A stretch of DNA of 54,893 bases, taken from positions 1 through 54,893 of the forward strand of contig QWQU01000003.1 of assembly GCA_003670735.1 (NCBI GenBank). The letters are read 5' to 3'. The notes under the pieces were generated by a model. The model saw only the letters and a list, made by a program, of their open reading frames with translations, was not told the origin of the DNA and did no database searches. The translations under genes were made by a program, and so were the position numbers. The stretch is from Chloroflexota bacterium. Its GTDB lineage: Bacteria > Chloroflexota > Dehalococcoidia > UBA2979. Every line of letters starts with the position of its first letter. The first letter of the stretch is position 1. Below are positions 1 to 54,893 of the stretch, piece by piece.

Positions 1-866
1 CCCTGGCCGGCGTTGCCGTAGGGACCTCGATCGCGACGGAGTGAGGGGGGCGCGCGTCGGGCAGCGCCGAGCAGGTCACCAGTCCTACCGGAGTCGACGG
101 AGCGGGTGGAGACGGTCGCAGAGGCGGCATCCCAGACATCGCGCCAAGGGCTAGCAGGCGTGCCCTGGCGGGGCTCGCCGTGCTCGCCATCGGGAGTGGC
201 CGCGGCGGCAAGCATCTCCTCGGGTACATCGAGGTCGGCGACGAGCGCCGCGGTCATGTCGGTGATGTTGCGGGTGCGCGTGAAGAGGTCGGCGAGGGCG
301 CGCTCGGCGCCGGTCGCGAGGGCGCTCGCGACGGCAGACTGGCCGATCGCCTGATCGACATTGCTCGTGAGCATCAGCATCAGGCGGTGCTCGACGAGTA
401 GCTGCTGGAACTGCGGGTTGATGCTCTCGGCACCACCGACGGGCTCGGCGCCATCGCCTTCGGCGGCGGCGATGCGGGCGAGGCCCTCGGGGCCCTGGAT
501 GTAGACGACGCCGGGGCCGACCTGGGCGATGGTCGCCTCGCCGTCGCGGATGGCGATGCAGGTGAGGCCGACGGAGACGGCGTGCTCCCGGAGCGAGCGG
601 CGATTCCACTCGGCGAGGTTGGCGTGGGCCTGGCGGAGGGCGCGGAGCAGACCACCGGTGACGGAGAGGGACTCGCGCGCGAAGAGCTCAGAGACGGCGT
701 CGGCAACCTGCGGGGCGAACTCGGTGGAGCGGGCGTCGACCGGCTCGACGAGGACGAGCAAGCGGACGGTCTCGTCCTCGCGCGTCCGTGTGCGGTCAAC
801 GAAGGCGGGGCCGTGCTCGCGCACTGCACCGTCGACGATCGCGTAACGGCCGACCCAAATGCTCAT
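1..866 (-). CDS. Hypothetical protein with degenerate PP2C/SpoIIE-like N-terminal fold (partial, runs off the left edge)
   Basis: Manual translation from ATG at 866 (GAGG upstream): MSIWVGRYAIVDG...LLVLVEP...LLRALRQAHANL...GLTCIAIRDGEATIAQVGPGVVY...LMLTSN...DMTAALV. The pattern is PP2C-like without the DG motifs. Open to position 1 and absent from the ORF track. Confidence 0.65.
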   Translation of the reverse strand, partial: MSIWVGRYAIVDGAVREHGPAFVDRTRTREDETVRLLVLVEPVDARSTEFAPQVADAVSELFARESLSVTGGLLRALRQAHANLAEWNRRSLREHAVSVGLTCIAIRDGEATIAQVGPGVVYIQGPEGLARIAAAEGDGAEPVGGAESINPQFQQLLVEHRLMLMLTSNVDQAIGQSAVASALATGAERALADLFTRTRNITDMTAALVADLDVPEEMLAAAATPDGEHGEPRQGTPASPWRDVWDAASATVSTRSVDSGRTGDLLGAARRAPPSLRRDRGPYGNAGQ

Positions 867-1095
867 GCGCCTCGTGTCTGTTTCAACCGTGGGGAGCAGG
901 CCGTTCGGGCGAGTGTAGGCGGCGTGTTCGGGCCCGTCGACCTGCCATTTTGCTGACGGAGGCCGTTCGTGCGCGGTCTCCTGCGTTTGCAACGGGCTCC
1001 GCGCACTCGCGTTCGCCTCGATGCATCGGGGTGAGCGTGCATCACGTATGGTATCCGGGTGATGGTGTGAGTCGACCTCGGGAATGGAGCGCGGG

Positions 1096-1386
1096 ATGCC
1101 AAACCGACGAGTGCCCCGGGCGTTTTCGTTGATCTGGGGCAGTGGCAAGGTGATCGAGGAAGCAGCGATCGAGGGTGGTCTGCACGCCCCGGCGTTGCAG
1201 CTGCTGTCGTACGAAGACGGCGAGAAAAAGGGCCAGATGGCGATTCGCTTCGCCGCCTATGACACGGACGGCGAGCTGGAACGACGGCCACTGATCATCA
1301 ATGAGCGTGAGCTGTCTTCACTGAAGAAGGAGCTCGATCGCTCGCCGAAGATGAAGGCGCTGCTGAAGAAGCTCGTCGCCGACTAA
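1096..1386 (+). CDS. Hypothetical protein (96 aa)
   Basis: ORF with GGAG before ATG 1096, GC-rich third positions, globular-looking sequence (WGSGKVIEEA...PALQLL...IRF...RPLII). Confidence 0.7.
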   Translation: MPNRRVPRAFSLIWGSGKVIEEAAIEGGLHAPALQLLSYEDGEKKGQMAIRFAAYDTDGELERRPLIINERELSSLKKELDRSPKMKALLKKLVAD

Positions 1387-1988
1387 ACGTCACCACCAGT
1401 TGCTCGCCGAGCGCGGAGATGAGTTAGCCACGAATCCAGTAACTCTGGATTGAGATCTCCGCGAGCATGGGCCGACATGAAAGGGCCCCACGAATCCGTT
1501 GCCTCAGCGTTCTCGACAAAGAATTCCTCACGCGCGCGACTCAGTTCAAACATTTCATGCCGGATGAAATCAGCGGTTAACGGGATCGTTGGCCCTCCAC
1601 CAGTCGTCCAAGACTCGATGAACTGAGACAGCCAAACGAAGTTCGTCTCACCAGACGCACATCGAAGCGCCACATCGACAGCATCGTCATTGCTCCAGAA
1701 GTACACGAACCCATTCGCTAGTAGCGTCGAGTGCAGCACCGTGACAGCAAGTCTTTTGTTCCCGTCTTCCAGAGCATGATTCGCGGCGATAGAACGCACC
1801 ATCGCTGCAAGCCCGTCGTAGAACGACTCGTAGTAGGGCTGATGAGGCAACGCAATCGCGGACTCTTAGAGTCCGCGATTGAGCACTCTGAATGCTGGGT
1901 AGGGGTTATCAGCAGAACCGAACAGACCCGTTGCAAGCTCGTACAGGATGTCGACCAGCTCAACGAAGGTGGGCCACCGATACGCTAC
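1383..1988 (-). pseudogene. Doc/Fic-family toxin interrupted by one in-frame TAA
   Basis: The frame reads VAYRWPTFVELVDI...NRGL*ESAIALP...NHALEDGNKRLA. It has the Doc motif HxxxDGNKR and the GLLESA motif, with TAA at 1866-1868. No canonical start codon at the expected N-terminus. Confidence 0.8.
1853..1881. repeat. 29-bp quasi-palindrome (14-bp perfect arms, 1-nt centre)
   Basis: CAATCGCGGACTCT-T-AGAGTCCGCGATTG. Confidence 0.95.
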
Positions 1989-2104
1989 TTGTCCTTCAGG
2001 TCCTCCAGCGCCTTGCGGTTGATCTCGATCACCACTCGCGCTGCCTGACGGAACGGGTTGTCCGACGGAGTCGTCGGCTTGCTGATGTCGATGTTCTCGG
2101 CCAT
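1985..2104 (-). CDS. Putative minimal antitoxin (39 aa) upstream of doc
   Basis: MAENIDISKPTTPSDNPFRQAARVVIEINRKALEDLKDK*, GAGGAG upstream, stop overlaps the start region of the doc frame. The C-terminus resembles the (F..A...I...R.AL.EL.K) tail of Doc-associated antitoxins. Confidence 0.65.
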   Translation of the reverse strand: MAENIDISKPTTPSDNPFRQAARVVIEINRKALEDLKDK

Positions 2105-2141
2105 GTGCTGACGTCTCCTCTCGTGTCATACATCGCTCCGC

Positions 2142-2165
2142 TGCGTGACAACATGTTGTCACGCA
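2142..2165. promoter_or_regulatory. Perfect 24-bp palindrome upstream of the toxin-antitoxin pair (candidate operator)
   Basis: TGCGTGACAACA|TGTTGTCACGCA with no loop, about 40 bp upstream of the antitoxin ATG. Confidence 0.55.
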
Positions 2166-2245
2166 CTCGAAGGCCTCGCAAAACGGAGCACTCGCCTACT
2201 CATATCTTCGAGCAAAGGAGTAACTCCAATAGCCGTCAGGCACCG

Positions 2246-5200
2246 CTACGCGCGTTGGAGGGCGAGCGTGACGGTGTGGCCCTCGATGTCGACTTCGACG
2301 GAGGTGCCTGCGGGGGCCGGGACGTCGGGGCCGTCGCCGGCGTCGAGGGAGAGTGCGAGCACTTCCTCGGCGATGGTGGGGCCGTGGTCGGCGAAGACTT
2401 TGCCGATGATGGCATCGCCTCGCCACACGACGCGCACGCGATCGGTGACCTCGAGGTCGGCTTCGCGGCGGAGGTCCTGGAGGCGACGCACGAGCTCGCG
2501 GGCGAGGCCTTCGCTCTCGAGCTCGGCGGTGATGGTCGCGTCGACGAGCGCGACGTAGCCGGCTTCTTCGGCGGCAGACCAGCCTTCGCTCGCCTCGACA
2601 CCGACAAGCAGGTCGCCGGCGGTCAGCTCGTACTCACCGATCTGCAGCGGCTCGCCGGCGCGCATGCGACGAGAGATCTCGGCGGCATCAGCGCCGTTGA
2701 TCGCGGCACGCAGCGGGCCGAGCGCCGAGCCGAAGCGCGGGCCGAGCACGGGCAGGTTCGGGCGCAGCGAGTAGCGCAGGCGCTCGTCGGTCGCGACGAC
2801 GGTGACCGTCTTCACGTTGAGCTCATCGGCGACCTGGTCAGCAAGACGCGTGAGCGCGTCGCGCTCGTTGTCGTTGCGCGGAACGAGCACGGCCTCGGCG
2901 AGCGGCTGGCGCACACGGAGGTCGGCCTGCTGCCGCGCGGCGCGACCGAGCGAGACCATGCGCTGCACGAGCGCGACATCCGCACTGAGCTGCTCATCAA
3001 TCGCGGACTCATCGACCTCGGGCCACATGTCGAGGTGCACCGAGTCCGGCGCACCGGTGACAGAGGCGGCGACGAGGTTGCGGTACATCGACTCCGCGAG
3101 GAACGGCGTGAACGGCGCGAGCAACCTCGCGATCGTCGTGAGGCACTCGTAGAGCGTGTGCAGCGCGGCCTGCGTGTCGGTGGAGTCGTCGGACTTCCAG
3201 AAGCGACGACGACTGCGACGCACGTACCAGTTGGACAACTGCTCGACGAACTCGCCGATGGGGCGCGCGGCGTCAGCAGGCTCGTAGGCCTCGAGCGCAT
3301 CGGTGACACGGCGCACGGTGCGGTGCAGCTCACTGCGCACCCAGCGGTCGAGGTCGGTGCGTTGCGCGTCCGTCGGCGGTGCGCTGTTGGCATCGAAGTT
3401 CGCGATGTTCGCGTAGGTGACGAAGAACGAGTACGTGTTCCACAGCGTCGAGATGAAGCGACGCGACACCTCGCCGACCAACTCCGTCGAGAAGCGACGT
3501 GGGTTGCCGGGAGGCGATGCGGTGTACAAGCACCAACGCAATGCGTCGGCGCCATGCACGTTGAGCACGCTCCACGGGTCAACGACGTTGCCCTTGGACT
3601 TCGACATCTTCTGGCCGTTGCCATCGAGGATGTGACCGAGGCTGATCACGTTGCGATACGCGATCGACTCCGGCAGATCCTCGGTGCGGTGCAGCAAGGT
3701 CGCGAGCGCGTGCAGCGTGTAGAACCAGCCACGCGTCTGGTCGACGGCCTCGCAGATGAAGTCGGCGGGGAAGACGGAGTCGAAGTCGTCCGAGCCCTCG
3801 AAGGGGAAGTGGCGCTGCGCGTACGGCATCGCCCCGGAGTCGAACCACGCGTCAGCAACCTCGGGCGTGCGGCGCATCTCGCCACTGCACTCAGGCTGAG
3901 CGCAGGGGAGTGTGACCGCGTCGATGTACGGGCGGTGCGGATCCTCGATCTCGCTCGATGCACCGGAGCGTGCGCGCAACTCGTCATACGAGCCGATGCA
4001 CTCGGTGGTGCCGCACTCCTCGCACGTCCAGAAGGGCAGCGGCGTGCCCCAGTAGCGCTCGCGCGAAACGGCCCAGTCGATGTTGCCAGCGAGCCATTCG
4101 CCGAAGCGGCCGTCCTTGATGTGGTCGGGCACCCAGTGGATGCGCTGGTTGCCCTCGATCAGGTCGTCGCGCACGGCGGTGGTGCGGATGTACCAGCTCG
4201 GCTTCGCGTAGTAGAGGACGGGCGTGTCACAGCGCCAGCAGAACGGATACGTGTGCTGGATCTGCTCGTCGCGCAGGAGCACACCTCGACCGCGCAGGTC
4301 GCGGCGGATGTCGCGGTCGGCATCCTTCACGAACTGACCAGCCCAGGGGCCGGCAGTGAAGCGACCATCGAGGCCGACCGGCTGCAGGAAGAGCAGCCCT
4401 TCGGCACGACCGAGCGCGTAGTCGTCCTCACCGAAGGCGGGAGCGATGTGCACGATGCCGGTGCCGTCATTGGTGGCGACGAAGTCGGCGGCAACGACGT
4501 GTCGCGTCGGGCCGGTGTCACCTTCCTCCAGTGGGCGCGTGCGGCCGTTGACGAAGGAGAGCGCCTCGACGCCCCAGTCGCGGGACTCGTAGAGCGGCTC
4601 GTAGTTCACGCCGACGAGGTCGGTGCCCTTGAGCATGCCAACGAGGCGCGTGTCACCGGACCACACGGGGCGACGACCGCTCTGGTCGTGGCCTTCCGGA
4701 TCATCCATCGCGACGCCCGGGATGATCTCGGCGCGGTCGTAGGCGACGACCATGCGGACACGGCCCTGGCTCGGGTGATCCGAGCCGTACTCGACGAGCA
4801 CGTAGTCCGCCTCGGCGTTGACGGCGAGGGCGACGTTGCCGGGGAGCGTCCACGGGGTCGTGGTCCAGGCGACGATGTAGGTCGGCACCTCGTCCTTGAG
4901 CTTGAGCACGTCCGGCGCGTCGCGGTTCATCGAGAGCGGTGCGTGGAAGAGCACGGTGACGCTGGGGTCGGGGGTGTCCTCTTTGTAGCCGAGTGCGATC
5001 TCGTGCGATGAGAGCGAGGTCTCACAGCGCGGGCAGTGCGGCGTGACGCGATAGTCACGGAACATCAGGTTGTTGTCCCAGAGGCGCTTGAAGATCCACC
5101 AGCAGCTTTCGACGTACTCGCGGTGGTACGTGACGTACGGCGTGTCCATGTCGACCCAGTAGCCGATGCGGGAGGTCATACGCTCCCACTCGGAGACGTA

Positions 5201-5578
5201 CTTGAAGACGGACTCGCGGCACATCTGGTTGAAGGCCTCGATGCCGTAGGCCTCGATCTCCCGCTTCGAGTGCAGGTCGAGCTGGCGCTCTACCTCGAGC
5301 TCCACGGGCAGGCCGTGCGTGTCCCAACCGCCTTTGCGGGGGACGCGGTAGCCGCGCATCGTGCGGTAGCGGGGTACGAGATCCTTGAACACGCGCGCGA
5401 GCACGTGGTGGATGCCGGGGTTGCCGTTCGCGGTGGGCGGACCTTCGTAGAACGAGAAGATCTTGTCGGCGGGGCGCTCTTCGACGCTGCGCTTGAAGAT
5501 GTCGTGGTCGTGCCAGAACGCGAGGATGCCTTCCTCGAGATCCGGGAACGAGACGCGCGATGCAACTGGCTCAAACAT
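2246..5578 (-). CDS. ileS: Isoleucine--tRNA ligase (type 2 IleRS)
   Basis: EGPPTANGNPGIHH, GWDTHGLPVE, WTTTPWTLP, KMSKS, WYVRRSRRRFW and type-2 C-terminus (EGLARELVRRLQDLRR). ATG 5578 with GAGGAG. Confidence 0.97.
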   Translation of the reverse strand: MFEPVASRVSFPDLEEGILAFWHDHDIFKRSVEERPADKIFSFYEGPPTANGNPGIHHVLARVFKDLVPRYRTMRGYRVPRKGGWDTHGLPVELEVERQLDLHSKREIEAYGIEAFNQMCRESVFKYVSEWERMTSRIGYWVDMDTPYVTYHREYVESCWWIFKRLWDNNLMFRDYRVTPHCPRCETSLSSHEIALGYKEDTPDPSVTVLFHAPLSMNRDAPDVLKLKDEVPTYIVAWTTTPWTLPGNVALAVNAEADYVLVEYGSDHPSQGRVRMVVAYDRAEIIPGVAMDDPEGHDQSGRRPVWSGDTRLVGMLKGTDLVGVNYEPLYESRDWGVEALSFVNGRTRPLEEGDTGPTRHVVAADFVATNDGTGIVHIAPAFGEDDYALGRAEGLLFLQPVGLDGRFTAGPWAGQFVKDADRDIRRDLRGRGVLLRDEQIQHTYPFCWRCDTPVLYYAKPSWYIRTTAVRDDLIEGNQRIHWVPDHIKDGRFGEWLAGNIDWAVSRERYWGTPLPFWTCEECGTTECIGSYDELRARSGASSEIEDPHRPYIDAVTLPCAQPECSGEMRRTPEVADAWFDSGAMPYAQRHFPFEGSDDFDSVFPADFICEAVDQTRGWFYTLHALATLLHRTEDLPESIAYRNVISLGHILDGNGQKMSKSKGNVVDPWSVLNVHGADALRWCLYTASPPGNPRRFSTELVGEVSRRFISTLWNTYSFFVTYANIANFDANSAPPTDAQRTDLDRWVRSELHRTVRRVTDALEAYEPADAARPIGEFVEQLSNWYVRRSRRRFWKSDDSTDTQAALHTLYECLTTIARLLAPFTPFLAESMYRNLVAASVTGAPDSVHLDMWPEVDESAIDEQLSADVALVQRMVSLGRAARQQADLRVRQPLAEAVLVPRNDNERDALTRLADQVADELNVKTVTVVATDERLRYSLRPNLPVLGPRFGSALGPLRAAINGADAAEISRRMRAGEPLQIGEYELTAGDLLVGVEASEGWSAAEEAGYVALVDATITAELESEGLARELVRRLQDLRREADLEVTDRVRVVWRGDAIIGKVFADHGPTIAEEVLALSLDAGDGPDVPAPAGTSVEVDIEGHTVTLALQRA

Positions 5579-5890
5579 GGGACCGCTCCTCGACGACATT
5601 TCGAGAAGCGGGACGGGCACGACGCCGAAGCGTGCTACCCGCGGTACCACCCGCGTTGCGCGCTGACTCGTGCGTTACGAGTTGCGCGCCACTCAGTGCA
5701 CGGCGATCACCGTGCTGCCCTGGTAACGGTGGGCAGTCCGGCCGCGTCTACTGCCTCGGACGTTGCGAGTCCTGAGGGTTCGGGCGGCGGCTCGGGAGTG
5801 ATGTTCGCTGCGACGCGGGGCGTCCGACTTGCACCGTCTCGGACTCGCTAAGCCTCGTGGTGTCGCAGGTACTGTCTCCGTCAGCGCCTG
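5579..5890 (-). ncRNA. T-box riboswitch (Ile specifier), probably translational
   Basis: T-box AACGCGGGTGGTACCGCG (about 5640-5657). Stem I has AGCGA and GGTGCAA distal motifs and specifier GAAC-ATC-ACTCC (AUC at 5800-5802). Hairpin CCGCTTCTCGA/TCGAGGAGCGG (5583-5611) covers the RBS. Confidence 0.9.
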
Positions 5891-5897
5891 TCTGTAT

Positions 5898-6134
5898 TCA
5901 GTCTAGATTGCGCGGCGTCGCGTCAGCAATGAGCGCCATCTGTGCTTCCACCGCGCGGATGGCTGCTTCGAGCGCATCCCAACTGATGGCGAGCTGGCGC
6001 TCTTCCTCGGCGGTTGGTGGATCGCCGATCGCGTTTCTGAGGTGCTCATGCTCGGACCGTGCGTCGAAATGACGAGCCCACAGTTCGGCGAGTACTTCGG
6101 CATCGCTCAAATCCTCGTCGGTCTCACCTGCCAA
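5898..6134 (-). CDS. Hypothetical helical protein (78 aa)
   Basis: ORF fills the gap between the zinc-ribbon gene terminator and the T-box; acidic, coiled-coil-like; TTG start uncertain. Confidence 0.45.
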   Translation of the reverse strand: MAGETDEDLSDAEVLAELWARHFDARSEHEHLRNAIGDPPTAEEERQLAISWDALEAAIRAVEAQMALIADATPRNLD

Positions 6135-6176
6135 GAGTTGTACCCGTAGTTCGAGAACTGGCTCGTGAGGGCGAGT

Positions 6177-6220
6177 GATGGTGCGGCCCCACCAGGATGT
6201 CCTGGCGGGGCCGCACCATC
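6177..6220 (-). terminator. Strong hairpin downstream of the zinc-ribbon gene
   Basis: GATGGTGCGGCCCC...GGGGCCGCACCATC 14-bp outer arms with inner CCAGGA/TCCTGG. Confidence 0.6.
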
Positions 6221-6225
6221 TCGGA

Positions 6226-6687
6226 CTACTCGGCGGAGGGGAGCACGACGTTCGCGCTCGGCTCGACCTCTTCCTCTACTTCTTCGGCGGGGGCGCTAGC
6301 GCCGGCTGCAACCAGCGAGGCGAGGCGCTGGGCGGCAGCCTCCTCGGCGGCCTCCTGGCGCTCGCGGACAGCGTTGTAGCAGTTGGAGCAGAAGACCGGG
6401 CGGTCACCGCGGGGGAGGAACGGGATCTCGGTGGTCTGGCCACACTCGTTGCACACGGCAGCGTGGAGCTGGCGCGGGGTGCGACCACCCCACGAGACGA
6501 AGACGCCGTAGCTCGGGGCCTCCTCGCGCTCATCGGGGCGCATCGTGCGGCGGTTAGCGCGGCAGCTGGGGCAGCGCACGGGGTCGTGCTGCAGGCCCTT
6601 GGTGGCGTAGAACTCCTGCTCGCCAGCGGTGAAGACGTAGGTAGAGCCGCAATCGCGGCAGGTCAGCTCGCGGTCGGAAAAGGCCAC
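6226..6687 (-). CDS. Zinc-ribbon (zf-trcl-like) plus CxxC-x17-CxxC domain protein
   Basis: LTCRDCG..FTAGEQEFY..KG....PVRCPSCR and CNECG...IPFLPRGDRPVFCSNCY. GTG 6687 with GAGGAG; extended -10 TGCTATAAT about 110 nt upstream. Confidence 0.88.
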   Translation of the reverse strand: MAFSDRELTCRDCGSTYVFTAGEQEFYATKGLQHDPVRCPSCRANRRTMRPDEREEAPSYGVFVSWGGRTPRQLHAAVCNECGQTTEIPFLPRGDRPVFCSNCYNAVRERQEAAEEAAAQRLASLVAAGASAPAEEVEEEVEPSANVVLPSAE

Positions 6688-6840
6688 GGTGAGCTCCTCT
6701 CGAACGCCCCGGGATGGATTTGGGCACAACGCAGTGAGGCGCAGGCTGTCGCCTGCGCTTTGTTTGTGTCCCTTGTGTTGTTGGGGCGCGCTAATTATAG
6801 CAGGTCACAGACCATTACGATTGCGCGTGGAGGGCGCGCC

Positions 6841-7719
6841 ATGGGAGTCGATGAGCCTGATGTTCTCTCGGTCGGCGATGCGGACAGCCTCGAGGCTGCT
6901 GCTACGCAGTACATCCGAGGCGAATTGGAACGCGCGCAAACAGGCCCCGGCGCGGCAGGCGCTGAAGCCTACCTGCTCGCCGCTCTCGAAGGGCTCCCCT
7001 GGGTAGGCGGGTTTATCGCTGCCGGTGCTGCGATGCGCGAACGCGGTGAAACGATCCGGCGCGACTCACTACAAGGCATGTGGCTTGAACCGCACGAGGC
7101 GAAGCTGGCGCGTCTCCGGGCATTGATCGACGAGATGCGAAAGTCTTTCGAGAACCTCGGCGAGGAGGTTCTTCAGCGGGTTCGGAGCGAGGAATATCTA
7201 CAACTCGTTCGGAAAGCTATCCGCGTCTGGGATCAAGCCGACACCGAGGAGAAGCGTCGATACGTCGCGAACCTGCTGATGAACGCCGGCGGAGGAGCGC
7301 GCCTTGCGAGCGACGACGTCGTGCGGTTATTCATCGAGTGGCTCGACATGTACCACGAGTCGCATTTCACAGTGATTCGCGAGATCTATCAGCACCCAGG
7401 CTCTACGCGATTCGATATCTGGACTCGCGCGTGGGGCGAGGTACCTCGCGAAAACTCAGCCGAGGCTGATCTCTACCGACGACTCATTCGCGATCTCAGT
7501 ACGGGCGGCGTGATTCGTCAGGAGCGCGAAGTTACAGTGACCGGCGAATTTGTTCGGAAAACTCCCGCTCGGCGGCCTCGCGGCGCTCCGCGTTCCACAA
7601 CACGGGACTCGTCATTTGACGATGAAGACCCTTACGAGCTGACCGAACTTGGGGAACAGTTCGTTCACTACACAATGAATGAAGTGGTTGATCGCATAGG
7701 AGGACCGGGCAGCGCCTAG
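6841..7719 (+). CDS. Hypothetical protein, resembles the Abi-alpha/DUF4393-like superfamily
   Basis: ATG 6841 after GGAGGG. Motifs LEGLPWVGG, EEKRRYVANLL, LIRDLSTGGVI, YELTELGEQFV. More A/T-ending codons than its neighbours. Confidence 0.6.
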   Translation: MGVDEPDVLSVGDADSLEAAATQYIRGELERAQTGPGAAGAEAYLLAALEGLPWVGGFIAAGAAMRERGETIRRDSLQGMWLEPHEAKLARLRALIDEMRKSFENLGEEVLQRVRSEEYLQLVRKAIRVWDQADTEEKRRYVANLLMNAGGGARLASDDVVRLFIEWLDMYHESHFTVIREIYQHPGSTRFDIWTRAWGEVPRENSAEADLYRRLIRDLSTGGVIRQEREVTVTGEFVRKTPARRPRGAPRSTTRDSSFDDEDPYELTELGEQFVHYTMNEVVDRIGGPGSA

Positions 7720-7745
7720 TTCTCGCAGAGGCCGGCGGCTCAGGG

Positions 7746-8291
7746 CTAGGCGCGGAGCAGCTCGAGGAGCTTCGTCGTGGTGTTCCAGTTGCGGATCGTC
7801 ATCGACGCGTACACGGGCGTGCCCACGATCGTGCTGAGGCGGCTCTTCGTGCGCTCCGCGCTGAGGCGCTGGGAGTAGACAACGCCTTTGCCAGGCCAGA
7901 CGGCATCGACGCCCTCGCGCGGGTTGAAGACACGCATCGCCTCGGTGGCGGTGACGCCCATCAAGAAGATGACATCGCTGTGGTAGCGGTCGGGTTGGCC
8001 GCCAAAGCCTTCGGGGCGGTCCTCGACGATCGAGGTGAATTGCGCGCGGGTGAGGACGAGCACGCGGATCAGCGCGCTGTCGAACTCGAAGCGCTTGATC
8101 AGCATCTGCTCGATGGACTCGGCGAGGGTCTTCGCGCGCTCGGTCGAGGTGAGCACGACGTTGCCGCTCTGGATGTAGGTCGCGACCTCGGTGCAGCCGT
8201 GCTCGATGAGGGCTTGCTTCAGCTCGGCCATCGGCAGCTTGTTCTTGCCGCCGACGTTGATCCCGCGGAGGAGCACGACGTAGCGCGGCAT
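7746..8291 (-). CDS. DUF1697 domain protein
   Basis: YVVLLRGINVGGKNKLPMAEL, VATYIQSGNVV, TIRNWNT. Confidence 0.92.
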   Translation of the reverse strand: MPRYVVLLRGINVGGKNKLPMAELKQALIEHGCTEVATYIQSGNVVLTSTERAKTLAESIEQMLIKRFEFDSALIRVLVLTRAQFTSIVEDRPEGFGGQPDRYHSDVIFLMGVTATEAMRVFNPREGVDAVWPGKGVVYSQRLSAERTKSRLSTIVGTPVYASMTIRNWNTTTKLLELLRA

Positions 8292-8293
8292 CG

Positions 8294-9934
8294 CTAGCTG
8301 CTGCCGAGGCGGTCGAGGATCTCCTCGACTTCCTGGCTGTGCAGCCAGGCGGCGGTGACGAGGAAGGCTGCAGCGCCGCCGATGCCGGCAACGACGCAGA
8401 TCAGAAGCGCGCCGACGAGCGTGTGGATATCCGCGCCGAACCAGCGCAGCGCGAGTGTGGCGATCACCATCACCTCCGCCATGACGGCAGTAGCGGCGAC
8501 GGTGCGATAGATCGAGGTGGCGACGCCGCGACCGCGCATGTCGCCGATCCTGTGTGTGAGCGCTCGGAAGAGCAGCGCGAACTCGATGATCGCGGCGACG
8601 GAGGTCGCAGCGGCGAGGCCACGCACACCGAAGGGTGAGACGAGTGCAGCGGAGAGCCCGGCGTTGACGATGACCGCAAGCACAGCCAACGCGACGGGCG
8701 TCCTCGTGTCAGCGACGGCGTAGAAGCCGCGGCTGAGAATCTCGGTACCCGAGTGCGCGAAGACGGCGATCGAGTACCAGATCACCGCAGCGGCCACCAG
8801 GTCGGTGGAGTGCCCATCGAATGCACCTCGTTGCAGTGTGATGCGGACGACAGGCCATGCAAGCAGCATCAACGCGACGCTCGCGGGGATGGCGAGGAAG
8901 AGGATGAGCCGCAGGCTGCGCGAGAGTGACTCGCGCATCGTCTCCATCTGCTGCGCGGCGGCTTGCTGCGCGAGTGTGGGGAAGACGGCGGTGGAGATGG
9001 CCATGCCGACGACGCCCACGGGCAGCATCGCGATCAGGAACGCGTAGGTCAGCGCGCTGATCGCCTCGTCGGACACGTACGAAGCGAAGAAGACGACGGT
9101 GATGAAGTTGAGCTGCGCGGCGGCGAGGCCGATCACGCGCGGGCCCATCAAGCGTGCGACCTCGCGGACACCGGGTGAGTTGAGATCAATGCTCGGCGCC
9201 CAGCGCATGCCGACGGTGCGCAGCGCGGGCAGCTGCACGAGCAGGTGGCCGACGCTACCGATGACGACGCCCGCAGCCAGACCTCGCACACCGAAGGGGC
9301 GCGCGAGCAACAGTGCGCCGGCGATGATCGACAGGTTGTAGATGAGCGGCGCGAGCGCAGGCGCGAAGAAGTGCTGCCGCGCGTTGAGGATGCCAGTGAC
9401 CATGCCAGAGACACCGAACATGATCGGTGAGAGCAGCATGACGCGTGTGAGGTTCACCGCGAGCTGACGCAGCTCGAGCGCGCGGCCACTCGAATTACCG
9501 AGGCCGGGCGCGAGCCACGGCACGATCACGGGCGCGAGGATGAAGGCGATGATCGCCATGATCGTGGTGGCGATGCTGACGATGTTGAGCACGTCGCTGG
9601 CGAGCCGCCACGCAGACGCCTCGCCGTTGCGCATGCGCACTCGGGAGAAGGTAGGGATGAAGGCCGCGGAGAGCGTGGCGCCGGCGAGCACTTGGAAGAC
9701 GAGGTCGGGCAGGCGGAAGGCGACCCAGTAGGCGCTCAGCTGCGGGTCGGTGCCGAAGGCGTGGGCGATGGCGACGGAGCGGAGCAGGCCAAGCAGCCGG
9801 GAGGCGACGAAGCCCATGGCGACGATGCCGGCGGCGGCGAACACGCTCTGCGACCGCGTCCCCTGTTGGAGGAAGCGGCCCAGTCCCTCGGCGGGGCTGT
9901 CTTCGCCAGGTGCGCCCTCGGGCCGCTCGTTCAT
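8294..9934 (-). CDS. murJ: Lipid II flippase MurJ (MviN)
   Basis: SRLLGLLR, AFRLPDL, LSAAFIPTF, FPTLA, QRGAFD, FYAVADTRTP; many transmembrane segments. Confidence 0.93.
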   Translation of the reverse strand: MNERPEGAPGEDSPAEGLGRFLQQGTRSQSVFAAAGIVAMGFVASRLLGLLRSVAIAHAFGTDPQLSAYWVAFRLPDLVFQVLAGATLSAAFIPTFSRVRMRNGEASAWRLASDVLNIVSIATTIMAIIAFILAPVIVPWLAPGLGNSSGRALELRQLAVNLTRVMLLSPIMFGVSGMVTGILNARQHFFAPALAPLIYNLSIIAGALLLARPFGVRGLAAGVVIGSVGHLLVQLPALRTVGMRWAPSIDLNSPGVREVARLMGPRVIGLAAAQLNFITVVFFASYVSDEAISALTYAFLIAMLPVGVVGMAISTAVFPTLAQQAAAQQMETMRESLSRSLRLILFLAIPASVALMLLAWPVVRITLQRGAFDGHSTDLVAAAVIWYSIAVFAHSGTEILSRGFYAVADTRTPVALAVLAVIVNAGLSAALVSPFGVRGLAAATSVAAIIEFALLFRALTHRIGDMRGRGVATSIYRTVAATAVMAEVMVIATLALRWFGADIHTLVGALLICVVAGIGGAAAFLVTAAWLHSQEVEEILDRLGSS

Positions 9935-10111
9935 TGCGGGATCATCCGGGCACGGGTCGCGTATGGGAAGCCCAGCGTTCCGCTGGACCTTCGCCCTGCG
10001 TGTTGCGGCCTCGAACTACAGAAGGAGAGACGGCTGCGAACCGATAGGTCGTTGGGGGACAGCGAAGCCCGCGCTAGGCGGGCTTACGGAGTGCCTCGAA
10101 CGCTGGAGGCG

Positions 10112-10276
10112 TTAGCCGCCGGGCTTGGACTTCAGAATGTCCTCGTGGTTGGCGTAGGAGTCGTGGGTCGTCGTGCAGTTGATGCAGACGAAGTTCTCGC
10201 ACGACATGCAGGCCTGCACGGTGGCGGCTTTGCAGTGGTAGCAGGGGCCGACTCGGGTGGTTTCGCGGTAGTACAT
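10112..10276 (-). CDS. Stand-alone B-box-type zinc-finger microprotein (54 aa)
   Basis: MYYRETTRVGPCYHCKAATVQACMSCENFVCINCTTTHDSYANHEDILKSKPGG*. Almost all codons end in G/C; TAGAAT lies 6 nt before the ATG. Confidence 0.75.
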   Translation of the reverse strand: MYYRETTRVGPCYHCKAATVQACMSCENFVCINCTTTHDSYANHEDILKSKPGG

Positions 10277-10371
10277 GGTCAGATTCTAGGCCACTTCGTG
10301 GCTTCTCGCCCATCCGGTCGTTCGTCGGTCGACGCTCGCGGAGTCCGGCGGCATGGCTGACCTCGGGCGGA

Positions 10372-11283
10372 TCAGTCGGAGGCGACGAGCTCGGCGATGG
10401 TGCGGGCGGCGATGCCGGCGAGCGCGGGGTTCGTGTCGCGGTAGTACGGGTAGGCGGCGATGGCCTGCCAGAGCGACCAGCCGCGGCCGCGCTGCCATGC
10501 ATCGTCGTCGAGGCCAACGGCTGCGCGGAACGCCTCGCGAGCGTCGCCGTCGAAAACGCTCCAAACGGGCTGGAGGTCGCAGGCGGGGTCGCCGACGGCA
10601 AGGCAACCGAAGTCGAGCACGCCGGCGAGCTGTCCGTCGCGGACGAGGAGGTTCGCAGGAAGCAGGTCGCCATGCAGCCACCTCGGCGGTTCGGACCAGG
10701 GGACGGCGCTCACAGCGCGATCCCAAATCGTGGTCAGCCTCGCCGCATCGAAGTGGGGGGCTATGCCGTCGACCTCGGCGATGCGAGTGCGGGTGCGTGC
10801 GTCGCGCTCGGCGAGGTGGTCACCACGCATCGAGTTGTGCGCGCCGGGGGTCGGCCCGCCGGTGGAGTCGATGGCGTGGAGCGCGCGGATGAACGCGGCG
10901 AGCTGCTCGGCGGCCTGCGCCGGGTTGGCGAAGGGCTCGCTGTAGGCGTCGCTGCCGTCGAGCCAACGGGCGACGGTCCAGACCGACGGGTAGTCGTGGG
11001 TGGGTGTGCCGACCTCGAGGGTCACGGGAATGGGGAGCGGCAGCTGGCGAGCGAGGCGCGGGAGCCAGTGGCGCTCGTGCTCGATCTGCTGTGCCGCGCC
11101 GGGGCGAAGCGGGAGGCGGACGGCGAGCTCTTCGCCGAGGCGCTAGATGGCGTTGGCGGTGCCAATGCTGGGGATGCGGCGCAGCGAGAGCTCGCTCCAG
11201 CGTGGGAACTGGGCGGCGACGAGGCTGCGAACGAGATCGTCAGTGACATCGAGCTCATCGTCGTGGAGGCGTCCGTGGACCAT
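10372..11283 (-). pseudogene. Aminoglycoside phosphotransferase/choline kinase family gene with one in-frame TAG
   Basis: Single frame MVHGRLHDDE...GTANAI*RLGEELAVRLP...WLHGDLLPANLL...VLDFG...GDPACDL, TAG at 11143-11145. Confidence 0.85.
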
Positions 11284-11385
11284 GCGCGGAGGATACGGCG
11301 CAGGAATTGCGCAGGTGGGCGCGCAGGATAGACGCACGCGTGAGGGGGCGGGTATCCTTCCAGTCCGTCCGTGGAGGGACGTTTT

Positions 11386-11658
11386 ATGGCTCACTCGAAG
11401 CAGGCGCGAAAGCGCATCATCACGAACCTGAAGTCTGAGGCGCGTAACCGTCCGGTGCGCACCTTCACCTCGCGCCGCGTGCGTGACGCCCACACGGTCA
11501 TGGCGGCCGGCGGCGGCACCGACGCAATCGAGGCTGTGCGCCAGGCGCAGTCGGCGCTGGACAAGGCTGCGAAGGCCGGTGTGATTCACCGCAACGCGGC
11601 ATCGCGTCGCAAGTCGCGCCTGGAGAAGGCACTGAAGGCGGCCAAGGCCGCCGCCTAG
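11386..11658 (+). CDS. rpsT: 30S ribosomal protein S20
   Basis: MAHSKQARKRI...LDKAAKAGVIHRNAASRRKSRL; GGAGG RBS. Confidence 0.97.
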   Translation: MAHSKQARKRIITNLKSEARNRPVRTFTSRRVRDAHTVMAAGGGTDAIEAVRQAQSALDKAAKAGVIHRNAASRRKSRLEKALKAAKAAA

Positions 11659-11682
11659 CCAACTTCGTTGGTTTCCGCCCTG

Positions 11683-11711
11683 CGAGGCCGCGTGAGCGGC
11701 CTCGTTTGTTT
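11683..11711 (+). terminator. Intrinsic terminator after rpsT
   Basis: CGAGGCCGC-GTGA-GCGGCCTCG followed by TTTGTTT. Confidence 0.8.
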
Positions 11712-11906
11712 GTCCGGTCTCGAGCTCGTGTTGGCTTGATGCTCGCAAGTTCGGACGAAGCGGCGCATTTTGGGCAGACGTCCCGAATCGCATCGGTATA
11801 CTGCGCTTGGCTCCGCTCCCGCGAGGACGCCTCGAACCTCGCTCATCGCCAGCCATTCCGACCCTCGTATCGATCGACCTCGAGAGACTGAGAAGGCAGG
11901 TCACCC

Positions 11907-12947
11907 ATGCGCGCAACGATCTTCGAAGCTCCCGGCAAGGTGACCGTCGTCGACAAGCCAGTGCCGATCCCGGGCCCCGGTGAGATTCGCCTGAAGACGG
12001 CGGCGACGGCGCTGTGCGCCTCCGACGTGCGCGTGTATCGCGGCGAGAAGTACGCGAAGCCGGGCGTGACGCCCGGTCACGAGCTGGCCGGCGTCGTCGA
12101 CATGATCGGCGAGGGCGTGACGGGGATCAGCGAGGGCGACCGCGTCGTGATCTGCCCGATGGTGACGTGCGGCAAGTGCCGTTACTGCATCGTTGGCCGA
12201 CAGAACCGCTGCGAGCAACGCAAGACGATGGGCTACGACCTGGACGGCGGCTTCGCGGAGCACGTGCTGATCCCGGCGGACATCGTGCGCGTCGGTCACG
12301 TGCTGCCGGTGCCGAAGGACCTGCCGCTGGACCTCGCGGCAATCACTGAACCGACGGCGTGCACGCTGTCATCGATCGAGCTGCTCGGTGTGCGCGCCGG
12401 CACCAGCCTCGCGATCATGGGCGCGGGGCCGATGGGCTTGCTGCACGTACTACTCGCGCGTGCCGTGGGGGCAGGCGTGATCATCGTGAGCGAGCCGGTC
12501 GCGGAGCGCCGCGAGATCGCGAAGCGCTGGGGCGCGGACATCGTGATCGACCCGACGACGCAAGACGCAGTGGCGATCACGAAGGATGCGACCGGTGGCG
12601 ATGGCGCCGACGCCGTCGCGCTGACCATCGGCTCGCACGCGGCGGTGATTCCGTCGTTCGACCTGGTGCGCAAGCAGGGGACGATCAACCTGTTCGCCGG
12701 CTTCCCGCCGAAGCAGACGGTGCCGTTCGACCCGAACTTCCTGCACTACAACGAGGTGATCCTGACCGGATCGCAGAACGCGACGACGGACCAGTACCGC
12801 CGCACGATCCAGATGATGAAGCACGTCGCACACATCGACGAGGTTGTGACCAACCGCTACGACGTCGAGCACGGCCCGCAGGCCTACGAGTCCCGGCTGT
12901 CGATGTCGGGCTTGAAGTCGCTGGTCCAGTTCCCCGGCGTCGAATAG
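11907..12947 (+). CDS. Zinc-dependent alcohol/polyol dehydrogenase (MDR family)
   Basis: LCASD, GHELAG, CGKCRYC-x7-C, GAGPMG. Confidence 0.92.
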   Translation: MRATIFEAPGKVTVVDKPVPIPGPGEIRLKTAATALCASDVRVYRGEKYAKPGVTPGHELAGVVDMIGEGVTGISEGDRVVICPMVTCGKCRYCIVGRQNRCEQRKTMGYDLDGGFAEHVLIPADIVRVGHVLPVPKDLPLDLAAITEPTACTLSSIELLGVRAGTSLAIMGAGPMGLLHVLLARAVGAGVIIVSEPVAERREIAKRWGADIVIDPTTQDAVAITKDATGGDGADAVALTIGSHAAVIPSFDLVRKQGTINLFAGFPPKQTVPFDPNFLHYNEVILTGSQNATTDQYRRTIQMMKHVAHIDEVVTNRYDVEHGPQAYESRLSMSGLKSLVQFPGVE

Positions 12948-12950
12948 CGC

Positions 12951-13913
12951 ATGCAAGACCGCGACGGCGTACGCGCGACTGAGGCGGCCACGATGGCCGC
13001 CTCGGACGATGTGGCGGATTCCGCCTCGCCGCAGCATGTGCGCCTCGGTGCATGGCTGCGGTCGGAGCGATTGCGCCGCGGGTTCTCGTACGCCGAGGTT
13101 GAGCGCGACACGCACATCAACCGGCTGTACCTCGAAGCGCTCGAGGATGAGCACTACGACGTGCTGCCGGCACCGGTGTACACGCGCGGATTCGTGAAGC
13201 TGTACGCGCGCATGCTGGGCATCGACCCGAGCGGCGCGTCGGCGATGCTGCCGGATGATTTGCCGACACCACCTGGACTCGAACCATCCGCAGCGCTGCG
13301 CCGACAGCGCGAGAAGGCAGCGATCACACTGCCCAAGCTGCCCTCGATGCGCGTACCGGCACTGCGTGTGCCGGAGCTGCGCACGCCACGGACTGGGATT
13401 CGGCTGCCGTCACTCGGTGGCGGCGGGGCGTCCTCGAGCGGTGGTGGGGCAGCGCTCGGGCTGAAGGTGCCGGCGATCTCGCTCGGACCGGACGCCAGGC
13501 GCTACCTGCTGGCTGCGGTCGGCGTGGCGATCCTGCTGGCGGCGGGATACTTCCTGCCTCGGTACTTCGAGTCGCAGGGCTCGACCGGAACACAGGCCGT
13601 GGCGACGTCGGCAGCCTCGACGGTGCAGCCGGGCACGAACACAACGCAGGCGACGCCGGGTGCGGCGAGTACGAGCAGTCCGAACGTGACGCCGCCGGTG
13701 CCAACCGGGCCGGCGCTCGCGAACTACGTGGGGATGTCGCAGGCGGACGCACAGAAGGCGCTCGAGACGCTCGGTCTGACGTTCGTCGTGAACCAGGCAG
13801 CGAGCGTGACGGTGCCGCAGGGCCAGGTGATCGCGCAGTTCCCGTCGGCAGGCTCGCGCCTAAACGCCGGCGACAACGTGGTCTTGTCGGTCTCCCGCGG
13901 CGCCCCTCGGTAG
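12951..13913 (+). CDS. rodZ: RodZ-like HTH membrane protein with C-terminal PASTA domain
   Basis: LG..LRSER...T.I...YLEALE....LPAPVYTRGFVKLYA..LGID; one transmembrane helix; C-terminal NYVGMSQADAQKALE.LGL....VPQGQVIAQFP.AG..L..G.NVVLSVSRG (PASTA). Directly upstream of rimO. Confidence 0.8.
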   Translation: MQDRDGVRATEAATMAASDDVADSASPQHVRLGAWLRSERLRRGFSYAEVERDTHINRLYLEALEDEHYDVLPAPVYTRGFVKLYARMLGIDPSGASAMLPDDLPTPPGLEPSAALRRQREKAAITLPKLPSMRVPALRVPELRTPRTGIRLPSLGGGGASSSGGGAALGLKVPAISLGPDARRYLLAAVGVAILLAAGYFLPRYFESQGSTGTQAVATSAASTVQPGTNTTQATPGAASTSSPNVTPPVPTGPALANYVGMSQADAQKALETLGLTFVVNQAASVTVPQGQVIAQFPSAGSRLNAGDNVVLSVSRGAPR

Positions 13914-14033
13914 CGCAGCTACTTCTCGCCCAGCCTCGCGGTCGTTCGTTTCAACTCGGAAGTCTCGTGGGATCTGCGCACGACGCTGTGCGGGATCGCC
14001 GTGATGCTGCGTAACACGTAGAGTGGATCGCCT

Positions 14034-15404
14034 GTGAAGTACCATCTTGTCACGCTTGGCTGCGCGAAGAACACCGTCGATTCGATGCGGCTCGAACGCG
14101 CGCTGCGCAATGGACGGCACACCTCGGTGGGGACGCCCGATGAGGCGGACCTGCTGCTGGTGAACACGTGCGGGTTCATCGACGCGGCAAAGGACGAGTC
14201 GGTGAGCGTCGTGCGCGCGCTGGACGAGGGGCGCAAGCCCGGTCAGCAGATCTATGTCGTGGGCTGCATGACGCAGATCGCGAAGGACGAAGTGCTGGAG
14301 GCCGTACCCACGGTCGACGCCACGTTCGGCGCGGAGGCATGGGACGACATCGCCGCCAGCCTTGGCCCGGCGGATGCAGCGTTCGACATTCCGGAGCCCT
14401 CCATGCCATCCACGAGCATCCCGATGCTCGACCTGGGTATGCCGAGTGCGTACCTGAAGATCTCGGACGGCTGTGACCGACCGTGCACGTTCTGCATCAT
14501 CCCGACGATCAAAGGACGGATGCACTCCGACACCACGGAGCGACTGCTCAACGAGGCGCGCTGGCTCGCGAACAGCGGCGTGCGCGAGCTCGTGCTGGTC
14601 GCGCAGGACTCGACCGCCTACGGCGAGGACGCGGGTGAGCGGGACGGGCTCGCGACCTTCCTCGAACGACTGTCGGAGCACGTGCCGGATGTGCCGTGGA
14701 TCCGACTGATGTACGCATACCCCGGCCGCGTGACGCCTCGACTGGCGGAGACGATGGCGCGGCTGCCGAACGTGGTGCCGTACCTCGACATGCCGTTGCA
14801 GCACGGGAGCGACGCGGTGCTGCGGCGCATGAAGCGGCCGAGCCTGCGCGTGGCGCGGCAGAGCATCGAGGCGGTGCGGTCGGCGATGCCGGACGTGACG
14901 CTGCGGACGACGTTCATCGTTGGCTACCCCGGCGAGACGGAATCGGAGTTCCAGGAGCTGCTGTCGTTCGTCGAGGAGCAGCAGTTCGACCACGTCGGCG
15001 CGTTCACCTACTCGCCGCAGCCGGGCACGCCGGCGGCCGCTGAAGGCGGCGCGCTGAGCGAGCGCGTGAAGCAGCAGCGCTACGGTCGAATCATGGAGCT
15101 GTCCCAAGGGATCGCGCTCAAGAAGAACCGAACGATGGTCGGCCGCGAGTTCGATGTGCTGATCGAGTCAGAGCACCCGACCGAGAGCCAGGGTGGCGGA
15201 CTCGTGGTGGTGGGTCGCACGGTGCGCGACGCGCCCGAGGTGGATGGCCTGGCGCTGGTGCGCGGGGAGTTCGCAGCGGGCTCGATGGTGCGGGTGCGGG
15301 TCGATGGCGCGCTGCCATACGACCTGCTCTGCACGCCCGTCGGCACCCAGGGGGTGTCTTCGCCCAGCTTCAACGCGGCCTCGTTGCCGTTTACGGGTCG
15401 CTAG
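14034..15404 (+). CDS. rimO: Ribosomal protein S12 methylthiotransferase RimO
   Basis: LGCAKNTVDS, VNTCGFIDAAKDES, YLKISDGCDRPCTFCIIP, WIRLMYAYP, DAPEVDG. Confidence 0.96.
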   Translation: MKYHLVTLGCAKNTVDSMRLERALRNGRHTSVGTPDEADLLLVNTCGFIDAAKDESVSVVRALDEGRKPGQQIYVVGCMTQIAKDEVLEAVPTVDATFGAEAWDDIAASLGPADAAFDIPEPSMPSTSIPMLDLGMPSAYLKISDGCDRPCTFCIIPTIKGRMHSDTTERLLNEARWLANSGVRELVLVAQDSTAYGEDAGERDGLATFLERLSEHVPDVPWIRLMYAYPGRVTPRLAETMARLPNVVPYLDMPLQHGSDAVLRRMKRPSLRVARQSIEAVRSAMPDVTLRTTFIVGYPGETESEFQELLSFVEEQQFDHVGAFTYSPQPGTPAAAEGGALSERVKQQRYGRIMELSQGIALKKNRTMVGREFDVLIESEHPTESQGGGLVVVGRTVRDAPEVDGLALVRGEFAAGSMVRVRVDGALPYDLLCTPVGTQGVSSPSFNAASLPFTGR

Positions 15405-15578
15405 TCTCCTAGCGGCTGGGCTCTCGAGTCACCTCGTTTCGTACGGTTCGTCCTCGATAACTTTCGTGCATCGCCTCGATCTGCTCGTGGGATAACGGGT
15501 CAGTTTGTTGTGTGGTCAGGGTAATCCCGCGTTTCCCCGCATTTAACGTCGATTTCACGTGAAAGTGGTCACAAGTAC

Positions 15579-15607
15579 TTGCGAGGGTTTAGGCGAGCGC
15601 GCATGAT
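15579..15607 (+). promoter_or_regulatory. Putative sigma70 promoter of microprotein A
   Basis: TTGCGA-N17-CATGAT. Confidence 0.45.
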
Positions 15608-15663
15608 GTTTCTGCAGGCAAGGGAGGGCGAGGCCCACCGAGCCACGAAGGGACTAAGACACC

Positions 15664-15792
15664 ATGAATAACGAGTACATCCAGCGGTATTACAGCGCAG
15701 TCGTAGGCTCGAAGCGCATCAACAGCCCGAGCTTCACCGAGGCTGCGAAGGACTTGGCCAGCGCCAACGAGTGCATCCTCCTGGTCTACTAG
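15664..15792 (+). CDS. Microprotein A (42 aa), paralog of 16135-16254
   Basis: MNNEYIQRYYSAVVGSKRINSPSFTEAAKDLASANECILLVY*. GAAGGGA RBS; 21/34 identity to microprotein B with synonymous changes. Confidence 0.85.
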   Translation: MNNEYIQRYYSAVVGSKRINSPSFTEAAKDLASANECILLVY

Positions 15793-15845
15793 CTCTCGAT
15801 CTTCCGCGGCGGAGGCCCCCTCTCTCTCTTCTGCCGCTTCGATGC

Positions 15846-15877
15846 CAAGAGGCGCCCACCCCCCGGGGCGCCTCTTG
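15846..15877 (+). terminator. Hairpin after microprotein A
   Basis: CAAGAGGCGCCC...GGGCGCCTCTTG. Confidence 0.6.
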
Positions 15878-16035
15878 TGCGCCCAACGTAGTTGGGGTTT
15901 TGGCCCAGATTCTCTGATTCGGACTTGGCAAGACTCGAACGCTCGCTTCCTAGCGGAGCACGCCGGTTCTTGCTCCCTCTCGATGGCTCGTTTGTACGAG
16001 CGGATGCTCGGAATTAGTGCCATAACACTCTTTAC

Positions 16036-16056
16036 ATATACCCCGTATAGGTATAT
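16036..16056. promoter_or_regulatory. CsoR/RcnR-family operator-like palindrome overlapping the promoter of microprotein B
   Basis: ATATACC-CCGTATA-GGTATAT (TACC-N7-GGTA with a C-tract) lying within TTTACA-N17-TATATT. Confidence 0.6.
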
Positions 16057-16134
16057 ATTTCTCTTGCGGCAGTAGACCTGCCAACAGTTCGGGCACGAGG
16101 GCGAGGCCCAGTGCACCGGGAAGGACCCAGTCAG

Positions 16135-16254
16135 ATGTTGAAGATTGAGCGGTACTACAGCGGAATCGTCGGAGCTCGTCGGATTAACGCCCCGACGTTT
16201 GCCGAGGCGGCGAAGGACATGGAGCGGGCCAACTCTCGCATCCTGGTCGCGTAA
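16135..16254 (+). CDS. Microprotein B (39 aa), paralog of 15664-15792
   Basis: MLKIERYYSGIVGARRINAPTFAEAAKDMERANSRILVA*; GGGAAGGA RBS. Confidence 0.85.
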   Translation: MLKIERYYSGIVGARRINAPTFAEAAKDMERANSRILVA

Positions 16255-16328
16255 GCGATTCACCTCGCACCTCGGACGCCTGAGTCTCTCGGAGGCAAGG
16301 CGACCGACGGTTGTAGGCCAACAACCAT

Positions 16329-16355
16329 GAAGGGGCGCCCAATGGGCGCCCCTTC
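16329..16355. terminator. Hairpin between convergent units
   Basis: GAAGGGGCGCCCA-A-TGGGCGCCCCTTC. Confidence 0.65.
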
Positions 16356-16388
16356 GTCATGTCCGGTGAGCCGCAAGCCGCGCTCGAG

Positions 16389-16565
16389 CTAGCGGGTGGC
16401 ACGCCAGAGGCTGCGGCCGATGAGGCCAGTCGCGACGAGGACGATCGCAGCACCGATGAGCTGCAGGCCGGGAGAGTCGTCGAGGCCGCCAGCGACGATC
16501 GCGAAGGCACCCAAAGCGGCGAGGATCAGCCAGGTGCCGACGAGCGTGACGACGTGGAGCGTCAC
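16389..16565 (-). CDS. Small two-TM membrane protein (DDSPG motif)
   Basis: GTG overlaps the HTH gene stop (GTGA); VTLHVVTLVGTWLILAALGAFAIVAGGLDDSPGLQLIGAAIVLVATGLIGRSLWRATR. Confidence 0.7.
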   Translation of the reverse strand: MTLHVVTLVGTWLILAALGAFAIVAGGLDDSPGLQLIGAAIVLVATGLIGRSLWRATR

Positions 16566-16804
16566 AGGGCTTCCTCGATCTCCGGGTCGTCGTCGGCATA
16601 GCCCTCGATCCACTCGAGGAGGTCGCCGGGCTGGCACTCCAGCACTCGGCACATGGCCTCGAGGGTGCTGAAGCGGATGGCCTTGGCTCGGCCGTTTTTG
16701 AGGACGGCGACGTTGGCAGGGGTGAGGCCGACGCGCTCCGCGAAGTCACCGACGCTCATCTTGCGCTTCGCGAGCTCGACATCGATGCGGACAACGATGG
16801 GCAT
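16562..16804 (-). CDS. XRE/Cro (YozG-like) transcriptional regulator
   Basis: IDVELAKRKMSV..FAERVGLTPANVAVLKNGRAKAIRFSTLEAMC..LECQPGDLL. Confidence 0.93.
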   Translation of the reverse strand: MPIVVRIDVELAKRKMSVGDFAERVGLTPANVAVLKNGRAKAIRFSTLEAMCRVLECQPGDLLEWIEGYADDDPEIEEAL

Positions 16805-17284
16805 CTAGATCACTCCTTCGAGGTCGGAGCGGAGGAGGGTGGCCTGCCGGAGCAGGGCGCGCATCACCACCATCAGCAGGCCGACGACGGTCACTGAGAG
16901 CGTCAGGAAGATCAGGACCATCGGCATGCCGGGGTCATCGGCCTGCGAGAGCACCCAGGCGGTGAAGCTCGCGAGCACCAGCCAGCCGCCGGCGATCGAC
17001 CAGATGATGGCGTTGACCCACTTGAACGCCTCGGTGCTGAAGATGCGGTCGGACTGGACAAGGCTGAGCAGACGCCAGATCGAGACGACGATGACCTCGG
17101 CGCAGAGGATGCAGAAGCCAGCGAGGAAGGTCAGCGGCCAGCGGAGGTAGGCCTGGTCCGGGTGCTGCTGGGAGTTGTAGGCGAACGTTCCGGGGAACGA
17201 CAGGAACTGGAAGACGAGCAGCACCAGAAACAGCGCTGCCATCACGGCTTTGAGAAGGATGACCGATCGACGTTCGATATTCAT
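16805..17284 (-). CDS. DUF2975 membrane protein
   Basis: Four transmembrane segments, RLL..V..DRIFS, ALLRQAT.LRSDLEGVI; the usual partner of the YozG HTH. TTGACA-N17-GATATT 6 nt before the ATG. Confidence 0.9.
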   Translation of the reverse strand: MNIERRSVILLKAVMAALFLVLLVFQFLSFPGTFAYNSQQHPDQAYLRWPLTFLAGFCILCAEVIVVSIWRLLSLVQSDRIFSTEAFKWVNAIIWSIAGGWLVLASFTAWVLSQADDPGMPMVLIFLTLSVTVVGLLMVVMRALLRQATLLRSDLEGVI

Positions 17285-17349
17285 GAATCGAATATCGATA
17301 GTTAGGAGATGATTGTCAATAGCGTTCTGAGCGCTGGTAGATTTGTCGC

Positions 17350-17793
17350 ATGGCAATCATGCGAATGGATCACGTGAGCATCATCGTCGAGGATCTCCCG
17401 GGGGCGATCGAGTTCTTCTCGACGCTGGGGATGGACCTGCTCGGGGAAGCGGCGGTGGAGGGCGACTGGGTCGACCGCATCAACGGCCTCGATGGCATGC
17501 AGGTGGAGATCGCGATGATGCGCACGCCCGACGGTCACGGGCAGATCGAGCTGACGAAGATTCGCCGCCCAGCACTAGTCGAGGTGACGCCGGCGGTGCA
17601 GCCGCCGAACACGCTCGGGCTACGGCAGGTGATGTTCGAGGTGGACGACCTCGACGGCACGATCGCGCGGCTGCACGAGGCGCACGGCACCGAGCTGATC
17701 GGTGAGGTCGTGCAGTACCTGAACTACTACCGGCTCGCCTACGTGCGTGGGCCGGTGGGGATCATCGTGGCGCTCTCGGAAGCTGTGTCCTGA
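17350..17793 (+). CDS. VOC/glyoxalase family protein
   Basis: MDHVSIIVEDL..AIEFF..LG, FEVDDLD, YVRGPVGIIVAL. Confidence 0.92.
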   Translation: MAIMRMDHVSIIVEDLPGAIEFFSTLGMDLLGEAAVEGDWVDRINGLDGMQVEIAMMRTPDGHGQIELTKIRRPALVEVTPAVQPPNTLGLRQVMFEVDDLDGTIARLHEAHGTELIGEVVQYLNYYRLAYVRGPVGIIVALSEAVS

Positions 17794-17794
17794 G

Positions 17795-18100
17795 CTAGTA
17801 CTCCGCCTCGAGCTCTAGCTCGTCGATGTCGGTGGAGATGACTTCGGCTTTGCCGAGCAGCTCGAGGTCGATGAAGCGGCGGGCATCCTCGGCGACACGG
17901 TGGGCGGTCGCACGGTCCTCGGAGACGACGGCGAAGCCCACCTCGGCGCGCTGCATCAGGTCCTGCGAGCCGACCTCGGCGGCGCTGAGCTGGAGCCGCG
18001 CGTGGATGCGGTCGACCAGCGAGCGCACGACGGCGCGCTTGTCCTTCAGGCTTTGCGAGCCGGGCAGGTGGAGCGTGAGCAGGACGCTCACGGTGACCAC
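17795..18100 (-). CDS. DUF503 (YlxP-like) protein
   Basis: LHLPGSQSLKDKRAVVRSL...SAAEVGSQD..QRA.VGFAVVS; GTG 18100. Confidence 0.9.
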   Translation of the reverse strand: MVTVSVLLTLHLPGSQSLKDKRAVVRSLVDRIHARLQLSAAEVGSQDLMQRAEVGFAVVSEDRATAHRVAEDARRFIDLELLGKAEVISTDIDELELEAEY

Positions 18101-18122
18101 CTCGTAACTCCGGTCGGCTCGG

Positions 18123-19127
18123 CTAGAGGTTGAAGGTCGCGCCGGGCGGGAGGCTCGGTGCACCCATGGGCGGGATCGAGGTCGCGCCGCCGGGCAGCGA
18201 GATGCCCGCGTAGGGCAGGCCACCGCGCGCGGGCCAAACTCGACCCTCGGGCGTCTCGATCGCCTCGGGGACGTTGAGGTCGGTCGACTCCTCGGCGACC
18301 TCCTCGGTGGCGGCATCGGTGGGCGCGGCACCGCTGAGCGGCAGCTGCTGCGAGAGGTTCTCGGGCAGGCGGTTGGCAGCCTCAACGATGTCGGCGGGCA
18401 GCGGGGGCAGGTCCTCGGGCTTCTCGAGGCCGAAGTACTCGAGGAACTTCTGGGTCGTGGCGAAGAGCGCGGGGCGGCCGGGGCCGTCGGCGCGGCCAGC
18501 GATGTCGATCAGTCCACGGTTACGGAGCGTGTCGATCGCGCCGTCGCAATTCACGCCTCGAATCGCCTCGAGCGTGCCGCGGGTGACGGGCTGGCGGTAG
18601 GCGATGATCGCGAGGGTCTCGAGCGCGGCGGCGGAGAGCCGGCGACCGGCCTCGAGGCCCAGGAACTGCTCGATGTAGGTGGAGGTGTCGGGCGCGGTGA
18701 CGAGCTGGATGCCGTCGGGGCCGCGCTGGAGGCGGATGCCGCGCTCACGCAGCGACTCGCCGAGGTTGTCGAGGCCAGCTCGAACCTCACGACGCGAGAG
18801 GCCCAGCGCTCGTGCGAGCGCGCCCTCGTCAGTGGGACCGTCAGAGACGAAGAGCAGCGACTCGATCAGGTAGGGGACTCGCTCAGCCGGGAAGGCGGGC
18901 GTCTGGCCCTCGAACTCCTCGGCTTCTTCCTCGGCGGCTTCTCCCGACTCGTCGGCGAGGGCCGCTTCCGCAGCCGCGTCCTCGGTCGAATCGATGACCT
19001 CGACGGCTGCCGTGGCTTCCTCGACGGCCTCGCCCTGAGTCTCCTCAGGGGCGAGGTCGGTGGTGGGCTCGACGGCGGCGTCGGTGGTCATCTCGGGCGC
19101 GTCGCCCCGGGCTTTCGCCTTAGCCAT
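18123..19127 (-). CDS. scpB: SMC-Scp complex subunit ScpB with acidic N-terminal extension
   Basis: IESLLFVS, LSAAALETLAIIAYRQPVTR..LEAIRGVN, GRADGPGRP.LF.TT.KFLEYFGL. Confidence 0.93.
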   Translation of the reverse strand: MAKAKARGDAPEMTTDAAVEPTTDLAPEETQGEAVEEATAAVEVIDSTEDAAAEAALADESGEAAEEEAEEFEGQTPAFPAERVPYLIESLLFVSDGPTDEGALARALGLSRREVRAGLDNLGESLRERGIRLQRGPDGIQLVTAPDTSTYIEQFLGLEAGRRLSAAALETLAIIAYRQPVTRGTLEAIRGVNCDGAIDTLRNRGLIDIAGRADGPGRPALFATTQKFLEYFGLEKPEDLPPLPADIVEAANRLPENLSQQLPLSGAAPTDAATEEVAEESTDLNVPEAIETPEGRVWPARGGLPYAGISLPGGATSIPPMGAPSLPPGATFNL

Positions 19128-19755
19128 TGGCCTCCAGGCGCGTATCGAGGGGCCGCGGTCGCAGCCTGAGTTCCTCGTAGCGCAACTCGATTGTCGGTTG
19201 TGCGGCGAGGGGAACGCCGATTCGGGTGGCAAGTGTCTGCTCGATGGCGGCGCGAGCGCCGTTGGCGGTGTCCTGGAGTCGGGCGTCGGCGGTGACGGCA
19301 ATCCGAGCGGTCACGCGCACTCCCTTCCCCTGCGACTGCACCTGCACGTCTGCACTGCGGACGTCGTCGCGCTCCTCGATGCCATCGCGGAGCCACGCGC
19401 CGAGCTCGTGCACGGCGATGGTGCCACGTCCACCGGGCACGCGCACGGGGCGGTCAGGATCGGTGGTGCGAGCCCAGGCAATCACGAAGGCGAGCGCGCC
19501 GGCGGTGGCGAGGATGACGCTGAACACGGCCTTCGTCGTGAGGTCGTCGTGCGTGCGTGCCCACTCGATGCCGGCGGCGATGGTGCCGAGCACTTCGGTA
19601 GATGCGGTCCAGGTGAGGGCGATGACGCCAAGCATCACAGCCGCAAACAGCGTGGCGACGATGACGGGCCGACGATCCTTGCGGGTCTCGGTATCAGCGT
19701 CGGAACGAGGTTGCGGGCGATAGGCGTGCGACAGAGCGGGGAGTCGTGGGGTCAT
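19120..19755 (-). CDS. AmaP/Asp23-associated membrane anchor-like protein
   Basis: Two transmembrane segments, then G.G.I.V..L...L......DV......V....GV.V and IEQ.L...IGV; GGAGG RBS. Confidence 0.6.
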   Translation of the reverse strand: MTPRLPALSHAYRPQPRSDADTETRKDRRPVIVATLFAAVMLGVIALTWTASTEVLGTIAAGIEWARTHDDLTTKAVFSVILATAGALAFVIAWARTTDPDRPVRVPGGRGTIAVHELGAWLRDGIEERDDVRSADVQVQSQGKGVRVTARIAVTADARLQDTANGARAAIEQTLATRIGVPLAAQPTIELRYEELRLRPRPLDTRLEANG

Positions 19756-19828
19756 CGTCCTCCAGGGCCGCTGCACAAGGCGAGCGACCGTGAGTAACCC
19801 CACCACCACTTCCGCTACGATGACCCGA

Positions 19829-20662
19829 ATGATCGTTGATGTCCACACCCACATCTTTCCGCCATCACTGATCGCCGATCGCGCACACCTCGCGAGTATC
19901 GATGCGGGGTTCGGCGAGCTGTATGCGAGCCCGAAGGCGGGGATGGCGACGGCGGAGCATCTGCTCGCCTCGATGGATGCGGCGGGGGTCGATGTCTCCG
20001 TGGCGTGCGGGTTCTGGTGGCAGCACGGCGCGCAGGCTGCCGAACACCGCGCGTACCTGCTCGACGCTGCCGCGCAGTCGGACGGGCGGATCGTGCCGTT
20101 CGTGCCAATCGCGAGCGACGAGGACGCGAGCGTGCTCGACGCGGCGGTGGCGCAAGGCGCGCGCGGGCTGGGCGAGTGGCGCGGCGGCGGTGAGCTGGAC
20201 GATGCGAGCGCAGAGTTCGTGCGACGCGCGACGGCGCTCGGGCTACCGGTGCTGGCGCACTGCTCCGAGGATGTGGGGCACCTCTATCCCGGCAAGCACG
20301 GCGGGCTCACGCCGGGCGGGCTGTGGCGACTGATCTCGACGCAACCGGAGGCGCGCGTGATCGCGGCGCACTGGGGCGGTGGCTTTCCGTTCGCGGGCTT
20401 GATGCCTGAGGTGCGGGCGGCACTCGAGGCAGGGCACGTGCTGTTCGACACAGCGGCGACGCCGCTGCTCTATGAGCCGCGCGTGTTCATCGCGGCACGG
20501 ATGCTGCTCGGTGACGCGATCGTGGCGTGGGGCTCGGACTTCCCACTGCGCGAGCAGGAGCGCGACCGCGCACAGGTCGAGGCGGCAGGCGCGGGGTTCG
20601 CCGAGACATACCGCGACGCGATCCTTGGCGGGAACGCAGCGCGCTTCCTCGAACTGTCCTAA
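19829..20662 (+). CDS. Amidohydrolase family protein
   Basis: IVDVHTHIFP, GARGLGE, LAH, IAAHWGGG, FDTAA, WGSDFP. Confidence 0.9.
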   Translation: MIVDVHTHIFPPSLIADRAHLASIDAGFGELYASPKAGMATAEHLLASMDAAGVDVSVACGFWWQHGAQAAEHRAYLLDAAAQSDGRIVPFVPIASDEDASVLDAAVAQGARGLGEWRGGGELDDASAEFVRRATALGLPVLAHCSEDVGHLYPGKHGGLTPGGLWRLISTQPEARVIAAHWGGGFPFAGLMPEVRAALEAGHVLFDTAATPLLYEPRVFIAARMLLGDAIVAWGSDFPLREQERDRAQVEAAGAGFAETYRDAILGGNAARFLELS

Positions 20663-20665
20663 CGC

Positions 20666-21235
20666 GTGCGGCTGTTCGTCGCGGTCGAGATCCCCGATGC
20701 GTGGCGCTCCATTGCGAGCGCGACCAACGAGCTGATCGGCGCGTCGGTCGGGCCACTGAACGCGAACATGCGCTTTGTCGATCCATCGCTGATGCACATC
20801 ACGCTGCGCTTCCTGGGCGAGGTGCCCGAAGAGCGCATCGCCGACCTCGATGCGGCGTTGCGACATCGGATGTCGCCAGTGGACGTCGGGCTCGCGCTGG
20901 GGACGCCGAGCACGTTCGGGCCGCCAACTCGAACGCAGGTGGTGTGGCTCGGTGTGCGCGGCAACGTCGAAGGGCTGCGCGTGCTGGTGCGGCGCGTAGA
21001 CCTCGCGCTGGCGGATGCGGGCGTGAAGGCGAACGACGCACGGTTCAATCCGCACATCACGCTGGCACGCCTCGACCGCCACGTGAGCGGGGATGACCGG
21101 CGGCAGATCGCGGAGCTGGTGGGCTTTCTGCCGGCGCCTCACCCATACACGCTGCGCGTGACATCAGTCGCACTCGTGCGTTCGACGCTGGGTGGGCCGC
21201 GTCCGGTGTACGACGTGTTGAAGCGCTACTCGTGA
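20666..21235 (+). CDS. thpR: RNA 2',3'-cyclic phosphodiesterase
   Basis: MRLFVAV; two HxT motifs (HITLRFLG, FNPHITLAR). Confidence 0.93.
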   Translation: MRLFVAVEIPDAWRSIASATNELIGASVGPLNANMRFVDPSLMHITLRFLGEVPEERIADLDAALRHRMSPVDVGLALGTPSTFGPPTRTQVVWLGVRGNVEGLRVLVRRVDLALADAGVKANDARFNPHITLARLDRHVSGDDRRQIAELVGFLPAPHPYTLRVTSVALVRSTLGGPRPVYDVLKRYS

Positions 21236-21312
21236 GATTCGTGAGCACATTCACACTGCGCTGACGTGCACGCGAGCGGGCCTTGCAGTTGGCGATGCGT
21301 GGCGAAATCTCG

Positions 21313-21466
21313 TTGACGATCCTGTGCGGTAGGACTACGTTGCGCGTGAGGTACTCGACCTATGAATCACCTCGCTCGCACCGTTACCGTGTTGTCCGAG
21401 GCGTCGTTGCGCGACGCTTCGCAGCTCTCCAGAGGCGCCGCCTGCGGCGCCTCATTTGTTGTCTGA
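21313..21466 (+). promoter_or_regulatory. Promoter and attenuator-like leader
   Basis: TTGACG-N17-TACGTT; hairpins 21397-21421 and 21432-21453 followed by ATTTGTT; 34-aa upstream ORF 21362-21466. Confidence 0.5.
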
Positions 21467-21511
21467 TGACTGCGGCACACCTCGTGCTGCGGTCGTAGGA
21501 AGGGAGACTCG

Positions 21512-21766
21512 ATGGACTCCGGAATGATCGGCAAGATCGAGAAGGCACACCGCTACATCGAAGAGCGCGAACGTTTCCGGTTCTCCGGGCTGCAAGTCTC
21601 TGTACAGGGCGATAACAGCGCGCACACCGTCTCACTGAACGGCGACGACTGGGCGTGCGATTGCGACTACTTCGGCAACCGCCAAGAGTGCGCGCACACG
21701 ATGGCAGTGGCCTTAATGCTGGACGGCATGGTGCCAGACCGCACGCCGGTGCCAGCGCTGGCATAG
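21512..21766 (+). CDS. Small SWIM-type zinc-finger protein
   Basis: MDSGMIGKIEKAHRY...WACDCDYF.....CAHTMA (CxC-xn-CxH); GGAAGGGAG RBS. Confidence 0.85.
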   Translation: MDSGMIGKIEKAHRYIEERERFRFSGLQVSVQGDNSAHTVSLNGDDWACDCDYFGNRQECAHTMAVALMLDGMVPDRTPVPALA

Positions 21767-21824
21767 CACAGCACACGACGCGAACCGGCCTCGAACGACT
21801 CGGGGCCGGTTAGCACACTGCTCG

Positions 21825-22277
21825 TTGATGGAGGCTGTTCTGTCGCAGCTCGATGACGCATTGCGCATTGCGGTTGCCGCGCACGCGGGGCAAGTCGACA
21901 AGGCAGGGCAGCCGTACATCCTGCATCCGCTGCGGCTGATGATGCGGATGACCTCGGAAGCCGCGCGGATCGTGGCCGTGCTGCACGACGTGGTCGAGGA
22001 CACCGATGTGAGCCTCGATGATCTACGTGCGGCGGGGTTCGGCGACGAGGTGATCGAAGCGGTCGAGCTCGTGACTCGGCGCGACACCGAGACATACGAC
22101 GAGTTCATCGCGCGGATTGCGCCACACGCACTCGCACGTCAGGTGAAACTCGCCGACCTCGAGGACAACATGGACACGCGCCGCCTGCAGACGATCGACG
22201 AGCGCACCGTCGAGCGGATGCAGCGCTATCTGCGCTCGTGGCAACTGCTCCGGTCGATCGAGGACGCCAACACGTAG
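21825..22277 (+). CDS. Small HD-domain protein (RelA/SpoT hydrolase-like)
   Basis: AHAGQVDKAGQPYILHPL, VAVLHDVVEDT, VKLADLEDN. Confidence 0.9.
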   Translation: MMEAVLSQLDDALRIAVAAHAGQVDKAGQPYILHPLRLMMRMTSEAARIVAVLHDVVEDTDVSLDDLRAAGFGDEVIEAVELVTRRDTETYDEFIARIAPHALARQVKLADLEDNMDTRRLQTIDERTVERMQRYLRSWQLLRSIEDANT

Positions 22278-22349
22278 GAGCCTCCGTTATCGTTTCATGC
22301 CTGATACTGACTTGAGTAGTTGGTGGGGCATGAGAGGCGACGGCGAGCG

Positions 22350-22817
22350 ATGAGCGGTTCCACTCGTTGGCTGGCTGGCGTGTGCGCGGTGGTGCTCGTG
22401 ATTGTCGTGGCGGGCGTGATCGCCGCGACACGAGGCGGAGCGCAGTCGTATCCGACGGACTCGCCTGAGTACACGGTGCAGCAGTACGTGCGCACCGTGG
22501 CGGACCGCGACGCCAACAAGGCGATCTCGTACATGTCGTCGGACCTCCAGGCGCGCTGCGACACGCAGCCGCGCGACATGATCACGAGCCGCAGCCGATC
22601 GAACGTGCGCGCGACGCTTGAGGATGTGAAGCGCGGGGATAAGACCGCGACGGTGCGCGTCGGGATCACCGAGAGCTTTGGGAGCGGGCCGTTCGACGGT
22701 GGTGACTCGACGCAGACGGTCGTGTTCGAGCTGCAGCAGCAGGCGGACGGCTGGCGCTTCACCGACGCGCCCTGGCCGCTGTACTGCCCCTCGGCGCCCG
22801 CGAAGCCGGTGCGATAA
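22350..22817 (+). CDS. Membrane-anchored hypothetical protein (NTF2-like)
   Basis: N-terminal transmembrane segment; SPE.TVQQY......D..KA..Y.S; FEL....DGWR. Confidence 0.7.
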   Translation: MSGSTRWLAGVCAVVLVIVVAGVIAATRGGAQSYPTDSPEYTVQQYVRTVADRDANKAISYMSSDLQARCDTQPRDMITSRSRSNVRATLEDVKRGDKTATVRVGITESFGSGPFDGGDSTQTVVFELQQQADGWRFTDAPWPLYCPSAPAKPVR

Positions 22818-24617
22818 ATGATCTCCAGCATCCTGCTCGGACTGCTGTTCGGGGCGGTGCCGATTGGCGTCATCGCCGGCGTGATCGGGGCGGCGGTCGC
22901 GGCGCGTGACGCTCGCGATGAGCCAGCGGAGCCCGGCATCGGTACCGTGCGCCGGCTGTTCGTGTACGTGCTCGCACTGGTGGGGCTCGTATTCGCGGCG
23001 ATCGGCGTGTCGCTGCTCGTCTCGGGTGCGCTGCAGGTGGCGTTCGAGTCGGTGTTGGTGAGCCAGCGCTCCGAGGCACTCTCGACGGCGCTCGCGTTCA
23101 CGCTCGTGGGCACGCCAGCGTGGGTGGTGTTCGCATATCTCGCGCAGCGTTCGGTCGCGCAGCACCTGGTGGAGGCAGCCTCGCAGGCGCGGCGGCTGTA
23201 CTTCGTCGTGGTGCGCGGGGTCGCACTCGTGTTTGTCGTGTTCAACGCGATCGGGGTCGGCAAGCAGCTCGTCGGTGTCGAACCGCTCTCGTCGCACGGC
23301 TGGGGCTGGCTCGTGGCATGGGGCGGTGTGTGGTTGATCCACGACCGATTCGTGGCGAATGAGCCGACGACCACGGCGATGACTCGACTGCTCGAGCGGC
23401 TGTATCTGGCGTTCGGGACGGTGCTCGGGCTGATGGTGCTGCTGATCGGCATCAACAGCGTCGTGGTCGCGCCGGTGAACAGCGCATACGAGCAGCTCGG
23501 CGCGACACGACTGGTGGATTCCGCGCTGCTATTCGGGCTGCGCGACGGCGTGGTCGTGCTCGTGGTCGGCGCACTGGTGTGGGCATGGCACTGGCTGCTG
23601 CATCTGGCGCGCGAGCGCGGGACGACGCTGTGGCACGTCGTCGTGTTCGTGTTTGGAACGCTCCCGGGTGTGGCGCTGACGGTCGTGCCAGTGGCGGTGC
23701 TGCTGTACACGACGCTGACATGGTTCCTCGGCACGCGGGACGTTTCAGGGGCGCACGCTCACTTCCACGAGGTGCCGGCACTACTCGGCGCGCTCGTGAC
23801 GGGCGTGGCCACGTGGGGCTATCACCGCGCGGTGCTGGTCGAGTCGATGCGCGGGAACGAGGCGCAGTCGGAGCCGGAGCGCGTCTATCGCTACCTGGTG
23901 GCGGCGGCGGGCCTGCTGACAGCGGCGATCGGCATCGCGACGCTGCTGGCACTGGCGTGCGAGGGGATTGCGGGCGCGGGCAATAGCCTCGTGCGATCCG
24001 CAGGATGGTGGCGCAATCCGCTGTTGCGTGCGGTGACACTGCTCGCGATCGGTGCGCCGCTGTGGGCGTGGTACTGGGGCCAGCTGCAGCGCGTTGTCAC
24101 GCGCGAGGGCGCTGTGGCGCGCGCCTCGCTGTCGCGGCGCGCGTTCGTGTTCGCAGCGGTCGGCGTGTCGCTGATCGCGCTGCTGATCAGCCTCGTCGTG
24201 CTGCTGTTCCAGGTGCTGCGACCGCTGCTCGATGGTGACGCGTCGCTGGCGGTGCTGCGGGATGCGCGCTGGAGCATCGCCACCGTGGCGACCTCGGCGT
24301 TTGTGACGATGTACTACCTGCTCGTGATGCGCGAGGACCAGGCAGCGTTGCGCGATACGCCGGCGCCCGAGCGCGCACGCACTCGCGAGGTCACGGTGAT
24401 CGCGTCGGCGGATACGGCCGACGAGCTCGTCGTAGCGCTACGCCGGATCGACGGCGTGCGTGTGCGATCGTGGCAACGTACCGACTCGAGCCACCGGGAG
24501 CTGAGCGGTGCGCAGATCGAGATGGTGCGCGCCGGGGTCGCCATCGCTGACGCCGAGCACATCGCGGTGATCGTGAATGACGATGGCGTCGAGGTGGTGC
24601 CGTTCCGCGAGGCATGA
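22818..24617 (+). CDS. DUF5671 multi-pass membrane protein
   Basis: Repeated RR(L/V)YxY...G.P.W..HW units. Confidence 0.8.
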   Translation: MISSILLGLLFGAVPIGVIAGVIGAAVAARDARDEPAEPGIGTVRRLFVYVLALVGLVFAAIGVSLLVSGALQVAFESVLVSQRSEALSTALAFTLVGTPAWVVFAYLAQRSVAQHLVEAASQARRLYFVVVRGVALVFVVFNAIGVGKQLVGVEPLSSHGWGWLVAWGGVWLIHDRFVANEPTTTAMTRLLERLYLAFGTVLGLMVLLIGINSVVVAPVNSAYEQLGATRLVDSALLFGLRDGVVVLVVGALVWAWHWLLHLARERGTTLWHVVVFVFGTLPGVALTVVPVAVLLYTTLTWFLGTRDVSGAHAHFHEVPALLGALVTGVATWGYHRAVLVESMRGNEAQSEPERVYRYLVAAAGLLTAAIGIATLLALACEGIAGAGNSLVRSAGWWRNPLLRAVTLLAIGAPLWAWYWGQLQRVVTREGAVARASLSRRAFVFAAVGVSLIALLISLVVLLFQVLRPLLDGDASLAVLRDARWSIATVATSAFVTMYYLLVMREDQAALRDTPAPERARTREVTVIASADTADELVVALRRIDGVRVRSWQRTDSSHRELSGAQIEMVRAGVAIADAEHIAVIVNDDGVEVVPFREA

Positions 24618-24664
24618 CGTGCGGACGTGATGCCCTCGAAACACACGGCTGGCATACTCGACGC

Positions 24665-25636
24665 ATGGTTACTACATCGCACGAAGCCGTTGCCGCGCTC
24701 TACCGACAGTTCGCGACCGAAGAGGTGCGGGACATCTCGCCGCTCTACGACGAGATCTGCACCGGGATCGCTGAGGACGCGCAGGTGCTCGAGCTGATCG
24801 GGACGTTGCCGCGACCAAAGTGGCAGCCGAACTTGCTCCTCGCGGCGTGGAAGCTCGTGCACGGGATCGCCTCGGGATATCCGGAGTTTCGCGAGCGACT
24901 GCTCGACGAGCCCGAGGCCGTGCTGTCGGTGATGCGCACACACGCGACGCAGACCAACGAGGCCGCACGGTGCGCAACGACGCTGCCGGTGCTTGCCTCG
25001 ATCGAAGGGCCAATCGCGCTGTTCGAGGTGGGCCCGTCGGCCGGGCTGTGCCTGTTCCCGGATCGCTATCACTACCGGTATCTGCTCGACGACGACGTGA
25101 TCGAGGTGGGGGAGCCGAGCGGCGTTGACCTCGAGTGCGTCGTGACCGGGCCGATGCCGGTGCCGACGCGGCTGCCCGAGGTCGTGTGGCGCGGGGGGAT
25201 CGATCTCAACCCGCTGGACATTCGCGACGACGAGGCAGTGCGCTGGTTGCGCGCGTTGATCTGGCCAGAGCAGACGGAACGCCTCGAGCGACTCGATGCG
25301 GCGATCGCAATCGCACGCACGGAGCGCACGCAGGTCGTGACGGGCAACGCTGACACTGCATTCGAAGCAGCACTCGCTGCGGTGCCGCGCGCGGCGACGC
25401 TGGTGGTGCTGAACACGGCAGCGGCGACGTACTTTCCGCCGGACGCGCGCGAGCGGTTCGCGGAGCGGGCCAACCGCGCGGGCGTGTGGATTTCACAGGA
25501 GGCGCCGGGCGTCTTCCCGAGCGTGGCGGCGATGTTGCCGGTGCGTGCGCCTCTCGGACGATTCGTGCTGTCACGCAACGGCGAGCCACTGGCGTTCACC
25601 GCGCCGCACGGCGGCACGATCGACTGGATCGAATAG
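24665..25636 (+). CDS. DUF2332 domain protein
   Basis: SPLY, PNLLLAA, TQTNEAARC, EVGPSAGL.L.PDRY, GIDLNP, LIWPEQ..RL.RL.AA, HGG.IDW. Confidence 0.9.
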   Translation: MVTTSHEAVAALYRQFATEEVRDISPLYDEICTGIAEDAQVLELIGTLPRPKWQPNLLLAAWKLVHGIASGYPEFRERLLDEPEAVLSVMRTHATQTNEAARCATTLPVLASIEGPIALFEVGPSAGLCLFPDRYHYRYLLDDDVIEVGEPSGVDLECVVTGPMPVPTRLPEVVWRGGIDLNPLDIRDDEAVRWLRALIWPEQTERLERLDAAIAIARTERTQVVTGNADTAFEAALAAVPRAATLVVLNTAAATYFPPDARERFAERANRAGVWISQEAPGVFPSVAAMLPVRAPLGRFVLSRNGEPLAFTAPHGGTIDWIE

Positions 25637-25678
25637 GCGCCACCGCATATCGAACACGCCGTGGCGCGTTCGAGTGAC

Positions 25679-26554
25679 TTACCGAGTCGGAAGCAGGCTC
25701 GCGCAAGCCTCGAGCGTGCCAGCTCGGTAGCCGGTCAGGAACGCGTCGTGGCGCTGCTGCGCGGAGCCGTGCGTCCATGACTCGGGATCGACGCGGCCCT
25801 GGGTCTTGGCCTGGATGCGATCGTCGCCCACGGCGGCGGCGGCATTGAGCGCCTCGTTGAGCTCGGCCTCACCGATCGAGTAGTTGCCGCGGCGGTTTGC
25901 CTGCGTGCTCCAGACACCGGCGTAGCAGTCGGCCTGCAGCTCGGTGCCAATCGAGATGCGCTGCTGGCCCGCGGAGTCGCGCGCGTTCGCGGCGAGCCGA
26001 TCGGCGCCCGCGAGGTGCTGAATATGGTGGCCTGCCTCGTGCGCCACGATATAAGTCTGGGCGTAGCGACCATTGGCGCCGAAGCGCTTCTGGAGCTCAG
26101 CGAGGAAGCCGAGGTCGATGTAGATGCTCTGGTCGGCGGGACAGTAGAACGGGCCGACATTCGACGACGCGTTGCCGCAGCCGGTCTGTGCGGCCTGCTC
26201 GAAGAACACGAGCTGGGGATGCTCGTAGCGCACACCGAGCTGGGCGTCCCATACCTCGTTGATCTCGTTGTAGGACTTCACGACGTAGCAGTCGTCGTAC
26301 TGCTCGATCGCGCCGGACACATTGCAGCGCTGCGCGAGGCTCGAGGCAGGCGCGGCGGTGGAGTATGTATCGGTAGCCGCGGGGTGCGAGCCGCCGAGCT
26401 GCGAGCTCAGCACGTTGAAGAGGATGATCACGATCAGGCCGACGATGCCCCCACCGCCGCCGATCGCGATCGGCATGCTGCCCAGGCCACCAATCGAGCG
26501 ACCTCGACGGTCGTCTACGCCAGAGACATCTACTTGCTGATTGTCGAATGGCAC
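25679..26554 (-). CDS. Neutral zinc metallopeptidase (YpfJ-like)
   Basis: DDRRG, GPFYCPAD, YIVAHEAGHHIQ, ELQADCYAGVW, VGDDRIQ, THGS. Confidence 0.93.
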   Translation of the reverse strand: MPFDNQQVDVSGVDDRRGRSIGGLGSMPIAIGGGGGIVGLIVIILFNVLSSQLGGSHPAATDTYSTAAPASSLAQRCNVSGAIEQYDDCYVVKSYNEINEVWDAQLGVRYEHPQLVFFEQAAQTGCGNASSNVGPFYCPADQSIYIDLGFLAELQKRFGANGRYAQTYIVAHEAGHHIQHLAGADRLAANARDSAGQQRISIGTELQADCYAGVWSTQANRRGNYSIGEAELNEALNAAAAVGDDRIQAKTQGRVDPESWTHGSAQQRHDAFLTGYRAGTLEACASLLPTR

Positions 26555-26604
26555 GCGTGGCCACCTTCGCGATTGCTGAGTAGCAGATGGTCAGGGGGTA
26601 TGAA

Positions 26605-26632
26605 GAAGCCCGCCGATTGCTCGGCGGACTTC
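26605..26632 (-). terminator. Hairpin downstream of fabF
   Basis: Minus strand GAAGTCCGCCGA-GCAA-TCGGCGGGCTTC followed by TTCAT. Confidence 0.55.
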
Positions 26633-26743
26633 GTCATTTCCGACTGCATTGCTGCTGTCGACATGAAGAGCATGCAGCCGTGACCGCTACAGCCTCAGCA
26701 CTGCGCGCGGGTGCGGCGTTACAAGCGCCTCGCGAGTTTCGGG

Positions 26744-28003
26744 CTAGGGCTCGTAACGGCGGAAAATGAGCACGGCGTTCTGGCCGCCGAAGCCGAACGA
26801 GTTCTTCATCACCGTGCGCACGTCGGCGGCTCGAGCGACGTTGGCGACGTAGTCGAGGTCGCAGTCCTCGCCGGGATTCTCAAGGTTGAGCGTGGGCGCG
26901 AGCATGCCGTTGCGAATGGTCTGGACGGCCATGACCGCCTCGACGCCGCCGGCGGCGCCGAGCAGGTGGCCGACCTGCGACTTAAAGCTGGAGAGCGGCA
27001 CCTGGTAGGCGCGCTCGCCAAAGACGGTGCGCACGGCTCGGGTCTCCGCGAGGTCGCCAATGTCGGTCGCGGTGGCGTGCGCAGAGATGTAGTCGATCTC
27101 GTCGATGCCGACGCCGGCGTTGCTGAGGGCGAGACGCATTGCGCGTGCGGCGCCCTCGCCATCCTCGGGCGGGGCGACGAGGTAGCGCGCGTCGGCACTC
27201 ACGCCGTAGCCGATCACCTCAGCGAGCGGCTCGGCACCGCGGGCGAGGGCGTGCTCGAGCGCTTCGAGGACGAGGACGCCGGAGCCCTCGGCGGGGGCGA
27301 AGCCGTCGCGGTCGCGGTCGAAGGGCCGCGAGGCCCGCTGCGGCTCGTCGTTGTGGCCAGTGGTCAGGGCGCGCATCGCGCAGAAGGCGGCCAGGCCCAG
27401 CTCGGTGATACCCGCCTCGGCACCACCGGCGAACATGACGTCGGCGTCGCCGCGGCGAATCACCTCGGTCGCATCACCGATCGCCTGCGTGCCTGCCGCG
27501 CAGGCGGTAGTGACGGTGTTGCTATAGCCGAGCAGACCGAGCTGGATGGTGACGTTGCCGGCGGCCATGTTGCCCAGGAACTTCGCGACGTAGAACGGGT
27601 CGACCTTGGAGCCGCCTCGCTCCAGGAGGGTGCGCATCGTGGCGTCCGTCTCCGGGAGGCCGGCACCGCCGTTGCCGATGATCGTGCCGACGCGCTCTCG
27701 ATCGATCGAGGCGAGGTCGAGACCCGAGGCGTCGAGTGCCTGGCGCGCGGCACCAACGGCGAACTGCGCGAAGCGGCCCATGCGCCGCGCGTCCTTGCGG
27801 TCCATGTACTGACTCGGGTCCCAGTCGGGGACCTCGCCGCCGACCTGGCAGGGGTAGTTCGAGGGGTCCACGAGCGTGAGGCGGCGGACGCCGGACTCGC
27901 CCGCGATGGCGCGCGTCCACATCTCCTCGACACTGGTGCCGAGCGGCGAGAGCGCGCCCATGCCAGTGACGACGACACGACGGCGATTGCGGTACTCGGG
28001 CAT
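26744..28003 (-). CDS. fabF: 3-oxoacyl-ACP synthase II
   Basis: RRVVVTGMG, TACAAG, SRPFDRDRDGF, YISAHAT, KSQVGHLLGAAG, NSFGFGGQN. Confidence 0.96.
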   Translation of the reverse strand: MPEYRNRRRVVVTGMGALSPLGTSVEEMWTRAIAGESGVRRLTLVDPSNYPCQVGGEVPDWDPSQYMDRKDARRMGRFAQFAVGAARQALDASGLDLASIDRERVGTIIGNGGAGLPETDATMRTLLERGGSKVDPFYVAKFLGNMAAGNVTIQLGLLGYSNTVTTACAAGTQAIGDATEVIRRGDADVMFAGGAEAGITELGLAAFCAMRALTTGHNDEPQRASRPFDRDRDGFAPAEGSGVLVLEALEHALARGAEPLAEVIGYGVSADARYLVAPPEDGEGAARAMRLALSNAGVGIDEIDYISAHATATDIGDLAETRAVRTVFGERAYQVPLSSFKSQVGHLLGAAGGVEAVMAVQTIRNGMLAPTLNLENPGEDCDLDYVANVARAADVRTVMKNSFGFGGQNAVLIFRRYEP

Positions 28004-28047
28004 GGCTGCCTGATCCTTCACGCACGAGTTTGGGACGTGGAACGAGT

Positions 28048-29454
28048 TTAGCGCAGCCCGAATGCTCGGTCGCCAACGATGCCGAGGAGCACCTCACGGG
28101 CCTCGGCGACGGTGTAGATGCTCCCGGCGACGAGCACAGTGCCGCGCTCGCCGACCTGGGCAGTGGCGATCTCGAGCGCCTCGGCCACGGAGGCGCACTG
28201 CTGGACCATCGCGCCGGCGTCGCTGAAGGCGCGGCGCGTCATCTCGACGTCGGCGGCGCGGGGCGAGGACGGCGGGGCGACGATCACCTCCTCGGCGACT
28301 GGGTTGCCAGCGCCGACGAGCTCGTGCGCAATGGCCTGAGCGTCCTTGCCGGCGAGCAAGCCCGCGACGAGCACGCGCGGGCGCGGCAGAGCGAGCTCGT
28401 GCACGGCCTCGCGGAAGCGCTTCGCAGCGAGCGGGGTGTGCAGGCCATCGATCACGACGAGCGGCTTGTGCTTCAGCACCTCGAACCGGCCGGGCCAGCG
28501 CACGCCCTCGATGCCGGCGCGCACGGCGGCTTCGGGCAGTTCCTCGCCGATGGCCTGCATCGCGAGCTCGGCGGCGCGAATGGCGGTCGCCGCGTTCTCG
28601 CGCTGGTGCGCGCCGAGCAGCGGGTACTTGAGGCCTCGATAGAGACGGACGGGGGTGCGCAGGTCGAGGGTCTGACCTTCGAGGCCTTGCTGCGTGACGT
28701 TCAGCGCGCACTCGTCGGGGACGTGGTGGTGCGTCGCGCCCATCTCGACGGCGCGGGCGTGAATCACCTCGAGCGCAGAGTCGCGCATCGGGGAGGTGAC
28801 GAGGTCGCAGGGGCCAATGATGATGCCGGCCTTCTCGGCGGCGATCTTCGCGATGGTGTCACCGAGGATCTCGGTATGCTCGAGGTCGATGGGGGTGATG
28901 ACGGCGACGTCCTTCGAGGGCATCGCGTTCGTCGTGTCGAGGCGGCCACCGAGGCCAACCTCGACGACCTGCCAGTCGCACTGCGCTTCCGCGCCGGCGA
29001 GCCAGCCGAGCAAGGTCATCGCCTCGAAGTAGGACCAGCCAGCGAGCGACGGGTCGGCGAGCAGGCGATTGGCCAGCGTGGCGAACATGGCGTAGTCGAT
29101 GGGCGCGCCGTCGATCGCGATGCGCTCCCGGGCCTGATGCATGTCGGGCGAGGTGAGCAGCAAGGTGTGCGCGCCAGCCGCGCGCAGGATTGCCTCCGTG
29201 ATCGCGGAGACAGAGCCTTTGCCCTTCGAGCCGGCGACGTGGACGGTGTGGCGCACCTCGGGGTGACCGAGTGCCTCGAGGCGTTCCGTGACGTGGTCGA
29301 CTCGGAAACGACGAGCGTCAGCGGCGTTGCCGGTGCGCTCGAAGCCGCCGTGGTTCAGCAGCCCACGCACGGCGTCGACGTAGCGACGCAGCACGTCCTC
29401 CGCCGGGAGGGCGAGCGCGGCCGCGCTGGCTCGAAGGATGGGGTCAGTGGTCAC
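28048..29454 (-). CDS. folC: Folylpolyglutamate synthase/dihydrofolate synthase
   Basis: HVAGSKGKGS, TSP, EVGLGGRLDTTN, IA.EKAGII, WPGRFE, GSIYTV. Confidence 0.93.
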   Translation of the reverse strand: MTTDPILRASAAALALPAEDVLRRYVDAVRGLLNHGGFERTGNAADARRFRVDHVTERLEALGHPEVRHTVHVAGSKGKGSVSAITEAILRAAGAHTLLLTSPDMHQARERIAIDGAPIDYAMFATLANRLLADPSLAGWSYFEAMTLLGWLAGAEAQCDWQVVEVGLGGRLDTTNAMPSKDVAVITPIDLEHTEILGDTIAKIAAEKAGIIIGPCDLVTSPMRDSALEVIHARAVEMGATHHHVPDECALNVTQQGLEGQTLDLRTPVRLYRGLKYPLLGAHQRENAATAIRAAELAMQAIGEELPEAAVRAGIEGVRWPGRFEVLKHKPLVVIDGLHTPLAAKRFREAVHELALPRPRVLVAGLLAGKDAQAIAHELVGAGNPVAEEVIVAPPSSPRAADVEMTRRAFSDAGAMVQQCASVAEALEIATAQVGERGTVLVAGSIYTVAEAREVLLGIVGDRAFGLR

Positions 29455-29503
29455 GGCTGCATCTTAGGCGCGTGGTCGCGCATGCGCCCCAACCAAATCG
29501 CCG

Positions 29504-30784
29504 CTACCGGCAGGTGCCGATGATCGGCTGATTCGCGGGAATGCCGGTCGCAAAGAGCTGGTTCCATTGCGAGTTCACGGCCTCGATCTGGGTGCCGACG
29601 ACGTAGACCACGAAGTCCCCAGCAGAGTTCGCGACCCAGAACACCCCACGACCAGTCGGACAGCCAGCGGCCGTGACGAGCTGAGCATTCGTGCCCCCGC
29701 TGAACACGAAGACTGCGAACCCGCCATTTGCAGGAGGCGGGGAGCCAGCGGTGATCGTGCCGGCACCGGGCGTGGGGGTCACGGTCGGTGTTGCCGTAGT
29801 CGTGGCGGTCGCGGTCACGCTCGCAGTCGCCGTCGGCACTGGGGTGGCGGTTGGCACTGGTGTGGCGGTCGTGGCCGCGGTTGGCGCGACAGTCACTGTG
29901 ATTGATGCGGTGGCGGTCGGCGTTGGTGTCGGGGTCGAGCCCGTCAGCGTGACCGTGTATGTGCTCGTACCACCAGCGGCAGCAGTGATCGTGATCGTGT
30001 CCGTGCCGGCGAGACCGCCTGACACCTCATATCGGAGTCCGAACATGCCGTCGCCATCCGTACTGAACGACTGGGAATGCGCCCCGTTCAGCAGACCAAT
30101 GCTCGCAGTCACCGTGATCGGGATCCGAGGAGCACGGATGCCCGTGTTGTCGTACACGCTTCGATAGCCGCTCGCGAGAGCACAGAGCGTCTTTGGCCTC
30201 GAACCATCCGCAGGCACGGGGCCGAGCGTGCGGGACGATCCGGGGAAGTCAGACGGCCCACCGCAGCGGCTGCTCGGATCACGGAAGTCAGCATGGAAAT
30301 CGAATGGCGGGATCGGCCCGGCAGGGACGGGAGTTGCCTCGGGGCCGGTCAGGCCGATCGAGTAGTGCTGGCTGTCGCCGGGGTAGTTGATGGTGAGGGC
30401 GTCGGTCGCCGTCACCCCGCCCGCGCCCTGGTAGGTCATCGTGAAGACGCCTCGAGAGTCGGTGACAAAGGACGCTGTCTTGGCGGAGCCGTTGAGCAGG
30501 CCGACCGATACAGAGACGGTGCCCGCGATCTCCGGCGCTCGAATGCCATTCGGCAGCGTCGCGACCAGACCGCAGACCATCATCGTTTGTGAGCCGTCCG
30601 CTTTGACGGGACCACCGAGCGGTTGAGGCAATGGCGATGAGCACGTGGAGGACGTGGCCTGCAGGGCGACATTGGCACCGTATCGATCGGCCGCCGAGGT
30701 GTGCGTAGGCCAGACAGTCGTGAGCACGACAGCCAACGCAAACCCAGTGATCACCAGCGATGCCAGGCCACGAAACAGTCGCAT
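29504..30784 (-). CDS. Secreted protein: two Ig-like (Big_1-like) repeats, Pro/Thr linker and C-terminal ~80-aa domain
   Basis: Signal peptide MRLFRGLASLVITGFALAVVL; repeated GPV.ADGS....C...GIRAP.I..T.S.GLLNG.....F.TD..G.F...Y...GG...TD..TI; TPTPTAT linker. Confidence 0.8.
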   Translation of the reverse strand: MRLFRGLASLVITGFALAVVLTTVWPTHTSAADRYGANVALQATSSTCSSPLPQPLGGPVKADGSQTMMVCGLVATLPNGIRAPEIAGTVSVSVGLLNGSAKTASFVTDSRGVFTMTYQGAGGVTATDALTINYPGDSQHYSIGLTGPEATPVPAGPIPPFDFHADFRDPSSRCGGPSDFPGSSRTLGPVPADGSRPKTLCALASGYRSVYDNTGIRAPRIPITVTASIGLLNGAHSQSFSTDGDGMFGLRYEVSGGLAGTDTITITAAAGGTSTYTVTLTGSTPTPTPTATASITVTVAPTAATTATPVPTATPVPTATASVTATATTTATPTVTPTPGAGTITAGSPPPANGGFAVFVFSGGTNAQLVTAAGCPTGRGVFWVANSAGDFVVYVVGTQIEAVNSQWNQLFATGIPANQPIIGTCR

Positions 30785-30892
30785 GTCGTCCCCCACACCA
30801 AGCGTAATCGAAGCTGCCGGCCTACCCAACGATGATCTCGGTGAAGTCCGCACGCCTCGACCGCATGAGTGGGGGTCGGGTAGGGTGCGGCA

Positions 30893-31597
30893 ATGACGAC
30901 GAGCGACCGTGGGGTGTGGGTGCGGGCGGCGAGCGATCCGCTGGCGGGGCCGGCGGCCTGGGATGGGCTGCAGGTCGGCGACGACGTGCGCCTGGAAGTA
31001 TGGCTGGGGCCGCGCAACGGCGTGGGGGCACAGTACTTCCGCTGCTTCCTGACCTCGGAGCAGGGTCGGCCGGATGACTTCGTCGTGTTCGGACTGCAGC
31101 ACACGGGGCCGTATCCGGCCATGTGCTGGGTCGATGTGATCGAGTACCACGAGACGCTAACGATGCCGGACGGGCGCGCGATCGGCGTGCCGCCGGGGAT
31201 CGAGCGGGCGATCTTCCAGGCGCTGGGCACCTCGGTACCGGCGGGCGGGCACGTGATGGCCGAGTACGACTCGCCGGGACGGCGCGTGACGGCTCGAGCG
31301 CTGGAGCTGCGGGTGCCGCCGGCGGCGACGCCGCTGGGCACGGTGCTGCGGATGGCCGGGCTCGGGGACTACTTCCGAGACTGGTACTACGCCGAGGGCG
31401 GCCGCGAGGGGGCTCGGAAGCTGCAAGGGTTCCGAGCGCTGAACGAGCAGCATGCGCGGGAGCGTGGCCTCGAGATGCTCGTGGAGCTGCGAGCGTTCAT
31501 GGCGGGCGCGGCAGAGCTCGACTGGGGGATCCAGGCCCAGACTCGGCCGCTGGCCGAGGCGGCGATCGCGGACCTGAGCGAGCGCTACGAGAGCTAG
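30893..31597 (+). CDS. DUF1122 family protein
   Basis: PAGGHVMAEYDSP, VPPAATPLG, FRDWYYAEGGREGARKLQG. Confidence 0.85.
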   Translation: MTTSDRGVWVRAASDPLAGPAAWDGLQVGDDVRLEVWLGPRNGVGAQYFRCFLTSEQGRPDDFVVFGLQHTGPYPAMCWVDVIEYHETLTMPDGRAIGVPPGIERAIFQALGTSVPAGGHVMAEYDSPGRRVTARALELRVPPAATPLGTVLRMAGLGDYFRDWYYAEGGREGARKLQGFRALNEQHARERGLEMLVELRAFMAGAAELDWGIQAQTRPLAEAAIADLSERYES

Positions 31598-31944
31598 CGG
31601 CCTGTCGCTCGGCCTCGGGCGGTGCGAGACAGCCACAGCCGCTCACCATTCCGGCAACACGCTCGTGCGAGTTTCCGCTCGGCGATGACCTCGAACCCTC
31701 CGTGGCTCGTTCGCGCCTGACCTCGCGATTGGCAGGCGGTGGATACTTCGGCTCGCGCCGCCGCGGAGTCGCTGGGAGCGGCCGGTTCGGGGTATAAGGG
31801 CTGGAGAGAGACCGGCTATTCCGCCCCCACGCGGATTCTCGATGGATCACTCACATGTACACGGATGCGGCGGCCACGCCGCGATGCTGCGGACTGACGC
31901 AGCCAACGTCCGTCTGGCTCGTATTCGCTCAGGAGGAACAGGCA

Positions 31945-32907
31945 ATGAGTCGCAACATGGCGATCGAGTTGGCTCGAGTGACCGAGGCCGCCGCGCTGGC
32001 CGCCTCGCTGCACGCGGGCAACGGCGACAAGGAGATGGTCGACCAGGCGGCGGTCGACGCGATGCGCCGCACGCTGCAGGAGATCGACGAGTTGGAAGGC
32101 CTGGTGGTGATCGGTGAGGGCGAAAAAGACGCCGCACCGATGCTCTACAACGGCGAGGTGATCGGCTCCGGCCCCCTCAAGTTCGACATTGCAGTGGACC
32201 CGATCGACGGCACGACGCTGATGTCGAAGGGCCTGGCCGGCGCGATCGCGGTGATCGCGATGTCGACACGCGGCAGCATGAACGTGCCGGTCGAAGTCTT
32301 CTATATGGACAAGATCGCGGTCGGTCCGGCCGCGAAGGACGCGATCGACATCAACCTGTCGAAGACCGAGAACCTGCAGCGCATCGCCAAGGCGCTGGGC
32401 AAGCCGATTAACGAGGTCACCGTTGTCGTGCTCGACCGCCCGCGTCATGCGGAGCTGTTGCAGGAGATTCGCGACGCCGGTGCGCGCGTCAAGCTGATCT
32501 CAGACGGTGATGTCGCAGCGGGCATTCAGGCGTCGCTGCCGGGCAGCGAGATCGATGTGCTGATGGGCATCGGCGGTACGCCCGAGGGTGTGATCGTCGC
32601 CGCTGCCATGCGCTGCACGGGCGGCGCGATCCAGTGCAAGCCCTGGCCGCGCGATGACGCCGAGCGCGAGAAGTGCATCGCCATGGGCAGCCTGGACAAG
32701 GTCTACACGACCGAGGACCTGTGCGGTGGCGAGGACGTGTACTTCAGCGCGACGGGCGCGACGACGGGCGAGATGCTCAAGGGCGTGAACGTGCGCGCCG
32801 AGGGCGCGTCTACACACACCGTCGTGATGAGCTCGCACTCCGGCACGATTCGGTGGATCGAGTCCACGCACAACTTCACGCGCCTCGACAAGATGCCGCC
32901 TAAGTAG
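31945..32907 (+). CDS. glpX: Class II fructose-1,6-bisphosphatase
   Basis: ELARVTEAAAL, VVIGEGEKDAAPMLYNGE, DIAVDPIDGT, LDRPRH, DGDV, GIGGTPEGV; AGGAGG RBS. Confidence 0.96.
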   Translation: MSRNMAIELARVTEAAALAASLHAGNGDKEMVDQAAVDAMRRTLQEIDELEGLVVIGEGEKDAAPMLYNGEVIGSGPLKFDIAVDPIDGTTLMSKGLAGAIAVIAMSTRGSMNVPVEVFYMDKIAVGPAAKDAIDINLSKTENLQRIAKALGKPINEVTVVVLDRPRHAELLQEIRDAGARVKLISDGDVAAGIQASLPGSEIDVLMGIGGTPEGVIVAAAMRCTGGAIQCKPWPRDDAEREKCIAMGSLDKVYTTEDLCGGEDVYFSATGATTGEMLKGVNVRAEGASTHTVVMSSHSGTIRWIESTHNFTRLDKMPPK

Positions 32908-32934
32908 GCGGCTACCTCGTAGGACTCGGATAAG

Positions 32935-32966
32935 CAGAGAGGCCCGGTTTGCACCGGGCCTCTCTG
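32935..32966. terminator. Bidirectional terminator between glpX and the aldolase gene
   Basis: CAGAGAGGCCCGGT-TTGC-ACCGGGCCTCTCTG. Confidence 0.8.
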
Positions 32967-32992
32967 TTGAACTCTGTCGTGTGGCTCGCGAG

Positions 32993-34021
32993 CTAGCTGT
33001 TCTCCATCGCAGTCGAGTACGCGCCCTGGCGAGCAGCGGCCGTGACCTTCGCGCGGTGGTAGTACGCCTGCTGTGCAGCCTCGACGTTCTCGGCCTTGCC
33101 GGACCACGCCTTCTGCGGCGCGCCCTGCAGACCTCGGCCGTAGCTGAAGCTGATCTCCCACGGCACGCCGACCTTCTGCGCTTCGCGCGAGACGGCGTCG
33201 AGGTTGATCGTCGCCTCGTCGTCGGGCATGCCGCCGGAGAGGAAGACGATGCCGGGGACGGAGGCGGGGACGCTCTGCTTAAAGCAATCCACGGTCAGCC
33301 GAGCGACCTCGGATGCCGGGGCGCGGTTCGACGCCTGGTTGCCGGACAGCACCATGTTGGTCTTGAGGACGAGGCCCTCGAGCAGGACGCGCTGCTTCGC
33401 GAGCTCTCGGAAGAGCGTGCGCAGCGTGAGGATCGAGACCTCGTGGCAGCGCTCAATCGAGTGCGCGCCGTCGAGCAGGACTTCCGGCTCGACCATCGGG
33501 ACGATGCCGGCCTCCTGGCTCAGCGCGGCATAGCGAGCGAGTGCGTGCGCGTTGGCCTGGATGCAGTACGTCGAGGGGATACCGTCGCCGATCGTGATCA
33601 CGGCGCGCCACTTGCTGAACTTCGCGCCCAGCTGCTTGTACTCGGCGAAGCGCTCACGGAGGCCGTCGAGACCCTGCGTGACGAGCTCGTTCTCCGCGAA
33701 CGGCAGCGCGACCGCGCCGGCGTCCACCTTGATGCCGGGGATCAAGTTCTGGCCGCGCAGCACGTCGACGAGCTGCGTGCCGTCGGCGCCCTTCTGGCGG
33801 AGCGTCTCGTCGTAGAGGATGACGCCGCTGATGAACTCGTTGGCGCCGGCGGTGCGGAACAACATCTCGCGGTAGTCGCGACGGTTGTCCTCGGTGCTCT
33901 CAACCCCGATGGCGTCGAAGCGGCGCTTGATGGTGCCGGAGCTCTCGTCCGCGGCGAGGATGCCCTTGCCCGGGGCGACCATCGCGCGCGCAGTCTCGAT
34001 CAGTTCCTCGTTGATTCCCAC
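32993..34021 (-). CDS. Class I fructose-bisphosphate aldolase
   Basis: PGKGILAADES, GIKVD, KWR, VEPEV, LKTNMV, FLSGG, FSYGRGLQ; GTG 34021 with GAGAGG. Confidence 0.95.
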   Translation of the reverse strand: MGINEELIETARAMVAPGKGILAADESSGTIKRRFDAIGVESTEDNRRDYREMLFRTAGANEFISGVILYDETLRQKGADGTQLVDVLRGQNLIPGIKVDAGAVALPFAENELVTQGLDGLRERFAEYKQLGAKFSKWRAVITIGDGIPSTYCIQANAHALARYAALSQEAGIVPMVEPEVLLDGAHSIERCHEVSILTLRTLFRELAKQRVLLEGLVLKTNMVLSGNQASNRAPASEVARLTVDCFKQSVPASVPGIVFLSGGMPDDEATINLDAVSREAQKVGVPWEISFSYGRGLQGAPQKAWSGKAENVEAAQQAYYHRAKVTAAARQGAYSTAMENS

Positions 34022-34193
34022 AGTGAACTTCCTCTCGACTGGGGTGCGCCCGGACGGGGCGCTGGCTGGCCCCCAAGGCGCGGCAATATTACTGCCATTT
34101 CTCGGGCGCGAGCATAGCAGCGAAGGTGCGCTAGGAGCCCTCCTACATTGTGCTGAATCGCGCAGAACAGAGTTATGGCGAGCGGGTGGGGTG

Positions 34194-35138
34194 CTACTCG
34201 GGCAGGCGGGAGACTCGAACCTGCGGGCGGAGCTCCTCGACGTCCGCGCGGGTGCGCAGGACGTTGCCCTGCGCCAGACAGGTGGCACTGCCGGTGGCTG
34301 CCGCGAGGGTCAGGGCTGGCTCCCATGCACCGTCTCGTACCAGCCCGCAGACAAGACCGCTCGTGAAGCCGTCGCCGGCGCCTACGGCCGATTCGACCGT
34401 GATCTGCGGCGGGCGGACGAGGTACTCGCCGTCCGTCGTGACGGCGACGGCACCCTCGCCGCCGAGGGTGATCACGACATTGGCGATACCTGTGCCCTGC
34501 AGCTTGCGAGCCGCCTTGAGCGCCGCTTGTTCGTCGTCGATCTCGGTATGGCAGAGCCTCGAGAGCTCGTACTCGTTCATCTTCAGCAGCGTCGGGTACG
34601 CGCCAGACGCCAGTACGACTTCGACGACCGGACCGTCCGCATCGAGCGCCGTGAACGCGGCCATCTCGGTTGCCATGCGAATCAGACCGGCATAGATCGC
34701 GGGGTCACCCGGCGGCGGGATCGATCCGGCCAGCACCACCCACGAGCCTGGCGTCAGGTGTGCTCGCAGGCGCTGGTGCAGCTCGTCGATCGCCGCGGGC
34801 TCTAGCTGCGGGCCGGGCAGCAGGAGCTGCGTCGAGGTGTGCGTGGAGCGGTCGAGCACGGTGATGTTCGTGCGCGTCTCACCGGAGACATGGACGAAGT
34901 CGCACTCGATGCCGCTGTCGATCAGCTGCTGCTCGATCAGGCGGCCGCGCTGCCCCGGCGCCAGCCCACAGGCGAGCGCATCGAAGCCGAGCGCCTTCAC
35001 GCCGCGCGCGACATTGATGCCCTTGCCGCTGATGTCGAGACGCAGGGGCGCGCACACGCGGTTGGTATCGGAGATGGCAAACCCCTCGACCTCTACGGTC
35101 TGGTCGAGTGCCGGGTTGAGGGTGACCGTGACGATCAT
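34194..35138 (-). CDS. 1-phosphofructokinase/PfkB-family hexose kinase
   Basis: MIVTVTLNPALD, GKGINVAR, TRTN, GSIPP, KMNEYEL, VGAGDGF. Confidence 0.93.
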   Translation of the reverse strand: MIVTVTLNPALDQTVEVEGFAISDTNRVCAPLRLDISGKGINVARGVKALGFDALACGLAPGQRGRLIEQQLIDSGIECDFVHVSGETRTNITVLDRSTHTSTQLLLPGPQLEPAAIDELHQRLRAHLTPGSWVVLAGSIPPPGDPAIYAGLIRMATEMAAFTALDADGPVVEVVLASGAYPTLLKMNEYELSRLCHTEIDDEQAALKAARKLQGTGIANVVITLGGEGAVAVTTDGEYLVRPPQITVESAVGAGDGFTSGLVCGLVRDGAWEPALTLAAATGSATCLAQGNVLRTRADVEELRPQVRVSRLPE

Positions 35139-35306
35139 GGGGGGAGAGCTCCGGGGTGTGATTCCCCTGTATTCCAATCTTAGGAGCCTCTGCACGCTCC
35201 CGACTAGCCCTCGCCGAAGCGACGGCGCGGCCGGTGGCGCGCGTGTTTGCCCGCGTGGAGGGCGCCTCGCTACCCTCGGGGCTCGAGAGCACGAGAGGAG
35301 CGGCGT

Positions 35307-36401
35307 GTGCCGCAGACCCTGAGCGTCATCAAGGCAGACGTTGGCGGCTGGGTGGGCCACTCGGCCATGCACCCGGACGTACTGGCACGAGCGGCGGAGG
35401 CGATGGCCGCAGCGACGGCATCGGGGATGCTGCTCGACGGGCAGGCGCACGCGTGCGGCGACGACCTGTTCCTGGTGATGTCGCACATCCACGGGGTCGA
35501 CCACGAGATCGTGCACCGGCTGGCGTGGGATACGTTCCGCGCCGGGACCGAGGTCGCGAAGGGCCTCGGGCTCTACGGAGCGGGGCAGGACCTGCTCGCC
35601 GACGCGTTCTCCGGGAACATCCGCGGGATGGGGCCGGGCTCGGCAGAGATGGAGATCGAGGAGCGCCAGTCCGAGCCGGTGATCGTGTTCATGGGCGACA
35701 AGACCTCGTCGGGCTCGTTCAACCTGCCGCTGTTCAAGATGTTCGCTGACCCGTTCAACACCTCCGGGCTCGTGATCGCGGAGACGCTGCACCAGGGCTT
35801 CTCGTTCGAAGTGCATGACATCAAAGAGCACAAGAAGCTGATGCTGACGGCGCCCGAGGAGGTCTATGACCTGCTCGCGTTCATCGGGTCGCCTTCGCGG
35901 TATGCGGTGAAGCGCGTGGTCTCGCGCGCGACGGGCGAGGTGGCGGCGGTGTCGTCGACGGACAAGCTGTCGTTGCTCGCCGGTCGGTACGTCGGCAAGG
36001 ATGACCCGACGCTGATCGTGCGCTGCCAGGGGAACTTCCCGGCGGTTGGCGAAATCCTGGAGCCATTCACGACGGCGTGGACGGTCGAGGGGTTCATGCG
36101 CGGCTCGCACTACGGGCCGTGGATGCCGGTCGCACAGCGCAACTCGAACGCCTCGCGGTTTGACGGGCCACCTCGTGTGGTAGCGCTGGGGTTCCAGCTG
36201 CACGATGGCAAGCTTGGGATGTCGCGCGACCTGTTCGACGATCCAGGCTTCGACAACGCGCGCGCCGAGGCGAACCGCGTCGCGGACTACCTGCGCAAGC
36301 ACGGCCCGTTCGAGCCGCACCGGTTACCACTCGACGAGATGGAGTACACCTCGATGCCGGCAGTCGCCGCGAAGATCGGCACGCGCTGGGTGGATCTTTA
36401 A
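35307..36401 (+). CDS. fbp: Bifunctional FBP aldolase/phosphatase (class V)
   Basis: TLSVIKADVGG..GH, GDD, LYGAGQDLL.DAFSGNIRGMGPG, FADPFNT, YVGKDDP, GFMRGSH, RFDGPPRV, HGPFEPHRLP. Confidence 0.96.
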   Translation: MPQTLSVIKADVGGWVGHSAMHPDVLARAAEAMAAATASGMLLDGQAHACGDDLFLVMSHIHGVDHEIVHRLAWDTFRAGTEVAKGLGLYGAGQDLLADAFSGNIRGMGPGSAEMEIEERQSEPVIVFMGDKTSSGSFNLPLFKMFADPFNTSGLVIAETLHQGFSFEVHDIKEHKKLMLTAPEEVYDLLAFIGSPSRYAVKRVVSRATGEVAAVSSTDKLSLLAGRYVGKDDPTLIVRCQGNFPAVGEILEPFTTAWTVEGFMRGSHYGPWMPVAQRNSNASRFDGPPRVVALGFQLHDGKLGMSRDLFDDPGFDNARAEANRVADYLRKHGPFEPHRLPLDEMEYTSMPAVAAKIGTRWVDL

Positions 36402-36581
36402 CTTCTGCTCTTCGCGCGAGCGCTCATCGCCTGCGTCTCTGTGTCGTTCGATGCTTCCGACTCGTGGCTGCTTCGCAGCCAGCAGGAGGGGGTGCCCTCC
36501 TGCACCTCCCGCGTCGCTTCGATGGTCGGGTGTTGAGCACACATACAATTAGTCACGACTGACTGAGATTCGGAGCACCTC

Positions 36582-37208
36582 ATGCCTCGACTGCTGATTG
36601 CGACGACGAACGCGGGGAAGGCTCGCGAGATCGGGGAGCTGCTAGCCGGGACGGGCTGGGAGTGCGTCTCCGTGCGGGAGGCGGGGTTGCCCTCGATCGA
36701 GGTGATTGAGACGGGGCGGTCCTACCTCGAGAACGCGGTGCTCAAGGCGGAGACGTACGCGGCGGTGTCGGGGATGCCGACGCTCGCGGACGACTCCGGG
36801 CTCGAGGTTGACGCGCTGGACGGGGCGCCGGGGGTGATCTCGGCGCGGTTCGGCGGGCCCTCGGTCGGCTCGGACGCCGAGCGGACAGCGCTGCTGCTCC
36901 AGCGCCTCGAGGGGGTGCCGATGGCCCGCCGCAGGGCGCGCTTCCGAGCGGTGGTCGCCCTCGGGCTGCCGGGTGGGCAGGTCTTCGTGCGTGAGGGCGT
37001 GCTGCCGGGGCGAATCGCGCTGGCGCCACGTGGGAGCTCGGGCTTTGGGTACGACCCGGTCCTCGAGCTGGCCGACGGACGGACGGTGGCGGAGCTGGGC
37101 GACGAGAAGCAGACGATCAGCCATCGCGCGCAGGCAGTTCGTGCGATGATATCTGTGCTACAGAGTCTCAACGAGCACGCGAGCGGGGCTCCCTCCCGCC
37201 ACCGCTGA
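36582..37208 (+). CDS. rdgB: Non-canonical purine NTP pyrophosphatase (RdgB/Ham1)
   Basis: ATTNAGK..E, ENA..KA, ADDSGL.VDALDGAPGV.SAR, GFGYDP, K..ISHR. Confidence 0.95.
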   Translation: MPRLLIATTNAGKAREIGELLAGTGWECVSVREAGLPSIEVIETGRSYLENAVLKAETYAAVSGMPTLADDSGLEVDALDGAPGVISARFGGPSVGSDAERTALLLQRLEGVPMARRRARFRAVVALGLPGGQVFVREGVLPGRIALAPRGSSGFGYDPVLELADGRTVAELGDEKQTISHRAQAVRAMISVLQSLNEHASGAPSRHR

Positions 37209-37238
37209 CGCTCGTCTGGGCTCACTGGGAGCACCCAT

Positions 37239-38285
37239 ATGACCAGCTCGAACGCTTCGACAGAGGGCAACGGCCCGCTGACCATCACCGACCGCCTTGG
37301 GCGGCCGCTGCGCGACCTGCGCATCTCCGTGACCGACCGCTGCAACTTCCGCTGCCGCTACTGCATGCCTCGCGAGGTGTTCGGCGCGGACTTCGCATTC
37401 CTGCCGCGCTCCGAGATCCTCTCGTTCGAGGAGATCACGCGACTGGCGCGCATCTTCGCGGACCACGGCGTACAGAAGATTCGCCTCACGGGTGGTGAGC
37501 CGACGCTGCGCGCGGAACTGCCGACGCTGATTCAGATGCTGAAGGAGACGATTCCCGGCATCGAGATCGCGATGACGACCAACGCCTCGCTGCTGGTGCA
37601 GCAGGCGGAGAAGCTGGCCAAGGCCGGCCTCGACCGGATCACGGTGTCGCTCGACTCGCTCGACGACGACGTGTTCCGCGCGATGAACGATGTGAACTTC
37701 CCGGTCGCGCGCGTACTCGAAGGCATCGAGGCGGCGCAGGCGGCGGGCATCGGCCCGATCAAGGTGAACGCAGTCGTGAAGCGCGGCGTGAACGACCACA
37801 CGATCGTCCCGCTCGCGAAGTTCATTCGTGAGCGCGGGCTGATCCTGCGCTACATCGAGTACATGGACGTCGGCACCAAGAATGGCTGGCGCATGGACGA
37901 TGTCGTGCCCGGCTCCGAAGTCGTCGAGATGATCTCGAAGGAACTGCCGCTGGAGCCGATGGACGCGCAGTACCGCGGCGAGGTCGCGAAGCGCTGGCGC
38001 TACGCGGACGGCAGCGGCGAGGTCGGCGTGATCACCTCGGTGACGGCGCCATTCTGCGGCGACTGCACGCGCGCGCGGCTGTCGGCGGAGGGCTCGATCT
38101 ACACGTGCCTGTTCGCGGCAGCCGGCACTGACTTCCGCGCGCTGCTGCGCAACGGGTCCAGCGACGAAGAGATCGGGCTCGTGATCCGCGAGATGTGGGG
38201 CATGCGCGACGACCGGTACTCGGAGATTCGCTCCGACAACACGGTGCACATGCCCAAGGTCGAGATGTCTTACATCGGCGGATAG
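37239..38285 (+). CDS. moaA: GTP 3',8-cyclase
   Basis: [28 protein letters not shown]....YTCLF, C-terminal MSYIGG. Confidence 0.97.
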
Positions 38286-38310
38286 TGCCGCTGCCTTGAG
38301 AGGTACGTGC

Positions 38311-38793
38311 ATGACCCAGGCTGAGCTGTCACATCTCGATGCCGAGGGGCACGCGCGCATGGTCGATGTGTCGGCCAAGGACGAGACGCATCGTGTTGCC
38401 ACGGCGCGCGGTCGGATCGTGATGCAGCCGGAGACGCTCGCGATGATCGTCGAGGGCAAGATGCCGAAGGGCGATGTGTTCGCCGTGGCGCGCATCGCCG
38501 GGATCATGGCGGCGAAGCAAACCTCCTCGTTGATTCCGCTGTGTCATCCGCTGGCGATCACGGGGGTTGAGGTCAACCTCACGCCCAGCGCCTCGAACGC
38601 CTCGGTGGAGATCGAGGCGACCGTGCGCACGACCGGGCAGACGGGCGTCGAGATGGAGGCGCTCACCGCAGTGAGCGTGACGGCGCTGGCGGTGTACGAC
38701 ATGTGCAAGGCAGTCGAGCGCGGGATGCTGATCGAGGACATCCGTCTCGTCGCCAAGTCAGGCGGCAAGTCCGGCGACTACGTAGCACAGTAA
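38311..38793 (+). CDS. moaC: Cyclic pyranopterin monophosphate synthase
   Basis: [42 protein letters not shown]. Confidence 0.97.
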
Positions 38794-38805
38794 GGCGCTG
38801 GCTCG

Positions 38806-39564
38806 ATGGATCCGGTGCGGCGCGCCGCCCTCCGTCAACGATTCAACAACGCTATCGACGTTCCGATGCTCATTCTGGCATTGGCGTTCGTGCCGCTGCT
38901 GATCATCCCCGAAGTCGCAGAAATCTCCCCTGAGCTGCAGTTCGAGCTCGACGTCGTCGACTGGATCATCTGGTCGGCGTTTGCGTTCGAGCTGGTAGTG
39001 AACATCTACCTCGCCGACGCTCGCAGGTCGTACGTCCGTCAGCGGTGGTTCGATGTCGCCATTGTCCTGCTGCCGTTCCTCCAACCGCTGCGTATCACGC
39101 GTTCCGTGCGGGTACTCCGCCTGCTGCGTGCGATTCGCGTCGTATCGGTCGCGGCGCGCATTCACCACGCGATTCGAGACATCTTCTTCGTGCATGGCGT
39201 GCAATACGTCCTCGCGGTAGCGATGCTGCTGCTAGTCATCGCCGCAGCCGCTGTGACGCACTTCGAGCGCAGCGCCGGCGGCAGCATCAATAGCTTCGGC
39301 ACTGGGCCCTGGTGGGCGCTCACGACCGTGACGACGGTGGGCTACGGCGATACGTACCCGGTCACACCTGAAGGCCGCGGCATCGCTGTATTTGTGATGC
39401 TGCTTGGGATCGGGTTGTTCGGCACGCTGACTGCTTCAGTCGCCGCGTACTTCGCGACCTCCAGTGAACGGCCTTCAGAAACAACGCTCGACGACGTCCT
39501 GACCGAGATCCGACGGCTCGAGTCCCGACTCGACGAGACGCTCAGCGAGCGAAGGAGCACGTGA
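38806..39564 (+). CDS. Voltage-gated potassium channel family protein
   Basis: S4-like RITRSVRVLRLLRAIR; selectivity filter TTVGYGD. Confidence 0.92.
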   Translation: MDPVRRAALRQRFNNAIDVPMLILALAFVPLLIIPEVAEISPELQFELDVVDWIIWSAFAFELVVNIYLADARRSYVRQRWFDVAIVLLPFLQPLRITRSVRVLRLLRAIRVVSVAARIHHAIRDIFFVHGVQYVLAVAMLLLVIAAAAVTHFERSAGGSINSFGTGPWWALTTVTTVGYGDTYPVTPEGRGIAVFVMLLGIGLFGTLTASVAAYFATSSERPSETTLDDVLTEIRRLESRLDETLSERRST

Positions 39565-39571
39565 TGCACGG

Positions 39572-39859
39572 ATGATCGGCAAGATGACGACCGTGTTCGG
39601 GCGACGCGATGAGCTGGTCTCGATATTGCTGAAGAGCACGGTCGAGATGCCGGGGTGCCTGAGCTATGTGCTCGCGGCAGACCCGACGGATGCTGATGCG
39701 ATCTGGATCACCGAGGTGTGGGACAACGAGGCCTCGTGGTCGGCATCGCTCCAATTGCCCGAGGTGCAGGCGGCGATTGCCGAGGCTCGACCGCTGATCA
39801 CGGGGATGGAGCCGCGGTATGTCACGACGCCACTCGGGGGCGTGGGGCTGCCTCGATAG
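39572..39859 (+). CDS. ABM-family putative monooxygenase
   Basis: G.RDEL..IL.....MPGCLSY....D..D...IWITEVW. Confidence 0.85.
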   Translation: MIGKMTTVFGRRDELVSILLKSTVEMPGCLSYVLAADPTDADAIWITEVWDNEASWSASLQLPEVQAAIAEARPLITGMEPRYVTTPLGGVGLPR

Positions 39860-39886
39860 CTGCGAGGGATAGCTCCGGGTGGATAG

Positions 39887-40867
39887 CTAGCGGCGGGACT
39901 GCTCGCTCGGCGGGGCAAAGATGAGGCCGCGCACGAGCTGGATGAGCGAGGTGCGCCAATCGCCCTCGCCGTTGGGTGCGTAGCCTCGACGCGGCTCACC
40001 GCGCATGACATGGCCCACCTCGGCGGACACCTCGGCGCCAAACAGCAGGATGTTCGCGCTGACGTAGACCCAGAACAGCAGCGCGATCACGCCTCCGAGC
40101 GAGCCATAGACAAGCTGGTACGCGTTGAAGTGCGCGAGGTAGACAGCAAAGCCCGTCTTGGCCACCTCGAACAGGACGGCTGCGAGCAGGGCGCCGGGCC
40201 AGATGTGCAGCAGCCTCGTGGCGCGGTGCGGGAGTGCTCGGTACAGCAGCAGGAACGTGCAGAAGGTCGTGGCTGCGGGGAGTGCGAGACCGCCGAGGTC
40301 CCACAACCAGGTCACGCCGGAGACATCGACGTAGGTGTCCGCTCGCGCCTGGATGAAGCGCCAGAACGTGGTGGCGACGGTTGAGGCGAGGAAGAGCAGG
40401 CCGGAGAGCAGCACGATCAGGTAGTCGAGCAGTTTCGCGCGGACGTACGGCAATCCTCGGCTGACATCGAAGACGACTTCCAGCGCGCTCCGAACAGCGG
40501 TAGCGAGCGCGCCGGACGACCATGCGGCGCCGAGCAGTGAGACAACCGAGAGCGTGGGGCCGAGGTCAGCGAGGGCGCGCAGTGACGACTCGATGGTCGG
40601 AGCCTGGACGGGGAGCGCGGTGACAATGGAGTCGAGGACGCGCGCCTGGATGGTCTCGTTGCGCAGGATGATGCCGAAGACAGCGACGACGAGCAGCGCG
40701 AGTGGGAACAGCGAGAAGAGCGCGAAGTAGGAGATGGCGGCCGCGAGGAGCGTGCAGCGGTCCTCGACGAAGTTGACGATCGCACGACGCAGCGACCAGG
40801 TCGCGATGCGCCAGATCGAGAAGGCCGCCACCGATGAGTGCATCGCGTTGGTCGCCTGGGTGCCCAT
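39887..40867 (-). CDS. YihY/BrkB family membrane protein
   Basis: AAAISYFALFSLFP, LLYRALP, WPGAL, Y..VYGSLG..IALLFWVY.S...LLFGAE. Confidence 0.92.
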   Translation of the reverse strand: MGTQATNAMHSSVAAFSIWRIATWSLRRAIVNFVEDRCTLLAAAISYFALFSLFPLALLVVAVFGIILRNETIQARVLDSIVTALPVQAPTIESSLRALADLGPTLSVVSLLGAAWSSGALATAVRSALEVVFDVSRGLPYVRAKLLDYLIVLLSGLLFLASTVATTFWRFIQARADTYVDVSGVTWLWDLGGLALPAATTFCTFLLLYRALPHRATRLLHIWPGALLAAVLFEVAKTGFAVYLAHFNAYQLVYGSLGGVIALLFWVYVSANILLFGAEVSAEVGHVMRGEPRRGYAPNGEGDWRTSLIQLVRGLIFAPPSEQSRR

Positions 40868-40968
40868 GGGCGTCCTCGTTCGGTCGAGTCAGCGCTCTGC
40901 CGCTGGCTCGACTGCCACCCCCCGCCTTGTCATGCTATGCCGCAGAACCGCTACAAGGGATCACCTCC

Positions 40969-42111
40969 GTGACCAGCGATCGCCTGCACGCCCAACACAT
41001 CGAGTACCGCCGCATCGTCGTCAAAGTTGGGTCCAACCTGCTGACGGCGGGCACGGACAGCCTGAACGCAGCCGCGATGGCGGCTGTGGTCGAGCAGATT
41101 GCGGCGATCCGCGAGTTGGGTGCACAGGTCGTCGTGGTGTCCTCGGGGGCGATTGCGGCGGGGCGACACCGACTCGGCGACGCCGAGCAGGGGCACGACG
41201 TGCCGTCGCGGCAGGTGCTGGCGGCGGTGGGCCAGAGCCGGCTGATGTCGGTCTGGGACGAGCTATTCGAGCTGCGCGGGATCGTGGTCGCGCAGGCGCT
41301 GCTGACCCGTGGCGACCTCGTGGATCGGCTCGGGTATCTGAACGCGCGGACGACGCTGCTCGGGCTGATCGAGCGCGGGGTCGTGCCGATCGTGAACGAG
41401 AACGATGTCGTCTCCAGCGACGAGATCCGCGACTCGAAGATTGGTGACAACGACAACCTCTCGGCGGAGGTCGCGAACCTCGTCGACGCGGACCTGCTGC
41501 TGATCCTGACGGACATTGCTGGGCTGTACTCGACCGACCCGAGGCAGGATCCGAACGCGCAGCTCATCGCCGAAGTGACGCGCATCGACGACGTGATCGC
41601 ACGAGCGGCGCAGGGCGCGCCGGGTGAGCGTGGCACGGGCGGGATGGCGACGAAGGTGCAGGCGGCGCGAACGGCCACCTCGGCCGGGGTGCACGTCGTG
41701 ATCTGCGACGGCAGCGCGGCCGACATCGTGCGCCGGATCGCGGGCGGCGAGGTGGCAGGTACGCACTTTCTCCCAACGGCTGACCGGGTCGAGTCGCGAC
41801 GGCGGCACCTGCTCTCCGCACTACAGTCGCGAGGGCGGCTCGTCGTGGACGACGGGGCGGCTCGGGCGCTCGAGTTCGACGGCAAGTCACTGCTGCCGGC
41901 GGGCATCCTGCGGGTCGAGGGCGAGTTCCAGCGCGGGGACGTGGTGCGCATCCTCACGGCGCAGGGGCGCGATATCGCCTCGGGGACCGCGAGCTATGCC
42001 GCGGCGGATATCGAGCGGGTGCGCGGGCAGCGTTCCGACCGGATCGCCGAGGTGCTGGGGTACGAGTACGGCGAGGAAGTCGTGCACCGCAACAACCTCG
42101 TGCTGCTGTAA
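40969..42111 (+). CDS. proB: Glutamate 5-kinase
   Basis: RIVVKVGS, VSSGAIAAG, AAVGQ, PIVNENDVV, GDNDNLS, GTGGMATK, PUA domain ending VHRNNLV. Confidence 0.97.
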   Translation: MTSDRLHAQHIEYRRIVVKVGSNLLTAGTDSLNAAAMAAVVEQIAAIRELGAQVVVVSSGAIAAGRHRLGDAEQGHDVPSRQVLAAVGQSRLMSVWDELFELRGIVVAQALLTRGDLVDRLGYLNARTTLLGLIERGVVPIVNENDVVSSDEIRDSKIGDNDNLSAEVANLVDADLLLILTDIAGLYSTDPRQDPNAQLIAEVTRIDDVIARAAQGAPGERGTGGMATKVQAARTATSAGVHVVICDGSAADIVRRIAGGEVAGTHFLPTADRVESRRRHLLSALQSRGRLVVDDGAARALEFDGKSLLPAGILRVEGEFQRGDVVRILTAQGRDIASGTASYAAADIERVRGQRSDRIAEVLGYEYGEEVVHRNNLVLL

Positions 42112-42187
42112 CTCTGGCGCGCCTGCGGCGCGACAGGGCGGGCTTTCACGGCGGGTGCGGGGTCGATCAGGTACGATCCTCGGCACT

Positions 42188-43456
42188 ATGACTGCAACGA
42201 CCACGTCCGAAGCCACCACGAAAGCCGCCGCGGCTCGCGTCGCGAGCAAGCGCATGGGCTCGATTTCGAGCGCGCAGAAAGATGCCGCGCTGCGAGCGAT
42301 CGCCGATGCGCTGGTCGCGGAGTCCCCGCGCATCCTCGAGGCCAACGCGGGCGACATGGCGCGCGGCACGGAGCGCGGCATCAACGAGTCGTTCCTCGAC
42401 CGAATGCTACTGACGCCGGAGCGCATCGAGGGGATGGCGCGCGATGTGCGCGCGGTCGCGATGCTGCCGGATCCGGTCGGTGATGTGCTGGAGATGACGA
42501 CGCGGCCCAACGGCATGCAGGTCGGGCGCATTCGCGTTCCGCTCGGTGTGATCGGGGCGGTATACGAGTCGCGACCGAACGTGACGGTGGACATCGCCGT
42601 GCTGTGCCTGAAGTCGGGCAACGGCGTCGTGCTGCGCTCGGGGACGGACGCGCACGCGACCTCCTCAGTGCTCGCGTCGATCGTGATCGCGGCGGTCGAG
42701 GCCGCCGGACTGCCGCAGGGCATCGTGCAATTCATCGACTCGACGGATCGCGCCGAGGTCGGTGCGATGCTGCGCGCGCACGAGTCGATCGACCTGATGA
42801 TTCCTCGTGGTGGTGCAGACCTGATCCGCCGCACGCGCGACGAGGCCACAATGCCGGTGGTCGCCGGCGGCATCGGCGTCTGCCACACCTACGTCGATAG
42901 CGAGGCTGACCTCGAGATGGCGCGCGCGATCATCGTGAACGCGAAGACGCGTCGCGTGTCGATCTGCAACGCGCTAGACACGGTGCTGGTACACCAGGCG
43001 GTGGCGGACTCGATCCTGCCGGCGCTGTCGGCCGAGCTGGGCACGCACGGCGTGACGCTACACACGGACGCGCGCGCAGGTGCGCTCGCGAACGGCGCGC
43101 CGACGGTGCCTGTGACCGAGGACGACTACGACCGCGAGTGGCTGTCGTACGACTGCTCGGTGCGCGTGGTCGATTCGTTCGAGGACGCGCTGGCGCACAT
43201 CGATGTGCACGGCAGCGGTCACTCGGAGGCGATCATCACTGAGGACTACGCGCTGGCTCGACGCTTCCTGCAGCAGGTAGACGCGGCGGCGGTCTATGTG
43301 AACGCCTCGACGCAATTCACTGATGGCGGTGAGTTCGGGTTGGGTGTGGAGTTCGGCATCTCGACGCAGAAGATGCACGCGCGCGGTCCGATGGGGCTGC
43401 GCGAGCTGACCTCGTACAAGTGGATCATCATGGGCGACGGGCAGACGCGGCCCTAG
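42188..43456 (+). CDS. proA: Gamma-glutamyl phosphate reductase
   Basis: VPLGVIG..YESRPNVT, CLKSGN, IPRGG, CNALDT, GSGHSEAI, VNAST.FTDGGEFGLG.E.GISTQKMHARGPMGL. Confidence 0.97.
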   Translation: MTATTTSEATTKAAAARVASKRMGSISSAQKDAALRAIADALVAESPRILEANAGDMARGTERGINESFLDRMLLTPERIEGMARDVRAVAMLPDPVGDVLEMTTRPNGMQVGRIRVPLGVIGAVYESRPNVTVDIAVLCLKSGNGVVLRSGTDAHATSSVLASIVIAAVEAAGLPQGIVQFIDSTDRAEVGAMLRAHESIDLMIPRGGADLIRRTRDEATMPVVAGGIGVCHTYVDSEADLEMARAIIVNAKTRRVSICNALDTVLVHQAVADSILPALSAELGTHGVTLHTDARAGALANGAPTVPVTEDDYDREWLSYDCSVRVVDSFEDALAHIDVHGSGHSEAIITEDYALARRFLQQVDAAAVYVNASTQFTDGGEFGLGVEFGISTQKMHARGPMGLRELTSYKWIIMGDGQTRP

Positions 43457-43479
43457 CTCGCGCACGAACAGAGGGCACG

Positions 43480-43800
43480 ATGGCCGACTATCACTTCGAG
43501 CGCGAGGCACGTACGCCGTATTCCGAGGTGTACACGATCGACGACGGCGAGCACTCGCTGGGGCGGGTCGATGTGCATTACACGGCCTCGGCAACACACG
43601 CGACGCTGAACATCCACCAGTCGCTGAGCGACGAGCAAATGCACGACCTCCTCGCGGCGATCGATGAGGAGATCGTCTCGACCGCCGACCCATACCGCGA
43701 AGATCTGATCGTGACGGTCTGGCGCGGCGAGGAAGTCGGCGTATTCGCGGACGACGACAACCTCGATCAGGACGACGACGCAGACGAGCAGATGCCGTAG
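43480..43800 (+). CDS. Conserved acidic hypothetical protein
   Basis: MADYHFEREARTPYSEVY...GRVDVHYT...IDEEIV.TADPYRED.IVTVW.G; strong coding bias. Confidence 0.8.
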   Translation: MADYHFEREARTPYSEVYTIDDGEHSLGRVDVHYTASATHATLNIHQSLSDEQMHDLLAAIDEEIVSTADPYREDLIVTVWRGEEVGVFADDDNLDQDDDADEQMP

Positions 43801-43823
43801 GCATCGCTTCGAGCGCACTAATA

Positions 43824-43850
43824 CGAAGGCCGCCCGATGGGCGGCCTTCG
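43824..43850. terminator. Hairpin between convergent genes
   Basis: CGAAGGCCGCCC-GAT-GGGCGGCCTTCG. Confidence 0.7.
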
Positions 43851-43875
43851 CTATGTTCGCGTGAGGACTCGAGTG

Positions 43876-44826
43876 TTAGCGCTTGCGGGCGATCGCGCTC
43901 TGGGCGGCCGAGACGATGTGCTCGGGAGTGAGGCCCATGATCTCCATGAGCTCGCTCGAGGTGCCGGACTCGCCGTAGCGGTTCGGGACAGCGACGAATT
44001 CCATGGGCACGGGCAACTTCGTGGCGAGTGCCTGCGCGCACATGGCGCCGAGGCCGGTCAGTGCGATGTGCTCCTCGGCGACGACGATTGCACCGGTGTC
44101 GCGGGCAGCGGCGACCAGTGCGTCCTCGTCGAGGGGGCGCACACTGGCCATGTTGAGCACGCGAGCCTGGATGCCAGAGTTCGCAAGCGTCTCGGCAGCA
44201 TCGAGTGCGCGAGTGACCATCGTGCCGATGGCGACGATCGTGACGTCGGTGCCCTCGCGCAGCATGTCGGCCTTGCCGAGCTGCAGGCGCACGCCGTCGG
44301 GGTAGATCACGCGCTCACGCGAGCGGCCGGTGCGAATCATGAAGGGGCCGGGCGTCTTCGCAGCGAGCTCGTGCGCGGCGGCTGCCTCGACGACATCGGC
44401 CGGGACGATCACGCGGAAGTTCATCAGCGACGAGAAGAGCGCGATATCCTCGATGGACTGTGCGCTGGCGCCATCCTCGCCGACTGTGACGCCGGCGTGC
44501 GAGATGACGATCTTCACGTTGAGGTTGGGCTGGGCGATGTTCATGCGGATCTGGTCGTAAGCGTGCTCCGCGAAGACCGCGAACGTGCTGGCGAAGACGG
44601 TGAAGCCCATCGTCGATAGACCAGCGGCGGCGGAGAACATGTCCTGCTCGGCAGCGCCGAACTCGAACCAGCGTTCTGGGAACTCGTTCTTGAAGCGACG
44701 CGCCGAGGTCGATGCGCCGAGGTCGGCGTCCACGACGACGAGGTCGTGTCCTTCGTTCTGGAGGCGGATCAGCGTGGGGCCGAGTGCCTCACGCGTTGCG
44801 GCGGGTGCGGGAGCGGTTGTTGTCAT
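43876..44826 (-). CDS. Transketolase, C-terminal subunit
   Basis: VVDADL..ST, FGAAEQ, YDQIR, GEDGASAQSIED, EEH. Confidence 0.93.
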   Translation of the reverse strand: MTTTAPAPAATREALGPTLIRLQNEGHDLVVVDADLGASTSARRFKNEFPERWFEFGAAEQDMFSAAAGLSTMGFTVFASTFAVFAEHAYDQIRMNIAQPNLNVKIVISHAGVTVGEDGASAQSIEDIALFSSLMNFRVIVPADVVEAAAAHELAAKTPGPFMIRTGRSRERVIYPDGVRLQLGKADMLREGTDVTIVAIGTMVTRALDAAETLANSGIQARVLNMASVRPLDEDALVAAARDTGAIVVAEEHIALTGLGAMCAQALATKLPVPMEFVAVPNRYGESGTSSELMEIMGLTPEHIVSAAQSAIARKR

Positions 44827-45656
44827 GCGTCGGCTCCGAGCTCCTGCATAGCAGCAGCAAACTGATCGGCGTTGGGAGCGGCACCATGGAAGCCCGGGTT
44901 GTTCTCCATGAAGGAGACGCCCTTGCCCTTGGTGGTCTCAAAGATCACGCAGGCGGGCTGACCCTTGGTGTCACGAGCCCACGTCAGGCCTTCTTCGACC
45001 TGAGCGAAGTCATGGCCATCGAGGCCCTCGCGCACGGCCCAGCCGAAGGCGCGGTACTTCTCGCCGATCGGCATCGGGTCCATCTGCTTCTCGACGAAGT
45101 CGTCGTTCTGGATGCGGTTGCGGTCGATGATGGCGACCAGGTTGTCGGCCTTGTGGAAGGACGCGGCCATCGCCGCTTCCCACACCTGGCCCTCCTGCTG
45201 CTCGCCGTCACCCATCAGCACGTAGGTCGTGACGTCGTTCATACCTCGGAGCCTTGCACCGAGGGAGATACCGAGTCCGAAGGACAGGCCCATGCCGAGG
45301 GCGCCGGCGGTGTTGTCGACACCACCGGGCTTGCCGAGCACGGAGTGACCCTGGAGGCGCGTGCCCTTCTTGCGGAAGGTCGAGAGCTCCTCAACAGGGA
45401 AGTAGCCCATCTCGGCGAGGATCGCGTACTGCACCGGGGTGCAGTGGCCCTTGCTCATGACGAAGCGGTCGCGCTCGGACCAGTCGGGCTTCTGCGGGTC
45501 GTGCCGCAGGAGCTTCGTATAGAGCACAGCCATGATGTCGGTCGCGGAGAGAGAGCCTCCGATGTGACCGGACTGGGCGGCGTACACCATGCGGACGACA
45601 TTCTGTCGAACCCGCGAGGTGAGCGCAGAAAGGTCTGGCTGCGTCGTTGCGACCAC
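44823..45656 (-). CDS. Transketolase, N-terminal subunit
   Basis: SGHIGGSLS, RDRFVMSKGH, LQGH, GDGEQQEGQVWEA, KGKGVSFMEN...HG. Confidence 0.94.
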   Translation of the reverse strand: MVATTQPDLSALTSRVRQNVVRMVYAAQSGHIGGSLSATDIMAVLYTKLLRHDPQKPDWSERDRFVMSKGHCTPVQYAILAEMGYFPVEELSTFRKKGTRLQGHSVLGKPGGVDNTAGALGMGLSFGLGISLGARLRGMNDVTTYVLMGDGEQQEGQVWEAAMAASFHKADNLVAIIDRNRIQNDDFVEKQMDPMPIGEKYRAFGWAVREGLDGHDFAQVEEGLTWARDTKGQPACVIFETTKGKGVSFMENNPGFHGAAPNADQFAAAMQELGADA

Positions 45657-45768
45657 GTTTTTTTGTCCTTCGCGTCAGAGATCGGCGCGAGTATACGAGG
45701 ACGCGGAGTCGCAGGTCTAGGAATTTTGCCGCGATCCGCGGGTTCGCGGCCCCGAGGCCAACGCGCTG

Positions 45769-45936
45769 TTAGCGCGCGGCGTCGCAGGCCGAGAAGCCGC
45801 AGACCGGGCACACGTTGCAGCCCTCGCCGTGGACGAGCGGACCGGCGCAGTCAGGACAGCGCGGACCGCGGAGCTCCATGCGGCGTAGGCGCCTCGACGT
45901 GAACATCGTGAGCGAGCGAGATGTCGTCTCGTTCAT
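45769..45936 (-). CDS. Small protein (55 aa) consisting mainly of an NrdJ-C-terminal-like Zn ribbon
   Basis: CPDCAGPLVHGEGCNVCPVCGFSAC; GGGAGG RBS before ATG 45936. Confidence 0.75.
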   Translation of the reverse strand: MNETTSRSLTMFTSRRLRRMELRGPRCPDCAGPLVHGEGCNVCPVCGFSACDAAR

Positions 45937-45968
45937 GGGTGGCCTCCCATGACTCCTCGAAGGGGTGA

Positions 45969-46020
45969 AGAACACTTGTTCTTATGAGAGGAGCCTAGAG
46001 AGAACACTTGTTCGTGTCAA
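45969..46020 (-). promoter_or_regulatory. sigma70 promoter with two LexA (SOS) boxes
   Basis: AGAACACTTGTTCT (45969-45982) and AGAACACTTGTTCG (46001-46014). Minus strand TTGACA-N17-TAGGCT with one box inside the spacer. Confidence 0.85.
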
Positions 46021-46054
46021 CTGCCGGGTGGCATGAGCCGGTAGGATTCCGGCC

Positions 46055-46246
46055 ATGCGCATCTTCCTGCTGCTCACCCTGACGGCGTTCATCGCGCTCT
46101 CGGTGGCGTTTCTCTACCAGCCAAAGGGCCAGCGGCGCGGCCGCTTCTACAACATTCAGCGACGGATCCGGATCGTGGGCTACGCCTATGTGGCGGCGGT
46201 GATCATTCGTCTGATCATTTACGTCTTCTTCCAGTTCGACTTCTAA
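46055..46246 (+). CDS. Small two-TM membrane protein
   Basis: Hydrophobic-basic-hydrophobic pattern; TAGGAT 7 nt before the ATG. Confidence 0.7.
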   Translation: MRIFLLLTLTAFIALSVAFLYQPKGQRRGRFYNIQRRIRIVGYAYVAAVIIRLIIYVFFQFDF

Positions 46247-46267
46247 GCCGTCGGACACACTCGAAGC

Positions 46268-47395
46268 ATGCGCATCCTCGTCTGCCCGCAGGAGTTCAAA
46301 GGCTCGCTGACCGCGAGCGAGGCTGCGCAGGCGATCGCAGCCGGACTCCGGGATGCGCTGCCCGACGCAGAGCTCGAGTTGCTGCCGATGGCGGACGGCG
46401 GGCCAGGCACGGTAGAGATCGTCTACGCAGCAGCCGGCGGCACGCTGGTCACCTCGGAGGTGCGAGGCCCGCTCGGTGCACCTGTGCAGGCGACATTCGG
46501 GCTGCTGGGCGGCGAGCCCCCTCGCGCGATCGTCGAGGCAGCCGCCGCGGCCGGGCTCCTGCTGCTGCACCCGCACGAGCGACAGCCAACACACGCCTCG
46601 ACGTACGGCGTCGGGCAGCAGATTGCAGCCGCGATCGAGGCCGGTACACGCGAGGTGATCGTCGGAGTCGGTGGCACAGCGACGAACGACGGCGGGGCCG
46701 GCGCATTGCAGGCGCTTGGCGTACGTCTGCTCGATGCCGACGGGCATGAGCTTGGGCCGGGGCCACTGGAACTGTCACGCCTCGACCGCATCGATGCGTC
46801 AGGTGTGACACCCGAGGTACGTGAGACCAGACTGCGGGTGGCCGTCGACGTGCGGAATCCACTGCTCGGACCGGCAGGAGCGACGGCGATCTACGGGCCT
46901 CAGAAGGGCGTGACGCCTGAGTTCGGCGACATGATCGAGGCGGCACTGGAGCACTGGGTCGCGATGCTCGCGCGGGACCTCGGCGTCGTCGCGACCGGGC
47001 TCGAGGGCGGCGGTGCAGGGGGTGGGCTCCCGGCAGGACTCGCCGCCCTGCCTTCCACTGTTGGGGGCGCGGTGGTCGAGGGCGGCGCAGTGCTGGTGGG
47101 CGAGGCGGTCGGGCTCGACGCGGCAATCGCACGAGCCGACCTCGTGGTCACGGTCGAGGGGAGCCTCGACGCGCAAACCGGGTACGGCAAGACCGTCAGC
47201 TATGTCGCTGAACGTGCGGCCTTCCTGCGGGTGCCGTGCATCGCGGTAGCCGGCGTGGTCGCCTCGCTGCCCGAGGGCGTGCGCGATGCCGAGGCGGCTC
47301 AGCCGGACGGCGTGGCGAGCGAGGACGCGATGGCGCGGGCTGCCGAACTCGTGCGCGAGGCAGCGGCACGGCTCGGGCGACGGGTGGCTGGCTAG
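46268..47395 (+). CDS. Glycerate kinase (GlxK/GarK family)
   Basis: P.EFKGSL, PMADGG.GT, STYGVG, GGTATNDGGAG, DV.NPLLG..GA...YGPQKG, GAGGG. Confidence 0.93.
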   Translation: MRILVCPQEFKGSLTASEAAQAIAAGLRDALPDAELELLPMADGGPGTVEIVYAAAGGTLVTSEVRGPLGAPVQATFGLLGGEPPRAIVEAAAAAGLLLLHPHERQPTHASTYGVGQQIAAAIEAGTREVIVGVGGTATNDGGAGALQALGVRLLDADGHELGPGPLELSRLDRIDASGVTPEVRETRLRVAVDVRNPLLGPAGATAIYGPQKGVTPEFGDMIEAALEHWVAMLARDLGVVATGLEGGGAGGGLPAGLAALPSTVGGAVVEGGAVLVGEAVGLDAAIARADLVVTVEGSLDAQTGYGKTVSYVAERAAFLRVPCIAVAGVVASLPEGVRDAEAAQPDGVASEDAMARAAELVREAAARLGRRVAG

Positions 47396-47754
47396 CCCAT
47401 TCCGAGTGCCGTGAGCCGATCATCGTCGATGCCGAAGTAGTGCGCGAGCTCGTGGCGGACGGTCTTCTGCACCTCGCGTGGGATGTCGCGCGGGTGGAAG
47501 CCTCGTTCGAGTGGGCCCTGGTAGATCACGATGCGGTCGGGCAGCGCCTGGAGTGCGCCGGAGCGCTCCGGCAGCGGGACGCCGACGTACAAGCCAAAGA
47601 GATCGTCACCCGGCTCGATGCCCGCAGTCTGGAGGTCGGCGCGGGAGGGCTCGCGCTCGACCACGATCGCGATGTTGTCGAGCGACGCGGACACCTCGGG
47701 CGGCAATCCGTCGAGGGCGCGCTGGACTAGGCGGCGGAAGCGGGCTCGATCCAT
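47392..47754 (-). CDS. Zincin-like metallopeptidase family protein (Zincin_1)
   Basis: LFGLYVGVPL.ER, PDRIVIYQ.P, TVRHELAHYFGIDDDRL. Confidence 0.9.
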   Translation of the reverse strand: MDRARFRRLVQRALDGLPPEVSASLDNIAIVVEREPSRADLQTAGIEPGDDLFGLYVGVPLPERSGALQALPDRIVIYQGPLERGFHPRDIPREVQKTVRHELAHYFGIDDDRLTALGMG

Positions 47755-47883
47755 TGATTGCAATTTCCTGATGATTCGCGAGGACGGGAGGGTACACCTG
47801 TGCATCCCCGGCACCCGTCCGATGATTGCCCATACGGGAATCCCCTACGGGTTCCGCGCTGAGGTCGCTGAAAGGAGGCGGTC

Positions 47884-48348
47884 ATGCTCTTCCGTATGCT
47901 CAACCGCTTCCGCGAAGACCCGCTGCGCGCCCAGATCGAGGAGTCGATTGCCGCCGGCACGGGCCTGCGCAAAGGCGAATGGCTCCTCCCTGAGGACAGT
48001 CAGACTCCCGAAGACCTGCGCGAGACTGCCGAGACGATTGTCGCGTGGTGCCGTGAGCAGATGACCGGGACAAAGAAGCCGTACGGCGTCGACCAGCTGG
48101 CGCTGGCGGTCGCGTGCGCGGTACCGGGCGGGACGCCGATTGCCTCGGCGACGTTCGGGGTATTCCGGCCGATTGATTTCCACCGCGAGGACGGCATCGC
48201 CTCGCGCGTGCTGGCGTTCGTCGAAGGGCTCGCACTGGACGAGCAGCCGCGGGAGACGCCACTGCGCTTCGCGGCCGCGCTCTTCTCGTGGGGCGATGTC
48301 GCTCGAGACACGATCTACCGCGACGAGCACGAGTCAGCCGCCGGCTAA
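47884..48348 (+). CDS. Hypothetical protein
   Basis: AAGGAGG RBS, coding-like bias, no recognised motif. Confidence 0.75.
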   Translation: MLFRMLNRFREDPLRAQIEESIAAGTGLRKGEWLLPEDSQTPEDLRETAETIVAWCREQMTGTKKPYGVDQLALAVACAVPGGTPIASATFGVFRPIDFHREDGIASRVLAFVEGLALDEQPRETPLRFAAALFSWGDVARDTIYRDEHESAAG

Positions 48349-48423
48349 TGCGCCGCTGGCTCTTCGCCTAGCGGCTCATCGGGGCCGACGGCTGCTACTT
48401 CATTCACTCAGGTTGAGGATTCG

Positions 48424-48648
48424 CTAGCGGACGGCGTCCGAGGCGATCGACTCGGCGATCTGCTGAATCATGCCGCCCTCGGCGGCGAGCGCCGCGCAGA
48501 CGCGCAGCAACTCCTCCAGCTCGAGTGTCCGGTCCTGGGGCACGCCCGCGACGCGGGAGGCCCGGTTCAAGACCGCGCGTGCGTCTGAGCTTGAGGTGAC
48601 CACCTTGATGTGGTCGGCCAGCTCTTCGATCGTCCGTACCTGTGCCAT
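48424..48648 (-). CDS. Small helical hypothetical protein (74 aa)
   Basis: AGAGGA RBS; amphipathic helices. Confidence 0.7.
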   Translation of the reverse strand: MAQVRTIEELADHIKVVTSSSDARAVLNRASRVAGVPQDRTLELEELLRVCAALAAEGGMIQQIAESIASDAVR

Positions 48649-48804
48649 CGTCGTTTCCTCTGGGCTCCGGTGGGGGGCTCACGGGAATGCTCGGTGCTCG
48701 GGAGCACGAGCCCGATGCGGGAACCCCCTCGGATCTGCCCGGCGAATCACGCATCACGGCTCGATGTTTGACCCGGTAGCGAGCGCGCTCCGACAATCCG
48801 CGAC

Positions 48805-49977
48805 GTGCCAACTATCTTTCGGCCCACTACTCATCACACTCGCCTGATTGCCAGCCTCATGCTGGCCGTGCTCGTTGCACTCGCTGCGATGGGGTGCGGC
48901 GCGCGACGCGGAGAGACGTCCACGCCGACCGCGACACCTCGCGCGACCACCGGGCAGCCTCGTGCGTATCGCATGGGGTTCTCCGCGCTGCCGACGACGC
49001 TCACTGATCAGGCGCAGCAAGACGCGTTCGACCTGGGTGCGAAGTACGGCGACGTACTGCTGCTGCAGAAGCCGGTCGCGTGGAGCGAGTTCGCAGCCGG
49101 CGGCACGCCATCGACGAAGACGCGCATGCAAACCGCGAGCGAGCGCGATCACGCGCAAGCACGTGGGCTGCATCTGTTCATCGCGCTTGACCCGTTCGAC
49201 CCCGCGGATCGAGGACGCCTCGCATCACCGCCGGCGGGGAGCGAGACGCGTGACCTCAGCGATCCATCACTACGCAGTGCGCTGGTGGCGCAGGCGAAGT
49301 ACGTCGCGATCAACTACAAACCGACCTACCTCGCGATCGGCGTCGAGGTGAACGGCACGTACGAGCGCAATCCCACGCAGTACCAGAAATTCGTAGAGGC
49401 CTACCGCGAGGCGTACTCCGCCGCGAAGTCCGCATCACCGAACACGATGGTGTTCCCGACATTCGAGTACGAACAGCTGCTCGGCCTCGTGCCGTGGGAA
49501 GCACCGCATCCGCCGCGCTGGGAACTGCTGCGCGACTTCGGGGAGCGCTCCGACATGTTCGCGATCTCGACGTATCCGTCGTTCACGTACTCGGTCGCAC
49601 GCAAGGTGCCGCCTGACTACTACCGACAGATCAAGGATCAGACGAAGCTGCCGGTCGCGTTCGCATCGGCTGGTTACGCATCGGCACCGGGCCGCGATGG
49701 CGTGAACTCCTCGACGCCCGATGAGCAGCGGCGCTTCTTGCAGCGACTGCTCGGCGATGCGGATGCGCTCGCATCACCACTCGTGATCTGGTTCCTTCGC
49801 CAGGACGCGAACCACCTGACGGCGCCACCGTTCGATCTGTTCCAGAGCATCGGGCTGGTCGATCTCAAGGGGATCAACAAGCAGGCCTGGCCGATCTGGG
49901 AGTCCGCCTCGATGCGGCCGTATGACTCATCGACACCGGCGAAGGAGCCGACGCCGGATCCGTCCAGCACGCCGTAG
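48805..49977 (+). CDS. Secreted or lipoprotein glycoside-hydrolase-like TIM barrel (clan GH-A-like)
   Basis: Signal peptide ending LAAMGC; YLAIGVEVN, AYREAY.AAK..SP...VFP.F, D.FAISTYP, LPVAF..AGY, SIGL.D..G..K.A. Confidence 0.7.
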   Translation: MPTIFRPTTHHTRLIASLMLAVLVALAAMGCGARRGETSTPTATPRATTGQPRAYRMGFSALPTTLTDQAQQDAFDLGAKYGDVLLLQKPVAWSEFAAGGTPSTKTRMQTASERDHAQARGLHLFIALDPFDPADRGRLASPPAGSETRDLSDPSLRSALVAQAKYVAINYKPTYLAIGVEVNGTYERNPTQYQKFVEAYREAYSAAKSASPNTMVFPTFEYEQLLGLVPWEAPHPPRWELLRDFGERSDMFAISTYPSFTYSVARKVPPDYYRQIKDQTKLPVAFASAGYASAPGRDGVNSSTPDEQRRFLQRLLGDADALASPLVIWFLRQDANHLTAPPFDLFQSIGLVDLKGINKQAWPIWESASMRPYDSSTPAKEPTPDPSSTP

Positions 49978-50072
49978 CGGCGCGGCAGCGCCTTTCGCCC
50001 AGCTCCTTGATCGATCTGTCTCATCTCGCATGCGCGGACGCATGCCGTATGCGACACATCCGGACGAAATGA

Positions 50073-50099
50073 AAGAACCCCGGCCAGGCCGGGGTTCTT
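50073..50099. terminator. Bidirectional terminator
   Basis: AAGAACCCCGGCC-A-GGCCGGGGTTCTT with A/T-rich flanks. Confidence 0.8.
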
Positions 50100-50119
50100 G
50101 TTGTGTGACGGTGCGCCTA

Positions 50120-50335
50120 TTAGTAGGTGCAGCCGTTCTTGTCGAGCTCGGCCTTGGTCTCGGAGATCTGGCCCTCGAGCTCCTCGGCGCCGACGTTGCG
50201 GTCGGTGCCGGCACTCGGCATGTCCTTCGACCCCAGCGGCTTGATGTCGAGCGGCTTGGCGATCTTGAGACGGGTCTCGAGGTTCTGCAGCTTCGAGCGG
50301 AGCTGGGCGCAGACGACGTTGTTGGTGGTAGTCAT
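50120..50335 (-). CDS. Small coiled-coil hypothetical protein (71 aa)
   Basis: GGGAGG RBS, strong G/C third-position bias, tandem stops TAA TAG. Confidence 0.8.
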   Translation of the reverse strand: MTTTNNVVCAQLRSKLQNLETRLKIAKPLDIKPLGSKDMPSAGTDRNVGAEELEGQISETKAELDKNGCTY

Positions 50336-50508
50336 GGGGATCCTCCCTCGGAACACTCGGCACTGGACTGGCGGGGCGGAGTCTACCTCGCACGGAAGGT
50401 TTTAGGTCAAACGTTATGGCGAGATCTCGGGAAATTTGCGAACGAGTTCGCTGAACCGAGGCTGGCGACGCGCGCTAGAGTGGCGCGCGAGTACGGCGAG
50501 GTGCCTCG

Positions 50509-51288
50509 ATGACCAATGAAATCGCGCAGATCGGCTTTGCGGCATCCAGCTCTGTCTACGAGCGGGGACGGCCGGACTACCCGGCGACCGTGATCGACGG
50601 GCTGATGGCGACGCTACGACTCGGCTCGACGAGCCGGCTACTGGACCTGGCTACCGGGACGGGCAAGCTCGCGCGCGGGTTCATCGGGCGAGTCGACCTC
50701 GTCGCGGCCGAGCCGGCGGCGGAGATGCGCACCGAGTTCGCGCGCATCCAGCCTGGTGTGCCGGTCGTGGGCTCCGTGGGCGAGGTGCTGCCGTTCGCGG
50801 ACGGCTCGCTCGACGCGGTGACGATTGGGACAGCGTTCCACTGGTTCGACGGGCCGGTCGCGGTGCGCGAGCTGCACCGGGTGCTGAAGCCGGGCGGGCG
50901 GGTGGCGCTGCTGTGGCTACAGCGAGATGAGTCCGAGGGTTGGGTGAACGACCTCGTGCGCCTCGTGGACACGTACCGGCCGGCGAATGCTCGGCGCTAT
51001 GCGGAGACGCCGTGGCAGGGTGCGTGGGACACGACCGACGAAGCAGGTCAGCGCCTGTTCACACCGCTCGAGTTTGCACAGACGGCGTTCGAGCAGCCGC
51101 TCGACCGTGAGTCGGTCGTGCAGCGCACGGCCTCGACGTCGTTCGTGGCGGCGATGGAACCGGAGCGACGCGCCGAGGTGCTCGAGCGCGTACGTGACCT
51201 GCTCGACACCCACGAGGCGACGCGCGGCCGCGAGGTGATCGGCATTCCGCACCAGGCCGAGGTGTACTGGGCCGAACGACTGGATTAG
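50509..51288 (+). CDS. Class I SAM-dependent methyltransferase
   Basis: YERGRPDYP, LLDLATGTGK, EP...M, D.V....AFHWFD, RVLKPGG. Confidence 0.92.
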   Translation: MTNEIAQIGFAASSSVYERGRPDYPATVIDGLMATLRLGSTSRLLDLATGTGKLARGFIGRVDLVAAEPAAEMRTEFARIQPGVPVVGSVGEVLPFADGSLDAVTIGTAFHWFDGPVAVRELHRVLKPGGRVALLWLQRDESEGWVNDLVRLVDTYRPANARRYAETPWQGAWDTTDEAGQRLFTPLEFAQTAFEQPLDRESVVQRTASTSFVAAMEPERRAEVLERVRDLLDTHEATRGREVIGIPHQAEVYWAERLD

Positions 51289-51359
51289 CCCCACGAGTGC
51301 TCTGCGATCGCGGATGATGCGCGCGCGTACTCATCCCACATCACTGACTGGGGCATCCG

Positions 51360-52490
51360 GTGATCGCTCGCACCTCCTCGCGCCGCGGGATCGCGGCACT
51401 CGTACTCACGTGCCTGCTCATGTTCGGGATACGCGGAGAGGCGTTCGCTGCCGGGCCCGAGGAGCTACAAGGCTCGCTGCCGGCAACCGGGGGCATCTCG
51501 ATTGCCGTGTGGAACGGCGGGCCTGTCGCACGGCTGCGCGCGGCGGCACTCGAGCGCGGGTGCGCGGTCTCCTCGATCTGGGTGGAGAGCAACGGCGGCC
51601 TGATCGGCTACGTGCCGGGTGCGCCCACGGTGGTGAACCAGGCGTTCACGGCGAAGTACAAGGTCGGCGGGTTCCCGACGCCGACGCCGGTGCTGCCGGT
51701 CGGGACGGCAGCGGTGCTGATCTGCCAGGCGAGCACGGGGCCTGCTCGGGTGAACGGGATGCCCTCGACGGTCTCGTTCACCATCGACGCGGGCGTCTCC
51801 ACGACGGATGAGACGTGGATTCGCAATGGCTCGGCGATCGCGGAGGACTACCTGCGGAACGTGTACGGGGGCGGGCTGACGGCGTTGGACAGCATCAAGG
51901 TGCACGCCGATGGCACGGGCGCCGCGATCACCGGGGCTGGCATCCAGGCGACCTCGTGCAGCACGACGAACGTCGGGATCGTGAACTACTCGACGACGCA
52001 TGCGGACTGGATCGCAGCCGGGACGTTCGTACAGCCATTCGGCTTCGACCCTCGGGTGGCGGTGCCGGCGCATGAGTACTTCCACCTCTGGCAGATCGAG
52101 GTCGGCTGCATCAATACGCAGATTCCGTCCTGGATGACCGAGGGGATGGCGGAATACCTCAGCTTCCAGGCCGTGCAGCGGCGGGACGGGCTGATCTCGG
52201 ACGATCAGCGGCGGCGCTACGAGTACTACGGGGCGTCCGGGGTGCCGAGCAGCGCGACGCTGCAGTCGATGGAGACGCGGGCCGGGATGTTCAAGTACCC
52301 GGGCTCGTACAGCCTTGCCGACCTCGGGTTCCAGCAGCTGCTCAAGGGCCAGCGGGCCGAGGCGATGCGGGAGTTCTGCGTGGACGTGGCCGGCGGGAAG
52401 ACGTGGCAAACCTCGTTCGCGGCGCGGTTCGGGCAGACCCCGGAGGCGTTCTACACAGCATTCGAGGCAACCCGGAGCTCGTTTAGGTAA
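51360..52490 (+). CDS. Secreted protein: N-terminal ~85-aa domain plus gluzincin-like peptidase domain
   Basis: Signal peptide ending EAFA; AHEYFHLWQ...PSWMTEGMAEY; W..SF...FG.T...FY..F. Confidence 0.8.
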   Translation: MIARTSSRRGIAALVLTCLLMFGIRGEAFAAGPEELQGSLPATGGISIAVWNGGPVARLRAAALERGCAVSSIWVESNGGLIGYVPGAPTVVNQAFTAKYKVGGFPTPTPVLPVGTAAVLICQASTGPARVNGMPSTVSFTIDAGVSTTDETWIRNGSAIAEDYLRNVYGGGLTALDSIKVHADGTGAAITGAGIQATSCSTTNVGIVNYSTTHADWIAAGTFVQPFGFDPRVAVPAHEYFHLWQIEVGCINTQIPSWMTEGMAEYLSFQAVQRRDGLISDDQRRRYEYYGASGVPSSATLQSMETRAGMFKYPGSYSLADLGFQQLLKGQRAEAMREFCVDVAGGKTWQTSFAARFGQTPEAFYTAFEATRSSFR

Positions 52491-52776
52491 CAACAGGACA
52501 CATTATTAGCCGCGAGTTACTCGGGTAGCCGAGTGCCACGGAATTGTTGATGCTACCTCGTGGTATCAGTACGGTTTACTTTCGTCCTACGCGCCTTTAT
52601 CCTCGATACAACGTTGGCCGCGGTCATTTCACAGGGCTAGGAACCAAATCACGCCGGTTCGGCAAAGCGGAAGCATGCCGTCCGGTTTCGTGTGTGTTCC
52701 CTGTTCGTCCCCTGCCGTCCCCGTGGCTTGCAGCTGTTTCCGCATTCGCTGCCGTGTCTAGCCTCGGAGGGCCATT

Positions 52777-54893
52777 TTGGCAACCGACCGGCGCATCGTG
52801 CGCTCTTTCCGTCGGGTCCCGACCACAGTCAAGCAGTACGGCTCAGCACCATCGGTGCTGGACATGCCGCACCTGATCGAGATGCCTCGACAGGCGTACG
52901 ACCGTTTCCTGCGGGACGGCCTGCGCGAGCTGTTCGACGAGATCTCGCCGATCACCGACTTCACCGGTACCCGGATGAAGCTGGAGTTCGGTGAGTACCG
53001 CCTCGAAGAGGCGAAGTGGAGCGAGCGGGAGTGCCGCCAGCGCGACGCGACCTACAGCGCTCCGCTGCGTGTGCGCTCGGCGCTCACGATTCTCGAGACC
53101 GGCGAGATCAAGGAGCAGGACCTCTTCCTGGGTGACCTGCCCCTGATGACGACCAACGGCACGTTCATCATCAACGGCGCCGAGCGCGTCGTTGTGTCGC
53201 AGCTCGTGCGATCGCCAGGTGTGTACTTCACCGCCTCGCCCGACCCGGCAACGGGTCGCCGGCTGACGGCGGCGAAGCTGATCCCGAACCGTGGTGCCTG
53301 GCTTGAGTTCGAGACGTCCAACAAGGACGTGCTGTCGGTGAAGGTCGACCGCAAGCGCAAGATCCCGGTCACGGTGCTGCTGCGCGCGATCGACATGCAG
53401 GACGAGAGTATCCCCGAGGACGAGCGCGGGACGAACGACCGCATCCTTGAGTGGTTCAAGGACATCGACACCAACGAGGACCACAAGTACATCGAGGCGA
53501 CGCTCGCGAAGGACTCGACGGAGAACCGTCGTCAGGCCCTCGAAGAGTTCTACCGCCGCCTCCGCCCTGGAGACCCGCCGACGGCGGACAACGCTCGCTC
53601 TTTGCTGGAGCAGCTGTTCTTCAGCGACCGCCGTTACGACCTGGGTCGTGTCGGCCGCTACAAGGCGAACAAGCAGCTGTCGCTGGTTGACGCGCCGACG
53701 GTTCGCACGCTGCGGCCGGCGGACATCATCGCGATCATCAAGAAGCTGATCCTGGTCAACAACGGCAAGGGTCAGCCGGACGACATCGACCACCTGGGCA
53801 ACCGCCGCGTGCGCGCGGTCGGTGAGCTGATCCAGAACCAGTTCCGCGTCGGCCTGCTCCGCATGGAGCGCGTCGTGCGCGAGCGTATGACGATCACCGA
53901 CCCGGAAGAGACGACGCCATCGGCGCTCGTGAACATCCGCCCGGTCGTGGCCGCCATGAAGGAGTTCTTCGGCGGCTCACAGCTGTCGCAGTTCATGGAC
54001 CAGACGAACCCGCTGGCTGAGCTGGCGCACAAGCGCCGCCTGTCGGCCCTTGGCCCCGGTGGTCTCTCGCGAGACCGCGCCGGGTTCGACGTCCGCGACG
54101 TCCACTTCAGCCACTACGGCCGCATCTGCCCGATCGAGACCCCAGAAGGTCCGAACATCGGCCTGATCGGCAACCTGGCGGCGTACGGTCGCGTAAACGA
54201 CTTCGGCTTCATTGAGACGCCGTACCGCCCCGTGCTGCACGAGGTTGGTACGCGCAGCGCTGAGCTCGTTGGCCGCTTCCTCGCGGAGGAGGTCAAGGAC
54301 GGCTCTGGCAAGGTGATCGGCAAGGACGGCCAGCAGGTCGACGCGGCGATGGCTGCGGCACTAGCGAACGCGGCAAACGACCGCATCGCGGTGCTGCCGT
54401 TCGCCTCGACGGAGACGGCCTACCTCGACGCACACTCGGAGGAGCCGCTGCGCATCGCGCAGGCGAACACCGCACTGGACGAGCACGGCAACATCATCGC
54501 CGCGCGCGTCGAGGTGCGGCACGGCGAGCACCCGCGGATGGTGCTGCCGATCGAAGTCGATTACATGGACGTGTCGCCCCTCCAGATGGTGTCGGTGGCG
54601 GCTGCGCTCATTCCGTTCCTTGAGCACGACGACGCCAACCGCGCCCTGATGGGCGCCAACATGCAGCGGCAGGCTGTGCCGCTGCTGCGCCCCGAGGTGC
54701 CGCTGGTCGGCACGAGCATGGAGCGCCAGGTCGCGATCGACTCCGGCCAGGTCCTGCTCGCTGAGGAGGACGGCGAGATCACCTCGTCGACCGCCAACTT
54801 CATCTCGGTGAAGTACCAGTCGGGCCGCGAGGTGCGCTACCCGCTGCTGAAGTTCGTGCGCTCCAACCAGGGCACCTGCATCACGCAGCGCCC
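52777..54893 (+). CDS. rpoB: RNA polymerase subunit beta (partial, runs off the right edge)
   Basis: TTG 52777 after GGAGG; [81 protein letters not shown]. Confidence 0.98.

Follow-up and report, generated by a model that had tools for sequence, protein, structure and literature searches.

A tandem pair of microprotein genes with different operator-like promoter elements in a freshwater Dehalococcoidia genome

Results

Two paralogous microprotein genes

The window analysed here is a 54,893-nt stretch of DNA from an uncultured lake/freshwater member of the Dehalococcoidia (Chloroflexota). It carries on its + strand microprotein gene A (15664-15792, 42 aa), the copy linked to rimO, and microprotein gene B (16135-16254, 39 aa). 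Both ORFs had been called in the original prediction, and their coordinates and translations were confirmed. The same prediction had reported 21 identities over 34 core residues; the proteins are indeed paralogues with 21 identities, and the BLASTP alignment (E 7e-17) covers 35 residues rather than 34. A search of the window's own genome returned A and B as the sole family matches, with no third copy. The ribosome-binding sites described for the two ORFs are present, with the sequence GAAGGGA for A (15647-15653, +) and GGAAGGA for B (16119-16125, +). A possible GTG start for B lies further upstream at 16111, but the ATG at 16135 is favoured by the relatives and by the ribosome-binding site.

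Comparison of A with B over 39 aligned codons gave 8 synonymous-only and 16 residue-changing differences (dN 0.34, dS 0.74). Against its orthologue in the closest relative (G002), gene A has 11 synonymous-only codons and 2 replacements (dN/dS 0.03), while gene B encodes an identical protein, with 3 synonymous differences and 0 replacements. Synonymous changes also outnumber replacements in two other close orthologue pairs (11 vs 4 codons for G033b/G014b, 8 vs 3 for G006/G026). The ratios are not uniformly low: the close pair G016/G035 has a dN/dS of 1.26 (7 replacement codons vs 1 synonymous) and distant family pairs range from 0.2 to 1.1, values that are noisy at ~40 codons in proteins with variable C-terminal tails. 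The frame is kept in all relatives, with the ATG 3-7 codons 5' of the YY motif and the stop ~10 residues past the core, and in most of them a GGAAGG-type ribosome-binding site lies 6-12 nt 5' of the ATG. Amino-acid conservation, synonymous drift and a fixed ORF length over >130 sequence clusters show that the protein is selected, and the mostly synonymous differences between close orthologues support the proposed selection at the protein level, here of the purifying kind. We regard A and B as very probably belonging to a real coding family in independent units, and predict from sequence conservation that both ORFs are expressed as protein.

Twenty sequencing runs are listed for 15000-16800, all of DNA and mostly from lake or freshwater metagenomes. 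Where contigs of four DNA runs were aligned on 15400-16400, only positions 15463 and 16061 differed; neither lies in an ORF, and so few variants do not permit a population test.

Distribution and predicted structure of the family

With a cut-off of E<=0.001, a profile search of public data recovered 133 cluster representatives, of which nearly all have 38-60 aa, and a second collection contained 49 family proteins of 39-67 aa. Relatives in the public sets are labelled 'hypothetical protein'. Peptide A as query matched 22/36 genomes of the same taxonomic family. In a class sample, the microprotein was found in 20/401 genomes, including 14/25 in family f1; in a phylum sample, 5/400 other genomes matched, all five in one genus. 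The microprotein was found almost only in one Dehalococcoidia family. It is also carried by genus g327, which has isolate-quality genomes of 99% completeness. The profile search covered proteins of all lengths and revealed no fused forms; two long hits, P0106 (2981 aa) and P0140 (169 aa), were rejected as fusions, both being repeat proteins.

No characterised family was matched. The only Pfam hit of A and B at E<=10 was HSM3_C (E 0.18, below its cut-off), and NCBIfam gave 0 matches for the two proteins. Among 27 family members, none matched Pfam at E<=0.05, PADLOC or PHROGs. The best match of a profile search of PDB sequences was a 14-residue stretch of a Cas3 (E 0.064), and Foldseek gave no match against the PDB at E<=0.001. 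The exact B sequence is present in the ESM Atlas, which contained no usable look-alike of the microprotein. The class and phylum samples, together with these searches, agree with the earlier description of a lineage-specific small-protein family without a recognised name. In the portions of the literature retrieved on small proteins in RimO/S12 methylthiolation and on Dehalococcoidia smORFs, no paper on such a family was found; small-ORF catalogues such as PMC11364881 may hold members in their supplements.

AlphaFold2 prediction of B with 150 relatives gave a helix-loop-helix (helix 3-13, loop, helix 22-38) at moderate confidence (mean pLDDT 71, pTM 0.35). The predicted family fold is a pair of short helices connected by a GRRNxPT loop, and the near-invariant P-T/S-x-x-E resembles a helix cap. 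At the C-terminus, 8-12 residues are variable and mostly hydrophobic. Across 150 members, the median net charge is +2.5 (90% positive), the median GRAVY is -0.56, and hydrophobic runs are short, the longest per protein being 4 residues at the median and 9 at most. Cys occurs in 6/150 members.

Copy A is linked to rimO

The upstream neighbour of A is rimO (14034-15404, +), which encodes the uS12 methylthiotransferase. The protein contains the Pfam domains UPF0004, Radical_SAM and TRAM_2, and matches the TIGR01125 RimO equivalog with 422.6 bits (cut-off 356.95). A family copy lies directly downstream of rimO, on the same strand, in ~26 genomes: it was found in 17/23 other genomes whose loci were examined, in 6 further genomes that include families f11 and f27, and in 2 named MAGs of Dehalococcoidia. 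The remaining 78 rimO loci belong to further Chloroflexota and to other phyla, and none of them has the microprotein within 4 kb. The linkage spans three taxonomic families, and the flanks change. Copy A is the ancestral copy, anchored 3' of rimO, and copy B is a genus-specific duplicate. The linkage itself may have no functional meaning and simply reflect inherited gene order. Prediction of a complex between RimO (alignment of 47 rows) and the microprotein (150 rows) returned a score of 0.00 and 'no answer' in 2 runs without controls, a result that carries no weight either way.

The putative promoter of A abuts a 20-bp dyad

The putative promoter of A was read from the sequence (15579-15607, +), with a -35 of TTGCGA (15579-15584), a 17-nt spacer and a -10 of CATGAT (15602-15607). 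It is below the threshold of the consensus scan and was not called, and its hexamers and spacing recur at a conserved position in orthologous upstream regions. Abutting the -35 is a 20-bp dyad, GTGAAAGTG-GT-CACAAGTAC (15559-15578, +), a candidate operator. When the consensus GTGAWWGTG-N2-CACWWTCAC was searched with <=3 substitutions within 200 nt upstream, it was found at 22/27 rimO-linked copies, 0/5 B-type copies and 1/14 other paralogues, against a background of 6 matches in 1.285 Mb of unrelated rimO loci. A CRP/FNR-type site, GTGA-N6-TCAC, is present in 13/29 upstream regions and was rejected as the A operator; the 20-bp dyad is preferred since it fits more copies. Neither the four other GTGA-N6-TCACA sites in the genome nor a second dyad at 21241-21254 revealed a clear regulon.

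The promoter of B contains a CsoR-type operator-like palindrome

The promoter of B, TTTACA-17-TATATT (16031-16059, +), has 10/12 consensus matches and is the sole promoter-like site called by the scan in 15350-16450 (shuffle mean 0.2). Between its -35 and -10 lies the palindrome ATATACCCCGTATAGGTATAT (16036-16056), which resembles a CsoR type-2 operator. The type-2 consensus of Streptomyces lividans, ATATACCCCTNAGGGGTATAT, is described in PMC3902906 as a 21-nt pseudopalindrome in which C/G tracts are flanked by a TAC-X9-GTA inverted repeat. The palindrome at B agrees with this Streptomyces consensus at 17/20 specified positions and keeps the TAC-X9-GTA frame, TAC occupying positions 4-6 and GTA positions 16-18 of the 21-mer.

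The genome contains one other ATACC-N7-GGTAT site, ATACCCCTATGGGGTAT, located in the divergent promoter between a csoR-like gene and trxA. This promoter also serves trxB (trxA-trxB). The CsoR-like protein has 111 aa, is encoded on contig C42 and matches PF02583 (E 4e-22), as expected of a CsoR/RcnR-family repressor; the site next to its gene would allow autoregulation. The CsoR-type site is kept at the B-type promoters of three relatives (G002, G003 and G004). Five genomes of the genus contain 2, 2, 2, 3 and 3 exact ATACC-N7-GGTAT sites (reversed control 0), where ~1 site per genome is the estimated chance expectation for a 10-base pattern. The 12 sites fall into three promoter classes with four sites each: csoR-like/trxA, the B-type microprotein and, in relatives, a 72-74-aa CxxC protein. 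The five genomes that show this co-occurrence are related and not independent. B probably belongs to a CsoR-type regulon. The Cys-His-Cys pattern of the CsoR-like protein points to copper, yet none of the copper exporters carries a CsoR-type site, and the inducing signal is therefore uncertain. The presence of different putative operators on the A and B promoters is new here. As separate units with different operator-like sites, the two genes fit the earlier suggestion that the copies have their own promoters and respond to different signals.

Leaders and 3' regions

Each gene has a leader of 50-70 nt. The 14-mer GAGGGCGAGGCCCA is common to both leaders and has no other exact occurrence in the 1.36-Mb genome. 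In A, it lies at 15624-15637 (+) and forms the hairpin GGGC-GAG-GCCC; in B, it lies at 16097-16110 and forms the top hairpin of a longer stem-loop (16088-16120, +), whose stem base extends to the first Gs of the ribosome-binding site. Among 25 leaders, 86% of cells pair vs 75% in shuffles (0/500), and compensatory changes occur at 3/4 pairs. The hairpin accompanies the gene, including one distant paralogue. It is only 3-4 bp long, with a fold energy no better than that of shuffles (z -0.7 and -1.3, the latter for B).

Both 3' regions fold much more stably than shuffled sequences, with z scores of -3.65 for A (15806-15880, +) and -6.42 for B, in agreement with the structured 3' UTRs proposed earlier. 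Fold prediction for A revealed a hairpin with the C/U-rich loop CCCCCUCUCUCU (15806-15837, +), and the GC hairpin GGCGCCC-ACCCCCC-GGGGCGCC (15844-15880, +), a probable terminator. After B, the terminator scan detected a 12-bp GC hairpin (16329-16355) common to the convergent minus-strand genes, a probable two-way terminator that is terminator-like by the scan on the minus strand only. No U-run or clear U-tract follows either hairpin on the + strand, and the term terminator is therefore what we infer for both; of the terminator assigned earlier to each gene, the strong 3' hairpin stands and the U-tract is missing. The GGCGCCC...GGGCGCC hairpin was rejected as a mark of the family, being a general terminator type with 8 sites in the genome. 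C-rich motifs recur 3' of rimO-linked copies in relatives; B-type copies and many of the other paralogues lack them. Rfam 15 gave only three sub-threshold matches in 14900-17000, all to unrelated sRNA models and all at the B hairpin.

Discussion

Several other explanations of the locus were considered. That the two ORFs arose by chance in GC-rich intergenic sequence, or belong to a 224-aa antisense ORF that spans the whole region (15589-16263), has a negligible probability. The antisense frame is broken in G002 and in a further relative (G001), and the ORF crosses promoters and hairpins; this reading was rejected on the broken frame, the 133 clusters and the synonymous drift. Type I toxin-like or membrane-active small proteins, one of the suggestions of the original prediction, would agree with the small size, own promoters, structured untranslated regions and tandem copies. 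The suggestion finds no support, because the family is hydrophilic and basic (positive in 90%) and its hydrophobic runs of at most 9 residues do not reach membrane length. In addition, PADLOC matched 0/27 members, the sequence scan called no antisense promoter in 15350-16450 and the long antisense ORF is not conserved, so that we give this explanation hardly any credence. The main product could instead be RNA. The transcript would then have a dual or regulatory function and act on other mRNAs through its leader hairpin and C-rich 3' loops, which might for instance pair with G-rich ribosome-binding sites, and the ORF would be secondary. In favour are a predicted transcript length of only ~260-290 nt, a leader hairpin whose conservation includes compensatory changes, and C-rich single-stranded motifs (CCCCCUC; terminator loops ACCCCCC or UCCCCCC) at rimO-linked copies in several genera. 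B-type copies and many of the other paralogues lack these motifs, however, no Rfam family was found in 14900-17000, and selection on the protein itself would leave an RNA role only in addition to the protein. We consider RNA as the main product improbable.

The original prediction also named RiPP-like precursors, in which the N-terminal 30 residues would be a leader and the variable C-terminal 8-12 a core, modified by the radical-SAM methylthiotransferase or another enzyme. The conserved N-terminus with a variable hydrophobic/aromatic tail and the radical-SAM enzyme directly upstream in ~26 genomes speak for it, as does a near-invariant Asp in a K/R-D-L context, which we take to resemble, loosely, the uS12 loop modified by RimO. 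Against it, the upstream enzyme is a RimO equivalog above the NCBI cut-off, a housekeeping enzyme, and the rimO loci of 78 other genomes lack such a peptide. Unlinked paralogues adjoin unrelated genes (a class-V aminotransferase, a P450 or an ADH), and no maturase, protease or exporter recurs beside them; Cys is rare (6/150); the whole peptide is predicted as a folded helical hairpin whose second helix enters the 'core'; and each copy is under its own stress-type promoter rather than in a biosynthetic operon. A precursor role is accordingly very improbable, and that part of the earlier proposal is not borne out. An accessory microprotein associated with RimO or the ribosome would bind RimO, uS12 or the small subunit and modulate methylthiolation or decoding. 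It is consistent with a basic protein, with a rimO linkage kept across three families while the flanks change, and with the dependence of E. coli RimO on accessory proteins, as stated in PMC10002905. The separate promoters and the many paralogues unlinked to rimO argue against it, as does genus g6 of the same family, where 1/10 genomes contain the peptide (a count of the peptide and not of rimO), and gene order among relatives is not independent evidence. We judge this role unlikely.

On balance, we favour A and B as separately transcribed genes of an undescribed family of basic cytoplasmic proteins of ~40 residues that are differently switched. Each gene would be a compact module in which an operator-bearing promoter is followed by a leader with a small GC hairpin, then a strong ribosome-binding site and the ORF, and ends in a further GC hairpin. 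The dyad at the A promoter would be a site for a regulator. As the B promoter carries a CsoR-type operator, B is predicted to be repressed by the genome's CsoR-family sensor. In this pathway, Cu(I) or thiol-reactive stress at the sensor would release B together with thioredoxin and thioredoxin reductase. The microprotein would act by binding a larger cellular partner, and the cell would adjust its dose or isoform to the stress at hand. Our best guess is a cytoplasmic microprotein that binds a partner and is switched by stress. Action as a partner-binding regulator is a tentative proposal, to which we assign somewhat less than an even chance; a regulatory-peptide role, also among the earlier suggestions, is possible. 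A partner in the translation apparatus or the RimO/uS12 area has a low probability.

A still less likely extension of the translation proposal treats the family as plug-in translation regulators, in which the rimO copy acts on the RimO/uS12 step or the decoding centre and duplicates have been rewired to other sensors. Action at this step would account for the ancestral copy staying beside rimO. The invariant K/R-D-L turn may imitate the uS12 loop modified by RimO, and different stresses, here through a CsoR-type copper/thiol sensor, would direct the same small effector to the ribosome. The leader hairpin could allow feedback of the protein on its own mRNA, as in ribosomal-protein operons.

The favoured stress-switched microprotein can be set beside known systems. 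E. coli MgtS, MntS and SgrT are stress-induced microproteins that regulate larger proteins and are mostly membrane-associated or transporter-acting. The genes here are similar in their length of ~40 aa, monocistronic organisation, dedicated and putatively stress-responsive promoters and lack of an enzymatic domain, but have no sequence relationship to them and encode a soluble, basic family. SgrS/SgrT, SR1/SR1P and RNAIII/hld are dual-function small RNAs that encode peptides; they share with A and B a short transcript, conserved structured untranslated regions and a small ORF, whereas conservation here is strongest at the protein level, with no sign of base-pairing targets. RiPP precursors beside radical-SAM enzymes are likewise short peptides with a radical-SAM neighbour and conserved N-terminal and variable C-terminal parts, and differ from a predicted fold with almost no Cys, a housekeeping RimO and no recurring maturation/export set.

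Small proteins systematically escape detection, and hardly any are known from Chloroflexota. The present family is well delimited and widely sampled: it comprises 133 clusters, keeps a constant length and a constant genomic anchor, and has cis-regulatory wiring that can be read from the sequence. Its paralogue-specific candidate operators would be a clean example of a duplicate rewired to a new regulator. The CsoR type-2 regulons of Streptomyces lividans share with the locus the pseudopalindrome between the -35 and -10 of the B promoter, and a PF02583 repressor with a site of the same type at its own divergent promoter. They differ in their targets, which are predicted from sequence here to be thioredoxin, thioredoxin reductase, the CxxC miniprotein and the 39-aa microprotein, and not CopZ/CopA. 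If true, a regulon of a CsoR-family sensor with thioredoxin/thioredoxin reductase and two miniproteins, rather than copper efflux, would extend the targets of this repressor family.

A conserved microprotein outside the described families tested

The two predicted small ORFs were both recovered on the + strand as microprotein genes A (15664-15792, 42 aa) and B (16135-16254, 39 aa), with 60% identity across 35 residues. They are the only family matches in the window's own genome (G000; 1.36 Mb, 84 contigs, 77% complete). DNA near-identical to the window is present in lake and freshwater metagenome runs.

Searching with peptide A revealed matches in 24 of 61 related genomes (22 of 36 within the same taxonomic family). 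At every locus the matching frame stops ~10 residues past the conserved core; the ATG lies 3-7 codons ahead of the YY motif, preceded in most loci by a GGAAGG-type ribosome-binding site. Alignment of 27 sequences gave a consensus of M-x-I-x-R-Y-Y-S-x-x-V-x-x-G-R-x-N-x-P-T-x-x-E-A-x-x-D-L-x-R-A, beyond which the tail is variable. A profile search among 1.84 billion proteins of any length returned 133 cluster representatives (E<=0.001), nearly all of 38-60 aa; two long matches were set aside as repeat proteins. A second collection yielded 49 proteins of 39-67 aa, with 'hypothetical protein' as the sole name given and no Pfam domains.

Between G000 and G002, another genome of the same genus, A differs by 11 synonymous-only codons versus 2 replacements (dN/dS 0.03), and B by 3 versus 0. 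Synonymous changes also dominated in other close orthologue pairs, with dN/dS of 0.10 (G033b/G014b) and 0.14 (G006/G026). The expected low dN/dS held in most close pairs but not throughout: G016/G035 gave 1.26 (7 replacements versus 1 synonymous, mostly in the tail) and more distant pairs 0.2-1.1. All of these values are noisy, with ~40 codons per gene. Conservation of aligned G000/G002 columns was 97.5% in ORF B and 89.9% in ORF A versus 81-89% in the flanks, and the single length change inside the ORFs is one whole codon. An opposite-strand 224-aa ORF has a broken frame in G002 and G001. A and B are protein-coding and specify a conserved protein.

The family is real and, as predicted, unrecognised: models from Pfam, NCBIfam, PADLOC and PHROGs gave no match, nor did the PDB by sequence or fold, and the ESM Atlas returned nothing informative. 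A search of titles and abstracts found no publication on such a family. The microprotein lies outside every described family tested.

AlphaFold2 with 150 relatives predicted, at moderate confidence (pLDDT 71), two helices (3-13 and 22-38) joined by an 8-residue loop. We read the product as a soluble helical-hairpin miniprotein. Y, P, E and D are invariant or near-invariant, and P-T/S-x-x-E looks like a helix N-cap. Among 150 members, median length is 43 aa and median net charge +2.5 (positive in 90%). The suggested type I toxin-like role found no support: with a median GRAVY of -0.56 and a longest hydrophobic run of 9 residues, this does not look like a membrane toxin. Nor does it look like a Cys-rich precursor, with Cys in only 6/150 members. 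Family members in genus g327, from another class of the phylum (L136, L137), have a basic N-terminal extension of ~20 residues, which makes the L137 protein 61 aa long; additional residues ahead of the core are likewise found at the N-terminus of several metagenomic proteins of 55-59 aa.

Distribution and linkage to rimO

Sampling of the class detected the family in 20/401 genomes, including 14/25 in family f1, within which genus g6 had a match in just 1/10. In a sample of the phylum, a single genus accounted for every match (5/400 other genomes). Genomes carry 1 to 5 copies.

The gene upstream of A is a RimO equivalog; the nearest RimO loci, from Dehalococcoidia bacterium, encode 71-72% identical RimO. 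A same-strand copy lies directly downstream of rimO in 17/23 other genomes whose loci were examined, in six further genomes (families f11 and f27 included) and in two named Dehalococcoidia MAGs; among 78 further rimO loci, drawn from other Chloroflexota and from other phyla, none had a family copy within 4 kb. Linkage to rimO is at most a weak pointer to the translation apparatus. Other paralogues lie elsewhere; in three genera, members of one orthologous group are found close to a class-V aminotransferase gene. Upstream of rimO, 12951-13913 encodes a protein that combines HTH_25 with PASTA at its C-terminus, and the gene keeps this position in several relatives.

Cis-regulatory anatomy of A and B

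The main new result is the cis-regulatory anatomy, comprising a leader hairpin, a CsoR-type operator and a dyad. Both leaders share the 14-mer GAGGGCGAGGCCCA, ~25-40 nt ahead of the start codon and with no further exact occurrence in G000; this element folds as a small hairpin. In an alignment of 25 leaders, pairing cells made up 86% versus 75% in shuffles (0/500 reach 86%); slid controls gave <=57%. Compensatory changes occur at 3/4 pairs, and the hairpin is retained in a distant paralogue. Because the stem is short and its fold energy unexceptional, we rate it as no more than likely functional. Separately, 34 nt of the B leader (16079-16112) were the sole match, with 4 differences, of a contig from another genomic context in two lake runs (8,050 and 1,703 nt). 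The same samples therefore contain the leader element in one or more further organisms or loci.

A promoter scan called the B promoter (16031-16059, +) but not that of A. Between the -35 and -10 of B lies the palindrome ATATACCCCGTATAGGTATAT, which fits the streptomycete CsoR type-2 consensus with its TAC-X9-GTA frame, as excerpted from PMC3902906. The second and last ATACC-N7-GGTAT site in G000 lies between a PF02583 (CsoR/RcnR-family) repressor gene and trxA-trxB, again placed between TTGACA and a TATA-type box. Each of the other four genomes in this genus has 2-3 sites, against none for the reversed control. Together the five genomes contain 12 sites, all of which belong to one of three promoter classes, each in 4 genomes: csoR-like/trxA, B-type microprotein, and a gene for a 72-74-aa CxxC...CxxC protein with tandem sites. 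The B copy of G001 has a relaxed TACC-N7-GGTA version. The G000 repressor carries Cys34, His59 and Cys63, a spacing that matches the pattern by which CsoR senses Cu(I).

A 20-bp dyad, GTGAWWGTG-N2-CACWWTCAC, directly precedes the A promoter, abutting its -35. It was found upstream of 22/27 rimO-linked copies, 0/5 B-type copies and 1/14 other paralogues (background, 6 matches in 1.285 Mb); further paralogues bear other palindromes. The paralogues thus bear copy-specific, operator-like sites. A and B are independent gene modules and, given the dyad at one and the CsoR-type site at the other, appear differently wired, as originally predicted.

With fair confidence, we infer that a CsoR-family protein would repress B, which would be co-induced with the thioredoxin system. 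This logic resembles that of CsoR regulons and of stress-induced microproteins, and we rate A and B as putative bacterial stress-regulated microproteins. Tentatively, the product might act as a regulator or effector that binds a partner, with stress determining its dose or isoform.

Wider candidate regulon and further sequence features

On G000 contig C42 (L142:201-2065), the csoR-like (PF02583) and trxA-trxB genes form a divergent unit with operator ATACCCCTATGGGGTAT between TTGACA and TATATAAG; the repressor apparently controls the thioredoxin system, not copper efflux. The CxxC...CxxC protein is conserved in L147:1570-1785 (G003), L149 (G004), L152 (G001) and L146 (G002), and has no Pfam match. 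Two tandem CsoR-type operators precede its gene, which seems to be under tighter control than any other in the putative regulon. An operator search did not find this gene in the incomplete G000 assembly. In G003 it converges on a peroxiredoxin (AhpC/TSA) gene.

G023 has a complete CsoR-type operator, GTATACCCCGTGAGGGTATAC (L129:5417-5437), inside a TTGCGT/TACAAT promoter that lies between rimO and its linked microprotein gene and would drive a short transcript. In the genus of G026 (L018:520-727), two inserted genes separate rimO from the microprotein gene: a hotdog-like ORF and one for a small protein whose Cys-rich C-x-...-C-x-x-x-C pattern is presumably YHS/TRASH-like. They are followed by CATACCCCTGTAGGGTAAC, a degenerate CsoR-like site.

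C-rich single-stranded 3' motifs occur in rimO-linked copies of several genera (window 15806-15837 and 15858-15864), with loop CCCCCUCUCUCU and probable terminator loops ACCCCCC or UCCCCCC. They are reminiscent of the C-rich seed loops found in certain regulatory RNAs and are absent from B-type copies. A second dyad-like motif, GTGAATGTGCTCAC (21241-21254, minus strand), comes shortly after the stop codon of a gene at 20666-21235 from the LigT/2'-5' RNA ligase family, and no clear target gene was identified for it. Convergent with B and sharing its hairpin are minus-strand genes for a small membrane-like ORF (16389-16652), an HTH_26 (Cro/C1-type) regulator (16562-16804) and a DUF2975 membrane protein (16805-17356), conserved in G002 and G003 only.
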